Sequence record: NC_028847.1
Reading direction: 5' to 3' (one strand)
Source of the DNA: Escherichia phage QL01
Length of the DNA: 64,000 nt
Positions within the stretch are counted from its first letter, which is position 1; every line of letters begins with the position of its first letter. The notes below the pieces were generated by a model. That model searched no databases and was not told the DNA's origin. It saw only the letters and a list, made by a program, of their open reading frames with translations. Of the stretch, positions 1 to 64,000 are shown piece by piece. The translations under genes were made by a program, and so were the position numbers.

Positions 1-1
1 T

Positions 2-1858
2 CAGATTACTAATGAAGTTGAACTGGTCGACTTATTTGGAGGTCCTAATAACGAAGTTGCTGATTACTTCATGTCGGGTATGAACTTCCTCCAGTATGGT
101 AACGACCTTCGTACTGTTCGTGTTGTTAACCGTGAATTCGCTAAAAACGCGTCTCCGGTAGCGGGTAACGTCCAAACCACTATTACTACTGCAGGTTCTA
201 ACTATGCGGTAGGCGATAAAATTAATATCAAATATAACCAGACTGTTGTTGAATCTGAAGGTCGTGTGACTTCTGTAGATACGGATGGTAAAATTCTTTC
301 CGTGTTTATCCCATCAGCAAAAATTATTGCTTATGCACGTTCTTTAAACCAGTATCCGAACCTCGGCCCGGCATGGACTGCTGAAGTAACTTCTGCCTCT
401 TCAGGTGTTTCTGGTACTATTACCGTTGGTAAAATCGTAACCGATTCCGGTATTCTTTTGACCGAAGCAGAGAACAGTGAAGAAGCTATTACTTCCCTAG
501 AATTCCAAGCGTCTCTTAAACAGTTTGGTATGCCTGGCGTGGTCGCTCTTTATCCTGGTGAAATTGGCAGCACCTTAGAAGTAGAAATTGTTTCTAAAGC
601 AGCTTATGATGTCGGTTCTTCTAAAATGCTGGATATTTATCCTGGCGGTGGTACCCGTGCTTCTATTGCCAAGGCAGTATTTAACTACGGCCCACAAACA
701 GATGACCAATACGCAATTATTGTTCGTCGTGATGGCGCTATCGTAGAATCTGTCGTACTTTCTACCAAAGAAGGTGAAAAAGACGTTTACGGTAATAACA
801 TTTATCTTGACGACTATTTCGCTAAAGGTACTTCTAACTATATTTTTGCTACCTCTTTGAATTGGCCTAAAGGCTTCAGTGGTATCATCAATCTTATGGG
901 TGGTGTATCTGCTAACGATCAGGTTACTGCGAGTGATTTGATGCAGGGTTGGGATTTGTTTGCCGACCGTGAAGCACTCCATATTAACCTTTTGATTGCT
1001 GGTGCTGTTGCCGGTGAAGGTGATGAAGTTGCTTCTACCGTCCAGAAACACGTTGTTAGTATTGCTGATGAACGTCAGGATTGCTTGGCATTTATTTCTC
1101 CTCCTAAAGGACTGTTGGTTAACGTTCCATTGACTCGTGCAGTAGATAATCTTATCGACTGGCGTACCGGTGCAGGTACTTTCGATACCAACAACATGAA
1201 CATTAGCACCACTTATGCTGCTATTGATGGTAACTATAAATATCAGTATGACAAATATAATGACGTAAACCGTTGGGTGCCTCTGGCCGCTGATATGGCT
1301 GGTTTGTGTGCACGTACTGATGATGTTTCTCAGCCTTGGATGTCTCCGGCAGGTTATAACCGTGGCCAGATTCTTAACGTTCTGAAATTGGCAATTGAAC
1401 CGCGCCAAGCTCAACGTGACCGCATGTACCAAGAAGCTATTAACCCAGTTGTTGGTTTTGCTGGTGGCGATGGTTTCGTATTGTTTGGTGATAAGACTGC
1501 AACCAAAGTTCCATCTCCGATGGACCACATTAACGTTCGCCGTCTGTTCAACATGCTTAAGAAAAATATCGGTGATGCCTCTAAATATAAACTGTTTGAA
1601 TTGAACGACAACTTCACTCGTTCAAGCTTCCGTATGGAAGTTTCTCAGTACTTAGATGGTATTAAGGCACTTGGTGGGATTTATGAAGGACGCGTGGTTT
1701 GTGATACTACAGTGAACACCCCTGCGGTTATTGACCGTAACGAGTTTATTGCTAATATATACATCAAACCGGCGAGATCGATAAATTATATCACTCTTAA
1801 TTTCGTGGCTACTTCTACCGGTGCAGATTTTGACGAGTTGATTGGACCACTAGTTTAA
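2..1858 (+). CDS. 18: tail sheath protein gp18 (5' partial; frame open to window start)
   Basis: ORF has no stop upstream of 71 back to position 2; long ORF immediately upstream of gp19 tail tube gene; T4 gene order. Confidence 0.85.
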   Translation, partial: QITNEVELVDLFGGPNNEVADYFMSGMNFLQYGNDLRTVRVVNREFAKNASPVAGNVQTTITTAGSNYAVGDKINIKYNQTVVESEGRVTSVDTDGKILSVFIPSAKIIAYARSLNQYPNLGPAWTAEVTSASSGVSGTITVGKIVTDSGILLTEAENSEEAITSLEFQASLKQFGMPGVVALYPGEIGSTLEVEIVSKAAYDVGSSKMLDIYPGGGTRASIAKAVFNYGPQTDDQYAIIVRRDGAIVESVVLSTKEGEKDVYGNNIYLDDYFAKGTSNYIFATSLNWPKGFSGIINLMGGVSANDQVTASDLMQGWDLFADREALHINLLIAGAVAGEGDEVASTVQKHVVSIADERQDCLAFISPPKGLLVNVPLTRAVDNLIDWRTGAGTFDTNNMNISTTYAAIDGNYKYQYDKYNDVNRWVPLAADMAGLCARTDDVSQPWMSPAGYNRGQILNVLKLAIEPRQAQRDRMYQEAINPVVGFAGGDGFVLFGDKTATKVPSPMDHINVRRLFNMLKKNIGDASKYKLFELNDNFTRSSFRMEVSQYLDGIKALGGIYEGRVVCDTTVNTPAVIDRNEFIANIYIKPARSINYITLNFVATSTGADFDELIGPLV

Positions 1859-1888
1859 GTTTACTTGCTCTAAGCTTTATGGTATAAT
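1859..1888 (+). promoter_or_regulatory. sigma70-type early promoter (GTTTAC-N18-TATAAT) whose -10 overlaps ATG of HNH ORF
   Basis: Motif read directly after gene 18 stop; coordinates approximate. Confidence 0.5.
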
Positions 1889-2543
1889 GCGCGTATACAC
1901 AATACGCGCAAGGATTTCTAAAGTGATTATTACTAAATTTGTTGATGTAAAAATAAATACTAACAATTACAGTTATTTCTTAGACTTAGGGTATGAGTTG
2001 GAACCTCTAGGAGCACCGAAGCATGGGCATAAGTGCCAAACTATTCGAGCAAAAGTTTCTGATTTAAAGGATGGTTCTAATAAAGAAGTTCAATGTATCT
2101 GCGATAAATGTGGCACAGAATTCAAACAAAGGATTGCTAGAAATACCGATGTATGTTATCCTTGTAGGCGTCATGAAGCTCTTATAGGTAACACCAACGG
2201 TAAAGCTAATAAAGGTAAAACTCTACCTCATATGCAAGGTGAAAACCATCCAAGATGGAACCCTAATAAATCTGAATACTTTGCTTATGCATCAAAGGTT
2301 AGAGCTGTTACTTATGCTTGTAAAGACGAGTGGATGGCTTGGGAAAATGCAGATAAAATAGGGTTATGTGGAGTTGAAGGTGCTTACCAATTAGACCATA
2401 AGGTTTCAGTAGCTTATGGATTCTATAACCATATCCCAGCAGAGATAATTGGACAATTATCAAATTTAGAAATAATCACTTGGGAATCCAATAGAGCTAA
2501 AAGTAAGTCTAGTTCAATAGACTTATGGGACTTACTATCCTAA
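1887..2543 (+). CDS. HNH homing endonuclease-like protein (CxxC...CxxC zinc finger plus HNH-type motif LDHK...N...)
   Basis: Translation contains C-x2-C ... C-x2-C and a His/Asn-rich C-terminal motif typical of phage HNH endonucleases; inserted between genes 18 and 19; true start uncertain (ATG 1887 or in-frame GTG ~1923). Confidence 0.65.
   Translation: MRVYTIRARISKVIITKFVDVKINTNNYSYFLDLGYELEPLGAPKHGHKCQTIRAKVSDLKDGSNKEVQCICDKCGTEFKQRIARNTDVCYPCRRHEALIGNTNGKANKGKTLPHMQGENHPRWNPNKSEYFAYASKVRAVTYACKDEWMAWENADKIGLCGVEGAYQLDHKVSVAYGFYNHIPAEIIGQLSNLEIITWESNRAKSKSSSIDLWDLLS
1889..1909 (+). promoter_or_regulatory. GC-rich perfect hairpin (GCGCGTAT-ACACA-ATACGCGC) inside first codons of HNH ORF
   Basis: 8-bp inverted repeat seen in sequence; could sequester translation start. 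Confidence 0.45.
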
Positions 2544-2687
2544 ATAAATTATATCTCCTTAATCTATTATCCCAGGCTGTAATATAAAGAACCTAAAACC
2601 ATTATACCATGAGTTTGGTTACAGCGTACATCACGCAGAATTGCGCCTGGGGTTGATTATTCTTTAGGAATATGATTTATCAACTGT

Positions 2688-2695
2688 TATAAATA
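2688..2695 (+). promoter_or_regulatory. late promoter TATAAATA (gene 19)
   Basis: Exact T4 late promoter consensus about 55 bp upstream of gene 19 ATG. Confidence 0.6.
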
Positions 2696-2708
2696 AATTA
2701 ATCAGAAC

Positions 2709-2729
2709 GTTCCTGGTGTGTCCAGGAAC
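2709..2729 (+). promoter_or_regulatory. hairpin (GTTCCTGG-TGTGT-CCAGGAAC) in gene 19 leader
   Basis: 8-bp perfect inverted repeat between late promoter and SD. Confidence 0.45.
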
Positions 2730-2747
2730 TGACTTAAGAGGCATCCC

Positions 2748-3239
2748 ATGGAGTTGACAGATATCACTCGTGCATTTGAGTCAGGTGACTTTGCACGCCC
2801 TAACCTTTTCGAAGTGGAAATTCCATTTCTTGGTAAAAACTTTAGCTTTAAATGTAAAGCAGCACCAATGCCTGCTGGCATTGTAGAAAAAGTACCGGTT
2901 GGCTACATGAACCGTAAAATTAACGTAGCTGGTGACCGTACGTTTGATGATTGGACAATTACCATTTATAACGATGATGCACATGACACCCGTCAAGCAA
3001 TTGTCGATTGGCAGAATCTCTGTCACGGTATGACCAATGAAATTACCGGTGCAGCACCTGCAGAATATAAGAAACAAGCAGTAGTTCGCCAGTTCCATCG
3101 TGACGGCAAGACTGTGACCAAAGAAGTTACAATTTACGGCTTATGGCCTACTAACGTTGGTGAAGTCCAGATGGACTGGGACTCGAATAACGAGGTAGAA
3201 ACATTTGAAAGCACATTTGCTATTGACTGGTGGGAATAA
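2748..3239 (+). CDS. 19: tail tube protein gp19
   Basis: 163 aa, near-identical blocks to T4 gp19 (TRAFESGDFARPNLF..., LWPTNVGE...DWDSNNE). Confidence 0.96.
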   Translation: MELTDITRAFESGDFARPNLFEVEIPFLGKNFSFKCKAAPMPAGIVEKVPVGYMNRKINVAGDRTFDDWTITIYNDDAHDTRQAIVDWQNLCHGMTNEITGAAPAEYKKQAVVRQFHRDGKTVTKEVTIYGLWPTNVGEVQMDWDSNNEVETFESTFAIDWWE

Positions 3240-3268
3240 GTTTTTACTTTTATAGCAAATTATGATAG

Positions 3269-3276
3269 TATAAATA
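3269..3276 (+). promoter_or_regulatory. late promoter TATAAATA (GIY-YIG endonuclease gene)
   Basis: Consensus motif about 30 bp upstream of ATG 3307. Confidence 0.55.
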
Positions 3277-3306
3277 CATTCAAACAATGAAGTCAAGGAG
3301 TTTAGA

Positions 3307-3888
3307 ATGTATTGTACTTACTTAACCATATACACGGGGTCTAAACTACCCCGTCGTTATATTGGCTCAACATACGTTGAAAGGATTCTCAAAGAAGGAT
3401 ATAATGGTTCTGTATTATCCCAAGCATATAAAAAGATTTGGAATCTAGAACGTAAAGAAAATCCGCACCTTTTCAAAACCAGAATTTTATCTTTATTTGA
3501 AACCGATAAAGAAGCTCGTATAGCTGAGAAAGAGCTTCAAATAAAGTATAATGTAGTTAAATCTAAAAACTATATAAATATGTCATTAGCTCAGCCTGAC
3601 GGGTTCTTTGGAATGTCTCGTAAAGGGATTCCAATGAGTGAACATGCCAAACAGCTACAAAGAGATTGTAGGTTAGGTAAAAAGAGGCCTGAACATTCTA
3701 AAGCTCTAAAAGGACGTAAGCGACCAGACCAAGCCAAAGCTATGTCTGGTGAAGGTAATCCGATGTTTGGTAAAGAACATCCGGCTAAAGGCAAAAAGAT
3801 TAATCAGCCAAGGATGATTTGCCCTATCTGTGGTGTTGAATCAACTCGTTCGGCTATAACACGTTATCACAAACATGAAAATGAATGA
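3307..3888 (+). CDS. GIY-YIG (Seg-like) homing endonuclease
   Basis: N-terminal YLTIY...RRYIGST matches GIY-x10-YIG motif; basic C-terminal DNA-binding region; preceded by TATAAATA and AAGGAG SD. Confidence 0.7.
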   Translation: MYCTYLTIYTGSKLPRRYIGSTYVERILKEGYNGSVLSQAYKKIWNLERKENPHLFKTRILSLFETDKEARIAEKELQIKYNVVKSKNYINMSLAQPDGFFGMSRKGIPMSEHAKQLQRDCRLGKKRPEHSKALKGRKRPDQAKAMSGEGNPMFGKEHPAKGKKINQPRMICPICGVESTRSAITRYHKHENE

Positions 3889-3889
3889 G

Positions 3890-3897
3890 TATAAATA
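3890..3897 (+). promoter_or_regulatory. late promoter TATAAATA (gene 20)
   Basis: Consensus motif immediately after endonuclease stop. Confidence 0.55.
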
Positions 3898-3905
3898 GAA
3901 TTATC

Positions 3906-3923
3906 AAGGAGCTTCGGCTCCTT
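3906..3923 (+). terminator. UUCG-tetraloop hairpin (AAGGAGC-UUCG-GCUCCUU) between endonuclease gene and gene 20
   Basis: Perfect 7-bp stem with UUCG loop seen in sequence. Confidence 0.5.
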
Positions 3924-3945
3924 ATCCCATTCATCGGAGACTCTA

Positions 3946-5520
3946 ATGGCAAACTTTAATACAATATTAAGTTTTCTTAAGCCATGGGCTAATGAAGACG
4001 AAAAAGAATATAAACAACAAATTAATAACAATTTAGAGTCTGTCACCGCACCTAAGCTTGATGATGGCGCTCGCGAAATTGAGACACAAGAGCAAAATAT
4101 TCCTTATAATGCTCTTATGCAACAGATGTTTGGTAGTAATGAGCCTGAAGTTAAAAATACCAGGGAACTTATTGATACCTACCGTAATTTAATGAACAAC
4201 TATGAAGTCGACAACGCCGTACAGGAAATTGTGTCTGACGCTATTGTCTATGAGGATGATAAAGAAGTAGTTGCATTGAATTTAGACGGGACAGAATTTA
4301 GTCAAGCAATTAAAGATAAAATCTTGGCCGAATTCAGTGAAGTTTTAAACCTTTTAAATTTCCAACGTAAAGGTACTGACCATTTCCAACGCTGGTATGT
4401 AGACTCAAGAATTTTCTTTCATAAAATTATAAACCCTAAAAAAATGAAAGATGGCGTACAAGAGCTTCGTCGCTTAGACCCACGCCAAGTCCAATATATT
4501 CGTGAAATCGTTACACGTATGGAAGATGGCGTTAAAGTTGTAGACGGATATCGCGAGTTTTTCGTTTATGATACAGGCCATGAAAGTTATTGCGCTGATG
4601 GACGCATTTATTCAGCCGGGACTAAAGTTAAAATTCCTCGTGCTGCAGTGGTTTATGCTCATTCTGGATTATTAGATTGTTGTGGTAAAAACATCATTGG
4701 CTATTTGCAACGTGCTATTAAGCCTGCAAACCAGCTTAAATTGATGGAAGACGCAATGGTCATCTACCGTATTACACGTGCTCCTGACCGTCGTGTGTTT
4801 TATATCGATACAGGTAATATGCCTTCACGTAAGGCTGCAGCACAAATGCAACATATCATGAACACGATGAAAAACCGTGTGGTGTATGATGCTTCGACAG
4901 GTAAAATTAAAAACCAACAACACAATATGTCCATGACTGAAGACTATTGGTTGCAACGTCGTGATGGTAAAGCGGTAACAGAAGTTGATACAATGCCAGG
5001 TGCTACTGGTATGAGTGATATGGATGACGTTCTTTATTTCCGCACAGCACTTTACCGTGCGTTGCGTGTTCCTGAATCACGTATCCCTAGCGAGTCTAAT
5101 TCTGGTGTTATGTTTGATGCCGGTACAGCAATCACTCGTGACGAATTAAAATTCTCTAAATGGATTCGTCAACTACAAAACAAATTTGAAGAAATTTTCC
5201 TAGACCCGTTAAAAACAAACCTCATTCTTAAAAAGATTATTACAGAAGATGAGTGGGAAAAGGAAATAAATAATATTAAAGTTACGTTTAACCGTGATAG
5301 CTATTTCAGTGAAATGAAAGATGCTGAAATCATGGAACGCAGAATCAATATGCTAACGATGGCTGAACCATTTATTGGTAAGTATATTTCACATCAAACG
5401 GCTATGAAAGATTTCCTCCAAATGACCGACGAAGAAATTAATCAAGAAGCTAAGCAAATTGAAGAAGAGTCTAAAGAGGCTCGTTTCCAAAACCCAGATG
5501 AAGAAGAAGAGGATTTCTAA
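3946..5520 (+). CDS. 20: portal vertex protein gp20
   Basis: 524 aa, same length as T4 gp20 as recalled; position after gene 19. Confidence 0.93.
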
Positions 5521-5765
5521 TGGAAGATTTAATCGAAGCTATTAAATCAAACGACCTCGTAGCAGTTCGTAAAGCAGCAGCCCCGCTTATCGAATCTCGA
5601 GTAACCGCTTTGATTGAAGCCCGTAAAGCAGAAATTGCTCGCTCCGTTATGATTGAAGGCGAAGAAGCTGACGAAGATGACGAAGACGACGAAAAATCCG
5701 ATAAAGCAGATAAGAAAGACAAAAAAGAATCTGACGATGCGGATGATGACGAGGACGACGAATAA
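5520..5765 (+). CDS. 67: prohead core protein gp67
   Basis: 81 aa with highly acidic C-terminus (DEDDEDDE...), ATG overlaps gp20 stop; T4 order 20-67-68-21. Confidence 0.88.
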
Positions 5766-6193
5766 TGTTCCTTATCCCTGATGATTACGAATTAACTCTA
5801 GAAAGCGTAGAGGCCAAAATTCCAGAAGCACAGGGACGTTTTGCTGCTCTTTCTGAAGCGCTCGAGAAAAGCGATATAAATAATCTTGTAGAGAACATGA
5901 TTGCTGAAGGCGATATCGAATGTGCTATCGCTCTTGGTTCTTTAAATGAATCAATGGCTCTTAACGAATTTATCGTTAAACACGTTTCCTCTAAAGGTGA
6001 GCTTACTCGTACTAAAGATATTAAAACCCGTCAACGTAATGCGTTCCAAACGACAGGTTTATCTAAAGCAAAACGCCGTCAGATTGCTCGTAAAGCATCT
6101 AAAACCAAACGTGCTAATCCGTCTACTCAAGTACGTGCCGAACGTAAGCGTAAGAAAGCCCGTTCTAAACGTAAAGCTTTTGGACTTAACTAA
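5765..6193 (+). CDS. 68: prohead core protein gp68
   Basis: 142 aa, basic C-terminus, position between 67 and 21. Confidence 0.85.
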
Positions 6194-6828
6194 TGAAACC
6201 TGAATTGCTCATCGAACATTGGGGACAACCAGGTGAAATTATCGATGGGGTTCCTATGTTGGAATCTCATGATGGAAAAAATTCTGGGCTTGCTCCCGGC
6301 CTTTATATAGAAGGCATTTTCATGCAAGCAGAGGTAGTTAACCGTAATAAACGCCTTTACCCAAAACCTATTTTGGAAAAAGCCGTTGCCGATTATATGG
6401 CAGAACAGGTTGCTACTAAACAAGCTTTAGGAGAATTAAACCACCCACCTCGTGCTAACGTTGACCCTATGCAAGCTGCTATCATTATTGAAGATATGTG
6501 GTGGAAAGGTAATGATGTTTATGGACGTGCACGTATCATCGAAGGTGACCATGGCCCTGGTGATAAACTAGCTGCAAATATCCGAGCTGGCTGGGTTCCT
6601 GGTGTTAGTTCTCGCGGTCTTGGTTCTTTAACTGAAACCAATAAAGGATATAAGCGTGTAAACGAAGGTTATAAATTAACCGTCGGTGTTGATGCAGTAT
6701 GGGGACCATCTGCTCCTGATGCTTATGTAACTCCGAAGCAAATTACAGAATCACAAACGGTAGAAACCGATACCAGTGCCGATGACGCCTTTATGGCTCT
6801 CGCAGAGGCCATGAAAAAAGCGTTATAA
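6193..6828 (+). CDS. 21: prohead core scaffold protein and protease gp21
   Basis: 211 aa, position and size match T4 gp21. Confidence 0.9.
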   Translation: MKPELLIEHWGQPGEIIDGVPMLESHDGKNSGLAPGLYIEGIFMQAEVVNRNKRLYPKPILEKAVADYMAEQVATKQALGELNHPPRANVDPMQAAIIIEDMWWKGNDVYGRARIIEGDHGPGDKLAANIRAGWVPGVSSRGLGSLTETNKGYKRVNEGYKLTVGVDAVWGPSAPDAYVTPKQITESQTVETDTSADDAFMALAEAMKKAL

Positions 6829-6831
6829 ATA
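6824..6831 (+). promoter_or_regulatory. late promoter TATAAATA (gene 22)
   Basis: Motif overlapping gp21 stop codon. Confidence 0.55.
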
Positions 6832-6858
6832 TTATTATCTAAACAACAGGACTACAAA

Positions 6859-7674
6859 ATGCTTAAAGAACAACTGATCGCCGAAGCACAGAATATTGAT
6901 GCTTCCGTTGCTCTTGACAGTATTTTCGAATCAGTTAATATTTCTCCGGAAGCAAAAGAAACTTTCGGCACTGTATTCGAAGCTACCGTCAAGCAACACG
7001 CCGTGAAACTGGCTGAATCTCACATCGCTAAAATCGCTGAAAAAGCGGAAGAAGAAGTCGAGAAAAATAAAGAAGAAGCTGAAGAAAAAGCCGATAAGAA
7101 AATCCAAGAAGCTGCCGGTCGTTTCCTTGACCACGTTGCTAAAGAATGGATGGCTGAAAACCAGCTGGCTGTTGATAAAGGTATTAAAGCCGAACTGTTC
7201 GAATCCATGTTGATGGGTATGAAAGAACTGTTTGTTGAACACAATGTGGTTGTTCCAGAAGAAGCAGTAGATGTTGTTGCTGAAATGGAAGAAGAACTCC
7301 AAGAGCAGAAAGATGAAACCGCTCGTCTGTTCGAAGAAGTTGGTAAGCGCGACGCGTATATTAATTACGTACAGCGTGAAGTTGCTGTTACGGAAGCAAC
7401 TAAAGACCTGACTGAATCCCAAAAAGAAAAAGTTAGTTCTCTGGTAGAAGGCATGGATTATTCCGATGCATTCGGTAGAAAAATTGGCGCTATTGTTGAA
7501 ATGGTTAAAGGTCAGTCTGACGTTGAAAACCCAATCACCGAAGCCGCTATAAATAAAAATGTAGACGATGCTGCGGCACTGAATTACATTTCAGAAGCAG
7601 TTGAAGAAAAAGGCGCTAAGCCTACCCTGTCCTTCGCGGACCTGTCTGCAATCGCAGCATCACGAATTTCTTAA
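6859..7674 (+). CDS. 22: prohead core scaffold protein gp22
   Basis: 271 aa, acidic coiled-coil-like protein preceding major capsid gene. Confidence 0.9.
   Translation: MLKEQLIAEAQNIDASVALDSIFESVNISPEAKETFGTVFEATVKQHAVKLAESHIAKIAEKAEEEVEKNKEEAEEKADKKIQEAAGRFLDHVAKEWMAENQLAVDKGIKAELFESMLMGMKELFVEHNVVVPEEAVDVVAEMEEELQEQKDETARLFEEVGKRDAYINYVQREVAVTEATKDLTESQKEKVSSLVEGMDYSDAFGRKIGAIVEMVKGQSDVENPITEAAINKNVDDAAALNYISEAVEEKGAKPTLSFADLSAIAASRIS
7548..7555 (+). promoter_or_regulatory. late promoter TATAAATA inside 3' end of gene 22 (gene 23 promoter)
   Basis: Motif within gene 22 coding sequence about 140 bp upstream of gene 23, as in T4. Confidence 0.5.
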
Positions 7675-7695
7675 TTTAATAAGGTTATACAACAC

Positions 7696-9255
7696 ATGAA
7701 AAAGAATGCATTAGTTCAAAAATGGTCCGCTCTGCTGGAAAACGAAGCCCTTCCTGAAATCGTGGGTGCTTCTAAACAAGCTATCATCGCTAAAATTTTC
7801 GAAAACCAGGAACAAGACATCCTGACTGCTCCGGAATACCGTGATGAAAAAATCTCTGAAGCATTTGGTTCTTTCCTGACCGAAGCTGAAATTGGTGGTG
7901 ACCACGGTTATGATGCTACCAATATCGCAGCTGGCCAGACTTCTGGTGCTGTAACTCAGATTGGGCCGGCAGTAATGGGTATGGTTCGTCGTGCTATTCC
8001 TCATCTGATTGCTTTTGATATTTGTGGTGTTCAGCCTCTGAATAACCCTACCGGCCAGGTATTTGCCCTTCGTGCAGTTTATGGTAAAGACCCTATCGCT
8101 TCTGGCGCTAAAGAAGCTTTCCATCCGATGTATTCTCCAGACGCTATGTTCTCTGGTCAGGGTGCTGCTGAAACTTTCGAAGCACTGGCTGCAAGCAAAG
8201 TTCTGGAAGTTGGTAAAATTTATTCTCACTTCTTCGAAGCTACCGGTGCTGCACACTTCCAGGCTGTCGAAGCCGTAACCGTTGATGCTGCTGCTACTGA
8301 TGCCGCTAAACTGGATGCTGCTGTTACCGCTTTGATTGAAGCTGGTAAGTTGGCTGAATTGGCTGAAGGTATGGCTACTTCTATCGCTGAACTTCAGGAA
8401 GGCTTTAACGGTTCTACCGATAACCCGTGGAACGAAATGGGCTTCCGCATCGACAAACAAGTTATCGAAGCTAAATCCCGTCAGCTGAAAGCAAGCTACT
8501 CTATCGAACTGGCACAGGACCTTCGTGCAGTACACGGTATGGATGCAGATGCTGAACTGTCCGGTATCCTTGCTACCGAAATTATGCTCGAAATCAACCG
8601 TGAAGTTATCGATTGGATTAACTACTCTGCACAGGTTGGTAAATCTGGTATGACCAACACCGTTGGCGCTAAAGCTGGTGTGTTTGACTTCCAGGACCCG
8701 ATTGATATCCGTGGTGCTCGTTGGGCCGGTGAGAGCTTTAAAGCCCTTCTGTTCCAGATTGATAAAGAAGCAGCCGAAATCGCTCGTCAGACCGGTCGTG
8801 GTGCTGGTAACTTCATCATCGCTTCCCGTAACGTAGTTAACGTACTGGCTGCAGTTGATACTTCTGTAAGTTATGCAGCTCAAGGTCTGGGTCAAGGTTT
8901 CAACGTTGACACAACCAAAGCAGTATTTGCCGGTGTTCTTGGTGGTAAATATCGCGTTTACATCGACCAGTATGCACGTTCCGATTACTTCACCATCGGT
9001 TATAAAGGCGCTAACGAAATGGACGCAGGTATCTACTATGCTCCGTACGTTGCACTGACCCCGCTGCGTGGTTCCGATCCGAAGAACTTCCAACCGGTAA
9101 TGGGCTTCAAAACTCGTTACGGTATCGGTATCAACCCGTTCGCTGACCCTGCTGCTCAGGCTCCTACCAAACGTATCCAGAATGGTATGCCTGACATCGT
9201 TAACAGCCTTGGTCTGAATGGTTACTTCCGTCGCGTATATGTTAAAGGTATCTAA
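7696..9255 (+). CDS. 23: major capsid protein gp23
   Basis: 519 aa; long stretches identical to T4 gp23 (SKQAIIAKIFENQE, AEIGGDHGY, TSGAVTQIGPAVMGMVRRAIP, YYAPYVALTPLRGSDPKNFQPVMGFKTRYGIGINPFA). Confidence 0.98.
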   Translation: MKKNALVQKWSALLENEALPEIVGASKQAIIAKIFENQEQDILTAPEYRDEKISEAFGSFLTEAEIGGDHGYDATNIAAGQTSGAVTQIGPAVMGMVRRAIPHLIAFDICGVQPLNNPTGQVFALRAVYGKDPIASGAKEAFHPMYSPDAMFSGQGAAETFEALAASKVLEVGKIYSHFFEATGAAHFQAVEAVTVDAAATDAAKLDAAVTALIEAGKLAELAEGMATSIAELQEGFNGSTDNPWNEMGFRIDKQVIEAKSRQLKASYSIELAQDLRAVHGMDADAELSGILATEIMLEINREVIDWINYSAQVGKSGMTNTVGAKAGVFDFQDPIDIRGARWAGESFKALLFQIDKEAAEIARQTGRGAGNFIIASRNVVNVLAAVDTSVSYAAQGLGQGFNVDTTKAVFAGVLGGKYRVYIDQYARSDYFTIGYKGANEMDAGIYYAPYVALTPLRGSDPKNFQPVMGFKTRYGIGINPFADPAAQAPTKRIQNGMPDIVNSLGLNGYFRRVYVKGI

Positions 9256-9270
9256 GATATAACCTTATTA

Positions 9271-9290
9271 TGGGAGACTTCGGTCTCCCA
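9271..9290. terminator. bidirectional UUCG-tetraloop hairpin terminator after gene 23 (UGGGAGAC-UUCG-GUCUCCCA)
   Basis: Perfect palindrome followed by T-rich tract; lies between convergent gene 23 and the minus-strand small ORF. Confidence 0.65.
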
Positions 9291-9304
9291 TTCTTGTTTC
9301 TGTA

Positions 9305-9571
9305 TTATGCAATCTTAACTCGGCGGTTGATGATATCACGGAAGTCAATACGATTTTCTTGGATTTTCAGCCAGTTACCAGATTTGTCTTTGGTATGGGT
9401 AGAGTATTCACCGTTCCACCAGAAGTCGGTAGCATAAGCCATGGCTTCGTATTTCTTAACTAAGGCATTCACTGCATTACCATTAGGATTGTTACCGAAT
9501 TTTTCTACCAGAGCTTTGATGTCTTTATCAAGAGCGGAAAGAGTAGTACGAATAAAGTTTAACTTGTTCAT
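9305..9571 (-). CDS. hypothetical protein (early-promoter small ORF antisense to capsid genes)
   Basis: ORF with GAGGAG SD before internal ATG (MNKLNFIRTT...); preceded on minus strand by GTTTAC-N18-TACTAT promoter; no recognisable family. Confidence 0.55.
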   Translation of the reverse strand: MNKLNFIRTTLSALDKDIKALVEKFGNNPNGNAVNALVKKYEAMAYATDFWWNGEYSTHTKDKSGNWLKIQENRIDFRDIINRRVKIA

Positions 9572-9600
9572 TTTTAATCTCCTCATGTTTTGATAGGTCT

Positions 9601-9630
9601 ATAGTAACATGTGAGAATCTTGCTGTAAAC
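9601..9630 (-). promoter_or_regulatory. early promoter GTTTAC-N18-TACTAT (drives 9305..9571 ORF)
   Basis: Motif on minus strand; same extended TACTATAGACCTATCAA pattern as other early promoters in window. Confidence 0.55.
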
Positions 9631-9636
9631 AACTTT

Positions 9637-9644
9637 TATAAATA
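9637..9644 (+). promoter_or_regulatory. late promoter TATAAATA (gene 24)
   Basis: Consensus about 30 bp upstream of gene 24 ATG. Confidence 0.6.
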
Positions 9645-9672
9645 AACATATACCCTCAATAAGGAAAGCGCA

Positions 9673-10956
9673 ATGGCAAAGATTAACGAATTACTGCGCG
9701 AGTCAACAACTACTTCCAGCAACTCATTGGGTCGCCCTAATCTTGTTGCTTTGACCCGTGCTACAACCAAATTGATTTACCGTGATATTATCGCCGAACA
9801 ACGTACTAGCCAGCCTATTGCTGCACTGTATGGTGTCAAATATCTTACCCCTGATAATGAATTTAGTTTCCAGACAGGTGCCTCTTATGGTGGTGAAGTT
9901 GGTTCTAAAGACCGTGAAACTATCCCAGAACTCACAGATAAGGCCCAGGCGATTGCTCAGGGTGAATATTTCAAGTACCAGAATGTGGTTTATAAGGCTC
10001 TTAAAGCAAGCCCACTCGCGTCCACTAGCGCCACAGAATTGGCTGAGGCTCTTCAAGAAGGTTTAGTGTCATTAACATGTCGTCTGGTTCCTGATGCTGC
10101 CCATACCACTAAATTTGAAGCGAGTGATGTAGAAATCTCTGATGCTGTATTCCAGGTTAATAAATGGAATGCTCCGGTTAAGACCCGTAAATTGAAGACG
10201 GCTTTGACTGTAGAATTAGCGCAGGATATGGAATCAAATGGCTTTGACGCGCCGGCGTTCTTAGAAGACCTCTTGGCTACAGTAATGGCAGATGAAATTA
10301 ATAAAGACGTTCTGCAATCTCTAATAACCGTATCCAAACGTTATAAAGTTACTGGTGTATCTGATAACGGCATCATCGATTTGTCTTATGACAGTGCTCC
10401 TGAATCTGCACGTAAACTTTATGAACTCGTTTGTGAGATGAATTCTGAAATCCAGAAAACTACTTCTTATTCTGGCACGTTTGTTGTGGCTTCAAGTCGT
10501 GTGGCTGCAATGCTTGCAGGTTCTGGCTGGTTAAAACATAAACCCGAAGATAATAATTGGCTTCCGGAAACTGCATACGGATATTTGTTGAATGGGCTGC
10601 CTCTGTTTTGTGACGTTAACAGTCCATTAGATTATGTTACCGTTGGTGTTAAAGAGAATTACGGCGGTAATGAAGTTGTCGGTTCTATTTTCTACGCTCC
10701 CTATACCGAAGGCTTAGATTTAGATGACCAAGAACACGTCGGTGCTTATAAGGTTATTGTTGACCCGGATTCATTACAACCTTCTATTTCTCTGATGGTT
10801 CGTTATGCACTATCAGCTAACCCGTACACCGTGGCTAAAGACGATAAAGAAGCTCGTGTTATCGATGCAACCAATATGGATTTAATGGCTGGGCAGAGCA
10901 ATATGTCTTATCTGGTTGGCGTTAAACTTCCGGCAATTATTTACGAGGCTGATTAA
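9673..10956 (+). CDS. 24: capsid vertex protein gp24
   Basis: 427 aa; N-terminus MAKINELLRESTTT...GRPNLVALTRATTKLIY matches T4 gp24. Confidence 0.96.
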   Translation: MAKINELLRESTTTSSNSLGRPNLVALTRATTKLIYRDIIAEQRTSQPIAALYGVKYLTPDNEFSFQTGASYGGEVGSKDRETIPELTDKAQAIAQGEYFKYQNVVYKALKASPLASTSATELAEALQEGLVSLTCRLVPDAAHTTKFEASDVEISDAVFQVNKWNAPVKTRKLKTALTVELAQDMESNGFDAPAFLEDLLATVMADEINKDVLQSLITVSKRYKVTGVSDNGIIDLSYDSAPESARKLYELVCEMNSEIQKTTSYSGTFVVASSRVAAMLAGSGWLKHKPEDNNWLPETAYGYLLNGLPLFCDVNSPLDYVTVGVKENYGGNEVVGSIFYAPYTEGLDLDDQEHVGAYKVIVDPDSLQPSISLMVRYALSANPYTVAKDDKEARVIDATNMDLMAGQSNMSYLVGVKLPAIIYEAD

Positions 10957-12236
10957 TGTCTAAGATTGTAGACCTAATTAAAGAATCCACATTGACGGCT
11001 GCCAGCTCGGTTGGCCGTCCTGCTCTTCTTTCATACACCCAAGCAACTAATAAACGAATCTTTAAAGCCCTAGTTGCTGAACAAAAAACAAATCAACCGG
11101 TTGCTGCTCTGTATGGGGTACGTGTACTGAATCCTGACGACAAAATGACTTATCTTGGTGGAGCAACATTTGCGGGCCAGATTGGTATGACGGAACGTGA
11201 AAATATTCCAGAATTTACTGATTCATCTACAGCTTATGCGGTCGGTGATATGTTCCAGTTTGAAAGCGTAGTGTTTAAAGTTCTAGAAGCATCTCCTTTC
11301 GCCGGAACCACAGAAACCAACCTCAGCGAAGTTATTTCTGAAGCAGTGGCAGCCGGCCATATCCGTATGGTGTCGGATGCTGCTATTACTTCTAAATTTG
11401 AACAGGGCCATCCTGAAATTGCTGAAACCGGATTCCGTATCGACAAATGGCAATCTGAAGTTAAATCACGTAAACTGAAAACTTCATTGACAGTCGAATT
11501 AGCCCAAGACCTAGAATCTAACGGGTTTAATGCTCCTAATTTCGTTGAAAATCTGCTAGGCATTCAAATGGCAGAAGAAATTAATAAGGATGTATTACAG
11601 TCATTAATTACCGTGAGCTCTCGTTTTAAAGTCCAGGGTGTTTCTGAAAAGGGTGTATTAGACCTTACCAACCCTCGCTACGATAATGCCCAGGACCGTG
11701 CTCGCACATTATATTATTATATGTGTGAGATGAACTCTGCCGTCCAACGACAGACTTCTTTTGCCGGGACTTATGCAGTAGCTAGTTCTCGTTGTGCTGC
11801 TATTCTCGCCGCCTCTGGTTGGGTTGAGAAAAAGGAAGACCAGGACGAATTGGCTTATGGTATATTAAAGAATGGCCTACCACTTTATGCTGATATGAAT
11901 AGTCCATGTGATTATGTTATTGTTGGTGTAAATGCCCAGATGGGTGAAGGACAGACGGTCGCATCTTTATATTATGCGCCTTATACGGAAGGTTTGAATG
12001 TGGTTGACGAAGAAGGTGATACTTCAGTTGGTGAATTTAAGGTTATTGTTGACCCGGAAAGCTTACAACCTACAGTAGCATTGCTTGCTCGTTATGCATT
12101 GACTGCAAACCCTTATACCGTCGCTAAGGACGATAAAGAAGCCCGCATTATTGATGGTTCTGATATGGACAAAATGGCTAATCAAAGTCAATTGAGTTCT
12201 TATCTCGGCGTAAAATTACCGCCTTTAGAAAAATAA
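10956..12236 (+). CDS. capsid vertex protein gp24 paralog (divergent tandem copy)
   Basis: 426 aa, collinear similarity to the upstream gp24 (KSRKLKT.LTVELAQD.ESNGF.AP.F.E.LL, VLQSLITVS.R.KV.GVS, YYAPYTEGL, YAL.ANPYTVAKDDKEAR.ID) but clearly diverged; ATG overlaps gp24 stop. Confidence 0.9.
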   Translation: MSKIVDLIKESTLTAASSVGRPALLSYTQATNKRIFKALVAEQKTNQPVAALYGVRVLNPDDKMTYLGGATFAGQIGMTERENIPEFTDSSTAYAVGDMFQFESVVFKVLEASPFAGTTETNLSEVISEAVAAGHIRMVSDAAITSKFEQGHPEIAETGFRIDKWQSEVKSRKLKTSLTVELAQDLESNGFNAPNFVENLLGIQMAEEINKDVLQSLITVSSRFKVQGVSEKGVLDLTNPRYDNAQDRARTLYYYMCEMNSAVQRQTSFAGTYAVASSRCAAILAASGWVEKKEDQDELAYGILKNGLPLYADMNSPCDYVIVGVNAQMGEGQTVASLYYAPYTEGLNVVDEEGDTSVGEFKVIVDPESLQPTVALLARYALTANPYTVAKDDKEARIIDGSDMDKMANQSQLSSYLGVKLPPLEK

Positions 12237-12257
12237 AAGGGACCGTAAGGTCCCTTT
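12236..12257. terminator. GNRA-tetraloop hairpin (AAAGGGACC-GUAA-GGUCCCUUU) between convergent gp24 paralog and rnlB
   Basis: Perfect 9-bp stem, T-rich downstream on plus strand. Confidence 0.65.
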
Positions 12258-12262
12258 ATCGT

Positions 12263-13270
12263 TTATTTGGATACTAGTTCAATCCATACATGTCTTAATG
12301 TTTCTTTTACGCACTCAACGAGCTGCTTTTTAACTTCAACGGGATTTTCCGCATCAGTTAATTCCAATTCTTCACGGGCGGCTTCTTCAAGGATATCCTG
12401 GACTGTCAAGCCCATCACCTTTCCGAAATCCTTCGGCGATACTTCGCCAATCTTACTGATGACATTGTTAATGCGGTTAACAGTCACATAATCGGTGAAT
12501 TGCCACATCAAATCCATATCGTCTTGGGACAATACCACTGCAACTTTAATAGGCTTATCAGACTTTTTCTTCTCGCTGAATTTAGAGTTCTTACATTTAA
12601 TCGCCACACGATTTCCGTTTGGAAGCCAGAGCGGATAACAAGGTTTTAATACGTACCCTTCAGCGGTAAATACTTCACCTTTTACTTCAGCATTCCACAC
12701 ATAGGCATTAGCTTCAATTAGCCCGACGTTATCTACCATAAAATTATAATCAGGAAGGACGGAATCTAAATCATTTGGCAATTTAATAAGGTCTTCAAAT
12801 TTACCACGTCCTAAAAGTGGAGCCAGTTTAAATCCAAAGGTCTTACAAAATGATTCCATCATATAATCATCGACATAGGTCACATCACCACTTTCGGTGG
12901 TAACAATAATGTCAAATACATAAAAATCTTTAGCACCGTAATCAACATTCTTCTGAATGCCTGTTCCAGCGAATTCACCGAAAACTTGATAAGATACAGC
13001 TGCCGAAGTTTCCATAATATCTTGTACGGCTTTAATAGAATCGGCATAGTTCTTAAGTACAATTTCATAGCCATAGAAATCTTCAGCAGGGAGGATAGGG
13101 CCAGTGCGCTTGGCGCATGTGACTGCGTCACGTTCTATGATTAAACTAAAGTTGGTTCCATGAATCTTCTCACGTGCTACCCATTCACCACCAGTCAAAC
13201 CATTAGTACGGAGTTTTTCGATAAACTTACTGTTGTAGTGGTTTTCGAGACTGCTATATTTCTTGAACAT
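12263..13270 (-). CDS. rnlB: RNA ligase 2 (RnlB)
   Basis: 335 aa; KIHGTN nucleotidyltransferase motif I; position after gene 24 as in T4 (gene 24.1). Confidence 0.9.
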
Positions 13271-13356
13271 AAATCACCATAATAAATATAATTAAATAGA
13301 AGAGCTAGTAGTCTTCTGTCACCAAGCCAAATGGTTTAACGGAAGGACCTAGACCC

Positions 13357-13382
13357 ATTATATCACACCTAAATTTAAAGCA
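13357..13382 (-). promoter_or_regulatory. candidate MotA-dependent middle promoter (TGCTTTA box, 13 bp, TATAAT) upstream of rnlB
   Basis: Motifs read on minus strand; spacing consistent with T4 middle promoters. Confidence 0.35.
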
Positions 13383-13384
13383 TA

Positions 13385-13594
13385 TTACTTTGAACTAGAA
13401 CGCGCTTTGCGCCGAACCTTGTTGTTCAATCTTTTACGATAAACAACCTTTTCTTTCGCTTTAAATTTGGCCTTGGCTTGTTCTACATCAACCCATGCTT
13501 TGGCCATGTCCTTAGCGGTCCCGCCCATTTTTTTAGCAATTTCTATAAAATTCAACCCAGATTCGTGTAAAAAATGTACTTTAACCTTATCCAT
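13385..13594 (-). CDS. hypothetical small basic protein, possible HTH (T4 24.2/24.3 position)
   Basis: Internal ATG (MDKVKVHF...) with GAGAGA SD; lysine/arginine-rich C-terminus. Confidence 0.5.
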   Translation of the reverse strand: MDKVKVHFLHESGLNFIEIAKKMGGTAKDMAKAWVDVEQAKAKFKAKEKVVYRKRLNNKVRRKARSSSK

Positions 13595-13666
13595 AACAAT
13601 TCTCTCGTTGAGTTGGTAAACCCATCTTAACATAGAATTTTTAACTTGTAAACAGGAATTTTGTAC

Positions 13667-13686
13667 TTTAATGCAAAATGGGCCTT
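13667..13686 (-). terminator. hairpin terminator after hoc (AAUGGGCC-GCAA-GGCCCAUU on minus strand)
   Basis: 8-bp stem seen in sequence, U-rich tract follows on minus strand. Confidence 0.55.
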
Positions 13687-13697
13687 GCGGCCCATTA

Positions 13698-14546
13698 TTA
13701 ATAAATGTAATCGTATATAATACCAGCTTCTAAAGCGGTGCGATGAATAATTCGACCATTACGAGATTCTTGTACATCAACCTCTGAATAGTCGGTAATC
13801 ATTTTTTGAAGTGTATATCGGTGCAAATAATACGGGCTATCCGGGTCATCTGTTTTCCAGTCTTTGCCTTCAAGAGTCATTTTCTGGATTTCATCCATAA
13901 CCCACCAACCAACCCAAATATATGCTGAATTACGAACAGGGAGTGGATGAACGTAAGGTAATTCGCCATCCAGAACCGGTGCGACTTTAGCCGTGACTGT
14001 TACATTACCGGTTTTTGTGACAGTCGCCGGGTTATAATCAGTCGCCGAAACCACAACAGAAACTTCAATAACCTGTGAACCTTCAGTGCTTGTATCGATT
14101 GCTAGAGTATCCGTGGTGCCAACTACAGGAGAACCGTCTTTCTTCCAAGAATAGGCAAAAGTAGCACCAGCAGGAGCGCCGACCACATCCGCTTTAAAAG
14201 AAGCTGGAGTGCCTTCCGGAACATTAATCGAAGCTGGGGTTAATGTCACAGAAACACCAGTCATAGTTTTATTCTGGATAGTTAAAGTCGTCTCAGCTTC
14301 AGCAGTTTCCGGTTCGCCGTCCGCTGGTGTAGTTGTTGCAACAACTTTAATAGTCTTGCTGCCTGCTGGACCAACAGCAACATAATCCATTGCAGCAGTC
14401 ACAGAAGATTGAGGAACGCCATCAACAGTCCAGACAAATGATTCAGTACCTTCAGCTGCAGCACCGGAACCGGTCGCAGTGAAATTGGTTGTTGCTCCAA
14501 TAACGGCCGTAGCCGCCGAAGGAGAAATATCTACGGTATAAGCCAT
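13698..14546 (-). CDS. hoc: Hoc outer capsid decoration protein (short form, two Ig-like domains plus capsid-binding domain)
   Basis: 282 aa; Ala/Thr/Val-rich Ig-like repeats then conserved C-terminal block (HPLPVRNSAYIWVGWWVMDEI...) ; position before inh. Confidence 0.85.
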   Translation of the reverse strand: MAYTVDISPSAATAVIGATTNFTATGSGAAAEGTESFVWTVDGVPQSSVTAAMDYVAVGPAGSKTIKVVATTTPADGEPETAEAETTLTIQNKTMTGVSVTLTPASINVPEGTPASFKADVVGAPAGATFAYSWKKDGSPVVGTTDTLAIDTSTEGSQVIEVSVVVSATDYNPATVTKTGNVTVTAKVAPVLDGELPYVHPLPVRNSAYIWVGWWVMDEIQKMTLEGKDWKTDDPDSPYYLHRYTLQKMITDYSEVDVQESRNGRIIHRTALEAGIIYDYIY

Positions 14547-14555
14547 AATAAACCC

Positions 14556-15227
14556 TTATTTTAAAGTGACAAAAGATGAGTTACGAGTTTCTCGTACTAG
14601 AACAGACCCATTACGATTGATGTAATAAATCAAGCTGAATAGTGTTTGGTGTGCGGTAGGATGTTGGAAACTGGTTGGACGTTCTTTCCAATCCGGAGTC
14701 TCAGAAATCCATTGGTAAATCCACCAAGGAACGGTGCAATAACCTGGGTTCTTACCGATAAGCAAAAGATTAGGACTGAAGTTTTCAGGTAAAGAGAATA
14801 CAGGTTTTTCAGATTCAACAACCTTGGCTATAGCCCCTTTGAATTTCTCTTCGTCAAATGGAACATCCTCTTCGATAATCTCTACCTTAGGAAGTTCGGC
14901 TACCTCAACGACTTCTACTGCAGCCTCAGGGGCATCGAACAACAGGGTGGCTTCTTCTTTAGCTGGTTCAGCACCATCAACAAATTCGTTAGCACCTGTA
15001 AGTTCGTCGGCAGCATCAATCAAATCAGAAATGGACAACCCTTCGGTTTCTGGGAGTGGTTCGTCAGCCAAGGCTTTAAGGCCTTCAGAGATATCGATAA
15101 TCAAATTATCAAACGAACGGGTTTTCTTAAGTTTTAAACCGAACTGTTCGCCGTATTCGATTAACTTAGCTTTAGCTTCTTTTTTATCTTCGAGTGCACG
15201 AAGCTCTTCAATATATTGAGTATCCAT
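14556..15227 (-). CDS. inh: Inh, inhibitor of prohead protease gp21
   Basis: 223 aa; size and position between hoc and uvsW match T4 inh. Confidence 0.8.
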   Translation of the reverse strand: MDTQYIEELRALEDKKEAKAKLIEYGEQFGLKLKKTRSFDNLIIDISEGLKALADEPLPETEGLSISDLIDAADELTGANEFVDGAEPAKEEATLLFDAPEAAVEVVEVAELPKVEIIEEDVPFDEEKFKGAIAKVVESEKPVFSLPENFSPNLLLIGKNPGYCTVPWWIYQWISETPDWKERPTSFQHPTAHQTLFSLIYYINRNGSVLVRETRNSSFVTLK

Positions 15228-15246
15228 AATTAGTCTCTTGTTGGTG

Positions 15247-15254
15247 TATAAATA
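15247..15254 (+). promoter_or_regulatory. late promoter TATAAATA (uvsW)
   Basis: Consensus about 28 bp upstream of uvsW ATG. Confidence 0.55.
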
Positions 15255-15260
15255 TAACTA

Positions 15261-15268
15261 TATTTATA
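15261..15268 (-). promoter_or_regulatory. late promoter TATAAATA on minus strand (inh/hoc)
   Basis: Reverse-complement consensus in the same divergent intergenic region. Confidence 0.5.
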
Positions 15269-15282
15269 ACTGAGAATTACTT

Positions 15283-16779
15283 ATGCAAATTCAAGTACAT
15301 TTTGATAATTTTAGTCATGTCCGTATTGAATGCGATGAATCTACATTCTACGAACTCAGAGACTATTTTAGCTTTGAAGCTGATGGATATAAATTCAACC
15401 CTAAATTTCGTTATGGTCAATGGGACGGACGTATTCGCCTTCTGGATTACAACCGTAAACTTCCTTATGGATTGGTCCCTCAAATTAAAAAGTTCGCTGA
15501 ACAATTTGAATACTCTCTGTGGATTGACCCACGTATTCTTGAACAGGAAGATATTTCTCGTGAAGATTTTGATTCATGGGTGGCTTCTCAAGAAATTTAT
15601 TCAGGGTCTACCAAGATTGAGCCTCATTGGTATCAGAATGAAGCCGTATACAACGGCCTGACAAAACGTCGCGCAATTCTGAATTTACCTACATCTGCAG
15701 GTAAATCATTAATCCAGGCACTCCTGAGTCGATATTACGTTGAGAACTATGAAGGTAAAATCCTCATCTTAGTTCCTACTACTGCACTTGTCGACCAGAT
15801 GATTAACGACTTCATCGATTATCGTCTGTTCCCTAAAGCCGCAATGCTTGGTATTCGTTCAGGTACTGCTCGTGATTCCGATGCAATGATTTATGTTTCA
15901 ACTTATCAAACCGCTATCAAGCAACCTAAAGAATGGTTTGCTCAGTTCGGTATGTTTATGAACGACGAATGCCATTTGGCTACAGGTAAATCTATTTCTA
16001 CTATCATCGAAGGCCTAACCAACTGTATGTTTAAATTCGGTTTGTCTGGTTCTTTAAAAGATGGTAAAGCTAATTTAATGCAATATATGGGTTTGTTTGG
16101 TGATGTGTTTAAGCCAGTATCCACCTCCCAGTTAATGGAAGAAGGACAGGTTACTGACCTTAAAATCAACAGTATTTTCCTTCGATACCCAGACGAATTC
16201 ACGGTTAAAATGAAAGGTAAAGATTACCAATCAGAAATCAAGGTCATTACTAAGGCTACTCGTCGTAATAAATGGGTTGCTAATTTAGCTGTTAAACTCG
16301 CTAAGAAAGAAGAGAACGTATTCCTGATGTTTAAAAACATCGAACACGGTAAAACTCTTTTTGAAATGGTTAAAGAGCAACATAAAGAAGTTTATTACGT
16401 ATCAGGTGAAGTTAATACCGAAACGCGTAATGCTCTGAAAGTAATGGCGGAAAATGGTAAGGGTATTATTGTTGTGGCAAGTTATGGTGTGTTCTCTACT
16501 GGTATTTCCGTTAAGAACCTTCACCACGTTGTATTTGCCCATCCAGTAAAATCTAAAATCATTGTACTCCAGACAATTGGTCGTGTACTCCGTAAACATG
16601 CCTCTAAATCAACAGCACAGGTGTGGGATATCATCGACGACATGGGTGTTAAGCCTAAATCAGCTACGGCTAAAAAGAAATATGTTCATTTGAACTATGC
16701 CCTCAAACACGCTTTAGAACGTATTCAACGTTATGCTGATGAGAAATTTAATTACGTAATGAAACAGGTGGATTTATGA
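15283..16779 (+). CDS. uvsW: UvsW DNA/RNA helicase
   Basis: 498 aa; N-terminus (VHFDNFSHVRIECDESTFYELRD.FSFEADGYKFNP) and Walker A region (LNLPTSAGKSLIQALL) match T4 UvsW. Confidence 0.96.
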   Translation: MQIQVHFDNFSHVRIECDESTFYELRDYFSFEADGYKFNPKFRYGQWDGRIRLLDYNRKLPYGLVPQIKKFAEQFEYSLWIDPRILEQEDISREDFDSWVASQEIYSGSTKIEPHWYQNEAVYNGLTKRRAILNLPTSAGKSLIQALLSRYYVENYEGKILILVPTTALVDQMINDFIDYRLFPKAAMLGIRSGTARDSDAMIYVSTYQTAIKQPKEWFAQFGMFMNDECHLATGKSISTIIEGLTNCMFKFGLSGSLKDGKANLMQYMGLFGDVFKPVSTSQLMEEGQVTDLKINSIFLRYPDEFTVKMKGKDYQSEIKVITKATRRNKWVANLAVKLAKKEENVFLMFKNIEHGKTLFEMVKEQHKEVYYVSGEVNTETRNALKVMAENGKGIIVVASYGVFSTGISVKNLHHVVFAHPVKSKIIVLQTIGRVLRKHASKSTAQVWDIIDDMGVKPKSATAKKKYVHLNYALKHALERIQRYADEKFNYVMKQVDL

Positions 16780-17003
16780 AAACCTTTAAAGAAGTTATTC
16801 AAGAAGCATCTATTGAAAGCTTCATGGCTAAAATTGGTTCTTGTCAGACTATGGATGGTCTGAAGGAATTGGAAAAGTATTACAAAACTCGTAGTAAGGA
16901 AGCCGAACTTCGTGATTCGGATGATATTAGCGTGCGTGATGCATTGGCTGGTAAGAGAGCTGAATTGGAGTCGATGGACGACGAGGAAGAGGAAGATTTC
17001 TAA
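16776..17003 (+). CDS. uvsW.1: UvsW.1 small acidic protein
   Basis: 75 aa, ATG overlaps uvsW stop (ATGA), acidic C-terminus; T4 positional homolog. Confidence 0.8.
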   Translation: MKTFKEVIQEASIESFMAKIGSCQTMDGLKELEKYYKTRSKEAELRDSDDISVRDALAGKRAELESMDDEEEEDF

Positions 17004-17011
17004 ACAAAAAA

Positions 17012-17033
17012 GGCCCAACCTTTCGGAAGGGCC
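17012..17033. terminator. hairpin between convergent uvsW.1 and uvsY.-2 (GGCCC...UUUC...GGGCC)
   Basis: Stem with internal mismatch; A-run on plus side gives U-run on minus strand. Confidence 0.5.
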
Positions 17034-17062
17034 AATAACCATAAATGGCTATACACACTAGA

Positions 17063-17230
17063 CTAAAGTAGTAATTGGGTTTCGTTCAGCTGTTCTTCAG
17101 TGTTTTCCGTAACCGGCAAGCTTTGAACGTAATTATAGCATGAGCCCGGATGAACCGGACCTTTTTCTGTTTCAACAACCAATGCAGCATCGATTGGAGT
17201 TTTACAGACAACGCAAATCTTATCTGACAT
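17063..17230 (-). CDS. hypothetical small protein (uvsY.-2 position)
   Basis: 55-codon ORF read manually (MSDKICVVCKTPIDAALVVETEKGPVHPGSCYNY...), AAGGAGA SD 7 nt upstream; below ORF-track length cutoff. Confidence 0.55.
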   Translation of the reverse strand: MSDKICVVCKTPIDAALVVETEKGPVHPGSCYNYVQSLPVTENTEEQLNETQLLL

Positions 17231-17258
17231 GATTGTCTCCTTAGTTTAACTTACATAC

Positions 17259-17357
17259 CTATTTATTACTTGCTAAAGCAGCATTAATGAATTCTTGGAG
17301 AAGTTTCATCTTATCGGCATCTACTTTAATGGGTTTGGTATTTTTAGTACGTCTCAT
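17259..17357 (-). CDS. hypothetical small protein (uvsY.-1 position)
   Basis: 32-codon ORF (MRRTKNTKPIKVDADKMKLLQEFINAALASNK) whose ATG overlaps uvsY stop; manual read. Confidence 0.4.
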   Translation of the reverse strand: MRRTKNTKPIKVDADKMKLLQEFINAALASNK

Positions 17358-17791
17358 TATTTACCCGCCTCAAATTGTCTCATCTCATGCATGGTCTTAA
17401 GGTTAAAACCACGCGCCTTAATAGCATCAAGTGCTGAACTACAAAAGTCTTGTAATAAAGCCCAATACTGAATTGATGTGTCGATTTTAATTACACTAGA
17501 ATCCGCAGCCATAACGGTCTTTAATTCAGATTTCTCATATTGGTCCATACAAACCTCATCACCAGGCTCTCCACGTCCCGTGTAGAAATCTAATCGCTTC
17601 TTAAGTGAGGTCTTTTTCTGGATTTCTAATCTCATTATTTCTTTCTTACAATTCGTATACAGCCTTAGCCATTTGCTGTGCAGCAAAACGTTGTTCTGTA
17701 CTTCATATTGTAAACGAGTTCCATCAATCTTTAAATCCTCGTCTAATGCGTCCTGGAATGATTCTAACTTATATTCAATCTCTTTACTCAT
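17357..17791 (-). CDS. uvsY: UvsY recombination mediator
   Basis: Strong similarity to T4 UvsY (TRLQYEVQNNVLLHSKWL, KSELKTVMAADSSVIKIDTSIQYWALLQDFCSSALDAIKARGF); start moved to internal ATG (MSKEIEY...). Confidence 0.93.
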   Translation of the reverse strand: MSKEIEYKLESFQDALDEDLKIDGTRLQYEVQNNVLLHSKWLRLYTNCKKEIMRLEIQKKTSLKKRLDFYTGRGEPGDEVCMDQYEKSELKTVMAADSSVIKIDTSIQYWALLQDFCSSALDAIKARGFNLKTMHEMRQFEAGK

Positions 17792-17849
17792 CGCATGTTT
17801 CCTGTGTAATAACCATAGGACCATTATACACTATTCATTTGAACAGCAA

Positions 17850-18239
17850 TTAACCACTCTGTGAGAGCTGGATTCTAATTTGCTCTAATGTATCTGGGTC
17901 ATCAACGATACTAAACTGAACGGTCACGATAATCGAGTTATCATCGTACACAGGTGTCACACCTACAGCTAGAGCAGAAATTCTGGGTTCGAAGTTCCGC
18001 ACTGCGGAAACTATATTACGCTTAATGGTATCCGTGATTAATGGAGTAATATTCTCAAACAATTGGTTGCTGATGTCACAACCGAATTCAGGCATAAAAG
18101 GGCGCGAACCCTTGCGAGTAGTAATAATGCCTAACAAACTATTTTTTACTGCGCGAGCACCTGTAGCTTTAGCGACGTCTCTATTCCAAGACGTCCTCAT
18201 TTCAGGGTCTAAATCTGAATACATTTTATTGATATTCAT
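17850..18239 (-). CDS. 25: baseplate wedge subunit gp25
   Basis: 129 aa; NSLLGIITTRKGSRPF.PEFGCD.S.QLFEN.TPL matches T4 gp25. Confidence 0.95.
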   Translation of the reverse strand: MNINKMYSDLDPEMRTSWNRDVAKATGARAVKNSLLGIITTRKGSRPFMPEFGCDISNQLFENITPLITDTIKRNIVSAVRNFEPRISALAVGVTPVYDDNSIIVTVQFSIVDDPDTLEQIRIQLSQSG

Positions 18240-18862
18240 TACATCACCTTAAAGAACTCTTTAAGTCCCTCAATAACGTGGACGGTGTGTTCACCACATT
18301 CACAAGAAATAGGTATAGCCAAAATAGGCTTAGGGGCGACTAGTGCATCATAAACTTCTTTTATATCTTTTTCTGTTATCACAGAATAAAGGTCATCAAG
18401 TTCCGCATCGCTTAAATCGGAAAGAAAAAGCTTTTCACCTGCAGAAGTTAAAATATAATCGATACACCCGGCGACCATCATAGCTCTATTTTTATCTTCA
18501 AAGAGTTTAGGATATCTGAAAACAATTTTAAAGTTGCCAAAGTCTTTAATAACATCCGGCTCTTTACCCAATGTTGCTCGAGTTAGTGTCATAGGGACAA
18601 CCTGTGAGCGACCACAACTACAACTCCACTCACGTTCTATATTCACTTCAGCTAATGAATGGGCCCACAGGTTTATCACCAGGAGCTCAGATTCTTGCTT
18701 GTTTAAATCACGGGCATCTGTGCAATTCGAAATGAGTTCATTGATAAAGGACTCTATTCTGCCTTCTAATTTAGCTTGGAGCAAGTCCTTATATTCTCTG
18801 AGGGTAAATGCTCTGCATTTTATGGTTTTGTTTTTAATTTTTACGTCAAAAGTATAATTCAT
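18239..18862 (-). CDS. 26: baseplate hub subunit gp26
   Basis: 207 aa; position between 25 and 51, divergent from 51 as in T4. Confidence 0.85.
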   Translation of the reverse strand: MNYTFDVKIKNKTIKCRAFTLREYKDLLQAKLEGRIESFINELISNCTDARDLNKQESELLVINLWAHSLAEVNIEREWSCSCGRSQVVPMTLTRATLGKEPDVIKDFGNFKIVFRYPKLFEDKNRAMMVAGCIDYILTSAGEKLFLSDLSDAELDDLYSVITEKDIKEVYDALVAPKPILAIPISCECGEHTVHVIEGLKEFFKVM

Positions 18863-18880
18863 TGTCTTCTCCTTTAAGCT

Positions 18881-18892
18881 TATTTATAAATA
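18881..18892. promoter_or_regulatory. overlapping divergent late promoters (TATTTATAAATA) for gene 26 (minus) and gene 51 (plus)
   Basis: TATAAATA present on both strands in 12-bp palindromic element, as known for T4 genes 26/51. Confidence 0.55.
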
Positions 18893-18912
18893 CATCAATA
18901 AGAGGACACCCT

Positions 18913-19665
18913 ATGGCTAATATAGTACGTTGTGAAATGCCTGATGGAGTCCACCGATTTAAACCTTTTACAGTAGCTGATTATCGTGATTTTATTTTGA
19001 TTCGAAATGACATGAATAATAAATCGCCTGAAGAGCAAAAACAAATTTTAGATGAGTTACTGGAAGAATACTTCGGTGAATATCCTATGTCATGGCGCCC
19101 ATATATGTTCATTGAACTTTATACGTCATCACTCGGCAAGACCAAAATTCCTATCCGATACACTTGTAGTAAGTGTGAAAAGGATAGACAAGTTTTATTC
19201 AATTTGAAACAGACCAAGTTAGATAATCCCACAATTGAAGTGGCCGGCTTGAAGCTAACATTCAAATTTCCGGAAATAGAATATCAAGACAAATCCGAAT
19301 TGATTCTGAACACCCTCCAAACCGTGGAAGATGAAAACGGGAAATATAATTGGACTGACCTTTCTGAAGAAGACCAATTAGCCGTAATAGATGCTATAGA
19401 CTTATCCACTTTAGAGGATATAGTCAAACAAACTAGCCCTATTAATTTTGAACTAAAATATGGATGCTGTAATCGTAGAACAATTACGTATACCGATATT
19501 TTAGAGGTGTTTAAGCTTATAGTCAACCCGGATGAGATATTTTTATTTTACCAAATAAACCATTTATTGGTAAAGAACAATTATTCATTAGAAAGCATTA
19601 TGCAGATGATTCCAATCGAACGCGGTATTGCTTTGTCTTTGGTTGAAAAGGACCTTAAGAAATGA
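18913..19665 (+). CDS. 51: baseplate hub assembly catalyst gp51
   Basis: Track ORF starts at TTG 18862; first ATG ([16 protein letters not shown]...) gives 250 aa similar to T4 gp51 size. Confidence 0.85.
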
Positions 19666-20831
19666 GTTCAAAAACTATGCAACGTGAAGGCTTTCCTAAT
19701 ATTAGTATACGCCTTTACGAAGATTATGACGCCTGGTTAGAGCATCGTTTTGTTGAACTAGGCGCGACATTTACTACTCTAACAATGCGAGATGGGCTTT
19801 ACGGTAGTAATGAAGGGTTGCTTCAGTTTTATGATGCAAAGAACCTTCATACTAAAATGGATGGTGAGCAGATTATTCAAATTTCTGTTAAGAATGCTAA
19901 CTCTGAACGTACCCAATCAAGAATTTATGGAAGTAAACACTTTGCTGTAGGAGTGGATTCGAAGGGCGACAATATCATAACAATACAACTCGCCCCAATC
20001 CACTTTTTAGAGAATCTTAAATTTAGTCGTATGTTCTTCCCGAGTGTTCAAGAAACATTAACTGAAATGATTGGTGTTATTTATCAAGACCGTCCGCTTC
20101 TTGCTCCTCCTTTGAACGGGATAAACGTTTACGTTCCTAATGTTCCTTGGTGTGATTCAATGGACCGTTATATGGAATTTGTACGAGAAGTAGGTATGGC
20201 CGTTGAATCTGATAAATTTGTATTTGTCTGGGAAGATATAGATGGTATTTCTATCATGGACTACGAATTTATGGTTAACCAAGAGCCTATTAATTTTGTA
20301 GTGGGTGAACCGCGATTAATAGGTCAATACGTTCAAGATATGGATACACCTATCGCATTTGATTTTGAATGGTTAACTAAAGCCAACCAACATTCCAGAA
20401 AACCATATGAAAACGCTACTGTATACGCCCACTCTTTCTTAGACAAAAACGCCACACGAATTACTTTTGGTGACGGGCAAAACAGTATATTGGTTTCTCG
20501 CTCCGGTGGATATTCTGATTATACCTACCGAAACGGTTTTGAAGAAGCCGATAGATTAGTTACTATGGCCCAATACGATGGATACGCTCATTGTAAGGTA
20601 TATGGTAACTTTGAACTAACTCCAGGCGATAAGATTAATTTCTATGACCCTAAAAACCAATTCCAGTACGATTTTTATGTAGACGAAGTTATTCATGAAG
20701 TGAGTAACAATACATCAATTACAAACCTTTATATGTTTACTAATGGTAAGCCTATTAAGATTGAAGAACCGCCGAAGGTTAAAAATGAACTTAAAACTGA
20801 TACTCCCGATCAAGAAAATAACGCTGGGTGA
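19662..20831 (+). CDS. 27: baseplate hub subunit gp27
   Basis: 389 aa; extensive identity to T4 gp27 ([52 protein letters not shown]). Confidence 0.96.
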
Positions 20832-21312
20832 CAAAGAGATTTCCATTCCTAAATTGGGTCTTAAACACCAGAAATTGGTTAAAGATGAAAAGGACCCTTA
20901 CAAGGCCCTCTATATGACAATGGAATCTATTTGTAAAGGACTGTCTGCAGCAGAAACAGATTTTGCTGCTTTACACCTTTTAGAATTCAACGGACGATTA
21001 AAAGAAAAAGTAACTAAAGATGGATTCACATATAATTTAAATGACCTTTATATTTGCCAACGACTTGAATTCCAGTTCCAAGGTAAAACGTTTAAATTTA
21101 AATCACATGAACCATTTCAAACATTTGGTCCTGTTGATAGTGTACTACAATCTCTTTATCTTGGTGATGATGTACCAGATTTTCTGGATATGCCTGCCTT
21201 TGTTGCTACATGGGCCGACGATATAACTTCTACTGTAGCTATCCCTGGTCCTAATGGTCCTATCAAAGGATTGCTTAAAATCATGGATATCTTAAATGAA
21301 GAACGAATCTAA
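20785..21312 (+). CDS. 28: baseplate distal hub subunit gp28
   Basis: Internal ATG (MNLKLILP...) with GAAGG SD inside 3' end of gene 27, as T4 gp28 overlaps gp27; 175 aa. Confidence 0.8.
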
Positions 21313-23032
21313 TCAGAATAGTTTTCGTCGCAATAAACTGATTGAAGAAATGGCTCCTCAGCGTCGTGCTGAGGCGCTAGCCCAAACTCAGAACGACGAA
21401 TTAGGAAATATATCAGATGTTTTATCCGATTCCCAGGCGGCGTCTGAATTGCTCTCTGAAGTTGTTGAGACAAAGTCTAACCAGATTATTAATTCTGTAG
21501 ACCGAGTAGACAAAAGCGTCCAAGATGTTGTCGCTGGAACAGAATTAACGGCCGAAGCCATATCAGAACAAACCCAACAGTCTAAAGCTCTTTCGGATGC
21601 ATTAAACGAAAAGATTAATAAGCTTTCTAATATGTTGGAGGCTAAATTTTCTGGTATTTCTATTCCACCGGAAGGGAGCTCATTAAAGGTTATTGAAGAC
21701 TCTATTCCAGAAGAACCTAAGGCCGAAACTCCTAAAGTTCCTGCTGTTGTTGAAGATATTCTTCCACCTGAAGATAATAAACCTGACGCCGAATTTATGC
21801 CTGAGCCTCCTAAAAATTCAGATGAAGGTAAAGAAGGTGATAAGACTTCTCTTTCCGAGAAAATCGAAGCCCTTACTAAAATAACTGAAAAGGGATTTAA
21901 AGCTTCTATAGGCGTCGCTGATAGAATTTCAGGCATGCTTTTTAAGTATACCATTACCGCTGCCGCTGAAGCTGCTAAACTCGCAGCAGGTTTAGTCCTT
22001 TTAATATTTGGTATAGATGCCATTCGCGTATACTTCCAATATTTCATGGACCAATTTGAGTCAGGGTGGAAAGAATTTAACGATAAGTTTAAAGAGTGGG
22101 GACCATTACTTGAAGGGCTAATGACATGGGCCAAGAATGCTGAAGCCATGTTTAGTGAAGGAAACTGGTTAGGTCTGGCTGAAGCTATTATTCGTGGTAT
22201 GGTTAATCTTACCAAAAATATGGCACAACTTTTAATGCTTGGTATTTCTAAGTTGATTTCTGCTATTTTAAGTAAAATACCTGGTATGGGTGATTTAGCT
22301 GAAAACGTAGAGGCTTCTGCTTTAATGTCATATCAGCAAAATACCGGAGCCACTTTGGACGATGAAGACCAAACTAAAGTGGCCAAGTACCATGATAGAC
22401 GTTCAGCCGAGGCTTTAGAAACAGCCGAGAAAATGAATAAGAAGTATAAGGATAAACCTGAGCTTATAAACCAGGCAGAGAAATACGGTAATCTTACTAA
22501 AGAACAAGCCGACCAATTACGCGCAGGTGGAATTGACACAAGCTTCCGTGACCTCCCTGAAGAAGAACGTTTAGAGTATTTCAAGAAACGTGATAAAGCT
22601 CAGGCTGATATTATTCGTTTGACACAAACCGCTGATAATATAATGAAGCCAGATTCTAAAGATATCGAAAATGCTAAAGCATTTAAAGCTGATATCGAGA
22701 AACAATTGGCAGACCCTATTATGGCTAAAGGTGGGGCACCGAAAGACCTTAATATCCAGCAATTACTCGATAAGATGAATAAATCTTTAGAGAAATTTAA
22801 TGAAGCTGAAAAGCCTAAACCTGCTTCTGTAGCGGAATCTCCTGAAAATACCCAGGTTAAAAAGGTTGATGAGCAAATGAGAGCAAAGGAAAATGCTAAA
22901 TATAGTCAGCAAGCTCCAACTCAAATAAATCAGCAAACGAATATCAAGAAAACGAGTAAGACAAGCTATAATATGCCCCCACAGTCCTCTACTCCGGCCC
23001 CTGGTATGCGTCAAGCTACTAAAGTTAATTAG
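21296..23032 (+). CDS. 29: baseplate hub subunit / tail length determinator gp29
   Basis: 578 aa, size and position match T4 gp29. Confidence 0.85.
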   Translation: MKNESNQNSFRRNKLIEEMAPQRRAEALAQTQNDELGNISDVLSDSQAASELLSEVVETKSNQIINSVDRVDKSVQDVVAGTELTAEAISEQTQQSKALSDALNEKINKLSNMLEAKFSGISIPPEGSSLKVIEDSIPEEPKAETPKVPAVVEDILPPEDNKPDAEFMPEPPKNSDEGKEGDKTSLSEKIEALTKITEKGFKASIGVADRISGMLFKYTITAAAEAAKLAAGLVLLIFGIDAIRVYFQYFMDQFESGWKEFNDKFKEWGPLLEGLMTWAKNAEAMFSEGNWLGLAEAIIRGMVNLTKNMAQLLMLGISKLISAILSKIPGMGDLAENVEASALMSYQQNTGATLDDEDQTKVAKYHDRRSAEALETAEKMNKKYKDKPELINQAEKYGNLTKEQADQLRAGGIDTSFRDLPEEERLEYFKKRDKAQADIIRLTQTADNIMKPDSKDIENAKAFKADIEKQLADPIMAKGGAPKDLNIQQLLDKMNKSLEKFNEAEKPKPASVAESPENTQVKKVDEQMRAKENAKYSQQAPTQINQQTNIKKTSKTSYNMPPQSSTPAPGMRQATKVN

Positions 23033-23040
23033 GATTAATA

Positions 23041-24129
23041 ATGAAAGTAAAAGAACTTGACTTTGATGTAGCCTCCTTGTTTAAAGGAGGTTCAAAGACC
23101 TCCGCAGGTCAATCTAAAACACCAGCAATAAAAACCACGGTAACCGCTCAGTATCCAGCTGAGCGTGCTTCAGGTAATGATACCTCAACCGATATGGTAT
23201 TAAACGACCTCTATAAAAACGGATTGCTTTTTACTGCATATAATTTTAGTTCTCGTGTATCTCCGGATTTGCGTAACGACCGTTCGAGTCAAATGACTAA
23301 AAAGTTCTCAAGTGCAGCCAACAAATTAACAGGCAATAGTGGAACATATAGTGCTGTTAAAAACTTATTTGGTGGAAATACTAAGGGCGTTAAATTTGAT
23401 ACCCAAGCCTTAGCTAATATCCTTTTACCTCGTTCTAAATCTGATGTGGATTCCGTATCACACAAATTTAATGATGTTGGTGAGTCCTTAATTACTAAAG
23501 GCGGTGGTACTGCTACAGGTATTTTAAGTAACGTTGCTAGTACCGCGGTATTTGGTGCATTAGAATCTGTGACTAACGGCGTAATGGCTGATTCAGGCGA
23601 ACAGATATACACTACAGCTCGTAGTATGTACGCCGGTCCGGATAACCGTACTAAGGTATTCACTTGGGAAATGACTCCACGAAATGCCCAAGACCTTATC
23701 CAGATTATTAAAATATACGAAATCTTCAACTATTATTCTTACGGCGAAACGGGTAATTCGGCTTTCGCAGGTGAATTAAAAGAGAAGATTGATACTTGGT
23801 ATCGTTCTACATTTAAAAAAGAAGCTATTGACAAGTTTGATGGTAAGCTATTAGGGGAAAGTATTACAAGCTTCCTTTCTAATGTTATTGTGGTAAGTAA
23901 CCCAACCATTTGGTATATCCGAAACTTTGGTGATAGCAGTTCATATGATGGTCGTGAAGATATTTTTGGCCCATGCCAAATCCAGAGTATCCGTTTTGAT
24001 AAAACTCCGGACGGCCATTTTAACGGATTGGCTATTGCTCCTAACTTACCATCTACGTTTAGTTTAGAAGTTACTTTCCGTGAAATTATTACTCTGAACC
24101 GTGGCTCACTTTATACGGAAGGATTCTAA
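23041..24129 (+). CDS. 48: baseplate tail tube cap gp48
   Basis: 362 aa, position and size match T4 gp48. Confidence 0.85.
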   Translation: MKVKELDFDVASLFKGGSKTSAGQSKTPAIKTTVTAQYPAERASGNDTSTDMVLNDLYKNGLLFTAYNFSSRVSPDLRNDRSSQMTKKFSSAANKLTGNSGTYSAVKNLFGGNTKGVKFDTQALANILLPRSKSDVDSVSHKFNDVGESLITKGGGTATGILSNVASTAVFGALESVTNGVMADSGEQIYTTARSMYAGPDNRTKVFTWEMTPRNAQDLIQIIKIYEIFNYYSYGETGNSAFAGELKEKIDTWYRSTFKKEAIDKFDGKLLGESITSFLSNVIVVSNPTIWYIRNFGDSSSYDGREDIFGPCQIQSIRFDKTPDGHFNGLAIAPNLPSTFSLEVTFREIITLNRGSLYTEGF

Positions 24130-25082
24130 TGTATACTTTACAAGAATTTCAGAATCAGGCAATTAATATTGACCTACAAAGGAATAACCTGTTTAGTGTG
24201 GTATTTGCCACAGTTCCTTCTTCTAAATCTCAGACGCTCCTCGACCAGTTCGGTGGAGCTTTATTTAACAATATCCCATTGAATAGCGATTTGTTTGGTA
24301 TTACACAAGGAGAGTTGACCCAAGGTGTTACGACATTAGTGACAGCGGGCACTCAGAAGTTGATTCGTAAGTCAGGCATAAGTAAATATTTGATTGGAGC
24401 TATGTCATCCAGGGTTGTGCAGAGCTTACTAGGAGAGTTTGAAGTAGGTACATATCTGATGGATTTTTTCAATATGGCCTATCCTACGGCAGGTCTTTTA
24501 GTCCACGCCGTTAAAATCCCGGATAATACTTTGAACTATGAAATGGATTTGAACCACAACTCACCTAACATCAAAATTACCGGAAGAGAATATTCTCCAT
24601 TAGTATTAAGCTTCCGTATGGATTCTGAAGCTGCTAACTACCGTGCTTTTAATGATTGGGTTAATAGTGTTCAAGACCCTATTACACAATTAAGAGCATT
24701 ACCCGAGGATGTTGAAGCCGACATTCAAGTCAACCTTCATTCTCGTAATGGATTACCCCATACAGTAGTAATGCTTAATGGTTGTGTTCCTGTTGGTGTT
24801 TCGTCACCGGAATTATCCTACGACGGTGATAACCAAATTGCTTCATTTGATGTTACATTTGCTTATAGAAGTGTACAGACGGGTGCAGTTGGTAAACAAG
24901 CTGCTTATGAGTGGTTGGAAGATAAGATTATTAAAGGCGTCGCTGGGCTAAGTGAGAGCAATTCGCTGAGTTCTTCAGTGGCCAAATTAAGTAGACTTTC
25001 AGGAGCTTCTAGTGGATTAACAGGATTGGTTAATACATTTGGTGGGCGTGCTATTAATAATGGAATATCGAGGCTGTTATAA
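24129..25082 (+). CDS. 54: baseplate tail tube initiator gp54
   Basis: 317 aa, position and size match T4 gp54. Confidence 0.85.
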   Translation: MYTLQEFQNQAINIDLQRNNLFSVVFATVPSSKSQTLLDQFGGALFNNIPLNSDLFGITQGELTQGVTTLVTAGTQKLIRKSGISKYLIGAMSSRVVQSLLGEFEVGTYLMDFFNMAYPTAGLLVHAVKIPDNTLNYEMDLNHNSPNIKITGREYSPLVLSFRMDSEAANYRAFNDWVNSVQDPITQLRALPEDVEADIQVNLHSRNGLPHTVVMLNGCVPVGVSSPELSYDGDNQIASFDVTFAYRSVQTGAVGKQAAYEWLEDKIIKGVAGLSESNSLSSSVAKLSRLSGASSGLTGLVNTFGGRAINNGISRLL

Positions 25083-25086
25083 CAAA

Positions 25087-25110
25087 AAAGGAGAGCATAT
25101 GCTCTCCTTT
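25087..25110. terminator. bidirectional hairpin terminator (AAAGGAGAGC-AUAU-GCUCUCCUUU) between gene 54 and minus-strand small gene
   Basis: Perfect 10-bp stem flanked by A-run and T-run. Confidence 0.7.
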
Positions 25111-25116
25111 AGGGGT

Positions 25117-25407
25117 TTATTTACGGAACGAAATGAAACCTGCTGCAGTCATTAATGGCTGCTTTTTAACAAAGACCGTGATAGAAATAGGAGCTTCAGA
25201 TTCGAGTTGTCCTGTCACTACACCGTTAAAAATGTTTTCGGTTTGTTCTGGATAAGAAAAATTCTCAACAGGTCGGATATCAAACTGTTTGTCTTCACCG
25301 AAAACTCGACGTAATTCATTACCTACGGCACTGTCAAACTCTTCGGAAGCAGGGATAACGTTTTCAACTACCAGTTCTTGACCATTAAAACGGAATGCAG
25401 ATTTCAT
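25117..25407 (-). CDS. hypothetical protein (alt.-x position, early promoter)
   Basis: 96 aa ORF with GAGGAG SD; GTTTAC-N18-TACTAT promoter immediately upstream overlapping alt stop. Confidence 0.6.
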   Translation of the reverse strand: MKSAFRFNGQELVVENVIPASEEFDSAVGNELRRVFGEDKQFDIRPVENFSYPEQTENIFNGVVTGQLESEAPISITVFVKKQPLMTAAGFISFRK

Positions 25408-25435
25408 AATGTTCTCCTCATGTTTGTGTAAGGTA

Positions 25436-25465
25436 ATAGTACCACATCCTTGTGGTGTTGTAAAC
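25436..25465 (-). promoter_or_regulatory. early promoter GTTTAC-N18-TACTAT overlapping alt paralog 1 stop
   Basis: Motif on minus strand upstream of 25117..25407 ORF. Confidence 0.5.
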
Positions 25466-27588
25466 TACATTTTGAATTTATTTGATAAAGAAGAGATATC
25501 CAAAGACGCGGCAAGGATTTCCATAGCTTCGTTGCTTTCAGAAACGGATTCATTAACCAAGAATTGACTAAATCCATCCATCAGGCGAACTTCACCAGTT
25601 TCCATCAAATGGTCACCATCGTAAACAGATTCGCTGAGCTCTGAAGGAGGCGTTACGGTAGCTTCCATAAGGTATTTGTGAGATACTCTATCATTCATGG
25701 CAAAAGCCGCTACTTTATCAACCTTCAACAATAATCCACGCGGAAGGATAATTTCTGCTTCTTCGGCATATTCTGTAAGGTCACCAGGAGCGATAACTTT
25801 AACTGCTTCAGCACCTCGAATAACCATACCAATTTCAGCAATTCTATCTGCAGGACCTTCAGGTGCAATTGGATTACCAAACTCGTCTTCTTCCCATTCT
25901 ACCTCTTCGTCATCGACTTCACCCACATCAGATGAACTACCACTAGCCAATTTAAACAACTCATCAGCGGAGGACAAAGAACCTTCACCACCAACAAAAA
26001 CGGCTTGGTTGTCGAGGGCCATATAATTTTTACCGAATTCACCAAAGATGTTAGGCTTTAATGAGGCTGACACAAAGTTCTTAAAGTAAAATGTTTTGTT
26101 ATCGATATTATGGCGCAGAATTTTGTATGGCAAATCCTGACCACGATACAAAATAGTACCCTTAGGAAGTTTAATACCCTTAGTAAATGCTGAGTCTAAA
26201 TCCTTAATCAATTTAATAGCCGTTGTATTGTTTTCGGATTCAGGTTTACCTAAAAGGAATAAGTTCATAGGAGCATATTCAGCCGCGCAATATTCAATAA
26301 TAGCATTGCTTTCGTCTTTGGTTAGGTCCTTAGGTTTAATGAGCTCGCCTGAATAAGCATATGCATCACTAATAGAATCGTTAACCAGTTTATAAACGGC
26401 TTCCATAGCGAAAGCAATTCTAGATGCTTTCTCTGAAGGGGAACCCTTAAAACGGGTACTCAGGTTATTAACAATTTTCTTAATAATATCCAGACTATTG
26501 GTTGTATTGATTTGCGAAAGGCCACTTAAAAGTCTATCGACTTCTGTATTAAAAAATGCCATATTATTAGAGTAAATTTCAAACCCTTGTTTATCTCTAT
26601 TAGCATAATTTAGTTTAAATTTACTATCAGTCATTAAAGCGTGTGTGAGAGCAATAGTGTATCTAAAGTTGGCAAGGTCCTCGCTCTTAGATTTAAACTG
26701 AGAAGCCTGACGCATTTTAGTAATGGCACCTTTTTTAAAGTTCTGACTAATCTGTTCAATACCTTCGTTCTCAGGGCCTTCAGCCGTGTGAACCGGTACA
26801 GAAGCTTCAAACTCGTTATAAACCTGCAATTCTTTAGGGGACAAAGTTTCAGGCTCAGCAGTAGAATACTGCGCGGCCGCAGCCATACGACGCGAAATCT
26901 TAGTACGAGAGATAACGGCCTTATCAGTACGTTTCTCTTCAACTTGTGCAATAGATGCCGCTACGGCTTCTACTTTACTTACGGCCTGGCCTGTTTTCTT
27001 AGAAACATACACTTCGCCAACTTTAGACTCAACTTTAGTATAAAGATCGGCATTAATTTCAGGCATACCCTTGATATCTTCAATATTAGCACCGCGACGT
27101 ACTAAAAGAACGTAGGTATGTTTTCCGCTGAATTGGAACATGTCGTCAACAACTTTAAACTTACCACCGGTACGAGCCATAGCCAAACGAGCTAATACGC
27201 GCTGAACGGTAGGACCTTTACCTTTCATTTTCTTAGTAGGGAAACGGAATAAAACCGCGTCCATTTTAAGTTTGATTATTTGTTCATATATGGTATCGAA
27301 AATGGTGTTCAGTGTACCGAGTGGATCGGTACCCAAACCACCCTTGAGTTCTGCCGGAGCGCCTTTAGCAGATAAACTCATTAAGATAACATGGACGTAC
27401 TTATCGCCATTTTTAACCATCTTAATAGCGTCGCCTTCGGACGCATAAGATACCATACGTGCTACTAAATTGTCATTACCAGGAGCATGTACCGCAAAAA
27501 TCTGCGGTACGCCTGAGCCAGGTTTAAGATTTGTTACCGGATAGTTTTTAGCGGAATCGCTATCAAAAACTTCGTTTAAATTTTCCAT
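25465..27588 (-). CDS. Alt-like ADP-ribosyltransferase paralog 1 (most divergent copy)
   Basis: 707 aa; first ~200 aa nearly identical to paralog 2 and collinear with T4 Alt; C-terminal ART region with YRGQ, FVSASL (variant of STS) and EAEIILPRG; acidic insertion. Confidence 0.85.
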   Translation of the reverse strand: MENLNEVFDSDSAKNYPVTNLKPGSGVPQIFAVHAPGNDNLVARMVSYASEGDAIKMVKNGDKYVHVILMSLSAKGAPAELKGGLGTDPLGTLNTIFDTIYEQIIKLKMDAVLFRFPTKKMKGKGPTVQRVLARLAMARTGGKFKVVDDMFQFSGKHTYVLLVRRGANIEDIKGMPEINADLYTKVESKVGEVYVSKKTGQAVSKVEAVAASIAQVEEKRTDKAVISRTKISRRMAAAAQYSTAEPETLSPKELQVYNEFEASVPVHTAEGPENEGIEQISQNFKKGAITKMRQASQFKSKSEDLANFRYTIALTHALMTDSKFKLNYANRDKQGFEIYSNNMAFFNTEVDRLLSGLSQINTTNSLDIIKKIVNNLSTRFKGSPSEKASRIAFAMEAVYKLVNDSISDAYAYSGELIKPKDLTKDESNAIIEYCAAEYAPMNLFLLGKPESENNTTAIKLIKDLDSAFTKGIKLPKGTILYRGQDLPYKILRHNIDNKTFYFKNFVSASLKPNIFGEFGKNYMALDNQAVFVGGEGSLSSADELFKLASGSSSDVGEVDDEEVEWEEDEFGNPIAPEGPADRIAEIGMVIRGAEAVKVIAPGDLTEYAEEAEIILPRGLLLKVDKVAAFAMNDRVSHKYLMEATVTPPSELSESVYDGDHLMETGEVRLMDGFSQFLVNESVSESNEAMEILAASLDISSLSNKFKM

Positions 27589-27591
27589 TAT

Positions 27592-29637
27592 TTACCCTTG
27601 GATGAATTTTTCTGGCGTTTCGTCAAAATTAATACATGAAGCTAAAATAGGCATTATATCCACCTTGGTCGATTTGACGAATGAATCAAAAGACACAGGG
27701 TTGTCGGTCTCTGTTTCTACGCCTTGGTAAACAACCAATTCGCCGGTTTCCATCAATGCATCACCATCATAGATAACCGCATTTTCTGCTAGTTGGTCTG
27801 TGGTCTGGATATCAGCTTCCAATAATTTGGTGTTGTAGTTTCCTTTATATGAGGCATCTGTAATTTTAGTAATCTTAACAGTAGTTCCACGTGGAAGAAT
27901 AACCTCTTGTTCTGTTGGAGAACCTGACAATTTACCTGGCACAATTACGTTAATAGAGTCTGCACCGGAAATTTTCCAACCGATGTTCATCATTGTATTT
28001 TCGGAACTCGTCAGCATACTTGGAAGAACAATTTCATTATCGCCTTGGAAAGATGTCCCAGCGCGATAGTCCTGATGAACTGCGGCCATTGCGACGTTTG
28101 ATACCCAGCCGCCAAAGATAATCGGCTTAAGGGACGTTGATACATAGTTCCTGAAATAAAACAATTTTGAGTGTTTGATTTTATCAAAAGTGTTAACATT
28201 TAAATATTGACCACGCCAAAGTGTAATATCAGGTGGCAATTTATGGCCAATTTCAAATGCTGCATCCATATCATTAATTACTTCAATTACACGATAACTA
28301 TCAATAAATTCTGCATCCTCTTCATAATAATTACCCAACAAATAATTATTAACATCGGTATAATATTGGCCACAATAAGAAGAAATAGCCTCACGCTGCT
28401 CATACTCAAATCGATTATCGCTATAACTGGCTGTAAAATGCATAACACTTTCTGACGCTTCATTAGCAAAGTCGGTAACAGCAGCACTTATACGTTGAGC
28501 ATACTCTTGTTCCCAAAGCTCTGCTGCATATTCTGCCGCATCCATATTAGGAGGAGCCTCATTCATTTTTCTTTCAATAAATGCAGCTTTGCGAAGGTTA
28601 AGAACCTCTGCACATGATTCGGCAAAAATCTGCATCTGCTTCATACTGCCGACAGGAGCACGTTTAAGTTCACGATGCATACGGTTAAAAATTGGGTCAG
28701 AGTCTTCGACTCGAATTTCTTCTTTCCAAACACCGTTTGCTCGCATAGCCATATCTGCCGCGCGCATACGCTCCATAGTATTCGTTTCAGAAGGTTGAAT
28801 AAAAATTTCTAGTTCTTCATAATCATCGATAAGTTCCGCTGTTGCTGGGGCACTAAATTTTGATGCCTCTGCATCAATCTCATTCCAACCTTCCGGAACT
28901 TCATCTCGAGGAGAATACTGGGCTGCGGCTACAGCACGCCTAGAAATCTTAGTAGTAGTAATAACGGCCTTATCCGTACGTTTTTCTTCGACTGCCGCTA
29001 TACTAGCAGATAGTGCTTCTATTTTGGTTACCGATTGGCCTGTTTTCTTGGATACATAAACCTCACCAACTTTAGACTCAACCTTAGTGTAAAGGTCTGC
29101 ATCAATTTCAGGCATACCTTTTATGTCCTCAATATTAGCTTGTTTACGGACCAGTAAAACGTATGTATGTTTGCCTGTAAATTGATACATATCATCGACA
29201 ACTTTAAACTTGCCGCCAGTACGAGCCATCGCCAAACGTGCCAATACACGTTGAACAGTAGGACCCTTACCTTTCATTTTCTTGGTAGGGAACCGGAAAA
29301 GAACTGCATCCATTTTAAGTTTGTTTACTTGTTCGTATACAGTATCAAAAATGGTATTCAGCGTACCAAGTGGGTCAGAACCTAACCCACCTTTCAACTC
29401 GGCTGGGCTACCCTTAGCAGACAAACTCATCAAAATAACATGAACATATTTGTCGCCCGGCTTAACCATTTTAATAGCGTCTCCTTGAGACGCATAAGAT
29501 ACCATACGAGCAACCAGATTATCATTACCTGGTGCTTGGATAGAGAAAATCTGTGGAATACCGGAACCCGGTTTAAGATTTGTTACTGGATAGTTTTTAG
29601 CGGAATCACTATCAAAAACCTCATTTAAATTTTCCAT
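27592..29637 (-). CDS. Alt-like ADP-ribosyltransferase paralog 2
   Basis: 681 aa; conserved N-terminal region, WRGQ, YVSTSL, EQEVILPRG motifs, C-terminus ...PEKFIQG as in T4 Alt. Confidence 0.88.
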   Translation of the reverse strand: MENLNEVFDSDSAKNYPVTNLKPGSGIPQIFSIQAPGNDNLVARMVSYASQGDAIKMVKPGDKYVHVILMSLSAKGSPAELKGGLGSDPLGTLNTIFDTVYEQVNKLKMDAVLFRFPTKKMKGKGPTVQRVLARLAMARTGGKFKVVDDMYQFTGKHTYVLLVRKQANIEDIKGMPEIDADLYTKVESKVGEVYVSKKTGQSVTKIEALSASIAAVEEKRTDKAVITTTKISRRAVAAAQYSPRDEVPEGWNEIDAEASKFSAPATAELIDDYEELEIFIQPSETNTMERMRAADMAMRANGVWKEEIRVEDSDPIFNRMHRELKRAPVGSMKQMQIFAESCAEVLNLRKAAFIERKMNEAPPNMDAAEYAAELWEQEYAQRISAAVTDFANEASESVMHFTASYSDNRFEYEQREAISSYCGQYYTDVNNYLLGNYYEEDAEFIDSYRVIEVINDMDAAFEIGHKLPPDITLWRGQYLNVNTFDKIKHSKLFYFRNYVSTSLKPIIFGGWVSNVAMAAVHQDYRAGTSFQGDNEIVLPSMLTSSENTMMNIGWKISGADSINVIVPGKLSGSPTEQEVILPRGTTVKITKITDASYKGNYNTKLLEADIQTTDQLAENAVIYDGDALMETGELVVYQGVETETDNPVSFDSFVKSTKVDIMPILASCINFDETPEKFIQG

Positions 29638-29640
29638 TAT

Positions 29641-31725
29641 TTACCCTTGGATGAATTTTTCTGGGATGTCATAGAGGTCTATGCATGAAGCCAAAAGAGG
29701 CAGTACATCAAACCGTGTAGATTTAACAAATGAATCAAAAGATAAGGGGCTTTCGGAAGTATCGAAGTCATCTTGATATACGACCAACTCGCCGGTTTCC
29801 ATTAGTACATCACCATCATATACCACAGATTCTTGAAGCTCATCTGTTGTCATAACTTCAGCTTGAATGAGTTTTGTATTACTAGATGTTGTTCCATCAT
29901 TATTAGAAGCATCTGTTATTTTATTAACTTTGACCATTAATCCACGCGGTAGAATAACTTCGGCTTCAGTTGCTATTCCGAGATTTCCTGGATATACGAC
30001 ATTAACTTTATGGGCCCCATCAATAGCCCATCCTATTTGAACTTTAACATAATCAGGATTTTCTTTATATGCTCTTATTTCATTAGGATTAATAGTTATT
30101 CCTTCTTCATTTTTATCGACTGTCAATTCATTGCGAACTTCAGGTTCTAAAAGACCGATACCAGCGTGCGTAACACCAAAACGTCCGAAAATTATAGGGG
30201 TCAATGAAGTGGATACAAAATTTCTAAAATAAAACACTTTATTTTTAACTAGTGCTTCGTATATAGGAGCAGTCATACTCTGGGCACGATAAACTGTGAT
30301 GCCCTCTGGTATACGGTCGCCATTTTCAAAAGCAGAATCCAAATTATTAACTGCAGATTCGATATCTTTTTCGCTCATAACCTCATAGTTCTGAGGATTA
30401 TAACGTCCTAAAAGAAGATTATTTATGTCTGTATATCCTGAACCACAATATTCTCTGATACCACGCTTTTGTGATGGAGTATATTTAGAACCCTCACGAG
30501 CAATAGTAATATCGACCATAATACCGCCACCTACACCAGCAAAACTATACACGCGTTTTTTAATGAACTTGGTCTTGGCCGCTTTCCACTTGGCCTCTGT
30601 CAATTCGTTCCAAAGGTCATCAGGTTGGCCTTTACGGGTTCTGTTATGAATAGCCAGCCACTCGCCTTTGTATTCTTCGAAAATGGTATTAATAGTAGAG
30701 GCATATTTTTCTAGGGCTTTAACAGATGTCAAAGGTTCGTTTTTGATGGCCGTAAGGATTTTCTCTTTAATTTTCTCTTGGATTTCGCCAATACCGTGAA
30801 GTGGGAACAATTTGTAATCGTAATGCAATTCTTCAGCAGTGCCTTCAGCCACTATATTAGCAACCTTATTTTTAGCCGCAGGAGAATTGTTATTAGTAAC
30901 CATTTCCTGAGCCTCAGGGATTAATGGAACTGTTGCCGGTTTATTAAAATCTACTGCAGTAGCTTCATATTTCTTAAACAGCTCACTTTCATTACGATAA
31001 GATTCTAACGATTGACTTGCTGCAATGGCACGTCGAGAAATCTTAGTCTTGGTTATAACCATTTTATCAGTGCGACGTTCTTCAACCTTAGCAATACTAC
31101 CGGCAATAGCAGTTTCTTTAGTAACCTGCATGCCTTCTTTTTTGGAAATATAAACTTCGCCGACATCAGAATCTACCTTAGTATACAATTCAGCATTAAT
31201 TCCAGGCATACCTTTGATATCTTCTATATCAGCTTGTTTACGAACTACCAGGATGTAAGTATGTTTACCGGTAAATTGGTACATAGCCGGAACTACTTTA
31301 AAACGTCCACCTGTTTTCTGTGCTACCAAACGTTGGATAATCCGTTGAACGATAGGGCCTTGACCTTTCATTTTCTTAGTAGGGAAACGGAACATCACGG
31401 CATCCATACGAAGCTTTTTAACTTGGTCATAAACCACATCAAAAATAGTATTAATCGCATCTACGGGAGTAGGGCCTAGGCCACCTTTAAGTTCGGCAGG
31501 CGAACCTTTAGCTGAAAGGCTCATAAGGATAACGTGGGCATATTTATCACCCATCTTAACCTGTTTAATAGCATCACCTTCAGAAGCGTAGGATACCATA
31601 CGCGCCACTAATTGGGATTCTGCGTCACCAATCTTCCAAATCTGGGGTACTTTAAGTTTTGGGTTCAAGTTTACTGTAGGCAGTGTGCCTTCGGACTCAA
31701 ACACTTCATTTAATTGTTCGGTCAT
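29641..31725 (-). CDS. alt: Alt ADP-ribosyltransferase (closest to T4 Alt)
   Basis: 694 aa; long blocks matching T4 Alt (KISRRAIA.SQSLES, PSQKRGIREY.GSGY.DINN.LLG, VFYFRNFVSTSL, EVILPRGLMVKVNKITDAS, ...KFIQG). Confidence 0.95.
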   Translation of the reverse strand: MTEQLNEVFESEGTLPTVNLNPKLKVPQIWKIGDAESQLVARMVSYASEGDAIKQVKMGDKYAHVILMSLSAKGSPAELKGGLGPTPVDAINTIFDVVYDQVKKLRMDAVMFRFPTKKMKGQGPIVQRIIQRLVAQKTGGRFKVVPAMYQFTGKHTYILVVRKQADIEDIKGMPGINAELYTKVDSDVGEVYISKKEGMQVTKETAIAGSIAKVEERRTDKMVITKTKISRRAIAASQSLESYRNESELFKKYEATAVDFNKPATVPLIPEAQEMVTNNNSPAAKNKVANIVAEGTAEELHYDYKLFPLHGIGEIQEKIKEKILTAIKNEPLTSVKALEKYASTINTIFEEYKGEWLAIHNRTRKGQPDDLWNELTEAKWKAAKTKFIKKRVYSFAGVGGGIMVDITIAREGSKYTPSQKRGIREYCGSGYTDINNLLLGRYNPQNYEVMSEKDIESAVNNLDSAFENGDRIPEGITVYRAQSMTAPIYEALVKNKVFYFRNFVSTSLTPIIFGRFGVTHAGIGLLEPEVRNELTVDKNEEGITINPNEIRAYKENPDYVKVQIGWAIDGAHKVNVVYPGNLGIATEAEVILPRGLMVKVNKITDASNNDGTTSSNTKLIQAEVMTTDELQESVVYDGDVLMETGELVVYQDDFDTSESPLSFDSFVKSTRFDVLPLLASCIDLYDIPEKFIQG

Positions 31726-31748
31726 AATAATTCCTCTTTAATAACCTT

Positions 31749-31756
31749 ATTTATGC
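31749..31756 (-). promoter_or_regulatory. late-promoter-like CATAAATA upstream of alt array
   Basis: 7/8 match to TATAAATA about 25 bp upstream of alt ATG; first base deviates. Confidence 0.35.
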
Positions 31757-31760
31757 CAGA

Positions 31761-31778
31761 AAAGGCCCGAAGGCCTTT
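31761..31778 (-). terminator. hairpin terminator (AAAGGCC-UUCG-GGCCUUU on minus strand) after 31780..32004 ORF
   Basis: 7-bp stem, UUCG loop, U-rich tail. Confidence 0.6.
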
Positions 31779-31779
31779 A

Positions 31780-32004
31780 TTAAAGTACTAACAGCGTACG
31801 GTACACTTCAAATTTAGGACCCTTTTCATAGCGGTCGAAATTATCTTTAAAATCAGCGAACGCGATTTCATTTTCAAATTCAAGGACAATTTGGGACACT
31901 GCAGTGGAGACATCCCCACCTTCTTTATATCCAATAACCACGGTTTCTAAATAAGCTTTCATATTATAGACCAGTTTGAGACCAATCACCGAATACATCT
32001 TCAA
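31780..32004 (-). CDS. hypothetical protein
   Basis: 74 aa ORF between ligase and alt, followed by hairpin terminator; start may be internal ATG. Confidence 0.45.
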   Translation of the reverse strand: MKMYSVIGLKLVYNMKAYLETVVIGYKEGGDVSTAVSQIVLEFENEIAFADFKDNFDRYEKGPKFEVYRTLLVL

Positions 32005-33487
32005 ATGTATCAGCTTCTGTTTTATCGAAACGCCAACCTTTAATAATTGGAAGGAAAATACCTACAGTATCGGTACGTCCTTTAGAATGAACCCAACCAT
32101 TACATTCACAGTCGGCAATACGGCCAATCAATTTACCTTCACGAGCTTGTTTCATAAGAAGTTCACGGTCTAAATCAGGCCGGTCTTCCAATGGAATCAA
32201 TACCTTTTTACCTGATTTATCTTTCTTATGGGTGGTATCTTTAAAGCCTGAACCACAGTCACTTGTAATTCGACGACAACGTGATACTAATTCAACACCA
32301 CCAAGTTTGTTAGGGTCCTTCGAGTGTTCATAATAACCTACTACTTCTAAAGCAATATCGATTACTTCTTTGAACTTGATAAGATTCTTAGAACGGCGGT
32401 TTTCCCAGTAGGAGTCCATGTTCTTAAGGATAATACCTTCCAGACCTTGGTCGACATATTTCTTATAAACGACTTTAGCTTCTTCAAGATTATTAACCCA
32501 CTGGTTTTCGATAGCTTCAACACGCGTTGTGCCATGCAATACGACATTATGAGCCACCATAAGTTCTAAGGCTGTAAAGCGTACATCATACTTATCACCT
32601 TTAATTTTGCCTTCAGAATACACGACATCCAGTGGGACATAATCCCATGCCTGTAATACCATACCAGCGGCTTCAGATGGGGTGATAGTTCCTTGAAGAG
32701 CCTTATTAGCCAATCCATTTGACGTAGAACGATCGGCGACAGTTTGGAATTCTTTGGCTTTACTTAATTCAGGAAGTTCCTCGTCAAACATACTAAACAA
32801 ATCATTAGATGCTTTAGGTTCAACTTTAGGAGTATGGTAAACTAATTCGCCATCAATCATAACGCCATTAGGATGACGTTGACGAGCTTCTTCGGTCATC
32901 GCCATTAATTCAGCAGCTAAAAGATGAAGCCCTTGGTATTCATTACCACCACGAGTAAGGAATGTCACACCATCGTTACGAACTTCGGCAAAACAACGAG
33001 CACCATCAGCTTTTAATTGAGCAAACGCTGGCCATTTAATATTTTTCTTAATCAAAGCTTCATCATAAGAACTCGCCAACATCTGCTGTTGTTCAGGGAT
33101 TAAACCTTTCCAAACCTTGTTAGCAATAGAAATCGATGCACCACATTCAAGGTCGCGCATCATTACACGACGTAATACCTCGGCATCCGGGGCCTTAGCA
33201 TCAGCAATGATTTGAGCCAGTTCTTCAATAGCCGCATTACCCGTAATCTTACGTGTGGCTAATGTGAATTCAGCGAAATCAAGAAGGTCCTCAAGAGTAA
33301 TCATACCAAAGGATTGAGATGTAAATCCAGGTTCTGGCCACTTTTTAATACCGTAGTTCAGACGACGGGTATAAGCCATACGATAAACACGTTTCAGAAG
33401 CTCATTGTCCTTTTCACGAGCAATAATGGCTTCTTTAGCTTTAGTAGAATCAATAGCAGCAATTTCGTTTAAAATATCTAAAATCAT
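31964..33487 (-). CDS. 30: DNA ligase gp30 (ATP-dependent)
   Basis: Strong identity to T4 DNA ligase (RKITGNAAIEEL, RVMMRDLECGAS.SIANKVW.GLIPEQ, AQLKADGARCFAEVR, EGIILKN, CECNGW); start moved to ATG MILDILNEIA with GAGGTGA SD. Confidence 0.96.
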   Translation of the reverse strand: MILDILNEIAAIDSTKAKEAIIAREKDNELLKRVYRMAYTRRLNYGIKKWPEPGFTSQSFGMITLEDLLDFAEFTLATRKITGNAAIEELAQIIADAKAPDAEVLRRVMMRDLECGASISIANKVWKGLIPEQQQMLASSYDEALIKKNIKWPAFAQLKADGARCFAEVRNDGVTFLTRGGNEYQGLHLLAAELMAMTEEARQRHPNGVMIDGELVYHTPKVEPKASNDLFSMFDEELPELSKAKEFQTVADRSTSNGLANKALQGTITPSEAAGMVLQAWDYVPLDVVYSEGKIKGDKYDVRFTALELMVAHNVVLHGTTRVEAIENQWVNNLEEAKVVYKKYVDQGLEGIILKNMDSYWENRRSKNLIKFKEVIDIALEVVGYYEHSKDPNKLGGVELVSRCRRITSDCGSGFKDTTHKKDKSGKKVLIPLEDRPDLDRELLMKQAREGKLIGRIADCECNGWVHSKGRTDTVGIFLPIIKGWRFDKTEADTFEDVFGDWSQTGL

Positions 33488-33497
33488 AATCACCTCA

Positions 33498-33776
33498 TTA
33501 GTCATGGATTCTATTATAAGCCACATCAGCCAAAAGCAAGTCTAATCGCTTATGATAAGAGAACACAAATCTCATTCGCCCATCAGATTTGAACTTGGAC
33601 ATAAAGTGGACATAAATGAATCCCTGTTCGACGCATTCGCGCCAAACAGGATGGTCTTTAGCCGGATTTACATCAAATGAGTAATCATGATTCACATGAC
33701 GAATAAACTGGTTTACATGACCATAATCCATTGTAGTGGTAGGACCATAGTCTGAAATTGTATGAACTACAAACAT
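33498..33776 (-). CDS. hypothetical protein (30.1 position)
   Basis: ORF with GAGG SD before internal ATG (MFVVHT...). Confidence 0.5.
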   Translation of the reverse strand: MFVVHTISDYGPTTTMDYGHVNQFIRHVNHDYSFDVNPAKDHPVWRECVEQGFIYVHFMSKFKSDGRMRFVFSYHKRLDLLLADVAYNRIHD

Positions 33777-33777
33777 A

Positions 33778-34416
33778 TTAACCTCGAGCAATCCATTCAA
33801 CTGCGGCATTATTACGAAGGGATTCGATTGCTGCGATATCGTCCCATGAATTAACCTTTACGGCCAAATTAGGTTTAAAGTCACGTTCACCACGAGCCAA
33901 CCAATAAACTTGGATATCCATGAGAACATTAGATGCGGCATCACAGTGGTGAGCCAAATCATCAACATAAAACTTAATACGTTTACCGTACGTATTTTTA
34001 GCTCTTATGAAGAGGTCTTCTTTTGATTCTGAATGACCACACATCAGAATCTCCTTGAATGCGCCAGGGAACAAAGCATTCAAATTGAATTGTCTATTCA
34101 GCAGTGCATCAATTGAGTCGCCTAGCGCAGTCACGGCTACAAAATCGAAGTCTTTTTTGAGCTTGTTGATATGTTTTAATGCGTCCATGTAAGGAGACAG
34201 ATAACGAATAAAATCTGACTGATTGTACTTCTCGATTAAACGAGCGCCTAATTCATTATCACAATTAAACAGCTCACCAGGAGATAAGAAACGTTCGTCC
34301 TGAATCATATTCAAAATATGTTCTAAAGGCAAATTATATTTCTGTGCGAAATAAGGCAAGCCGGACTGCCAACTTAAACATACTCCATCGATATCTGTTA
34401 AGATAACTGGTTTCAT
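33778..34416 (-). CDS. HAD-superfamily-like hydrolase (30.2 position)
   Basis: N-terminal ILTDIDGV resembles HAD motif I (DxDG); 212 aa. Confidence 0.55.
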   Translation of the reverse strand: MKPVILTDIDGVCLSWQSGLPYFAQKYNLPLEHILNMIQDERFLSPGELFNCDNELGARLIEKYNQSDFIRYLSPYMDALKHINKLKKDFDFVAVTALGDSIDALLNRQFNLNALFPGAFKEILMCGHSESKEDLFIRAKNTYGKRIKFYVDDLAHHCDAASNVLMDIQVYWLARGERDFKPNLAVKVNSWDDIAAIESLRNNAAVEWIARG

Positions 34417-34871
34417 AATAAATCTCTCAATTTGTTTAGGATGTCGATAAACTCTTTTTCAGTTAGTATTGTATCACATTCTGTAAGGTGGCTCGCCATC
34501 GAATGCTTTAAAACTTTGCCCTTTGTAGCTTGTAATGCGTCGCGGAATCCTTTGTTTTGGAGCGCTGCTTCAAAATATGCATTTGTATACAACTCTTTCC
34601 ATGATGTAGAGTATCTTGAAAAGGGAATTCCAAGCCAGAAAAGCGTCCCACGGTCCGCAGCTCTTGCATAAGCTCTTCCAGTTTGTTGTGCGGCCAGACC
34701 GGACATCCCAAATATACGTTTTTGTTGTTCATGATTTCTCACCTTACACCCTTGGAGGAATCCTTCGAGCCCTCCAAATTGGATACCATCCATAACGAAA
34801 GGCCATTTAGCAAAGTTACTTAATGCACATGATGGCCATGGAAAATTGCTTCTTATTTCTAACTCAGACAT
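34413..34871 (-). CDS. NADAR/YbiA-like domain protein (30.3 position)
   Basis: Motif pattern LSNF...WPF..DG..F...E.FLQ resembles NADAR (YbiA-like) family signature; start placed at internal ATG overlapping upstream stop. Confidence 0.55.
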   Translation of the reverse strand: MSELEIRSNFPWPSCALSNFAKWPFVMDGIQFGGLEGFLQGCKVRNHEQQKRIFGMSGLAAQQTGRAYARAADRGTLFWLGIPFSRYSTSWKELYTNAYFEAALQNKGFRDALQATKGKVLKHSMASHLTECDTILTEKEFIDILNKLRDLL

Positions 34872-35076
34872 CTTTGACACTTATAATTTCGACATCAGCC
34901 CAATGACCATAACCAGGTAGACGGTCTTCAATAGATAATCCGCCATCAGATTTCAGCATTTTAATTGTTTTAGTATATGGTTCATCTTGTGGATGCACAG
35001 GAGATAAATCAGTTACACGATAAGTCACTTCGACCATTTCCGTACCTAATAATTTCTGAATCAATTTCTTAAACAT
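34864..35076 (-). CDS. hypothetical protein
   Basis: 70 aa ORF with GAGGA SD. Confidence 0.5.
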   Translation of the reverse strand: MFKKLIQKLLGTEMVEVTYRVTDLSPVHPQDEPYTKTIKMLKSDGGLSIEDRLPGYGHWADVEIISVKDV

Positions 35077-35077
35077 A

Positions 35078-35272
35078 TTATCCTCGCTTTAAACATTTGA
35101 TTACAGACAGTTCACCGCCCATGCGAACGTCTTCAGTTCCATCGACCCATAAGACGGTGTAGGCTTCTTTAATAGTAACATTACCTAATTTAAAAGCAGG
35201 TAGAACCTTGGAAATCATTCCAGGAATACCTACACCTTTTAACTGAACCGTTTGCGATAAGAATAATTTCAT
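35078..35272 (-). CDS. hypothetical protein
   Basis: 64 aa ORF, tightly packed with neighbours. Confidence 0.45.
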   Translation of the reverse strand: MKLFLSQTVQLKGVGIPGMISKVLPAFKLGNVTIKEAYTVLWVDGTEDVRMGGELSVIKCLKRG

Positions 35273-35273
35273 G

Positions 35274-35570
35274 TTAGCCTCGGTATTTCATTTGGAAGCA
35301 ATGCTGCTCGTCACATTCAATAAAGAACTTGCGGTCTGCAGCAGAAATAATAATTCGTTCATCTTGACGGGCGTCCGTTTTGATAGATTTCATATCATAA
35401 GACACTTTATCATACGGTATATAGATTTTATACACGTCGCCATTCTGGGCGAAATCAACACGGAATAGCTCTAGACCTATTAAATCAGTTACAAGACTGT
35501 TTATAGCATAGAACCCGTCAAGCTGGCTAGTAGGCAAACAGTACCATTTACCTTCAATAAACTCTAACAT
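35274..35570 (-). CDS. hypothetical protein
   Basis: Track start is TTG; internal ATG (MLEFIEGKWY...) has GAGG SD. Confidence 0.5.
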   Translation of the reverse strand: MLEFIEGKWYCLPTSQLDGFYAINSLVTDLIGLELFRVDFAQNGDVYKIYIPYDKVSYDMKSIKTDARQDERIIISAADRKFFIECDEQHCFQMKYRG

Positions 35571-35578
35571 AATTAACC

Positions 35579-35866
35579 TCAATATCTCATCTGAAAGCCG
35601 TGTGATTTAACATTACCACCATAGATGTCAGAGGTATTGACTTCACGGGCGACACTTGGGTCGATATTGATATCATGGTTGAGCTTAGTGATTGCTAGGG
35701 TATCACGACCATTAACAGTACGGAATTCTACCGGGCATACAACATCAGCATAGGCCTTAATAGATTCACGAGTGGGTTGTTTGTCGGCAGGAACGTCTTT
35801 ACCTGCTTTAGAGAAAACAACTTCACAGAAATTTTTACGAGTATCAAAATAAGTGGTCATAAACAT
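35579..35866 (-). CDS. hypothetical protein
   Basis: Internal ATG (MFMTTYF...) preceded by GAGGAAAA SD. Confidence 0.5.
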   Translation of the reverse strand: MFMTTYFDTRKNFCEVVFSKAGKDVPADKQPTRESIKAYADVVCPVEFRTVNGRDTLAITKLNHDINIDPSVAREVNTSDIYGGNVKSHGFQMRY

Positions 35867-35882
35867 AATATTTTCCTCAAAG

Positions 35883-35898
35883 GAGGCCGAAGCCTCCA
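35883..35898 (-). terminator. hairpin (GGAGGC-UUCG-GCCUCC) after 35908..36273 ORF
   Basis: 6-bp stem with UUCG loop seen in sequence. Confidence 0.45.
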
Positions 35899-35907
35899 TT
35901 TTTAAGA

Positions 35908-36273
35908 TTAGATGTCGAATTCATTCAGAACTACATCAAAGATTGCTTCCAGGTGTTCAGGTTTAGCTCGGTTGCTCAGGATGTGACGAATCCAAGTTTT
36001 AACCAGAAGCTTACGATTAACACCGTTCCAGCAAGGATGGGTACCTAAATCACGTTGACGGAAATCATCATCTAAAGCGATTTTAAAAGTAGAACCTTCC
36101 ATTGTGATTGAAACCGTAATACCATTTTCAAAGCGCATATAAACGTAGTTAGGAGTCATGCACTGTTCGATTTCGCACACCGCGCCGTTGTTGTGTTTCC
36201 ACAGGCAAATAACTTCAGAAGAACCAGCGATACCGTTAGAAACATATTTACGTTCGAAGTTGATGTAGTTCAT
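35908..36273 (-). CDS. hypothetical protein (early gene)
   Basis: 121 aa ORF with GGAGAATAAA-ATG leader shared with 36347..36679 gene; early promoter upstream. Confidence 0.6.
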   Translation of the reverse strand: MNYINFERKYVSNGIAGSSEVICLWKHNNGAVCEIEQCMTPNYVYMRFENGITVSITMEGSTFKIALDDDFRQRDLGTHPCWNGVNRKLLVKTWIRHILSNRAKPEHLEAIFDVVLNEFDI

Positions 36274-36318
36274 TTTATTCTCCAGTTTGTTTTCGTATTA
36301 TTTGGTACAGGTCTATAA
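36274..36318 (-). repeat. ~45-bp leader repeat copy 1 (TATAGAC.TGTACCAAATAATAC.AAAACAAACTGGAGAATAAA-ATG)
   Basis: Near-identical to 36680..36724; duplicated 5' leader/SD region of two adjacent early genes. Confidence 0.7.
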
Positions 36319-36344
36319 TAACACAACCTGTACCAAAGTAAAAC
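36315..36344 (-). promoter_or_regulatory. early promoter (TTTTAC-N17-TATTAT)
   Basis: Motif upstream of 35908..36273 ORF; embedded in inverted repeat GGTACAGGT/ACCTGTACC. Confidence 0.45.
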
Positions 36345-36346
36345 AT

Positions 36347-36679
36347 TTATTTCACAACATTCCAATTTTTCATATCAAGTTTACCAACTTTTTTCATCTG
36401 AGCAATCAGACGTTCAGCACGTGTACGGGCATTAACATAATAGAATTCACCATTTTTGTTTTCTTCAATACGACCAGTAATTACAGTTTTCAGTTCATAA
36501 ATCCAACCTGTAAAGAAGTTGTGAAGCTCGATGGTGAATGTAAAATCAGTACCCATACCTTCAGTTGTTTCAACTTCGATGATATCACCTTCAACTGCAG
36601 TCAGGACCCACATGGTTTCTTGATATTCACCGTTGAAACATTTAGCTTTAACAGATGCATTCAGATTTACAGTTTTCAT
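36347..36679 (-). CDS. hypothetical protein (early gene)
   Basis: 110 aa ORF with identical leader/SD to 35908..36273; early promoter upstream. Confidence 0.6.
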   Translation of the reverse strand: MKTVNLNASVKAKCFNGEYQETMWVLTAVEGDIIEVETTEGMGTDFTFTIELHNFFTGWIYELKTVITGRIEENKNGEFYYVNARTRAERLIAQMKKVGKLDMKNWNVVK

Positions 36680-36724
36680 TTTATTCTCCAGTTTGTTTTA
36701 GTATTATTTGGTACATGTCTATAG
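36680..36724 (-). repeat. ~45-bp leader repeat copy 2
   Basis: Differs from copy 1 at two positions. Confidence 0.7.
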
Positions 36725-36749
36725 TATCATGCCTACCGGAGATGTACAC
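36721..36749 (-). promoter_or_regulatory. early promoter (GTGTAC-N17-TACTAT)
   Basis: Motif upstream of 36347..36679 ORF. Confidence 0.45.
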
Positions 36750-36775
36750 CCTTTTTTAAAGATTTAGAAACAAAA

Positions 36776-36797
36776 ATGGGACTCCGAAGAGTCCCAT
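36776..36797 (-). terminator. hairpin terminator (GGGACUC-UUCG-GAGUCCC on minus strand) after 53-aa ORF
   Basis: 7-9 bp stem, UUCG loop, U-rich tail on minus strand. Confidence 0.6.
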
Positions 36798-36800
36798 AAC

Positions 36801-36962
36801 TTATGCCTGAGGCTTACCAAAGCAAGCAGCATCTGCACGCAATACTGCACGAGCACGAGCTTGAAGCTTATCAACTACCTGATTGATACGCTTGTTGGAC
36901 GCACGCTTGTAACCAGCGCGTTTAGAGGTACCGTCAACTACTTTAACTTCTTTCTTAGCCAT
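36801..36962 (-). CDS. hypothetical small basic protein (53 aa)
   Basis: Manual read: MAKKEVKVVDGTSKRAGYKRASNKRINQVVDKLQARARAVLRADAACFGKPQA; followed by UUCG-hairpin terminator; below track cutoff. Confidence 0.45.
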   Translation of the reverse strand: MAKKEVKVVDGTSKRAGYKRASNKRINQVVDKLQARARAVLRADAACFGKPQA

Positions 36963-37224
36963 TTTAAATCTCTTAAATTAGGATGCAGGACTTATTGGCG
37001 TTGCCTGCGCAAGCCCTCAAGGGGAACATAGGTTTCGGATATTTAACGACAGGATAACCATAAACCTCGTCATCATACCAACCACGACTTAGACAGATAA
37101 CCTTTTTCTGACGCGTGATAGTACAAAATACATTCAAGAGGTACACCGTAAAACTGTTGGGGTCTTAAAACTATAATGATTCGCAAATCATTAATCAAAC
37201 AGTTCGACGGCTCCTCGATTTAAC

Positions 37225-37473
37225 TTACTTCAGGGTAATAATAAAATGACGTACTGCTTTACGAGCTGCTGAAGCCAAAGGCTTAGCAAATTTCAGTTCA
37301 TCTTTAGCTTCCAGTTCAGCAGCCAGAGTAGCCTGAGCAGGATTCAGATGTTTGAAATAACGCAGGATTTCCAGTGCTTCGGCCTCAACATCAATAGATG
37401 CGCCGTAGTTTTCGTGACCGTTGTTCCAAGCGTTGCGTTGCAGTTCAAGAGCGTGATTCAATTGTTTGTTCAT
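37225..37473 (-). CDS. rIII: rIII lysis inhibition accessory protein
   Basis: 82 aa, same length as T4 rIII as recalled, located between gene 31 and the 30.x cluster. Confidence 0.8.
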   Translation of the reverse strand: MNKQLNHALELQRNAWNNGHENYGASIDVEAEALEILRYFKHLNPAQATLAAELEAKDELKFAKPLASAARKAVRHFIITLK

Positions 37474-37619
37474 TTTAGTTTCTCAATTCGAGATAAAGAT
37501 TGGTGGACACGTTCTTCTGAATTTCACTTCCTTTCGGCAAGTCTCTCAGTTGTAGTCCACCGCTTAGGATTCTCCGGTTAACTAACTAGTCCGGCAGCCA
37601 ATCCATATTATTATTTATA

Positions 37620-37943
37620 TCACTTATAAAGGCAAGGAATAGCTTTATAGTGACAGGTAACGAATTTTTGTTTAATTTCTTTAGGTTGTTTAATACCCAA
37701 TGCAACCAACGGATGAGGCACGTTAGCAATCTTACCAACAGGAAGTGGAGTCAAATCGCCTACTTCACAAAAATCTTCAGGGACATCAGGTCCTACAGAA
37801 TAAATTTCACAAAGTTCAGGGATTTCACCTTGATGAAGTTTGCCAATAACGATACCAGATGCAGTAGTTTCTTCATCACCGGCTTGTTTTGGTTCGGAAA
37901 CGAGAATAACATATTCTCCGACCGCTTTAATAGGAAGTTCCAT
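37620..37943 (-). CDS. 31: gp31 head assembly co-chaperonin (GroES-like)
   Basis: 107 aa; [20 protein letters not shown]...[43 protein letters not shown] match T4 gp31. Confidence 0.96.
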
Positions 37944-38001
37944 ATTTAATCCATATTGTTTTGTTGATAGATTAATAATAACACGCTATTCTTAAAGCAT
38001 A

Positions 38002-38301
38002 TTACAGGACAAGCAGAGTTTCAGTCTGAAGGCCGTTAATAGAAATCAGCTTATCGAAACGGAATGAGCGCCAATCATTAACCTTGGTATCAAATACTCT
38101 GATATAATTAACAGGTTCTTTATTGGCTTCTGGCCCAGGGGCCTGGACTTCTTTATACGGCAGCAGGTCTAAGTCGCGAGTACAAGTCATACGACGGGCA
38201 CTACCATCAGCTTTTTCAAACAGGACTTCGTGAAAACCAACAGACAAAATAGTCTTGACTTTTTCACGGAGACGAATAGTTTCTTGTTCGGTTAAAATCA
38301 T
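38002..38301 (-). CDS. hypothetical protein (31.1 position)
   Basis: 99 aa ORF with ATG start, between 31 and cd. Confidence 0.55.
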   Translation of the reverse strand: MILTEQETIRLREKVKTILSVGFHEVLFEKADGSARRMTCTRDLDLLPYKEVQAPGPEANKEPVNYIRVFDTKVNDWRSFRFDKLISINGLQTETLLVL

Positions 38302-38303
38302 AA

Positions 38304-38537
38304 TTATTCCAGAATAGTTTTGATAGTGGTTGCATTACGCTCTTTTAGAGCTCTTAATAGGCTATGGCAATTATCAAGAATAGGCACCGTTTTATATTTC
38401 ATTTCAGCGCGAACCCACTCGGATTTATAGTACGATTTCCAACGAGAGAAAAAGTACTTTTTATATTCTACTGAATAGGCTATCAGGTTTTCACCTTTTG
38501 AGTTCAGACCTGAAAATTTAACTAGACGAAATTTCAT
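38304..38537 (-). CDS. hypothetical protein (31.2 position)
   Basis: 77 aa ORF, ATG overlaps cd stop. Confidence 0.55.
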   Translation of the reverse strand: MKFRLVKFSGLNSKGENLIAYSVEYKKYFFSRWKSYYKSEWVRAEMKYKTVPILDNCHSLLRALKERNATTIKTILE

Positions 38538-39082
38538 TATTCACCACAATAGTTTTGAATTGATTCCCAGTTCAAAGAACGGAGACCTGTACGATTATAC
38601 TGGATAACTTCGATGCCTGATTCACGGAGGATATCGTCCCACCCTTCAGGATTTCGGTCATAGAGCTCAGCATAAACCAATGTTTTAATTCCAGACTGCG
38701 CAATAGACTTAGCACAATCGGCGCACGGAGATAATGTCACGTACATCGTAGCGCCATCAATAGAACTTCCGGTACGAGCTGCAAACAAAATAGCATTCAG
38801 TTCAGCATGGATTTCATTTTTAGATGACCATGCAGCGTGAGCCATGCGGTGTTCTTTAAGAAGAACAGATTTATGCGACATCCGCGCTGGGTCATACACA
38901 ACACGGGTCCAGTCTTGTTCCACAGCATGGTCACAACAGTTAACACCGCCGGACGGTGAACCGTTATAGCCTGTAGAGATAATGCGACCATTCTTTTCGA
39001 TAACCGCACCCACTTTCCATGAACAACATTTTGATTCTTGAGAAATCAGATATGCAATCTGAAGGTATGTGCTTGCTTTCAT
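38537..39082 (-). CDS. cd: dCMP deaminase
   Basis: 181 aa; zinc-binding motifs HAELNAI and SPCADC typical of dCMP/cytidine deaminases; T4 position. Confidence 0.92.
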   Translation of the reverse strand: MKASTYLQIAYLISQESKCCSWKVGAVIEKNGRIISTGYNGSPSGGVNCCDHAVEQDWTRVVYDPARMSHKSVLLKEHRMAHAAWSSKNEIHAELNAILFAARTGSSIDGATMYVTLSPCADCAKSIAQSGIKTLVYAELYDRNPEGWDDILRESGIEVIQYNRTGLRSLNWESIQNYCGE

Positions 39083-39312
39083 TCTATGAACACTCGCTGC
39101 GCTTCGACCAGACCATCAGAACCAAGTTTCAACTGGGTAATCTGGCCGCCATTTTTAGGATTAACGATAACCAATACCGCACGTGGTGATTCCTGAATTA
39201 CTCGCAGAGTTGCGTCAGGAAAACGTACAGAAACCTTATTAATCAGGGCCTGGGCAAATTCTTTAACTTTAACTTGGAACTGCTCTACAGTAATAGGTTG
39301 TTCGCTCAGCAT
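39079..39312 (-). CDS. hypothetical protein (cd.x)
   Basis: 77 aa ORF, compact arrangement. Confidence 0.5.
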   Translation of the reverse strand: MLSEQPITVEQFQVKVKEFAQALINKVSVRFPDATLRVIQESPRAVLVIVNPKNGGQITQLKLGSDGLVEAQRVFIE

Positions 39313-39866
39313 TAGATGGTCTCCAACTTAAGTTGTTTGGTAGTGGTAGCTTGGGTAACGTCGCCTTTAACAATATAACACACTTGTTGGAACGACTTAG
39401 TCAAAAGCTCTTCAGCCTGACGATCGGCTTGTTCCTTTGTGTTATGGCGAGAATGAACTTCAATCTTACCATTTTTAACAATAAGCACTTTCCAATCGGC
39501 CGTAGCTTTTACTGGCTTAGGTTCTGGCTTTACAGCAATACTCGTAGTAGCCAGTGGACGTACTACTTCAATAAAGTATTCGAATTCATGGGCAAAGGCG
39601 CCTACTGAATTAAAAAGAACACTAGTTGCATCATCGGGATTACCTGTGATTTTGCTCAGGTCAACAAACATCAACTCATCGTATACACGAATTCGGCTTA
39701 CACGTGGCTTCCCGTTATGGTAATCAATTTCAACTTCAAACGGGTTCATACCTACATACTTGGCAAAAGCTGTATTGAGGCCGTAAGCGCCGTTATTAGT
39801 GAATTTGTTTTTAGTGTATTCACCAACGAACTTATAAAACTTACGCTCTTCAAAGAACTGGCTCAT
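39312..39866 (-). CDS. hypothetical protein (cd.x)
   Basis: Internal ATG (MSQFFEERKF...) with GAGGAAAT SD. Confidence 0.5.
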   Translation of the reverse strand: MSQFFEERKFYKFVGEYTKNKFTNNGAYGLNTAFAKYVGMNPFEVEIDYHNGKPRVSRIRVYDELMFVDLSKITGNPDDATSVLFNSVGAFAHEFEYFIEVVRPLATTSIAVKPEPKPVKATADWKVLIVKNGKIEVHSRHNTKEQADRQAEELLTKSFQQVCYIVKGDVTQATTTKQLKLETI

Positions 39867-39928
39867 TTCGATTTCCTCATTTGTTTCGGTAGGACTACTA
39901 TACCACAGTCCTACCATAGTGTAAACAC

Positions 39929-40207
39929 TTAAATTGCTTCGACAACTACCGTTTGTTTCTGGAAGTCCATTTTGCATGAAATAGTCAAAATGTGGTTATC
40001 AATTTTAAATGGAACGATTGCAAATGCTGCACCTGGCGTGAGTTGAACAGTGATTGCATCAACTGCATCCGGGAACATGATTTCCAGAATAGCAGACAAA
40101 CGACCGTGCACTTTTAGTTCAGTCGACGTGTCGACGGTTTCGTATAGATAATCAGATACAATCTGACTAAAAACTACTTTAACAATTTCAGAATAAGTAG
40201 GGAACAT
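39929..40207 (-). CDS. hypothetical protein (cd.x)
   Basis: 92 aa ORF with GAGG SD. Confidence 0.5.
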   Translation of the reverse strand: MFPTYSEIVKVVFSQIVSDYLYETVDTSTELKVHGRLSAILEIMFPDAVDAITVQLTPGAAFAIVPFKIDNHILTISCKMDFQKQTVVVEAI

Positions 40208-40214
40208 AATTACC

Positions 40215-40430
40215 TCAGTGTACTGTATGGACCTTCACGTTAACAATAAACCGGTCAACGACTTCAGTCAGAGGAACAAACTCAACATAGTACTCGCCTT
40301 TGTAACGTTCATTGAGGTCATTACGAAGGGCCGCTAGTGAGTTAATGAGGGTAGGAGACATATTCTGACCTACCAGTTTCTGAAGCTCTTTATAAGCTTC
40401 TTCTTCAACTTCATGGTGTTTGTTATACAT
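40215..40430 (-). CDS. hypothetical protein (cd.x)
   Basis: Start moved to internal ATG (MYNKHHEVEEE...) to avoid overlap with upstream ORF. Confidence 0.45.
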   Translation of the reverse strand: MYNKHHEVEEEAYKELQKLVGQNMSPTLINSLAALRNDLNERYKGEYYVEFVPLTEVVDRFIVNVKVHTVH

Positions 40431-40620
40431 AATGTTCTTCCAAGAAGGCAAGGAGTTCAGGAGCGGATTTAAAAATACCACCATCGACCTTGTCTTCATC
40501 TTTATAGTCCATAACATCCAGGCCAATACGTCCATCAGTTAAAGGCCATACGCCAAAGAAAAAGCATTTACGTTTTTCAATTTCTTCGATTGTACGAAAA
40601 ATCTTTTCAATGTTATTCAT
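40423..40620 (-). CDS. hypothetical protein (cd.x)
   Basis: 65 aa ORF. Confidence 0.45.
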   Translation of the reverse strand: MNNIEKIFRTIEEIEKRKCFFFGVWPLTDGRIGLDVMDYKDEDKVDGGIFKSAPELLAFLEEHYV

Positions 40621-40809
40621 AGGTTTTCCATGGTAATGGGATTTTAGTTTGCTTTACTGTTAATTCAATACCTGGGTTCTTGGCTTTTAATTTAAGGCAT
40701 TCTTCCCAGGCTTTAGATTGACTAGTGAATACACAGAACTGCCCATTGTTAGTTCCGACTAAACCGCCGTCCACATGAACAACGGCCCAGGTTTCATGGT
40801 GCCAGGCCA

Positions 40810-40810
<1 letters not shown>
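40613..40810 (-). CDS. hypothetical protein (cd.x)
   Basis: Internal ATG (MAWHHETWAV...) overlapping pseT stop. Confidence 0.45.
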
Positions 40811-42010
<1,200 letters not shown>

Positions 42011-42014
<4 letters not shown>

Positions 42015-42493
42015 ACACCAAGTTCCTTATAAAGTTCTTCACGGCAAGTTTTAAGGGTTTTACCTGATTCGTAAGCAACACTTTCAGGAACATCACCGAG
42101 GGTTACTGCGGATTGCATTTGTCCATGGCGTTTAGCCGCATATTCAAAACTTTTTACTAGCTCGCGAATACGTTCTTTTTCATTGTACTCTTCAATGAAT
42201 TCAGGGTATTCCCAAACCGGGCGCATCATACGATACCACTGTTGGATGGTGATATAATTACTTCCATTCAAATTAATAATCTGCGAAGGCTCAATAGACC
42301 CTGGAGCATAAAAAGTTACCTGTCTTACTACATCAATACCGTCCACAATAGCCCAAGCAAAATTGAAAGTTGCCTTCTTTTCAAGCGGTGTACTTGCACA
42401 GGACCCTAATTTTAAGAGCTTTTGTAATACAGGAGATTTAACGCCTGAAATGTATTCAGGCTTAGCCACAAAACTGTTATCACGTAAAGTCAT
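42011..42493 (-). CDS. hypothetical protein (early gene)
   Basis: Internal ATG (MTLRDNSFVAKPEY...) with GAGGAAAT SD, downstream of GTTTAC-N18-TATAAT promoter. Confidence 0.55.
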
Positions 42494-42527
42494 AATAATT
42501 TCCTCAAATTTTATAATCCGTAGGAGC

Positions 42528-42557
42528 ATTATACTCTGCTCCCAAGAGTTTGTAAAC
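42528..42557 (-). promoter_or_regulatory. early promoter GTTTAC-N18-TATAAT
   Basis: Consensus motif upstream of 42011..42493 ORF, overlapping end of 35-aa ORF. Confidence 0.55.
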
Positions 42558-42664
42558 TACTTTCCGAAAAGACCGCCAATACATATACTAATCAGAATTC
42601 CAAAACAAAAGCAGACAAAACCAAATCTAACAATATCCCATCCATCAGTACACGCTTCAATCAT
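42557..42664 (-). CDS. hypothetical small hydrophobic peptide (35 aa, predicted single transmembrane segment)
   Basis: Manual read: MIEACTDGWDIVRFGFVCFCFGILISICIGGLFGK; ATG overlaps o-spanin TGA (ATGA) with GAGGAG 8 nt upstream. Confidence 0.45.
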   Translation of the reverse strand: MIEACTDGWDIVRFGFVCFCFGILISICIGGLFGK

Positions 42665-42951
42665 TTGCACTTCTCCTCTTTTAGACCGGAACGATAATAA
42701 CATAACATGGATTTCTGGTCTTGTACATATCTTTTTACGTCATTCAACCAAATACGATGTTCTTGGGAATCTTCAAATGGCATTCCAACCCAAGCTTTAC
42801 CATCGATTACCTTAACCTGCCATTTAACATTATGTTTGGCAATAGGTTGTGGCCATGAAGGATGTAGTTGTTGCTTAGGCACTACAGGGATGTCCTGGGC
42901 ACATCCAACTAACAAGCCAATAGATAATACTACCACAGATAATTTAATCAT
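42661..42951 (-). CDS. o-spanin (outer-membrane lipoprotein, pseT.2-like)
   Basis: Signal peptide with lipobox LLVGC, 96 aa, overlaps i-spanin end; T4 pseT.2/pseT.3 spanin pair as recalled. Confidence 0.8.
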   Translation of the reverse strand: MIKLSVVVLSIGLLVGCAQDIPVVPKQQLHPSWPQPIAKHNVKWQVKVIDGKAWVGMPFEDSQEHRIWLNDVKRYVQDQKSMLCYYRSGLKEEKCK

Positions 42952-43301
42952 TCTGTAATGCTCCTGAAGTCTTCTGTAAAGGAATCGAAGGACTTGTTGA
43001 TTTGTTTTTCGACCAATCCTGGCTTACTTGCCACCACGTGCGCCTTCTTCGAATCTTTACGGAGCTTTTCATTTTCTACCTTAATTTTATCCATTCGGGC
43101 ATTCATTTCAGTAGTACGGAATTCAATATCAGAGTATTGGCCACGTAGGTCATCTACGGCTTCGGCATTCTGTTTAGCCGTTTGCTGGGTTGTTTTCAGT
43201 TCTTCAGTAAGGGTATCAATACGACTTGATTGATACGAAATAAAACCATAAGCACCTACTGCAATGGCTCCAGCTAAAAGGTAAATACTTAATTTAGACA
43301 T
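42948..43301 (-). CDS. i-spanin (inner-membrane, pseT.3-like)
   Basis: N-terminal TM helix (LSIYLLAGAIAVGAYGFISY) followed by coiled-coil periplasmic domain; 117 aa. Confidence 0.8.
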   Translation of the reverse strand: MSKLSIYLLAGAIAVGAYGFISYQSSRIDTLTEELKTTQQTAKQNAEAVDDLRGQYSDIEFRTTEMNARMDKIKVENEKLRKDSKKAHVVASKPGLVEKQINKSFDSFTEDFRSITE

Positions 43302-43789
43302 TTGGTAATAATCTCGATGATGTCATCACGTGACAGGGAATTAATAAGAACCGTTTTAGGATTTTCACACTGAATTTTATACGTTTCAAACATAAAACAT
43401 AATTCTTCAGCAGTATGGTAAGGACTTGAAATGCCAAGGCGATTAAACTTGTCGCTTAATGGGTCGCAAATCAAATAGAACGTGATGCCTGAGATTTTAA
43501 CATTAGGTTGGCTAATATTAATAAACACCTCGGCATCGTATTTGGAAAGGTTGTTTTGGAGAAACTCGACCATAGAGTTAACAGCTTGAGGCATTGCTTC
43601 ACGCTTTTCTTCAGCATAACGGGTAGAGTATTCTTTTTGCTTGATTTTCTTTTTAGCATTTTTAGCTAAAGTAACACGAAGATCGGTCAGGTAACCTACT
43701 GCACGAGAACCTTTAAAAACTTGGATGCCGTCAGTAGAGTCACCAAAAGCCTTAACAACCATTTCGTTAGTAATCATTTGCATATTCAT
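43289..43789 (-). CDS. hypothetical protein at alc position (possible Alc-like)
   Basis: 166 aa, position between rnlA and spanins where T4 has alc (167 aa as recalled); sequence identity not verified. Confidence 0.45.
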   Translation of the reverse strand: MNMQMITNEMVVKAFGDSTDGIQVFKGSRAVGYLTDLRVTLAKNAKKKIKQKEYSTRYAEEKREAMPQAVNSMVEFLQNNLSKYDAEVFINISQPNVKISGITFYLICDPLSDKFNRLGISSPYHTAEELCFMFETYKIQCENPKTVLINSLSRDDIIEIITKCLN

Positions 43790-43819
43790 TTTGTTTTCTC
43801 CTCATTAGTTGGTAAGTCT

Positions 43820-43848
43820 ATACTAACACGTCATGAGGAGATGTAAAC
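43820..43848 (-). promoter_or_regulatory. early promoter GTTTAC-N17-TAGTAT
   Basis: Motif between rnlA stop and 43289..43789 ORF. Confidence 0.5.
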
Positions 43849-44996
43849 TACTCTACCACAATTTCTTTCAAATATTTTTCAGGGATTTGGGCCTTATGAT
43901 TTTTCAAGAACACAGAGTTAATCTGGTCCATGACCGTATCATAATTAATACCGCCTACGTACGCCTGCATAAGAATAGAGAACAACCCTGGGAAGTCCTT
44001 AAGGATTAGCTGTCCAGTAACGGCATAGTCTTTACGGTCGCGACCTTTGAGTTGAGAGTAAGCTGCTTCTAACAAGGCTAATGATTGTTCTAGGTAATCT
44101 AAATGGATGCGTTCAAAGGCATCGATTTTCTCGATAGCAAAGGAATCTGTACTGAACAGACCACGAAGGTCATCAGTTCCACCAGCCACTACAACTTCAA
44201 ACAAACGTTCGTTGTTGTTAATGGAATCTTTGGTATGATGCAGTGCACTGTACCAGGCGGTTTTGAGTTTAAAGAACGTACCATCTTTCAGTACAAAGAT
44301 GAAACCTTCAATACCTTCTTGTTTACGGATGTTTTCTACGAAATCACCTTCAGCGAGGTCATAGCTTTCAACCAAATGCTTACGCAGGGCCCCATCTTTA
44401 AACAATTCAGCATACGGAATATATTCACCTGTTTCATTATTACGAACGTTTAACAGGATGAGGTTTGTTTCTTGGTAAGCCAGCACGATACGGTTGGTAG
44501 GTGCTACATATTCAAGGTTGCAGGTATACCCAGCTTTGGTGATTTCTTCTAGACGTGCGGCAAAAGCCTCGTTCTCAGGGAGACGAAGGAACCGTAAAGA
44601 ATCATGCACCATTGATGAATGGATAGAGCCTTTAGATTTAACAGAAAGATACTGTCGGTCCATGAATGTAGAAATCAGAGAACCATCTTCCTTAGCCATT
44701 ACGAGGTCGATATTTTCTGGCGACAAATCCAGACCGATAGTCATAGGGTTTTCGTCGAGGTTAAAGAACTTTTGCATAGGACGAGCGGCAATACGTACAG
44801 GACCTTTCTCGTCCATTTCAAACATAATGCCTCGGCACTCTAGTGCGCCGTCTTCCAACCAATCACTGTATGATGCGTAGTTATAACTAAAGATGCGATA
44901 GTTGACTCCTAGAGCACTCTGAAAGTCTTTAAAGAAGAACTTAGATTTAGTCGAGTTTTTAACCAGGGCCATCAAGTTATCATATAATTCAATCAT
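43848..44996 (-). CDS. rnlA: RNA ligase 1 (RnlA, gene 63)
   Basis: RIFSYNYASYSDWL, ALECRGIMFEMD, KEDGSL adenylation lysine motif, FVAPTNRIVLAYQE, ILLNVR.NETGEYI match T4 Rnl1. Confidence 0.96.
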   Translation of the reverse strand: MIELYDNLMALVKNSTKSKFFFKDFQSALGVNYRIFSYNYASYSDWLEDGALECRGIMFEMDEKGPVRIAARPMQKFFNLDENPMTIGLDLSPENIDLVMAKEDGSLISTFMDRQYLSVKSKGSIHSSMVHDSLRFLRLPENEAFAARLEEITKAGYTCNLEYVAPTNRIVLAYQETNLILLNVRNNETGEYIPYAELFKDGALRKHLVESYDLAEGDFVENIRKQEGIEGFIFVLKDGTFFKLKTAWYSALHHTKDSINNNERLFEVVVAGGTDDLRGLFSTDSFAIEKIDAFERIHLDYLEQSLALLEAAYSQLKGRDRKDYAVTGQLILKDFPGLFSILMQAYVGGINYDTVMDQINSVFLKNHKAQIPEKYLKEIVVE

Positions 44997-45406
44997 TGCT
45001 TTATCCTATGTTGGGTATTCCAAGGTGGATTAAATTTCTTTATGAACATTGGCTCTTCAAGAGACATGGTCTCAACTGACATAGTTCCAAGTTCGTTAGT
45101 CATCGACAGATTAAAGCACTGCCGTGCATAGAACTCCACCTTTTTACCTGCCATTAATGCTTCATGAATCAGAATGGACTTAGTCGAATCCGACGTTTGG
45201 TCCTTACGATTAATAGCGGTTCGGTAGTAGTTGATGCGCTTACGAAGATTTTTAGTCTTCCCGACGTAGACTAGTATATCATCAACCGCTATAGCATATA
45301 TGACATTTTGTTTATTTGGTACTGTGAGTGGAGCTATGGTGGCGTCATCTTGGAGTTCTAGGGTGACGTACTTGATAAAGCTAAATTCGTCTGCGATTTC
45401 TTTCAT
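44993..45406 (-). CDS. denA: endonuclease II (DenA), GIY-YIG family
   Basis: YAIAVDDILVYVGKTKNLRKRINYYRTAINRKD...ARQCFNLSMTNELGTM matches T4 EndoII; start at MKEIADE. Confidence 0.95.
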   Translation of the reverse strand: MKEIADEFSFIKYVTLELQDDATIAPLTVPNKQNVIYAIAVDDILVYVGKTKNLRKRINYYRTAINRKDQTSDSTKSILIHEALMAGKKVEFYARQCFNLSMTNELGTMSVETMSLEEPMFIKKFNPPWNTQHRIKQ

Positions 45407-45414
45407 AGCAATAA

Positions 45415-45428
45415 GGGGCCGAAGCCCC
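45415..45428 (-). terminator. hairpin (GGGGC-UUCG-GCCCC) between nrdB and denA
   Basis: 5-bp GC stem with UUCG loop. Confidence 0.45.
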
Positions 45429-45433
45429 ATTCC

Positions 45434-46612
45434 TTAAAAATATTTCTTGTACGATGCCATTACTTTTTCATCGACATCGTTATCAATTTGTGCTACAAGG
45501 TAAGAACTGATTTCCACTTCCTGAGGAGCAGCCTGTACAGCATCAGAGTTCAGGTATTCGCGAATCCAAGGATAAGGATGGCGGGCAGGAGCATCAGTAA
45601 TAGGACACGGTAAGCCACATTGCTTCATACGAGAAACTGTCAGGTAATCGACAAAAGCACCCATGTTCTGAGTATTTAATCCAGGGCAAGTACCATCTTT
45701 GAACAGGTGAGCAGCCCATTCTTTTTCTTGACGGTTAACTTCCATGAAAATATCAACTGCTTCTTGTTCACACTCTTGAGCAATTTTAACCCATTCGTCA
45801 CCGTCAGTACCAAGTTGGAGTTGACGAATAATGTACTGAGTACCTTTAAGGTGAAGCTGTTCATCACGTGCAATGAACTTCATAATCTTAGCATTACCTT
45901 CCATGATTTCCATGTTTTTATGGAAGTTAAAGGTGCATGCGAAAGATACATAAAAACGAATAGCTTCCAATGCGTTGATTACATGAAGGCAAAGGTAAAG
46001 GGATTTCATTAGCTCACGCTTCCAATACATCTCATGCTCAATAGCATCTTCAATATCGTCTTCGTCTGCATTAATTTCTTTTTGGTATTCGATATCAGCT
46101 TTAGCATTCTGCCAATAGCGAGTTTTCTCAATAACGTCGTCGTAATAACGACCAATAGATTCAGCACGTTTCATAATAGCGTCATCTAACAGAATTTCAT
46201 CAAATACCTTTGACGGGTCTGTATAGAGGTTACGCATGATATGGGTATATGAACGAGAGTGAATAGTCTCACTAAAGGTCCATGTAGCCACCCATGTATC
46301 AAGGCTAGGGTCTGAAATCAAGGCTTGAAGTGCAGCAGAAGGAGCACGTCCTTGGATACTATCCAGAAGTGATTGATACTTCAGGTTATTGGTAAAAATA
46401 TTTTGTTGGAATTGTGGAAGCTTATTAAATTGAGCAGCATCCATCATCAAGTTGACTTCTTCTGGACGCCAGAAAAAACTCAACTGCTTTTCACAAAGCT
46501 CTTCGAATACTTTATGACGTTGGATATCATAACGGGCAATACCCAATCCTGAACCAAAGAACATCGGCTCGACTAAAACATCAACTGGGGTGGTATTAAA
46601 AACTGTAGACAT
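45434..46612 (-). CDS. nrdB: ribonucleotide reductase small subunit NrdB (no intron)
   Basis: Continuous ORF with near-identity to T4 NrdB (ISFFWRPEEVNLMMDAAQFNKLPQ.QQNIFTNNLKYQSLLDSIQGRAPS); start at MSTVFNT. Confidence 0.96.
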   Translation of the reverse strand: MSTVFNTTPVDVLVEPMFFGSGLGIARYDIQRHKVFEELCEKQLSFFWRPEEVNLMMDAAQFNKLPQFQQNIFTNNLKYQSLLDSIQGRAPSAALQALISDPSLDTWVATWTFSETIHSRSYTHIMRNLYTDPSKVFDEILLDDAIMKRAESIGRYYDDVIEKTRYWQNAKADIEYQKEINADEDDIEDAIEHEMYWKRELMKSLYLCLHVINALEAIRFYVSFACTFNFHKNMEIMEGNAKIMKFIARDEQLHLKGTQYIIRQLQLGTDGDEWVKIAQECEQEAVDIFMEVNRQEKEWAAHLFKDGTCPGLNTQNMGAFVDYLTVSRMKQCGLPCPITDAPARHPYPWIREYLNSDAVQAAPQEVEISSYLVAQIDNDVDEKVMASYKKYF

Positions 46613-46665
46613 ATTATTCTCATTTGTTAGTGACTCATCCATGAGTCAATTATAATCAGATTTTA

Positions 46666-48921
46666 TTAAAGCTTACATGCTGCACAATCGTCGGCTTTAG
46701 GAGTTTCGATTTCGTAGTCATCAGTACCAGAGCCATCACGGGTGTTATGATAGTAAAGGTTCTTACCGCCGTAGTACCAGAAATACAGCAGGTCATCAAG
46801 CATTACCGACATCGGAACTTTTCCTTTTGGAAAAATCTGTGGGTCATAATATGTATTAGCTGATGCCGATTGACACACCCATTTCAACGCTATTGCCACT
46901 TGGGTAAGATAAGGTTTATTACCTTTCTTAGCGAGGCTCCAAGCGTAATCGTAGAGTCCTTGGTTATGTTCTACATTAGGAACTACCTGACGGAAGTTAC
47001 CTTCTTTAGATTCTTTAATACTTACCGGACCACGTGGAGGTTCGATACCGTTTGTAGAGTTGGAAACCTGGCTGCTTGATTCACACGGCATAAGTGCTGA
47101 TAATGTGCTATTACGGATGCCATGTTTAGCCAAGTCTTCCCGCAACGACGTCCAGTCACAAACATAGTTAGGGGCTGCGATTTGGTCAATCTTTTTATTG
47201 TACCAGTCGATAGGTAATTCGCCTCGAGACCATTTAGTGTCTGAATAATACTCGCAATGTCCTTTTTCTTCGGCCAGCTTGATGGATGCTCGGATAAGTC
47301 CATATTGTAATCTCTCAAACAATTCATGAGTTAAATCGTTAGCGTCTTCATAAGAAGCAAAGTTGCTTGCTAACCAAGCGGCGTAGTTCGTAACACCAAC
47401 ACCCAGGTTACGACGTTTCTTAGCCTTCAGAGCTTCAGGAACAGGATAATCTTGATAGTCCAACAGGTTATCAAGTGCACGTACTTGTACTTCAGCCAGC
47501 TCGTTGATTTTGTCTTGGTCCTGCCAATCGAAGTTATCCAATACGAATGCAGACAACGTACACAAACCAATTTCAGCGTCAGGACTATTCACGTCAGTAG
47601 TCGGGATAGCAATTTCACAACACAAGTTGCTCTGACGAATAGGAGCTTTTTCACGAATAAATGGTGTGAAGTTGTTAGTGTTATCAACGAACTGAGGATA
47701 AATTCGTGCAGTGCCTGAACGTTCAGTCATGAACAATTCGAAAAGGTCGCGTGCCTTAATACGTTTCTTACGAATACTAGGGTCTTTTTCTGCGGCTTCA
47801 TACAATTCACGGAAACGGTCTTGGTCTTCGAAATAAGAATAGTAAAGCTCACCACCCATTTCATGAGGACTAAACAACGTGATGTAATCATTTTTACCGA
47901 AACGTTCCATCATAAGGTCGTTCATCTGGATTCCGTAGTCCATATGGCGAATACGGTTCTCATCGACACCTTTGTTGTTTTTCAGAACGAGCAGATTTTC
48001 AACTTCCAAATGCCAAATAGGATAATAAGCAGTAGCAGCGCCGCCACGGATTCCACCTTGTGAACATGATTTAACAGCAGTCTGGAAATGTTTCCAGAAT
48101 GGAATAACACCGGTATGCTTGACTTCGCCCATGCCAATACGAGAACCTTCAGCACGAATCATACCAACGTTGATACCAATACCGGCACGTTTAGAAATGT
48201 ATTCAATTATTGAGTTAGCAGTTTTGTTAATAGATTTCAGTGAGTCGCCTGCTTCAATAACCACACAAGAACTAAATTGACGGGTTGGTGTACGTGCTCC
48301 AGCCATAATAGGAGTTGGTAATGAAACCTGACGGGTACTTACAGCATCATAAAAACGAATAATATGTGCTAAACGATTACCTGGCTCGTCTTGGTGTAAG
48401 GCCATACCAATACACATGATAGCGAACTGAGGGGTTTCGTAGATTTTACCGGTTGTTTTATCTTTAACCAGATATTTCTCTTTAAGCTGCATCGCACCAG
48501 CATAAGTCAATTCGAAATCGCGTTCATGCTTTATATGAGATTCTAAGAAAGTAATTTCTTCTGCAGAATATCGAGACAACAATTCAGGGTCATATTTACC
48601 TTCGTTAACACAATAGGAAATATGGTCGATAAAGCTACGTGGTTCGAACTGCCCATAAACTTCTTTACGCAGTGCAAACATCAATTCTTTTGCAGCAACA
48701 TATTGGTAATCAGGCTCTTCAACCGAGATAAGGTTGGCTGCTACCTTAACAGTCAGATTTTGGATATCTTTGGTAGTCATACCGTCACGAAGATGGGATT
48801 TGATTTCTTCGTATAATTCATAGGGGTCGATTTGGGTTCCTTCACAGCCCCAAGTCAGAACTTTAATAATTTTTTGTGCGTCAAAATCTTGGGATACACC
48901 ACTACTTTTTTGTACTTGCAT
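46666..48921 (-). CDS. nrdA: ribonucleotide reductase large subunit NrdA
   Basis: 751 aa; extensive identity to T4 NrdA including C-terminal ...ADDCAACKL. Confidence 0.97.
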   Translation of the reverse strand: MQVQKSSGVSQDFDAQKIIKVLTWGCEGTQIDPYELYEEIKSHLRDGMTTKDIQNLTVKVAANLISVEEPDYQYVAAKELMFALRKEVYGQFEPRSFIDHISYCVNEGKYDPELLSRYSAEEITFLESHIKHERDFELTYAGAMQLKEKYLVKDKTTGKIYETPQFAIMCIGMALHQDEPGNRLAHIIRFYDAVSTRQVSLPTPIMAGARTPTRQFSSCVVIEAGDSLKSINKTANSIIEYISKRAGIGINVGMIRAEGSRIGMGEVKHTGVIPFWKHFQTAVKSCSQGGIRGGAATAYYPIWHLEVENLLVLKNNKGVDENRIRHMDYGIQMNDLMMERFGKNDYITLFSPHEMGGELYYSYFEDQDRFRELYEAAEKDPSIRKKRIKARDLFELFMTERSGTARIYPQFVDNTNNFTPFIREKAPIRQSNLCCEIAIPTTDVNSPDAEIGLCTLSAFVLDNFDWQDQDKINELAEVQVRALDNLLDYQDYPVPEALKAKKRRNLGVGVTNYAAWLASNFASYEDANDLTHELFERLQYGLIRASIKLAEEKGHCEYYSDTKWSRGELPIDWYNKKIDQIAAPNYVCDWTSLREDLAKHGIRNSTLSALMPCESSSQVSNSTNGIEPPRGPVSIKESKEGNFRQVVPNVEHNQGLYDYAWSLAKKGNKPYLTQVAIALKWVCQSASANTYYDPQIFPKGKVPMSVMLDDLLYFWYYGGKNLYYHNTRDGSGTDDYEIETPKADDCAACKL

Positions 48922-49342
48922 AATTTCCTCAATATGTTAGGTTCTATAATTATTCTATCATAGAACCTGTTAAGCATGGACTGATATTTATAGGTCTTCT
49001 AATGAGAACGTGTCTTTGAAAAGTTTGTTAACAACCAGGGCTATCACATCCCCATGACAGTCCTTAGGTTTACAGGTACACGCTATACGCATACCTCTAA
49101 GGGTTTCAAGATGTTCTCTTTTAATTTCGCCCGATTTTATTTTAGCAATAAAGTATTCTTTAAAGTTCTTGATATTTTCCTCGCGGGTTCCATCTTTAAA
49201 TGGATTACCCCACATAGTTCCACGTTGGATATTGACATCAAAGTCTTCTTTATACTTGTTAACAACTCTGCAAACTCTCATTATAGCACCAAATTCAGCC
49301 CAACCATAATAACCAAAAACAGAGTACAGATTATTTGAATTT

Positions 49343-51028
<1,686 letters not shown>

Positions 51029-51053
51029 TTTATTCTCCTTAGTTGATAAGGCT

Positions 51054-51083
51054 ATAGTATCACTACCATAGCCTGGTGTAAAC
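51054..51083 (-). promoter_or_regulatory. early promoter GTTTAC-N18-TACTAT
   Basis: Motif upstream of 50789..51028 ORF. Confidence 0.55.
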
Positions 51084-51311
51084 TTATTTTTGAATTAAGC
51101 CCATATAAAATTTAGCGTCTTCCGGGTGCATACCGTCACAATACTCGTCAGCCATAAAGCGGGTAAGGTCTTCAAGAGGACCTTGGACTTCAATTTGCAT
51201 ACTACAGAATTGGGTATCTTTAATATGGGTCATAACTAAAGAAGGATAACGATTACGGATAACTTCGTAAGTGTATTCAAAATCAACGATATCAATATTA
51301 ACCTTAGCCAT
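51084..51311 (-). CDS. hypothetical protein (frd.x, early)
   Basis: Start at internal ATG (MAKVNIDIV...) with GAGGAAAA SD; early promoter upstream. Confidence 0.55.
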
Positions 51312-51343
51312 TTTATTTTCCTCACTCATTAGTTGATAGGTCT

Positions 51344-51372
51344 ATAGTATCATGTTTAAAGGCATTGTAAAC
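51344..51372 (-). promoter_or_regulatory. early promoter GTTTAC-N17-TACTAT
   Basis: Motif upstream of 51084..51311 ORF; cassette nearly identical to 52057..52085. Confidence 0.55.
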
Positions 51373-51374
51373 AC

Positions 51375-51635
51375 TTATTTTTGAATTTTATCAAGCCATT
51401 TACCAAGCTTAATCATTTCTTTGGTAGCTTTTTCCATACTTCTAAATTTAACCAGTAAAGGTTGGGCATCAACACCCATAACTAAGGTGGTTACAAGACT
51501 ATGTTCACCTACAAGCCATAATGAATAAGTTTGGATATCGAGCCCGTAATTTCGGTCTTTATGAACTCGTACACCCATCACTTCAAATTTCTCACTGGCT
51601 TTTTCTACTGCATCCAGGAAATCATCTTTAGTCAT
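51375..51635 (-). CDS. hypothetical protein (frd.x)
   Basis: Start at internal ATG (MTKDDFLDAV...) abutting upstream stop. Confidence 0.45.
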   Translation of the reverse strand: MTKDDFLDAVEKASEKFEVMGVRVHKDRNYGLDIQTYSLWLVGEHSLVTTLVMGVDAQPLLVKFRSMEKATKEMIKLGKWLDKIQK

Positions 51636-51636
51636 A

Positions 51637-52026
51637 TTAGGCCTTAAAAGTTTTTTGCAAAAGTTCAATGATTTGGTCAACGTTCTGTTCGGTGACAATG
51701 CAATGGATTTGAGTCACACCGGCCTTAGCAATAGGCTCATCGATTTCTTTATCTTCCACAACATATTCACGGAAGCAATAGAACTCGTCTTCATGCAACT
51801 CAAAATAATTTGGCACCAACCCAACTTCATTATAAATCTCGCCGTTAGCGCATTCGATTTCAGTCACAAATTTGTCGCCATCCATAGTCACCATATCCTT
51901 TACTTCAAACCAACCGCCGTTGTCTTGGATAAGGCCGACCATGCTTTTATTATTTTCATATTCGTCCATTTCAATAAAGTCTTTAATGCATTCAGGACGA
52001 AGTTCATAAGTTTTACCGATTTCCAT
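51637..52026 (-). CDS. hypothetical protein (frd.x, early)
   Basis: 129 aa; GAGGAAAT SD; early promoter upstream. Confidence 0.55.
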   Translation of the reverse strand: MEIGKTYELRPECIKDFIEMDEYENNKSMVGLIQDNGGWFEVKDMVTMDGDKFVTEIECANGEIYNEVGLVPNYFELHEDEFYCFREYVVEDKEIDEPIAKAGVTQIHCIVTEQNVDQIIELLQKTFKA

Positions 52027-52056
52027 TTTTATTTCCTCATGTAGTTGATAGGGCCT

Positions 52057-52085
52057 ATAGTATCATGTTTAAAGGCGTTGTAAAC
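52057..52085 (-). promoter_or_regulatory. early promoter GTTTAC-N17-TACTAT
   Basis: Motif upstream of 51637..52026 ORF. Confidence 0.55.
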
Positions 52086-52101
52086 CATTAAATGCCAAAA
52101 A

Positions 52102-52121
52102 GGGAAGACCGAAGTCTTCCC
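52102..52121 (-). terminator. hairpin terminator after gene 32 (GGGAAGAC-UUCG-GUCUUCCC)
   Basis: 8-bp perfect stem, UUCG loop, U-run on minus strand. Confidence 0.7.
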
Positions 52122-52137
52122 ATTATAAATCAATAAC

Positions 52138-53043
52138 TTATAGACCAGCTAACAGGTCGTCCAGACCATCGTCATCAGAAGGACTTACTGACGGCTCAGG
52201 AGTAGTGGAACGAGTCGGTGTAGATGGTTTAGAATCATATGCATCAAGGTCTGCACTGAATGCGTCCAGGTCATCACCAATCTTATCAGCGGCTGCAGAA
52301 GCTTTAGCGGCAGCACCACCAAGAGCAGCTGTACCAACAACTTTCTTAAACTTGGCTTCGTTAGTTTCGAATGATTTGAAATCGAGCAGTTTAGAAAGGT
52401 CGTGCATTTCTTCCATCAATTTAGCTTGGTAAGCTTCATCATTGATGTTAGGAATTTCAGACTGACCCATGAATTTGGAATCGTCATAGTTCTTGAAGTC
52501 GCCAACTTTCTTAGATTTCAGTACGAAGTTCGCACCATCAAACGGACATGTTACGTCAACCGGCACTTCACCAATATCGGTATCAACTTCAACCATCTGG
52601 TTGATTTTATCCATAATTTTCTGACCGAAACGGAATTTAAACACTTTACCTTCGTTAGCAGGCACTGCACTATCCTTAATAACAAGGATGTTAGCCCAGA
52701 AGGAAGTTTTACGTTTCATCAGTTTGTATTCGGCATTATTAGTATTAAAGGTATCATTCTGGTTCATGTATTTACATACAGGACATGAATCGAAATCACC
52801 GTGTGTAGACGTACAGTTTTCAATGTACCATTGACCATTTTTCTTAAAGCCGTGGTTAACGAGCTTAATGAATGGAGATGGATTTTCTTCGTTTTTCGAA
52901 GGTAGGAAACGAATTACCGCAGTACCAACGCCATTGTCATCTTTCAATTTCCATTCAGCTTTATCATCGGAAGAGAAAGAAGAACCACCTTTCATTGCAG
53001 ACAGTTGAGCAGCCAGTTGGGAAGGGTCTTTACGTTTAAACAT
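52138..53043 (-). CDS. 32: single-stranded DNA-binding protein gp32
   Basis: 301 aa; MFKRK...[33 protein letters not shown], acidic C-terminal tail; matches T4 gp32. Confidence 0.96.
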
Positions 53044-53132
53044 ATTATTTACCTTAGCAGATTTAGCAGTTATATTTTATTAACAGTTTTTAACAGATTG
53101 AGTTAGTATATTAACACAGTTGGTTTGAAGCA
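53044..53132 (-). promoter_or_regulatory. gene 32 5' leader, candidate autoregulatory translational operator region
   Basis: AT-rich unstructured leader upstream of gp32 start; T4 gp32 is known to autoregulate via its leader; elements not individually resolved. Confidence 0.35.
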
Positions 53133-53786
53133 TTAAAACTTACAAGATTTGATAGTTTCAATGAACAATTTACGAGCTTCTAAATTATCGATTATAAGAA
53201 TTTTCTTATAAGCATTTAATTTAGTCGAATACTTAGACCATACTAAATCGTTGGTCTGTTCATCATGTTTATTTATTATATCCATAAATGAATCAAGCAA
53301 AATAAACGTTTCGAATGAAATCACATTCGATTGAAGGAGCTTAAAAATATAGCTCGAGTTAACTTTTTTATTATAATCAAAAATTTCAGAAAGCGCTTGA
53401 ACTTCCACTTTCTTACTAAAATAATAAATGTTTTTGATATCATCCTCAAAAACTTGTTTTATTCTTTTAAGTCTACCGATATATTCTCGGTAAAAGACTA
53501 AGGCGTCAGCATCACTGATGTCGCCAATCCATGCGTCTTGGTTAGCCACCAAGTTACTCATGAAGATAAGAGCAAGCTCTTTCAAAGTGTATTTATCACT
53601 CAATTTCTCAAAGAAATATTTGTCACGACGTTTTTGATAAGCCGTATCAGAGATTCGCATGACCCAGTTATATTTTATAACGTCGTATTTGGCATTGAAG
53701 TGATGTTTGAGCATTAAGTATAGTGAATATACGCTCTTACCATTCACCATACGGTTATTGTTTGGTGGCATGCGAATCTTAATCAT
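53133..53786 (-). CDS. 59: helicase loader gp59
   Basis: 217 aa; near-identity to T4 gp59 (RRDKYFF.KLS.KY.LKELALIF.SNLVANQDAWIGDISDADALVFYREYIGRLK). Confidence 0.96.
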   Translation of the reverse strand: MIKIRMPPNNNRMVNGKSVYSLYLMLKHHFNAKYDVIKYNWVMRISDTAYQKRRDKYFFEKLSDKYTLKELALIFMSNLVANQDAWIGDISDADALVFYREYIGRLKRIKQVFEDDIKNIYYFSKKVEVQALSEIFDYNKKVNSSYIFKLLQSNVISFETFILLDSFMDIINKHDEQTNDLVWSKYSTKLNAYKKILIIDNLEARKLFIETIKSCKF

Positions 53787-54085
53787 AACAAGAAATCCAG
53801 AGTATTAGTTTTTTGCGTTCGAGCCATTGAAGGTCGAAGCAAGTTATCATCAATGGCTTCGTTCATAATTTTATCAATAATTCCTGCAGGCAAATAACGA
53901 GCAAAGTTACCTTCAGGGATGCTATTCTCTTCCAACCATGCGGTAGCCGCTTCGAGGTAACTACAACCTTCAGCTTCAACAAAGGCCTCAATATCAAGAC
54001 CGTTCTGTTGTTTGTTTACGAGCACATGGACAGGTTCGGAAGCGGTATTAACCGCTCCATCAAAATCATTCAAAGATTGTGTCAT
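53783..54085 (-). CDS. 33: late transcription co-activator gp33
   Basis: 100 aa; SYLEA.TA.LEENSIPE...LLRPS...TLDFLL matches T4 gp33 C-terminus. Confidence 0.9.
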   Translation of the reverse strand: MTQSLNDFDGAVNTASEPVHVLVNKQQNGLDIEAFVEAEGCSYLEAATAWLEENSIPEGNFARYLPAGIIDKIMNEAIDDNLLRPSMARTQKTNTLDFLL

Positions 54086-54335
54086 ACAGTTCTACCACTT
54101 CAGTTTTTTCGTCTTCGAAACGTTCACGAGTGCCTTTATGGTACAGAGAGAACAGTTGGTTAAACATTTTACCGTCTACACCAAGTTCAGTCTTAGCACG
54201 GTCTTTGATATCTTTAATTTCGTCACCGTAAGCTTCCATTTTTAATTTAGTATCGGAAGCAGACTTAATCAGTTGTGCCAATGTGTTGCCATGTTCTTCT
54301 TGATTGAATTCAACTTTCACTTTTTCTTTAGCCAT
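54066..54335 (-). CDS. dsbA: DsbA dsDNA-binding protein
   Basis: Track start is GTG; ATG (MAKEKVKVEF...) with AAGGTGA SD gives 89 aa, T4 DsbA length as recalled. Confidence 0.8.
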   Translation of the reverse strand: MAKEKVKVEFNQEEHGNTLAQLIKSASDTKLKMEAYGDEIKDIKDRAKTELGVDGKMFNQLFSLYHKGTRERFEDEKTEVVELYDTIFE

Positions 54336-54345
54336 TATATTCACC

Positions 54346-55293
54346 TTAATAAAAATCAGCTACTGTAGCGGTTAGTTTAGACAAACCCGATTTAACGAAA
54401 TAAGGATAAACTTTAGATTTCGAAGGTTTGTTATACGTATTATATCTTTCAGTAATTAAAGCAACAATATCATCCGGAATAAAGTCCATATCAATTAAGA
54501 TTTGGTTTTCACAGAAACGTTCATATTGTTCTTCAGTAAGAAGTGTTTTAATTATATCATGGTCATAATAATTAAGAGCAATTGCTTCAAGTTCCTTGGC
54601 ACGAGTGCTAGGAGTACGCTCGCCTTCAACCATGGTCAACCAATAATCACCACGAACTTTAATACTCGCGACGTTATCTTTACGGTCACCTTTAACAACC
54701 TTAGTCACGCAATCAAGCAATGCATCACCAGATTTTGTTTTGACGAATTTTTTCTGCATTGGGGACCATTGTTTTACACCAGGGAATTTATGAAGTTGGG
54801 TAAAGTCACCATCAGAAGAACCAATCATAACAGGGTGGCCTAAAGCCGTAAGGATTCGGGTTAAAACAGCAATATGGTCGTCAGCTTCGATTGTATCGAT
54901 ATTCATAACAATATAAGGCATGTTTTGTTCCAGTTCATCAACAATAATATGCATTGCTGTGAATAAACCTTCCCAATCAAATGGTGATTCGTCACGAGCC
55001 TTAGCACGGTTTTTCTTATAATAAGAAGAATAACGACGACGCCAATAACCTGATTTGGAGTTATCAACACAAATAATTAATTGGTTGTAACCTTGTTTAC
55101 GGAAGTCTTTAATGTTTTTCTTAATTGAATTCAACACGAGGTGTCGAAGCATTGCGGTAGTTACTTTAGGAAATCCAGCATTCTCACCAAACTCTTGGAA
55201 AGCCGCAGCCATAATGATTTGGCTGAAATCTAGGAGTAAAAATCCATCTTTTTGTTGGTCTTCTTCAGGAAGTAAAAAATCTAAATCGTTCAT
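54346..55293 (-). CDS. rnh: RNase H (5'-3' exonuclease/flap endonuclease)
   Basis: 315 aa; IDFSQI, CID.NAKSGYWRR, IEADDHIAVL, SSDGDFTQLHK.P.VKQWSPM.KK, NVASVKVR.D.W.T.VEGERTPS match T4 RNase H. Confidence 0.96.
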   Translation of the reverse strand: MNDLDFLLPEEDQQKDGFLLLDFSQIIMAAAFQEFGENAGFPKVTTAMLRHLVLNSIKKNIKDFRKQGYNQLIICVDNSKSGYWRRRYSSYYKKNRAKARDESPFDWEGLFTAMHIIVDELEQNMPYIVMNIDTIEADDHIAVLTRILTALGHPVMIGSSDGDFTQLHKFPGVKQWSPMQKKFVKTKSGDALLDCVTKVVKGDRKDNVASIKVRGDYWLTMVEGERTPSTRAKELEAIALNYYDHDIIKTLLTEEQYERFCENQILIDMDFIPDDIVALITERYNTYNKPSKSKVYPYFVKSGLSKLTATVADFY

Positions 55294-55324
55294 ATGAACC
55301 TCTGTTCAAGTAGTTGAGAGGTCC

Positions 55325-55353
55325 ATTATATCATGGGTTTTAAGGAAGTAAAC
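55325..55353 (-). promoter_or_regulatory. early promoter GTTTAC-N17-TATAAT (rnh)
   Basis: Consensus motif upstream of rnh ATG. Confidence 0.55.
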
Positions 55354-55360
55354 ATCTTGC

Positions 55361-55368
55361 TATAAATA
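55361..55368 (+). promoter_or_regulatory. late promoter TATAAATA (gene 34)
   Basis: Consensus about 33 bp upstream of gene 34 ATG. Confidence 0.6.
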
Positions 55369-55400
55369 GTTCTATACCCTGAAAACGAAAAGGAAATAAA

Positions 55401-58400
55401 ATGGCCGATATTTTAAAACCTGCCTTCCGTGCTACATCCGGACTCGATGCTGCAGGCGAGAAAGTTATCAATGTTGCCAAAGCCGATTACAATGTATTAG
55501 ACGACGGCGTCAACGTTGAATTCTTTATAGATGAGAACACCATCCAGGCGTACGACGAGACGCGCGGATATAAGAAAGGGTTTGCCGTAATCCATGACCA
55601 ACGTATCTGGGTTGCTCAACGTGATATCAATGCTCCAGCAGGAACCTTTGTACCTGGTTATTGGACTGCTACCCGTACTGACCCTAAATGGATTACCGTA
55701 GCATCTCCTACACGCCAGCTGGCTTCCGGTGAATATATTGCTGTGGATTCTGCTGCTAGCTTTACTACATTTACCCTGCCTCCGAACCCTACTGATGGTG
55801 ATACCATCGTAATCAAGGATATTGGTGGCCGTGTAGGTTATAATGAAATTAAGCTCCAGTCTAGTTCTGCTCCAGGTGGTGGTAATCAGAAAATTGTCCG
55901 TTTCGGTAACCAGTTCACTGAGACCTTAATTACGAAGCCTTTTTCCTATAATATGATTATCTTTGCCAACCGTTTATGGCATTTCTGGGAAGCAGCTAAT
56001 GAAGAACGTGGTATTCGTGTAGAACCGAACACCGCCCAGTTCCAATCACAAGCGGGTGATAACGTTTTACGTCGTTATACTTCAGGTGCAGTAATTAAGT
56101 TTACTCTTCCTAAGTATGCGAACCAAGGTGATATTATTAAAACCGTTGATATCGATGGTTTAGGAAGTAAATTCCACTTAATCGTTGAAACATTTGATGC
56201 GTCATCTTCATTAGGTAAGCCTGGCCAGCATAGCATGGAATTCCGTACTTCAGGTGATGGATTCTTTGTTTATAACTCTACCGAAAAATTATGGTATGTT
56301 TGGGACGGCGACCGACAAACTCGTTTACGTGTAATTCGTGACGATGTTGAACTCTTGGCTAACGAAAGTGTTATTGTTTTTGGTCCTAATAACACGACAC
56401 CCCAGACAATTAATATCACATTACCTACCGGTGTGGCCCAGGGTGATGTCGTTAAGATTGCTCTGAACTATCTCCGTAAAGCTCAGACAGTAAATATTAA
56501 GGCTGCCGTAGGAGATAAGATTGCTTCATCCGTCCAGTTGCTTCAATTCCCTAAACGTTCAGAATATCCACCAGAAACCGAATGGGTATTGAATGACGTA
56601 CTGACCTTTAATGGCAATATAAGTTATACTCCGGTTATTGAACTGAGTTATATCGAAGACACCACTACAGGTGGCAAATATTGGGTTGTTGCCCAGAACG
56701 TTCCTACTATAGAACGTGTGGATTCTAAAGATGATTTAACTCGTGCTCGTTTAGGTGTTATTGCCCTTGCGTCCCAGACTCAAGCAAACGTTGACCATGA
56801 AAATAATCCTGAAAAAGAACTTGCAATTACTCCACAGACTTTAGCTAATCGTGTAGCGACTGAATCTCGTCGTGGTATTGCTCGTATTGCTACTACTGCT
56901 CAGGTGAACCAGGACACAACCTTCGCATTCCAGGACGATTTGATTATTTCTCCTAAGAAATTAAACGAACGTACTGCAACCGAAACCCGCCGTGGTGTTG
57001 CTGAAATTGCTACGCAAGTTGAAACTGATGCTGGTATAGATGATACTACAATCATCACTCCTAAGAAGCTACAAGCGCGCCAGGGTTCGGAAAGTCTTTC
57101 AGGTATTGTAACATATACCTCTACTGTAGGAACCACTCCTGCGACTGCTAGGGACACCGTAGGTACTAACGTTTATAATAATAACGTAGGCAATTTGGTT
57201 ATTTCTCCTAAAGCTCTTGACCAGTATAAAGCTACCCAAGTTCAACAGGGTACGGTATATCTTTCTAACCAATCTGAAGTTAACGCAGGCCAATCGGCAA
57301 GTGGATTTGCCAACAGTGCTGTTTCTCCGGAAACATTACATGCTCGTGTGGCTCTTGATACTCGTACAGGGTTAATTGAAATTGCTACGCAACAGGAAAC
57401 TGATACTGGAACAGATTATACTCGTGCGGTAACGCCTAAGACGTTAAATGATAGGAAAGCTACGGAAGGATTGACTGGTATTGCTAGAATTGCAACACAG
57501 GTAGAATTTGATGCAGGTACGTTAGATAATGTTATTTCAACTCCGTTGAAAATTAAAACAAGATTTAATGATACTGCTAGAACTTCTGTCTCAGCAGCCA
57601 GTGGTTTGGTTGAATCAGGAACCTTATGGAACCATTATACACTAGATATTAGAGAAGCAAATGAGACACAACGTGGTACTGCTCGCCTGGCAACCCAGAC
57701 CGAAGTCAACGTTGGTACTGATGACAAAACCATCATCACTCCTTTGAAATTACACTCTAAAAAATCTACTGAAAGTTCTGAAGGTATTATTCGTGTTGCA
57801 ACCAATACCGAAACAACCGCAGGAACTTCTAAAGTTTTGGCTGTAAGCCCTTCTGGTTTAAAATATGTAGTACAGACCGAAACTACTTGGGAAGCTACTG
57901 CACTTCGTCGTGGATTTGTTAAATTAACCGAAGGTGCTTTAACCCATTCAGGAAATAAAGTTACTGGTTCTGGTGTTAAATTCAACTCAGGTACAGGCCT
58001 TTATGAGAACGATGATACTGTTCTGAACGCAGCGAACTATCCTAAAACGGGTTATGCGGTTTCATCTTACGAGATGAATAAAACTTTACAGAACTTTTTA
58101 CCTATAAATGCTACGGCTGTGAACTCCGAGAAATTGGATGGCCTAGATTCACTCCAGTTCATTCGTAGAGACGTCGATCAAACGGTTAATGGTTCTTTAA
58201 CCCTGACCAAACAATTGAACCTGGCAGCTCCTCTAGTGTCTTCTAGTACTGCTAATATTACCGGCAATACTATTTTAGGTTCTCTGGAAGTAACCGGAAA
58301 TTCTACTTTTAAAAATGATGTATCTGTTAGCTCAGGTAAATCTATTAAATTTGTAGGACCCCAGTCTGGCGCAGGTTCTTGGGATTCTCAGGCAACTAAT

Positions 58401-59453
58401 TTTGCACCTATTTTCTCTGAGATAAATTCTACTGTTGATGCTAGTTATCACCCTATTGTTAAGCAACGATTAGGGCAGGGTACTTTCTCTTTAGGTACTT
58501 TAAATGACGGTTCCGGCGATTTTAAAATCCATCATATTAGCAGTGCTTCTGGTGCTTTAAAATCTTCCTACTGGACCTTTAATACGACCGGTGATTTTGC
58601 TGTTAATAGTGGTTCTATTAGTATTTCTAAGAATGCTAATATCACAGGTATAACCACTTCTAACGGTGTTTCTACAACCACACTAAATGCTTCTGCTCTG
58701 TCTTCGTTGCAAAACGTAACTACTTCAGGTACTATCGTTTCCACCGGACAGGTATCGGCAAATAATGGTTTGGTTGCTCAAAAATACGTCCGTTCTGTTG
58801 GTGTTAAACCTACATTAGCATCCCAGGCCCCTACTGCAGAAACAGTTGGCTTCTGGTCTGTTGATATCAATGATTCGGCCACATTTAACCTGTTCCCTGG
58901 TTATTGGACGATGAAAACGAAACGCCAGGTTAATATCGATACGGTCCAAACTAAACCTGCCGGTGTTTCTGATGAGATATGGAATGCTTCTGGTTGGTTG
59001 ACAGAAACAGGTGCATTTAGTTCTCCGGCTATTCGTTATCGTAACGAAGACGGTAGTTTTGGTGACGAAGTTCTCGGTACGTCAGGTCAGAAATTACGTG
59101 GTACTTGGTTTGATTATTCTGTTCGTGATAAGGAAGTTAAATATCCTGGTACGTTAACCCAGTTTGGTAATACATTGGATTCATGTTATCAGGATTGGGT
59201 GTGCTATCCTACAGGACTGAATGGTGGTACTATTCGTTATACACGTACCTGGCAGAAAAATAAAAACGCATGGACTACGTTCTCTATGGTCTATACGGCA
59301 GATAACCCTCCTTCTGCGGAAGAGGTTGGTGCATTGCCTGCTGATAACGCCACAATGGGTAACATTACAATCCTTGATTGGTTACGTATTGGTAACGTTC
59401 GTATTATTCCTGACCCGGTCACTAAATCCGTTAAGTTTGAGTGGATTGAATAA
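55401..59453 (+). CDS. 34: long tail fibre proximal subunit gp34
   Basis: 1350 aa; long identity blocks with T4 gp34 (ASSVQLLQFPKRSEYPPE, RARLGVIALA.QTQANVD, ATETRRGIARIATTAQVNQ, GTLTQFGNTLDS.YQDW, PDPV.K.VKFEW.E). Confidence 0.97.
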   Translation: MADILKPAFRATSGLDAAGEKVINVAKADYNVLDDGVNVEFFIDENTIQAYDETRGYKKGFAVIHDQRIWVAQRDINAPAGTFVPGYWTATRTDPKWITVASPTRQLASGEYIAVDSAASFTTFTLPPNPTDGDTIVIKDIGGRVGYNEIKLQSSSAPGGGNQKIVRFGNQFTETLITKPFSYNMIIFANRLWHFWEAANEERGIRVEPNTAQFQSQAGDNVLRRYTSGAVIKFTLPKYANQGDIIKTVDIDGLGSKFHLIVETFDASSSLGKPGQHSMEFRTSGDGFFVYNSTEKLWYVWDGDRQTRLRVIRDDVELLANESVIVFGPNNTTPQTINITLPTGVAQGDVVKIALNYLRKAQTVNIKAAVGDKIASSVQLLQFPKRSEYPPETEWVLNDVLTFNGNISYTPVIELSYIEDTTTGGKYWVVAQNVPTIERVDSKDDLTRARLGVIALASQTQANVDHENNPEKELAITPQTLANRVATESRRGIARIATTAQVNQDTTFAFQDDLIISPKKLNERTATETRRGVAEIATQVETDAGIDDTTIITPKKLQARQGSESLSGIVTYTSTVGTTPATARDTVGTNVYNNNVGNLVISPKALDQYKATQVQQGTVYLSNQSEVNAGQSASGFANSAVSPETLHARVALDTRTGLIEIATQQETDTGTDYTRAVTPKTLNDRKATEGLTGIARIATQVEFDAGTLDNVISTPLKIKTRFNDTARTSVSAASGLVESGTLWNHYTLDIREANETQRGTARLATQTEVNVGTDDKTIITPLKLHSKKSTESSEGIIRVATNTETTAGTSKVLAVSPSGLKYVVQTETTWEATALRRGFVKLTEGALTHSGNKVTGSGVKFNSGTGLYENDDTVLNAANYPKTGYAVSSYEMNKTLQNFLPINATAVNSEKLDGLDSLQFIRRDVDQTVNGSLTLTKQLNLAAPLVSSSTANITGNTILGSLEVTGNSTFKNDVSVSSGKSIKFVGPQSGAGSWDSQATNFAPIFSEINSTVDASYHPIVKQRLGQGTFSLGTLNDGSGDFKIHHISSASGALKSSYWTFNTTGDFAVNSGSISISKNANITGITTSNGVSTTTLNASALSSLQNVTTSGTIVSTGQVSANNGLVAQKYVRSVGVKPTLASQAPTAETVGFWSVDINDSATFNLFPGYWTMKTKRQVNIDTVQTKPAGVSDEIWNASGWLTETGAFSSPAIRYRNEDGSFGDEVLGTSGQKLRGTWFDYSVRDKEVKYPGTLTQFGNTLDSCYQDWVCYPTGLNGGTIRYTRTWQKNKNAWTTFSMVYTADNPPSAEEVGALPADNATMGNITILDWLRIGNVRIIPDPVTKSVKFEWIE
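56810..57890 (+). repeat. in-frame ~40-residue sequence repeats within gp34 shaft (A-TE-RRG-A-IAT ... TD-T-ITPKKL units)
   Basis: Seen in translation: at least six consecutive units of similar motif; coordinates approximate. Confidence 0.6.
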
Positions 59454-59461
59454 GAGGTATT

Positions 59462-60583
59462 ATGGAAAGATTTATGGCAGAATTTGGACAAGGATATGTC
59501 CAGGTTCCTACATTATCTGAAAACAATGCTGTAAGGTATAAACTTAGTATAGCGGGTAGTTGTACTAAGTCTACCACAAAAGCATATGTTAAATTTCAAG
59601 ATGGGAACTTCGGTTCCCAGAATTTTCAAAATGGATTAAACCTTATAGAAATCGATGTTAGTGCTGAACCCAAAATAGTGGCTAACAAAACTTATAGTTT
59701 TACAAAAGATTTTGATGTTATTTCTGAAGCTTTTATAACGTATATAAATTCTATACCAGCCAATAGAATAGTTTGTTTAGTATCTTCTGGTAGATTAAAT
59801 GCTTCACAAAAACTTATCGATTGGTTCCATGCAGCAGGAAGTACCGCATTTCCATCTAAATGGCTAATAGACCGCTTCGAGCCGTCTTATTCAGCATTTT
59901 ATGTTTCAGGAAGGAATGCTATAGTAATGGAACATGTGCTTTATAATGATGGGGTATTGGTCGAAGATGTTTCTACTCCATTGGAAGTGGTATTTGACGA
60001 TATCAGTGATGTTGGCGGTACAGGATATCCTGTCAGAATTGTTGAAGATGAAAACACTTATCTAAGCAATGAGGGAGATGAAATTAAGCGATTTCCTACA
60101 GAATCTCCTACCGCCCCATTAACAGATTATAATATGAAACCAGGTGAATTCTTTTATCTTAAGTTTCAATTAATGTGCGACCAAGCTTTAAAAGATGTCG
60201 GGACTTCTCAGATGTCTGTTAGATTTTTTAACGCCTCAGGTGCTTTAACTGGGACAGTTAATATGGACGTTCCTTCCAACGTTCCTGCCGGTGCATGGAT
60301 GACATTTGAACGGGTAGTAATGGTTCCTGAAGGTACTACAGACTTTACCCTTTATGCCAGAAAAACAGCTTCGGCTGGCCAAGGCGGAGTTCGAAATGTT
60401 ATGTTCGGTGAGATATCTGAATCAGAACCTCAGCCAAAACCTGCTGAATTTGGTGTTAACGGTATTCGTATGAACTTTGGTACGGAAACTAAAAATATGG
60501 GTACTACCATAGCCCAGCTATATGATAAAACAGGCACTAAACCTGGTCAGGTTTGGGTCGCTGAATTTAGAGAAAAATATTAA
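59462..60583 (+). CDS. 35: long tail fibre hinge connector gp35
   Basis: 373 aa, position between 34 and 36; followed by strong hairpin terminator. Confidence 0.85.
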   Translation: MERFMAEFGQGYVQVPTLSENNAVRYKLSIAGSCTKSTTKAYVKFQDGNFGSQNFQNGLNLIEIDVSAEPKIVANKTYSFTKDFDVISEAFITYINSIPANRIVCLVSSGRLNASQKLIDWFHAAGSTAFPSKWLIDRFEPSYSAFYVSGRNAIVMEHVLYNDGVLVEDVSTPLEVVFDDISDVGGTGYPVRIVEDENTYLSNEGDEIKRFPTESPTAPLTDYNMKPGEFFYLKFQLMCDQALKDVGTSQMSVRFFNASGALTGTVNMDVPSNVPAGAWMTFERVVMVPEGTTDFTLYARKTASAGQGGVRNVMFGEISESEPQPKPAEFGVNGIRMNFGTETKNMGTTIAQLYDKTGTKPGQVWVAEFREKY

Positions 60584-60612
60584 GGAACCTTCGGGTTCCT
60601 TTTTCGTTTTCT
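60582..60612 (+). terminator. rho-independent terminator after gene 35 (AAGGAACC-UUCG-GGUUCCUU then U-run)
   Basis: 8-bp stem, UUCG loop, TTTTCGTTTTC tail. Confidence 0.75.
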
Positions 60613-60617
60613 ACGGC

Positions 60618-60625
60618 CATAAATA
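60618..60625 (+). promoter_or_regulatory. late-promoter-like CATAAATA (gene 36)
   Basis: 7/8 match to TATAAATA about 35 bp upstream of gene 36 ATG. Confidence 0.4.
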
Positions 60626-60658
60626 TATAAAAGGCTATAACTCCCAAAGGAAACTCAA

Positions 60659-61306
60659 ATGGCAGATTTAAAATTAGGTTCTACAGCAGGAGGTTCAGTA
60701 TTATGGCACCAAGGTAATTTTCCCTTAACGCCTGTATCAAACGACCTTCTTTACAAAACATATAAAGTTTACACTGAATATAATAAACCACAAGCCGCTG
60801 ATAACGACTTTGTTTCAAAAGCAAATGGTGGTAATTATAAGAATAACGTGTATTTTGAAAAAGGGCTGACCTTTAATGATACCAATGGATATGGTATTAA
60901 ATTAGGAGCAAGAACCGGCGGAGCACCGTTCACGGCTTCTTTCCGTATTAAAGGTGCTTTTGGATATGAAACGGAAGATGGTACTCCGTTCATGATATTC
61001 GACCCAAGTACAGTAGTAGGTGCTAAACGCCTCACAGTAATGGGTGATTCATTATTCCGTCAGGTATACGATGAATCTGGCCGCGTATTCAGCCCAGGCA
61101 ACACCCCTACTAAAGCCCAAGTAGGATTATCGTTAGTAGATAACGCAAAACAAGTCCAAATAAATAATACTAACATGCAAACAATGACCGGAGTACTTGC
61201 TGCTCCTAACTTTATTTCGCTGAATCCGGCCTCTGACGCAGGACACGTTCCTCGTTTTGACCAGATTGTTATTAAAGATTCTATTCAAGATTTTGGTTAT
61301 TATTAA
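60659..61306 (+). CDS. 36: long tail fibre distal subunit connector gp36
   Basis: 215 aa; MADLK.GST.GGSV.WHQGNFPL, YNKPQAADNDFVSKANGG, NPAS...HVPRFDQIVIKDS.QDFGYY match T4 gp36. Confidence 0.95.
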   Translation: MADLKLGSTAGGSVLWHQGNFPLTPVSNDLLYKTYKVYTEYNKPQAADNDFVSKANGGNYKNNVYFEKGLTFNDTNGYGIKLGARTGGAPFTASFRIKGAFGYETEDGTPFMIFDPSTVVGAKRLTVMGDSLFRQVYDESGRVFSPGNTPTKAQVGLSLVDNAKQVQINNTNMQTMTGVLAAPNFISLNPASDAGHVPRFDQIVIKDSIQDFGYY

Positions 61307-61314
61307 GAGGCATT

Positions 61315-64000
61315 ATGGCTACTTTAAAGCAAATCCAATTTAAAAGAAGTAAAGTAGCCGGTGTACGTCCGGCACCGGCCCAGTTGGCTGAAGGCGAACT
61401 GGCTATTAACTTAAAGGACCGTTTACTTTTTACTAAAGACGATACTGGAGCGATTATCGACCTTGGCTTTGCTAAAGGCGGTAATATCGACGGAAACGTT
61501 ATTCATAACGGTAACTACACTCAAACCGGTAATTATAATCTGTCTGGTACTTTTACCCAAACAGGTAGTTATACGACATCCGGAAGTATAACAGCAAATG
61601 GTGATATTACTGCAAAATCTCGCCTAATGACGGATATGGGCGAAGTTTTGGTACGTGGCAATGGTACCGCACATGTTCGATTCCAGGATTTAGCTGATGC
61701 GCGCGAAAGAGCTATAATTTATTCTCAAAACCGTACTGGGGATACCAAGCAAATCTTGAACGTTCGTGTTCAGGATTACACTAATTCGACATCTAATATT
61801 TTTGCATTCAACGGCGACGGTTTATTTTATGCTCCGTCTATTTCCGCCGGAACATCAGTAAAATCTCCGGTAATTTATACTAATACTGTTAATACAGACA
61901 GTAAGAATATTGGCGATTATGATATATCTTCATTAGCAAATAATAATTCTGCCACGGATAAAAACTATTTGCGCGTTGTACGTACCGACCCAGCGTCTGC
62001 AATACTTCATGAAATTTGTGAAAATAACGGTATCAGTTGGTATTCTGGTTCAACCCCTACTGATTATATGTTGTCTTTTGCTTATTCCGGTGGTTTTCAA
62101 GCAGGTCATTCGATTGCAGTAGGTATGGAATCAGGGCCTTTGACATATTCAACCTTAGGTAAAGGTTCTATTGTTCTTGGTGATAATGATACCGGGTTTA
62201 AATGGAAACAAGACGGCCTGTTCTATACAATTAATAATGGAGCTTATACTTTACTTACAACTCCAACTGAAGTTACAAGCCTTAAACAGTTAGTTGCGGG
62301 TTATTCAACCAACGGTTCTGATTTAATTCTTCCTACAACTCAAAACTATCCATTAGTTATTGTTAATACTACTAATGATAAAAACAGCTTCGGCGACGGT
62401 CAAACTCTTTTAGGTTATCACCAGAGCGGCAAATATCACCATTATTTTCGTGGCAAAGGTGTAACAAACGTTAACACCGCCGGCGGGTTGTTGGTTACTC
62501 CTGGTAACGTTGAAGTCCGGGGCGGTTCGGTTAATATTGATGGTCTCAGTAATGCTTCTACAGTGCTTTTTAAAGGAAATACTACAGGATATAGTTCAGT
62601 CGATAATATAGAGCTCAAAGTTTGGGGTGACACTTTTAATACGGTAGGTGGTTCTCGTAAAAACGTAATGGAAACATCTGATGCTACTGGCTGGATGCAT
62701 TATATTCAACGAACTACAGAAGGTAAAGTCGAATCCTATTTAAATGGTACCATGAATGTAATTGAAGGATTGACTGTCAATCAAGATACATCCTTAAAAC
62801 GTAATCTGTATGTTTCCAATGAAATTAAAGTTCGCGCTGCTAGTGGTCTTCGTATTTGGAACGATAAGTATGGTGTTATTTTTCGAAATTCGGAAGACCA
62901 ACTGCATATTATTCCGACCAATGCCAATGCCGGCGAAAGTGGTGGATTGGGCCCATTACGACCGTTAAGTATTACATTAGACACCGGCATAGTTAAAATT
63001 CCTAACTTAGCAGCCAACCAGGTTTCTTTTAGTAGCACAGGTGTATTGGAATTCATCGCCGGTAACGGTTCATCTTATGCTAACCAGAACACAACTAAAG
63101 CTCCATTGTATCAAACGCTTGGTTCTGCGACTCAAGCATTCTATCCTATTACTAAGCAGAAAAATACAGTTTCTAACGTAACTGTTACTCAAGGTATGGA
63201 CCGAGCTACGAGCGAATACCGAATTGTTGCTCAAGGTGATTTGCTTGGTGATGGTGATGCTACAGGATTGCAATACTGGCGATTTACCAAAGAAGGTAAC
63301 TTTATAACTCGGAACCGCTTATATGCCGGTACAGCTTTCATGAATACCGATGGTAATATTGCAGGTTCTATTTGGAACAAGTATAGCGGTGCTACTAACC
63401 TTGATGCTGCAGTGAATACTCGTGTTGGTAAAGGCGGCGATACAATGACTGGCAAATTAATCGTTAAAAGAGGCTCTGACGCTATTAACATTGCTGCCGA
63501 TGAAAATGATTCTGCTTATTTACTTGGAACATCGGGTGGAGCGAATTCGTGGTACATCGGTAAAGGCGGAGCAGATGACACTGCTTCATTTTATAATTTC
63601 AAAACTACCGCAGGAATTACTCTTAATAGTGTAGGCGATATTGATTTTAATGTTAAAAAACAATCTACTGCAGCTTCATTAAATTTTTATCGTTTATATT
63701 TAAACGGAAGACAGTGGACAGCTACTCAAGGCCACGGATATAATAATCAATGGCAAACAGAAGCCCCATTCTTCGTTGACTTTGGTGAATCTGTTCCGAA
63801 AGATAGTTATATGCCAATTATCAAAGGAAAAAGCCAAATCATTAACGAAGGATATGCCACAAAGGCAGATTTTGGTATTATTAGATTGGGCGGAGATGCT
63901 ACTTGGGGAAATGCAGTAATTCGTGTTGGTTCTGCGGAAAGTGGAGATAGCAGTCATCCTAATGCAATATTTGTGTTTCAGGCTAATGGCGATTTTAAAG
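61315..64000 (+). CDS. 37: long tail fibre distal subunit gp37 (3' partial, runs off window)
   Basis: Frame open from ATG 61315 to window end (read manually; not in ORF track because no stop); N-terminal ~50 aa (MATLKQIQFKRSK.AG.RPA...LAEGELAINLKDR..FTKDD.G.IIDLGFAKGG) match T4 gp37, rest divergent. Confidence 0.88.
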   Translation, partial: MATLKQIQFKRSKVAGVRPAPAQLAEGELAINLKDRLLFTKDDTGAIIDLGFAKGGNIDGNVIHNGNYTQTGNYNLSGTFTQTGSYTTSGSITANGDITAKSRLMTDMGEVLVRGNGTAHVRFQDLADARERAIIYSQNRTGDTKQILNVRVQDYTNSTSNIFAFNGDGLFYAPSISAGTSVKSPVIYTNTVNTDSKNIGDYDISSLANNNSATDKNYLRVVRTDPASAILHEICENNGISWYSGSTPTDYMLSFAYSGGFQAGHSIAVGMESGPLTYSTLGKGSIVLGDNDTGFKWKQDGLFYTINNGAYTLLTTPTEVTSLKQLVAGYSTNGSDLILPTTQNYPLVIVNTTNDKNSFGDGQTLLGYHQSGKYHHYFRGKGVTNVNTAGGLLVTPGNVEVRGGSVNIDGLSNASTVLFKGNTTGYSSVDNIELKVWGDTFNTVGGSRKNVMETSDATGWMHYIQRTTEGKVESYLNGTMNVIEGLTVNQDTSLKRNLYVSNEIKVRAASGLRIWNDKYGVIFRNSEDQLHIIPTNANAGESGGLGPLRPLSITLDTGIVKIPNLAANQVSFSSTGVLEFIAGNGSSYANQNTTKAPLYQTLGSATQAFYPITKQKNTVSNVTVTQGMDRATSEYRIVAQGDLLGDGDATGLQYWRFTKEGNFITRNRLYAGTAFMNTDGNIAGSIWNKYSGATNLDAAVNTRVGKGGDTMTGKLIVKRGSDAINIAADENDSAYLLGTSGGANSWYIGKGGADDTASFYNFKTTAGITLNSVGDIDFNVKKQSTAASLNFYRLYLNGRQWTATQGHGYNNQWQTEAPFFVDFGESVPKDSYMPIIKGKSQIINEGYATKADFGIIRLGGDATWGNAVIRVGSAESGDSSHPNAIFVFQANGDFK

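Follow-up and report, generated by a model that had tools for sequence, protein, structure and literature searches.

A conserved non-coding region of structured RNA modules between genes rIII and 30.9 of T4-type phages

The DNA analyzed here (the window) is a 64,000-nucleotide stretch of Escherichia phage QL01 (NC_028847.1), which is a JS98/Bp7-like Dhakavirus, a T4-type phage. The locus of interest comprises rIII, a non-coding intercistronic gap, the small gene 30.9 and an intrinsic terminator (Table 1). A first-pass annotation, made from the sequence of the window, had drawn attention to about 260 bp without a convincing ORF after rIII, and to a lysine/arginine-rich ORF of 53 amino acids and a strong UUCG terminator that follow. 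All three were confirmed: the gap is exactly 262 nt long and lies on the minus strand, the ORF contains 14 K/R residues and belongs to the gp30.9 family, and the terminator has a 9-bp stem and a T-run. The description of the gap as unusually long also holds. In the annotated, near-identical phage IME281, the corresponding gap (263 nt) ranks second among 64 gene junctions in 41 kb; the longest junction, 447 nt, is an annotation gap, and the corresponding window sequence contains ORFs. The T4 counterpart is 244 nt long (NC_000866, 130541-130784), and equivalents of the terminator after 30.9 are present in T4, in ATK47 and at the related locus L029. Expression of rIII and 30.9 was reportedly the subject of a 2003 study by Driukas and Nivinskas (Biologija). 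Recent work ties the rIII product, a lysis-inhibition factor, to ribosomal protein S1 and the RegB nuclease (PMC9409239).

Table 1. Features of the rIII-30.9 locus and its surroundings in the window (positions are those of the window)
Feature	Position	Strand	Basis
Element G, nested three-helix RNA in the gene 31-rIII leader, outside the gap	37503-37561	-	
rIII, 82 aa, upstream gene of the transcription unit	37225-37473	-	PHROG 1457 'lysis inhibition accessory protein', E 5e-43; named rIII in relatives
Non-coding intercistronic gap, 262 nt, mosaic of RNA modules B-C-E-F1-F2	36963-37224	-	
Module B, 25-bp composite hairpin	37138-37216	-	RNAalifold and covariation
Apical 8-bp hairpin of B with UGCG (UNCG-type) loop; inverted repeat of the first-pass annotation	37174-37193	-	
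σ70-like match TTGATT-17-TATAGT inside B	37170-37198	-	9/12
Module C, predicted 16-bp hairpin, apical loop with GGUUAUC as in E	37075-37124	-	
Module E, H-type pseudoknot; S1 at 37044-37075, conserved loop GUUNNNGGUUAUC	37028-37075	-	Covariation
Modules F1 (CCCCUUGAGGG, 37014-37024), linker CUUGCG, and F2 (GCAGG...CCUGC, 36985-37008)	36985-37024	-	
AU-rich ribosome-binding region of 30.9, SD-like AAGAG, start codon 36960-36962	36960-36977	-	
Gene 30.9, 53 aa, basic	36801-36962	-	PHROG 1427, E 4e-27; annotated 30.9 in JS98
Intrinsic terminator closing the rIII-30.9 unit, 9-bp stem, UUCG loop, T-run	36776-36797	-	

The gap is syntenic in 774 phage records, at one place per record. Identity to T4 and ATK47 is 96-97% for blocks B and E/F, compared with 84-91% for rIII and 70-73% for 30.9. 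Neighboring genes show 70-84% identity to T4, and fourfold-degenerate sites of rIII and 30.8 show 54%; against this last value, the 183 identical positions out of 190 in the constrained blocks correspond to a binomial P of ~3e-39. Across four genera, the RNA blocks (~190 nt) are 92-98% identical, compared with 73-91% for the flanking genes. Identity to T4 and ATK47 falls sharply at module edges and is merely 65-75% in the ribosome-binding region of 30.9, and module variants are exchanged between phage genera. When 15 representative homologous gaps were inspected on both strands, no conserved ORF was found. The longest ORFs in the gap start with GTG and TTG and run to 57 and 41 codons. They are preserved neither in ATK47, T4, RB14 and JS98 nor in phages further away, and close relatives differ in frame through 1-nt indels. 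An 18-codon upstream ORF of E. coli-type phages, MFPLRACAGNANKSCILI, was rejected; its AUG is ACG at one related locus (L014), it is missing in distant phages, and it has no SD sequence. ORFs called within the gap are almost certainly false.

Searches for known RNA families with Rfam 15 (cmscan, E<=10), run on positions 35500-38500 and on 36950-37235 alone, gave chance-level matches only (mcrA, 11.7 bits versus a gathering score of 57.6; DdR11, 13.4 versus 65). Likewise, no Rfam family was found in six related loci or in the JS98 gap, and ARAGORN predicted no tRNA or tmRNA genes in the window. Comparison of the gap with 5,426 E. coli genomes by blastn returned no match, hence no sign of host mimicry, and the same search against the 64-kb window returned no second copy. 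A full-text literature search found no description of the gap RNA, though a 2023 catalog of more than 10,000 candidate viral RNAs may include it (PMC10690425).

The promoter-proximal module, B, lies between the two cistrons. Its lower stem of 4, 5 and 8 bp (from the base upward, GAGG/CCUC, GCCGU/ACGGU and GAACUGUU/AACAGUUU) is followed by an apical stem of 8 bp, and its internal loop is large and asymmetric, with 4 nt on the 5' side and 20 nt on the 3' side. RNAalifold analysis of 12 B sequences yielded 25 pairs, with 99% of the cells paired and compensatory double changes in five pairs; none of 500 shuffles was as good, and slid registers paired at 25-63%. The G.U pairs of the module are conserved in all 12 sequences, and its folding z-score is -4.1. 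Module B is present in 659 phage records, in a single place each, and is 93-98% identical in other genera. The inverted repeat noticed in the first-pass annotation is real and forms the apical hairpin, AAUGAUU-UGCG-AAUCAUU, whose stem can be lengthened to 8 bp; the loop, however, is 4 nt long, since the parse with TGCGA counts one A twice. In a variant of this hairpin (L007/O157tp3), two pairs are changed on both sides (A-U to U.G and U-A to C-G), and the loop is UACG or UGCG. The basal helix of B sequesters a GGAG motif (37211-37214). The RegB nuclease cleaves unpaired intergenic GGAG, and secondary structure protects the motif (PMC3014915).

Module E, located 66-110 nt upstream of the 30.9 AUG, has the features of an H-type pseudoknot upstream of a ribosome-binding site: the GGUU of its hairpin loop (37056-37059) pairs with a downstream AACC (37031-37034), and the pairing is supported by covariation. 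In stem S1, pair 13-34 is U-A in eight sequences, A-U in six and G-C in one, and pair 14-33 is C-G in eight and G-C in seven. In the pseudoknot helix, pair 24-52 is G-C in 13 sequences and A-U in two, and pair 23-53 is U-A in six and A-U in four. The covariation score was 0.319, versus 0.147 ± 0.023 in shuffles (0/500), and 88% of the cells were paired, versus 36-53% in slid registers. A covariance model of E, run with filters off, found a single copy in the 64-kb window, while matches of a loose DNA pattern for E in IMG/VR were mostly due to chance. Reading the 'UGAUGA...GAAAC' of E as a hammerhead or a C/D box was rejected, as the spacing is wrong and there is no Rfam match. Loop sequences of the modules are invariant, GGUUAUC being common to C and E.

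The slot between B and E holds exchangeable cassettes: it is empty in T4, is occupied by module C in the window, and in JS98 and numerous further phages contains D, a module of 135 nt. Module C has a folding z-score of -2.6. One of its pairs shows a compensatory change (A-U to C-G) and two of its cells are broken; with so few variants, its support is weak. Module D, found in 404 phage records, folds as a domain of its own, with seven helices and 20 covarying pairs. Together with an A-like hairpin, it also occurs in Yersinia phage JC221 (87 bits for D), at another locus with no 30.9 nearby. The 20-mer core of D is absent from 185,579 GTDB genomes. A likeness of D to the RNase P S-domain, seen by eye, was discarded; it has no Rfam support, and the order of elements would be permuted.

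F1 with its linker, followed by a stem-loop that is either F2 or G, always adjoins the 30.9 start, in E. coli-type and in Klebsiella-type phages. F1 and the linker are kept in both phage types, with only modest covariation. Helix F2 has two compensatory pairs at one related locus (GCAGG/CCUGC to ACUGG/CCAGU in L019) and one G.U pair at another (L017). For F1/F2, thermodynamics by itself is not significant, and RNAalifold run on the near-invariant E. coli-type set favors a different fold. In T4, a U-rich tract, AUUUUCAUUU, comes after the F2 hairpin; the window has AUCCUAAUUU there. Element G, which in the window belongs to the leader ahead of rIII, sits upstream of 30.9 instead in Klebsiella-type phages; seven of its 14 pairs have compensatory changes. 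The pattern TACAAC...AGAACGTG of G occurs once in the window, versus 0.01 expected, and a single time at each related locus. For 30.9, no pairing was found that clearly sequesters its SD or AUG. Of the properties of a riboswitch, a conserved multi-helix RNA is present; neither a terminator nor a clear alternative anti-SD pairing was found, and no known class matched.

The folding energy of the gap as a whole is not significant (z = -1.1), and individually only B, C and G stand out. Helices nevertheless covary well above the shuffle and slide controls, and the G.U pairs work only on the gene-sense strand. The covariance analysis across relatives that had been proposed with the first-pass annotation thus supports several helices, and among the options given there (small RNA, long structured 5' leader, decayed gene), the idea of a structured RNA is supported and the decayed gene is rejected. 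We conclude that the gap is non-coding and strongly constrained, and that B, the E pseudoknot and F2 form helices on the sense strand; support for C and F1 is weaker.

The σ70-like match inside B is probably incidental. Seven such matches are present in the region, versus 5.1 ± 2.3 in shuffles, and most relatives, including T4, have CTGATT (8/12 match, with the -35 element at 3/6). The match does not fit the T4-type early consensus TTTACW-N17-TAYWAT (PMC4122927). Inspection of the gap for the MotA box TGCTT and for the late consensus TATAAATA revealed neither; the latter is found upstream of rIII, at 37612-37619. Terminator-like sites are all outside the gap, a weak one being within the 30.9 coding region and the strong one being the UUCG terminator. 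Of the convincing promoter and the terminator that an independent sRNA gene should possess, neither was found in the gap, with no terminator-like site in 36963-37224. Because the gap lacks a terminator or a convincing promoter, polymerase from promoters upstream of rIII is expected to read to the UUCG terminator, and a leader or intercistronic RNA is therefore favored.

The downstream product, gp30.9, has a net charge of about +10 and a conserved core, SKRAGYKRxSNxRINQ. All 41 of its homologues come from T4-like phages of Enterobacterales. An exhaustive profile search of 1.8 billion representatives returned only 17 clusters of small basic phage proteins, one of them spurious (a repeat protein). 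No relative was found in Pfam or PDB, and no homology to ribosomal proteins was detected. AlphaFold predicts a disordered basic N-terminus and one helix at residues 28-48 (mean pLDDT 69), a structure of too little complexity for fold searching. By this model, a small, very basic and mostly disordered protein with one helix looks as would be expected of an RNA-binding peptide. T4-type gp30.9 is found with either F2 or G upstream, and there is therefore no sign of protein-RNA co-evolution. At locus L029, a 30.9 homologue begins 9 nt after rIII, with no long leader; a 30.9-type gene can therefore be expressed without one.

The reading that we prefer, with a probability of about 0.5, is that the gap is a structured intercistronic region, at once the 3' UTR of rIII and the 5' leader of 30.9, which acts in cis after transcription. 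The 262 nt would be transcribed within the rIII-30.9 message and would fold into a chain of conserved RNA modules. The promoter-distal modules, E and F1-linker-F2, may serve as a translational operator or enhancer for 30.9; their binding partner is probably a small basic protein with affinity for RNA, gp30.9 itself being the obvious candidate. Protein-bound leader operators have precedents in T4, in genes 32, 43 and regA. Lying between the two cistrons, hairpin B could serve in processing of the message or in its stability, much as an RNase III site does, and may also hide GGAG from the phage RegB nuclease. The leader would in this way control the processing, stability or translation of 30.9. 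We infer action in cis from position only.

A serious if unlikely rival is that the modules are autonomous non-coding RNA domains, either excised from the rIII-30.9 transcript or working within it, which target a host or phage component in trans. They might function as a protein sponge or decoy, by base pairing through the GGUUAUC loops, or as a ligand-binding domain, and their adjacency to 30.9 would be historical. What makes this rival serious is that related modules occur elsewhere in one phage; with blocks that are modular and portable, a processed RNA has to be considered. The cassette architecture of the B-E slot, the invariant loops, the self-contained D domain, which JC221 carries away from any 30.9, and the retention of 30.9 without the RNA at L029 all speak for such domains, as does the conservation of the blocks, which far exceeds that of either flanking gene. 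On the other hand, no internal terminator or credible promoter is available to yield a discrete RNA, F1-linker-F2/G is always attached to the 30.9 start, the B, C, E and F modules of the window are found at the rIII-30.9 locus only, in a single copy per genome, and no similarity to E. coli DNA suggests mimicry. Several observations sit uneasily with the leader model: conservation is much higher in the RNA blocks than in gp30.9, with no sign of co-evolution between the two; the 30.9 homologue at L029 does without a long leader; no clear masking of the 30.9 SD or AUG was found; and the D and A-like modules of JC221, together with exchange between genera, suit autonomous RNA modules.

The remaining explanations fare less well. 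The block might be mainly a DNA element, an early σ70 promoter for 30.9 combined with a stem-loop, akin to the recombination-mediating PeSL cassettes. The 9/12 match with a hairpin overlapping its spacer, as in PeSLs, the shuffling of module variants between genera, and the real PeSL-like promoters just downstream, ahead of 30.8 and 30.7, would agree with this idea, but it is improbable: the match is no better than chance and is weaker in most relatives, it has neither the early consensus nor an A/T-rich upstream element, the gap is present in a single copy per genome while PeSLs are dispersed, and a promoter cannot account for 190 constrained bases. Moreover, compensatory changes and conserved G.U pairs lie on both sides of the putative start, and the transcript must therefore start upstream. 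Less probable still is a processive antitermination device of the lambda nut/N or HK022 put kind, formed by the RNA with or without gp30.9, which would modify RNA polymerase to pass the strong terminator after 30.9 and continue into 30.8-30 (DNA ligase). This idea is drawn purely from analogy. Delayed-early expression in T4 depends on read-through of terminators, and the order of promoter, structured RNA, small basic disordered protein and strong terminator mirrors pL-nutL-N-tL1. Yet no boxA/boxB or put resemblance is seen in sequence or structure, nor is there an Rfam match, the downstream genes have early promoters of their own, and at L029 both protein and terminator are present although the RNA is missing. 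Least credible is a decayed gene or a neutral spacer whose similarity stems from recent recombination alone. Spurious ORFs of 40-57 codons do exist, some depositors annotate 'hypothetical proteins' in the gap, and modules are indeed exchanged between genera; nonetheless, the ORFs are not conserved and 1-nt indels break their frames, the intact ORF that was sought among the 15 homologous gaps, as a sign of a pseudogene remnant, was not found, the gap is more conserved than the flanking genes in four genera, conservation drops sharply at module edges, and substitutions keep pairing, as 99% of the B cells show.

The gap RNA is absent from Rfam, and the locus is unannotated or mislabeled 'hypothetical protein' in hundreds of genomes. 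A conserved regulatory non-coding RNA has been noted as missing in the T4 group (PMC3014915). It is conceivable, though on balance doubtful, that the rIII-30.9 gap of T-even phages, T4 included, encodes an undescribed family of autonomous structured RNA modules (B, E and D) that acts as a riboregulator, be it an RNA released by processing that acts in trans or binds protein, or a leader that senses a ligand or a protein. If so, it would be the first conserved regulatory non-coding RNA of this group. Should the RNA prove to be only a leader for mRNA processing or stability, it would be a solid but ordinary addition. Since the RNA shares one operon with rIII and an uncharacterized basic protein, it offers a directly testable entry into post-transcriptional control in T-even phages.

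Several known systems resemble the rIII-30.9 RNA in part. The PeSLs of T4-type phages are dispersed, multi-copy stem-loop cassettes with an early promoter, TTTACW-N17-TAYWAT, that undergo modular shuffling (PMC2839356, PMC4122927). Similarly, the gap is built of short, conserved cassettes that encode no protein, bear a stem-loop and a sequence resembling a promoter, and are swapped between phages. Unlike PeSLs, it is single-copy and syntenic, and its RNA covariation spans the putative start; it has neither a consensus promoter joined to a stem-loop nor multiple dispersed copies at the borders of variable genes. Stable RNAs C and D (species 1 and 2) of the tRNA cluster are the only small non-tRNA RNAs recognized in T4 (PMC3014915). 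The rIII-30.9 RNA would likewise be a structured RNA encoded by a phage; it differs in lying at another locus and in having no detected tRNA-like fold. Module B, an irregular hairpin of ~25 bp with internal loops between two cistrons, is like the RNase III R-sites of T7 early genes. Such size and position are typical of R-sites, and in T7 the upstream mRNA is also stabilized. As an irregular hairpin of at least ~20 bp between cistrons, B is a candidate cleavage site; unlike R-sites, it has an asymmetric 4/20-nt loop, and its sequence is conserved far beyond the needs of RNase III recognition.

For the promoter-distal part, the leaders of E. coli ribosomal-protein genes (the rpsO/S15 pseudoknot, L20 and S4) offer one comparison, in that a conserved leader with a pseudoknot or hairpin directly precedes the gene for a small, highly basic and partly disordered protein, although gp30.9 has no detectable homology to ribosomal proteins. 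The other comparison is with the leader of T4 gene 32, in which a pseudoknot and an operator mediate autogenous translational repression. The 30.9 leader has no sequence similarity to it and no Rfam match; it is intercistronic and much longer (262 nt, five modules), its pseudoknot is ~70 nt from the start codon, and binding by gp30.9 is putative. The two leaders share the phage group, an H-type pseudoknot that lies upstream of the ribosome-binding site and is conserved among T-even phages, and a downstream gene for a nucleic-acid-binding protein (putatively so for gp30.9); the operators of gene 43 and regA are also comparable.

All genes of the region are carried by the minus strand (see table). 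The stretch 36680-37700 is 99-100% identical to the corresponding regions of Dhakavirus phages IME540, IME281, WG01 and Bp7, 95% identical to that of JS98, and is matched by more than 760 T4-like phage genomes. The first-pass annotation had described an unusually long non-coding stretch of about 260 bp after rIII, an inverted repeat, a basic 53-aa ORF and a strong UUCG terminator, and every one of these elements was found in the sequence. The gap measures exactly 262 nt and the ORF is gene 30.9. The inverted repeat, AAUGAUU-UGCG-AAUCAUU, is present and can be extended to 8 bp; its loop is 4 nt long, not 5 nt as proposed. In length, the gap ranks second among 64 junctions in 41 kb of the annotated twin genome, IME281, and the longest junction there reflects ORFs that were left unannotated and are also present in the window. 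The IME281 RefSeq annotation leaves 447 nt blank between 30.3 and 30.4 (window 34724-35170 (-); L164:18044-18492), where the window contains a 70-aa ORF (34864-35076) as well as the 5' portion of a longer ORF of 155 aa (34413-34880); this blank is an annotation gap, not non-coding DNA.

Features of the gene 31-30.8 region (window positions)
Feature	Position	Strand	Description
gene 31 (co-chaperonin)	37620-37943	-	
element G	37503-37561	-	nested three-helix RNA; 7/14 pairs compensatory
rIII	37225-37473	-	
gap	36963-37224	-	262 nt
module B	37138-37216	-	four stacked helices, 25 bp total
module C	37075-37124	-	predicted 16-bp hairpin, one compensatory pair
module E	37028-37075	-	hairpin + loop pairing; H-type pseudoknot
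F1 + linker CUUGCG + F2	36985-37024	-	ahead of 30.9 ribosome-binding site
gene 30.9	36801-36962	-	53 codons, 14 Lys/Arg
UUCG terminator	36776-36797	-	9-bp stem, UUCG loop, T-run
gene 30.8	36347-36679	-	

The gap is non-coding and constrained. No ORF of at least 25 codons on either strand was conserved among 15 representative gaps, and single-base indels shift the frame between close relatives. Blocks 37130-37224 and 36983-37077 are, respectively, 97% and 96% identical to T4, while identity to T4 is 79% for gene 31, 84% for rIII, 70% for 30.9, 77% for 30.8, and 54% at fourfold-degenerate sites of rIII and 30.8. Comparisons with Mosigvirus and Gaprivervirus revealed the same excess conservation. 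Over the 20 nt ahead of the 30.9 AUG and across the rIII stop codon, identity falls to 65-75%; the conserved blocks are therefore sharply bounded. A decayed gene, which had been offered as one explanation, is excluded by the unconserved ORFs, the one-nucleotide indels, and the presence of blocks more conserved than the neighboring genes, which is the opposite of a pseudogene pattern.

In module B, canonical pairing was observed in 99% of pair cells, with changes on both sides of five pairs among 12 distinct sequences. None of 500 shuffles was as good, slid registers paired in 25-63%, and the module folded alone gave a z of -4.1 relative to shuffles. The inverted repeat forms its apical hairpin; in a variant found in L007 (a Dhakavirus locus) and O157tp3, two pairs of this hairpin are swapped compensatorily and the UNCG loop is retained. 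Three conserved G.U pairs would read C.A on the opposite strand. We therefore conclude that the structure belongs to the strand transcribed with rIII and 30.9. In rIII and 30.9, L007 is 98-99% identical to the window; its module B is 82% identical, and this variant is common to Mosigvirus O157tp3 (loci L007:1750-1844, L166:301-399 and L167:301-391); Gaprivervirus SP18 has one of its compensatory pairs. The presence of a Mosigvirus variant in a Dhakavirus indicates that modules, besides being constrained, have recombined between genera independently of flanking genes. In T4- and Mosigvirus-type phages, a further hairpin, A, is located between the rIII stop and B (T4, L002:1355-1383; ATK47, L004:1170-1200), and changes from UCAC...GUGA to UCGC...GCGG with compensation. 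The window has no hairpin A, and its rIII stop codon leads nearly straight to B.

The slot of module C is empty in T4 and is occupied by a 135-nt module D in JS98 and about 400 other genomes; C is a cassette. Module D, absent from the window and located in JS98 (L008:1850-1984) and 17 other loci, is a closed seven-helix domain of 44 bp with 20 covarying pairs and invariant strands such as GCUAACGGUGUGCAACAGAUAAGAG. Records of 404 phages (Klebsiella, Escherichia, Enterobacter, Yersinia, Serratia, Erwinia and others) carry this domain, for the most part without annotation; it had no Rfam match, and its core 20-mer was not found in GTDB genomes. A diverged copy (87 bits, E 8e-19) lies at a different locus in Yersinia phage JC221 (L165:1399-1551), downstream of uvsY with no 30.9 nearby, in a stretch of ~800 nt that lacks credible genes and ends in a terminator; an A-like hairpin accompanies it. 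In the module E hairpin, covariation is strong at two pairs, one with three pair types and the other with two. The loop, an invariant GGUU, base-pairs with an AACC located 22 nt downstream, and exchanges of G-C to A-U and U-A to A-U in this loop-flank helix identify E as an H-type pseudoknot. F2 has two compensatory pairs in one relative (L019) and support for F1 is modest; the F1-F2 fold is less certain, since RNAalifold, run on the near-invariant E. coli-type sequences, favors an alternative. By these comparisons, the gap is a mosaic of RNA modules. The ATK47 record annotates a 10-nt "ori type 2 repeat" in the homologous gap, just before 30.9 (L004:1441-1450). No evidence for origin function was found at this repeat, and T4 is not known to have an origin at the map position of the gap.

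The gap is seen in every T4 annotation, where it spans 244 nt (NC_000866 130541-130784); "ORF 31.-2" of the older T4 record M37882 ran into it. A blastn search with the gap matched 774 phage records, at a single place in each and mostly without an annotated feature, and among 35 distinct regions of homology taken from GenBank and IMG/VR, gap length varies from 170 to 437 nt. In more distant T4-like phages 30.9 is absent or, in L029, a 44-aa homologue starts 9 nt after rIII and is followed by a UUCG terminator, without a long structured gap (L029:1725-1900); still more distant phages (L027, L028, L030-L032) have no 30.9 after rIII. Thus, the long gap is a trait of Enterobacterales-infecting Tevenvirinae; it is ancient and syntenic. 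The gap matched no Rfam family, tRNA or tmRNA and nothing in E. coli genomes, and no second copy was found within the 64-kb window.

Gene 30.9 is real, conserved, and confined to T4-like phages. Its product contains an invariant core, SKRAGYKRxSNxRINQ, has no relative in Pfam or PDB, and is predicted to consist of a disordered basic N-terminus and one helix; in this it resembles a peptide that binds RNA or DNA. The 146-nt gene 31-rIII leader includes element G (P1 GGUGGAC/GUCCACC, conserved internal loops UACAAC and GAAGAACGUG, a GAAA-capped tip), which has no Rfam match. In Klebsiella-type T4-like phages, G replaces F2 ahead of 30.9 instead of preceding rIII; the modules thus behave as portable leader cassettes directly ahead of a start codon. 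G is followed by a hairpin holding the rIII Shine-Dalgarno (UCUCGAAUUGAGA; 37481-37493 (-)), and a P1-type stem with such a hairpin is common to every rIII leader inspected.

We favor, with a probability of about 50%, a structured intercistronic RNA working in cis. Neither a MotA box nor a late promoter lies within the gap, the late consensus TATAAATA being located directly after the gene 31 stop (37612-37619). Terminator-like sites are absent from the gap; a weak one lies inside the 30.9 coding region and a strong one after it. With no convincing internal promoter and no internal terminator, the simplest transcript model is rIII-gap-30.9-terminator. A nut/put-like antitermination device is very improbable. 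A σ70-like TTGATT-17-TATAGT in module B (9/12 match) is probably incidental, as shuffles of the region give as many such matches; its TTGATT reads CTGATT in T4 and in most relatives, and the match departs from the early promoter consensus of T4-type phages (PMC4122927). Because covarying helices lie on both sides of the would-be start site, the transcript that forms the selected structure has to begin upstream. We consider it improbable that the gap holds a real promoter or a PeSL-like DNA cassette. Upstream of 30.8 and 30.7, similar GGUAC...GUACC stem-loops (36700-36745 and 36288-36354 (-)) enclose -10-like TATAG/TATTAT, one of them having TTTACT-16-TATTAT with an extended TG, and fit the PeSL (promoter-early stem-loop) cassettes of T4-type phages (PMC4122927).

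Neutral or recombinational similarity is the least probable explanation: the two conserved blocks share 183 of 190 positions with T4, for which P is about 3e-39 under neutrality at the fourfold-site rate. The main rival, which we judge rather unlikely, is that the modules are autonomous RNA domains, trans-acting after processing. It is favored by the modules being more conserved than gp30.9 and not co-varying with its subtype, by related modules in JC221 away from 30.9, and by L029 doing without them.

Structured phage mRNA leaders and intercistronic RNAs are known as a kind. No description of an RNA element at the rIII-30.9 gap was found in Rfam or among the full texts searched, and according to a 2010 review, T4 at that time had neither a characterized riboswitch nor a characterized regulatory RNA acting in trans (PMC3014915). 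There is a substantial chance that the gap RNA is a new riboregulator family.

For a cis-acting RNA, we infer binding partners, processing and regulatory outcome as follows. Hairpin B would be an inter-cistron processing or stability element of the RNase III type, and would mask a GGAG otherwise open to RegB, which cleaves unpaired intergenic GGAG, structure being protective (PMC3014915). The 30.9-proximal modules (the E pseudoknot and F1-linker-F2) would control the translation of 30.9, either as an operator or as an enhancer. The obvious candidate ligand of these modules would be gp30.9 itself, by analogy with the operators of T4 gene 32, gene 43 and regA, and with ribosomal-protein leaders.

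Follow-up and report, generated by a model that had tools for sequence, protein, structure and literature searches.

The window (the whole 64,000-nucleotide stretch of DNA analysed here) carries on its minus strand, directly after the o-spanin gene, a 35-codon micro-gene which, on comparative evidence, is a genuine gene whose protein-coding frame is under purifying selection in two phage genera. Its product is predicted to be a single transmembrane helix. We favour the reading, at a probability of roughly 0.55, that it is an accessory inner-membrane microprotein, encoded by the last cistron of an alc/i-spanin/o-spanin/micro-gene string, and not a subunit of the spanin complex. Judging by sequence comparison, this slot is taken by at least two further micro-ORF families in other genera of T4-like phages. 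Below, we describe the micro-gene, the evidence that it is coding, its predicted product and its surroundings, and then weigh what its position after a spanin pair may mean.

Position and start of the micro-gene

The micro-gene (42557..42664, minus strand, TAG stop included) starts at an ATG (42664-42662) that overlaps the TGA of the o-spanin gene (42663-42661), the two forming an ATGA at 42661..42664 when the sequence is read directly. A Shine-Dalgarno sequence, GAGGAG, lies at 42678-42673 (minus strand), inside the o-spanin codons for ...KEEKCK, and is separated from the ATG by an 8-nt spacer (AAGTGCAA). From this start, 35 sense codons give MIEACTDGWDIVRFGFVCFCFGILISICIGGLFGK, followed by a TAG stop at 42559-42557. 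An earlier, sequence-only reading of this DNA had described a 35-codon ORF after the o-spanin gene, an ATGA overlap and a GAGGAG 8 nt upstream, and all three were found as described.

In the ORF listing, the same frame appears as a 48-aa ORF (42557-42703) that begins at an upstream in-frame ATG within the o-spanin gene. It is the 35-codon start, as opposed to the upstream one, that is kept and annotated in relatives. The Shine-Dalgarno sequence is also kept in relatives, as AAAGAGGAG, AAAGAGGAA or AAAGAGGGG, and in VR7-type phages the overlap between the o-spanin gene and the micro-gene is 8 nt (ATGATTGA). Since the start and stop codons overlap behind a strong Shine-Dalgarno sequence, ribosomes could either reinitiate after terminating on the o-spanin gene or start de novo at the micro-gene.

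The length of the micro-gene by itself is within chance, as the ORF listing holds dozens of comparable ORFs in the window. We also scanned both strands of the 64-kb window for hydrophobic ORFs (ATG start, 25-60 aa, GRAVY >= 1.1); a Shine-Dalgarno-like motif was found for only one of the 24 recovered, the micro-gene.

Evidence for a genuine coding gene

The case that the micro-gene is not a chance ORF therefore rests on comparative evidence, namely its conservation, its dN/dS and its open frame. A tblastn search found full-length copies, with amino-acid identities of 65-100%, in 86 phage records, all of them T4-like enterobacterial phages; the records that were opened belong to Dhakavirus, Gaprivervirus or unclassified relatives. 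The 22 loci extracted represent 20 distinct DNA sequences, all of 34-35 codons with start and stop unchanged, and the only indel among them is an in-frame 3-nt deletion (34 codons). This length is constant across a dS of ~0.8. The micro-gene has a dN/dS of 0.22-0.25, whereas the remaining two forward frames give 1.01 and 0.92 (pooled Nei-Gojobori, pooling non-independent pairs of short sequences); in the same genomes, the o-spanin and i-spanin genes have values of 0.29 and 0.49. The variable alignment columns fall on codon positions 1/2/3 as 15/14/29, and 15 residues are invariant (M1 I2 E3 C5 G8 D10 F19 C20 F21 G22 I23 G31 F33 G34 K35). Conservation of the frame in relatives had been proposed earlier as a check on the ORF, and both the 86 full-length copies and the dN/dS support it.

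Other readings of the same stretch of DNA were tried and rejected. Only the micro-gene frame, among the six, is stop-free in 14/14 variants tested, and the opposite-strand 150-aa ORF (42363-42815, plus strand) is therefore discarded, the antisense frames gaining stops in several relatives. An RNA element in place of a gene was rejected on a search of the micro-gene region against Rfam, which gave no match, and on RNA folding of the micro-gene, which gave no excess over shuffled sequence (z = -0.08). The idea of a hypervariable cassette was dropped as well: with a pi of 0.21-0.29, the ORF falls inside the diversity range of the spanin genes (0.09-0.40), and it looks diverse only beside the unusually conserved 3' end of the o-spanin gene and the promoter cassette that follows.

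Prior annotation and database searches

The earlier reading had called the ORF unannotated, which does not hold for its relatives. An identical CDS is annotated in the WG01 RefSeq record (YP_009323426.1, 'hypothetical protein, ORF227'), and the exact peptide is deposited in NCBI and UniRef (A0A0K1LL27) for WG01, QL01, PSD2002 and ABTNLS3. The peptide matches phrog_23289, a PHROG family of unknown function, at E=4.9e-25, with residues 1-35 aligned to profile positions 1-35 of 35; this was its sole PHROG match, with no hit to a spanin PHROG or to phrog_2347. WG01 ORF227 and phrog_23289 (Dhakavirus) thus represent the same gene as the one in the window, with no difference. The micro-gene is nevertheless missing from the annotation of many records that contain it (e.g. 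JS98, VR7, MN01, Bp7, SP18 and KIT01).

Searches further afield returned little. Thirteen variants had zero matches in Pfam, NCBIfam, PADLOC and PDB profile searches (the last three at E<=10). The 48-aa extended form, used as a query in a large protein database, found only one relative, of 35 aa. With phmmer, run exhaustively on 1.84 billion representatives, the only matches were a family member of 34 aa and a protein with SRCR repeats, whose CSDGWDLxEAGMVCRxLGY repeats look like CTDGWDIVRFGFVCFCFG. Kinship with the latter was rejected as chance, given that its score adds up four repeats and that the peptide segment concerned is the predicted transmembrane helix. IMG/VR, scanned with junction patterns, returned only isolate genomes already known from the other searches. 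We found no literature on the phrog_23289 family, and nothing specific in that on pseT.1, Dhakavirus small proteins or T4 ribosome profiling.

The predicted peptide and its expected membrane insertion

The peptide has a GRAVY of 1.34, with a net-negative head and an apolar stretch of ~20 residues between D10 and K35. The best segments of 17-19 residues have mean Kyte-Doolittle hydropathies of 1.9-2.6, with 2.5 for those within the D10-K35 stretch, and AF2, run on the single sequence, models one helix over residues 3-33 (mean pLDDT 86). An acidic head followed by a ~20-residue hydrophobic segment had been noticed before, and sequence, hydropathy and model all support that description. The product is probably one helix: residues 1-10 make up an acidic head, residues ~11-33 a hydrophobic core that contains an invariant FCFGI motif, and a Lys closes the C-terminus; Gly residues stand at positions 8, 15 and 22. 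By prediction, it is a small single-pass membrane protein (<=50 aa, one bilayer-spanning helix).

The Pf3 coat protein, with its acidic N-tail, transmembrane segment and basic C-terminus, inserts N-out. By analogy, an N-out/C-in orientation is likely for the peptide, but it is uncertain because a basic residue stands to either side, R/K13 towards the N-terminus and K35 towards the C-terminus; this ambiguous charge distribution counts somewhat against the favoured reading. Escherichia coli has small single-TMD regulators of its own (MgrB, AcrZ and MgtS). There is no homology between these proteins and the peptide, which is phage-encoded, but the comparison suggests that binding a larger membrane protein in the bilayer is its likely mode of action. 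In the mechanism we propose, a host-adaptive peptide would act on a membrane target, of the host or of the phage, by helix-helix contact.

Membrane proteins of less than ~40-45 aa enter the membrane after translation, and their mRNA is enriched there (PMC7549839). Two examples from E. coli are YohP (27 aa) and YkgR (33 aa), both inserted post-translationally by a route that leads from SRP to SecYEG or YidC, and the yohP mRNA is enriched at the membrane (PMC7549839). The window peptide resembles them in size class and in its single predicted transmembrane helix. At 35 residues it is too short for co-translational capture by SRP, so post-translational, SRP-dependent insertion into the inner membrane via SecYEG or YidC would be expected, as for YohP and YkgR.

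Genomic and transcriptional surroundings

The window comes from a T4-like phage of the genus Dhakavirus, and the 1.7 kb around the micro-gene are 99.5% identical to Escherichia phage WG01. All the genes described here lie on the minus strand. Next to rnlA (43848-44996; identified from the ORF list and the WG01 annotation) comes alc, the inhibitor of host transcription (43289..43789), which overlaps the start of the i-spanin gene and has a promoter-like site on its 5' side (43847-43820). The i-spanin gene (42948..43301, 117 aa) is a pseT.3 homologue that matches phrog_739 at E=1.6e-37 and shares a 4-nt overlap with the o-spanin gene. The latter (42661..42951, 96 aa) is a pseT.2 homologue with a lipobox, LVGC, and matches phrog_812, an Rz-like spanin family, at E=1e-43; 1259 phage records contain a member of this o-spanin family. 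Both spanin calls agree with the annotation in WG01 and JS98. The successive overlaps of alc, pseT.3, pseT.2 and the micro-gene are 13, 4 and 4 nt; the four genes form a coupled string of which the micro-gene is the last cistron. The next gene, of 160 aa (42011..42493, phrog_4482), has its own Shine-Dalgarno sequence and promoter and stands outside the coupled string, followed by a 99-aa ORF and then polynucleotide kinase. A search for the late promoter TATAAATA found none on the minus strand between 37612 and 48985.

The base after the micro-gene stop is the first of an early-promoter-like site, TTTACA-17 nt-TATAAT (42528..42556, minus strand), which matches the consensus at 11/12 positions. 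A hairpin, GGAGCA-GAGTATAA-TGCTCC (42523..42542, minus strand), encloses the -10 hexamer in its loop and is kept in relatives. Copies of the 67-nt promoter/hairpin element are dispersed over 1295 places in 726 phage records, 2-4 to a genome; the element lies directly 3' of pseT.1 in RB69 and is present in T4 too. In original descriptions of PeSL cassettes, the stem-loop is reportedly placed ahead of the promoter, whereas the one after the micro-gene encloses the -10 box. In other respects the flanking element (42494-42556) is a PeSL cassette, with a T4-type early promoter, an associated stem-loop and several loci per genome, dispersed across hundreds of T4-like phages. The PeSL early promoter consensus in these phages is TTTACW-N17-TAYWAT (PMC4122927), and such early-promoter/stem-loop cassettes mediate the modular shuffling of T4-like genomes (PMC4122927; PMC2839356). 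The micro-gene thus sits at the edge of a recombination-prone region and closes its unit. The presence of a PeSL-like element on its flank is an observation separate from the micro-gene itself.

The same slot in other T4-like phages

What follows the o-spanin gene varies among T4-like phages. In Tequatrovirus-like phages, Mosigvirus and Jiaodavirus, the slot holds PseT.1, a soluble protein of 70-76 aa (phrog_2347, matched by T4-type PseT.1 at 5.5e-42). In RB49 and RB16 the slot is empty and pnk comes directly after the o-spanin gene, and some other loci have just a hairpin or the following gene there.

The pseT.1 gene of T4 occupies the identical position, has the same ATGA overlap with pseT.2 and is preceded by the same embedded Shine-Dalgarno sequence, an arrangement shared by Tequatrovirus-like phages and Mosigvirus; in the Jiaodavirus phage Merci, pseT.1 starts 11 nt after the o-spanin stop. 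Moreover, pseT.1 of Mosigvirus and the micro-gene both stop at an identical TAG/TTTACAAACTC junction with the cassette. The products differ, however, T4 PseT.1 (72-76 aa) being soluble and hydrophilic (GRAVY about -0.65), and local alignment scores between the peptide or micro-gene and pseT.1 equal those of shuffled controls for both DNA and protein (z about 0). Derivation of the micro-gene from pseT.1 by deletion or frameshift was rejected, as the two share no more than their first two codons and the stop/cassette junction.

In other genera the slot is filled by micro-ORFs, which we group as families B and C, the micro-gene and its relatives being family A. Family B (22-24 aa; 33 records) is found in Moonvirus, Gelderlandvirus, Tegunavirus and phage CkP1, an example being MDPLVVLILCVTFYKICKLAMR, and follows the patterns MDPLVVLIxCVTxYKIxKLxxx and MNTIIFIAILVFFYKVIKLMLQS. 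Family C (28-32 aa; about 44 records) is found in Karamvirus and Kanagawavirus (e.g. MRKFTLGAKLFCFGLFIAAVACTVALAMVVTF). Both start between -18 and +2 nt relative to the o-spanin stop, and their dN/dS values are 0.16 (family B) and 0.17 (family C), compared with 0.5-3.6 off-frame, all from small samples. In one IMG/VR contig (L081), a C-type ORF and a B-type ORF stand in tandem.

Family C, annotated in records as CC31p227 for example (PG7 gp201 is another member), shares with family A the slot, a single hydrophobic helix and the motif G-x3-FC[FIA]G[LI]. In an hhalign comparison the two families align with a probability of 52% (P=1.5e-4 over 14 columns), and they may, tentatively, be homologous through this motif. 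There are also differences: family C has a basic N-terminus (MRKF...) in contrast to the 10-residue acidic head of family A, its second Cys is placed elsewhere, and downstream of it stands a C(UUCG)G hairpin in place of the promoter hairpin that comes after the micro-gene. Family B has the slot, the coupling to the o-spanin stop, the hydrophobicity and the purifying selection in common with the micro-gene, but it is shorter, has a Lys-rich C-terminal half and shows no sequence kinship (hhalign probability <1%); by profile comparison it is unrelated to either A or C. It has no PHROG, is absent from a collection of 15 billion proteins and was never called as a gene in the opened records with annotation at the slot. 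At this slot, the RefSeq record of S16 annotates a 45-aa ORF in another frame (gp141.1), which is probably a wrong-frame call.

Proposed link to lysis and alternative explanations

The position of the micro-gene directly after a spanin pair invites a role in lysis. The peptide itself lacks the sequence features of an o-spanin, an i-spanin or a holin. It has no n-region/h-region before Cys5 (MIEAC) and no periplasmic domain, as an o-spanin would, and it ends 2 residues past its hydrophobic segment, whereas an i-spanin has an N-terminal TMD and a periplasmic coiled-coil domain (roughly >=80 residues). Its C-terminus is only G-K, without the charged hydrophilic domain of a holin, no Pfam holin matched and, at 35 aa, it is well below the length of known holins. 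It could still be a third, regulatory or assisting part of the T4-type spanin/lysis apparatus, made in fixed proportion to the o-spanin via translational coupling and tuning, for instance, how the i-spanin inserts or oligomerises, how the spanins are activated, or holin and membrane energetics, although we consider this rather unlikely. The overlap of its start with the o-spanin stop speaks for such a part, as do the rarity of hydrophobic micro-ORFs with a Shine-Dalgarno sequence elsewhere (the one in the 64-kb window) and the presence of at least two sequence-unrelated tiny hydrophobic families in the slot across at least seven T4-like genera, with two such ORFs in L081. Cys5 is invariant, and T4-type o-spanins require disulfide chemistry (PMC6139136). 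Precedents also exist for lysis cassettes with additional small membrane factors, namely LambdaSo Lcc6 (bioRxiv 10.1101/2024.01.23.576932) and the Mu releasin gp25, a 99-aa protein with a 73-aa cytoplasmic domain (DUF2730; PMC9239132). Both are small, membrane-anchored, encoded beside holin, endolysin or spanin genes and required beyond the canonical components. They act, however, at the step of the holin or of the SAR endolysin, and their cassettes include the genes for these, while the holin and endolysin of the window phage are encoded elsewhere in its genome, and neither has sequence similarity to the peptide (Pfam search negative).

Against a part in lysis, T4 pseT.3 and pseT.2 alone complement lambda RzamRz1am, so T4 spanins work in the lambda system without the peptide (PMC6139136). 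The slot holds soluble PseT.1 in T4, Mosigvirus and Jiaodavirus, and nothing in RB49, RB16 and others. The peptide does not co-vary with spanin type: between MX01 (Dhakavirus) and SP18 (Gaprivervirus) it is 100% identical (99% at the nucleotide level), whereas the i-spanins are 34% and the o-spanins 65% identical. The micro-gene would therefore move by recombination independently of the spanins, and its product would work beside very different i-spanin TMDs. Neighbouring genes in T4-like phages are often functionally unrelated, as are alc upstream and pnk downstream here, ATGA overlaps are commonplace in these genomes, and the unit has no late promoter TATAAATA near it on the minus strand. A broader form of the idea, in which the micro-gene is one form of an optional and hitherto overlooked third cistron of T4-type spanin operons, a single-helix inner-membrane micropeptide of at least two unrelated families, recruited repeatedly in at least seven genera to the o-spanin stop and modulating envelope disruption or its timing, strikes us as more doubtful still. 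The sequence-only reading had proposed a coupled small membrane protein linked to lysis or envelope function. Its first half stands, with a real, coupled gene and a predicted membrane helix. The link to lysis is positional: it gains from the recurrence of tiny hydrophobic ORFs in the slot and loses from the loci where the slot holds PseT.1 or is empty and from the MX01/SP18 pair.

Two further explanations are much less probable. The peptide might be a membrane-active toxin or a mini-holin-like peptide that permeabilises or depolarises the inner membrane, or inhibits an essential enzyme of envelope biogenesis, in the manner of type I toxins (TisB, Hok) or of the single-gene lysis (Sgl) peptides of ssRNA phages. 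Known examples of the latter carry a transmembrane domain, and that of phage M, of 37 aa, inhibits MurJ. Sgl proteins are small (PMC7693330). The size and hydrophobicity of the window peptide are like those of such peptides, and its conserved Cys and the heptad spacing of its Gly residues might favour oligomerisation. We nevertheless regard this as very unlikely. The micro-gene belongs to an early-promoter-driven unit with alc, and an early depolarising toxin would lower phage yield; the peptide has neither a holin-like charged C-terminal domain nor a cationic amphipathic character. Near the micro-gene we found no opposite-strand promoter-like site of the kind typical of type I systems and no Rfam antitoxin RNA, and searches for known toxin families (PADLOC, Pfam, NCBIfam), and for anti-phage defence proteins or known structures (PADLOC, NCBIfam and PDB profiles at E<=10), were negative. 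It is less probable again, to the point of being hardly credible, that the protein has no function, and that either only translation through to the promoter/hairpin cassette matters (mRNA protection, Rho avoidance) or the ORF is a decaying remnant of pseT.1. The location at the border of a recombination-prone, hyperplastic region beside a PeSL-like cassette would suit such a scenario, as would the first two codons (ATGATT) and the stop-cassette junction, which match pseT.1 of T4 and Mosigvirus, and the omission of the micro-gene from several genome annotations. Yet the dN/dS, the 15 invariant residues and the retained hydrophobicity point to constraint comparable to or tighter than that on the spanins, the codon number holds across the dS given above, there is no detectable similarity to pseT.1 in DNA or protein, and two further micro-ORF families carry the same selection signature.

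We therefore prefer the accessory inner-membrane microprotein to a role in lysis, because the T4 spanins alone suffice in the lambda system, the slot varies, the MX01/SP18 peptides are identical beside divergent spanins, and the neighbours are functionally mixed. On this preferred reading, the recurrence of tiny hydrophobic cistrons in the slot would stem mainly from the benefit of being the final cistron translated, on an mRNA that the two exported proteins encoded upstream keep at the membrane, and from co-expression with those proteins; an envelope-related role is a secondary, unproven possibility. If families A and C are homologous, part of the recurrence would reflect common descent as opposed to repeated recruitment, which weighs against this account.

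Significance

Taken alone, the micro-gene would be one more member of the poorly charted micro-membrane proteins of phages, already deposited as a 'hypothetical protein'. The comparison across genera yields more. It reveals the junction after the T4-type o-spanin gene as a hotspot for tiny, selected, hydrophobic cistrons, and this cross-genus recurrence is the part most worth pursuing. It also brings out family B, whose 22-24-aa members are uncalled in the opened annotated records and absent from both the PHROGs and the 15-billion-protein collection, and it exposes systematic annotation gaps as well as the probable wrong-frame call of S16 gp141.1. The fields of phage lysis and small proteins thereby gain a defined and easily testable set of candidates. 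Two questions follow: whether spanin operons contain an accessory membrane factor, and whether very short membrane proteins gain from being translated in last place on a membrane-tethered polycistronic mRNA. If the micro-gene does turn out to be a third cistron of T4-type spanin operons, the spanin system would be three-part in many phages.

Micro-ORF families after the o-spanin gene

In other T4-like genera, the slot at the end of the o-spanin gene (pseT.2) holds hydrophobic micro-ORFs of two further families, B and C. Family B, seen in 33 records from Moonvirus, Gelderlandvirus, Tegunavirus and phage CkP1, encodes peptides of 22-24 aa, such as MDPLVVLIxCVTxYKIxKLxxx and MNTIIFIAILVFFYKVIKLMLQS, in ORFs that overlap or abut the o-spanin stop. 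Copies lie in the loci extracted from related phages at L040:946-1014, L043:988-1059, L044:501-569, L046:501-569, L039:943-1014 and L047:501-572. The dN/dS ratio of the family is 0.16 in its own frame. Family B matches no PHROG, its exact peptides are absent from a collection of 15 billion proteins, and none of the opened records with annotation at the slot carries a gene call for it. The RefSeq annotation of Salmonella phage S16 has a 45-aa ORF at this locus, gp141.1 (L045:482-619), in a frame that differs from that of the conserved micro-ORF of 22 aa. No PHROG matches the frame that RefSeq annotates, and gp141.1 is probably a wrong call.

In about 44 records, from Karamvirus and Kanagawavirus, this slot holds family C, which encodes hydrophobic peptides of 28-32 aa (MRKFTLGAKLFCFGLFIAAVACTVALAMVVTF) and has a dN/dS of 0.17. 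The family, with CC31p227 of phage CC31 and copies at about 1470-1590 in L078, L079, L082, L083, L068 and L070, is annotated as hypothetical. Family C and the window peptide have in common a G-x3-FCxG[LI] motif (hhalign probability 52%). One IMG/VR contig (L081, IMGVR_UViG_2974737508_000001) carries a tandem pair of micro-ORFs 3' of the o-spanin gene, at about 1493-1650, with a C-type peptide (MTLGATLFCAGLVVALLACVAALVVLVV) first and a B-type peptide (MTGLIAFGMILIFAYKAIKLILKS) second.

A different resemblance came from the peptide search, where the segment CTDGWDIVRFGFVCFCFG of the window peptide is similar to the SRCR-repeat core CSDGWDLxEAGMVCRxLGY in P0002, a 410-aa metagenomic protein (phmmer E = 1.6e-7). 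This E-value is a sum across four repeats, and we judged the SRCR relationship to be a chance likeness of motifs.

The junction between the o-spanin gene and the micro-ORF also varies among relatives. In Escherichia phage vB_EcoM_005 (L013/L063), a deletion of about 100 bp cuts the o-spanin gene to 63 codons and recreates the ATGA junction with the micro-ORF. Because this record is itself short (155 kb), the truncation may stem from faulty assembly or mark a natural variant with a defective spanin. In VR7- and VR25-type Gapriverviruses (L022/L067), an indel of 1 nt gives the o-spanin a different C-terminus (...RCHD* versus ...RCK*) and extends the overlap to 8 nt (ATGATTGA), with no effect on the micro-ORF.

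Promoter/hairpin cassette and downstream gene start

Directly after the micro-gene stop, at 42494-42556 on the minus strand, lies a promoter/hairpin cassette that recurs as a dispersed element, with 2-4 copies per genome and 1295 sites across 726 records of T4-like phages. It is present in T4, stands directly 3' of pseT.1 in RB69 and is PeSL-like (promoter-early stem-loop). In the window copy, the -10 box TATAAT lies within the hairpin loop. In Escherichia virus TH41 (L029; MT446412, an UNVERIFIED record), the loop is inverted at about 915-940, reading GGGAGC-ATTATACTCT-GCTCCC versus the usual GGGAGC-AGAGTATAAT-GCTCCC. Such an inversion would remove the -10 box from the gene strand, and could be a real stem-mediated event or an assembly artefact.

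The downstream gene on the minus strand is annotated in several relatives as 172 aa, from an ATG at 42529-42527 that overlaps the -10 hexamer of the cassette promoter. This longer start appears doubtful, since the start at 42493, which gives 160 aa, comes with an SD of its own (GAGGAAATTATTATG) and would fall within the transcript from the cassette promoter.

Probable exchange of the micro-gene between genera

Comparison of MX01 (L033) with SP18 (L034), phages of two different genera, reveals a sharp mosaic boundary in positions 160-1000. Nucleotide identity is 57% in the i-spanin gene and 72% in the o-spanin gene, then 99% in the micro-ORF and 90% in the cassette. This mosaic suggests that the two genera recently exchanged the micro-gene.
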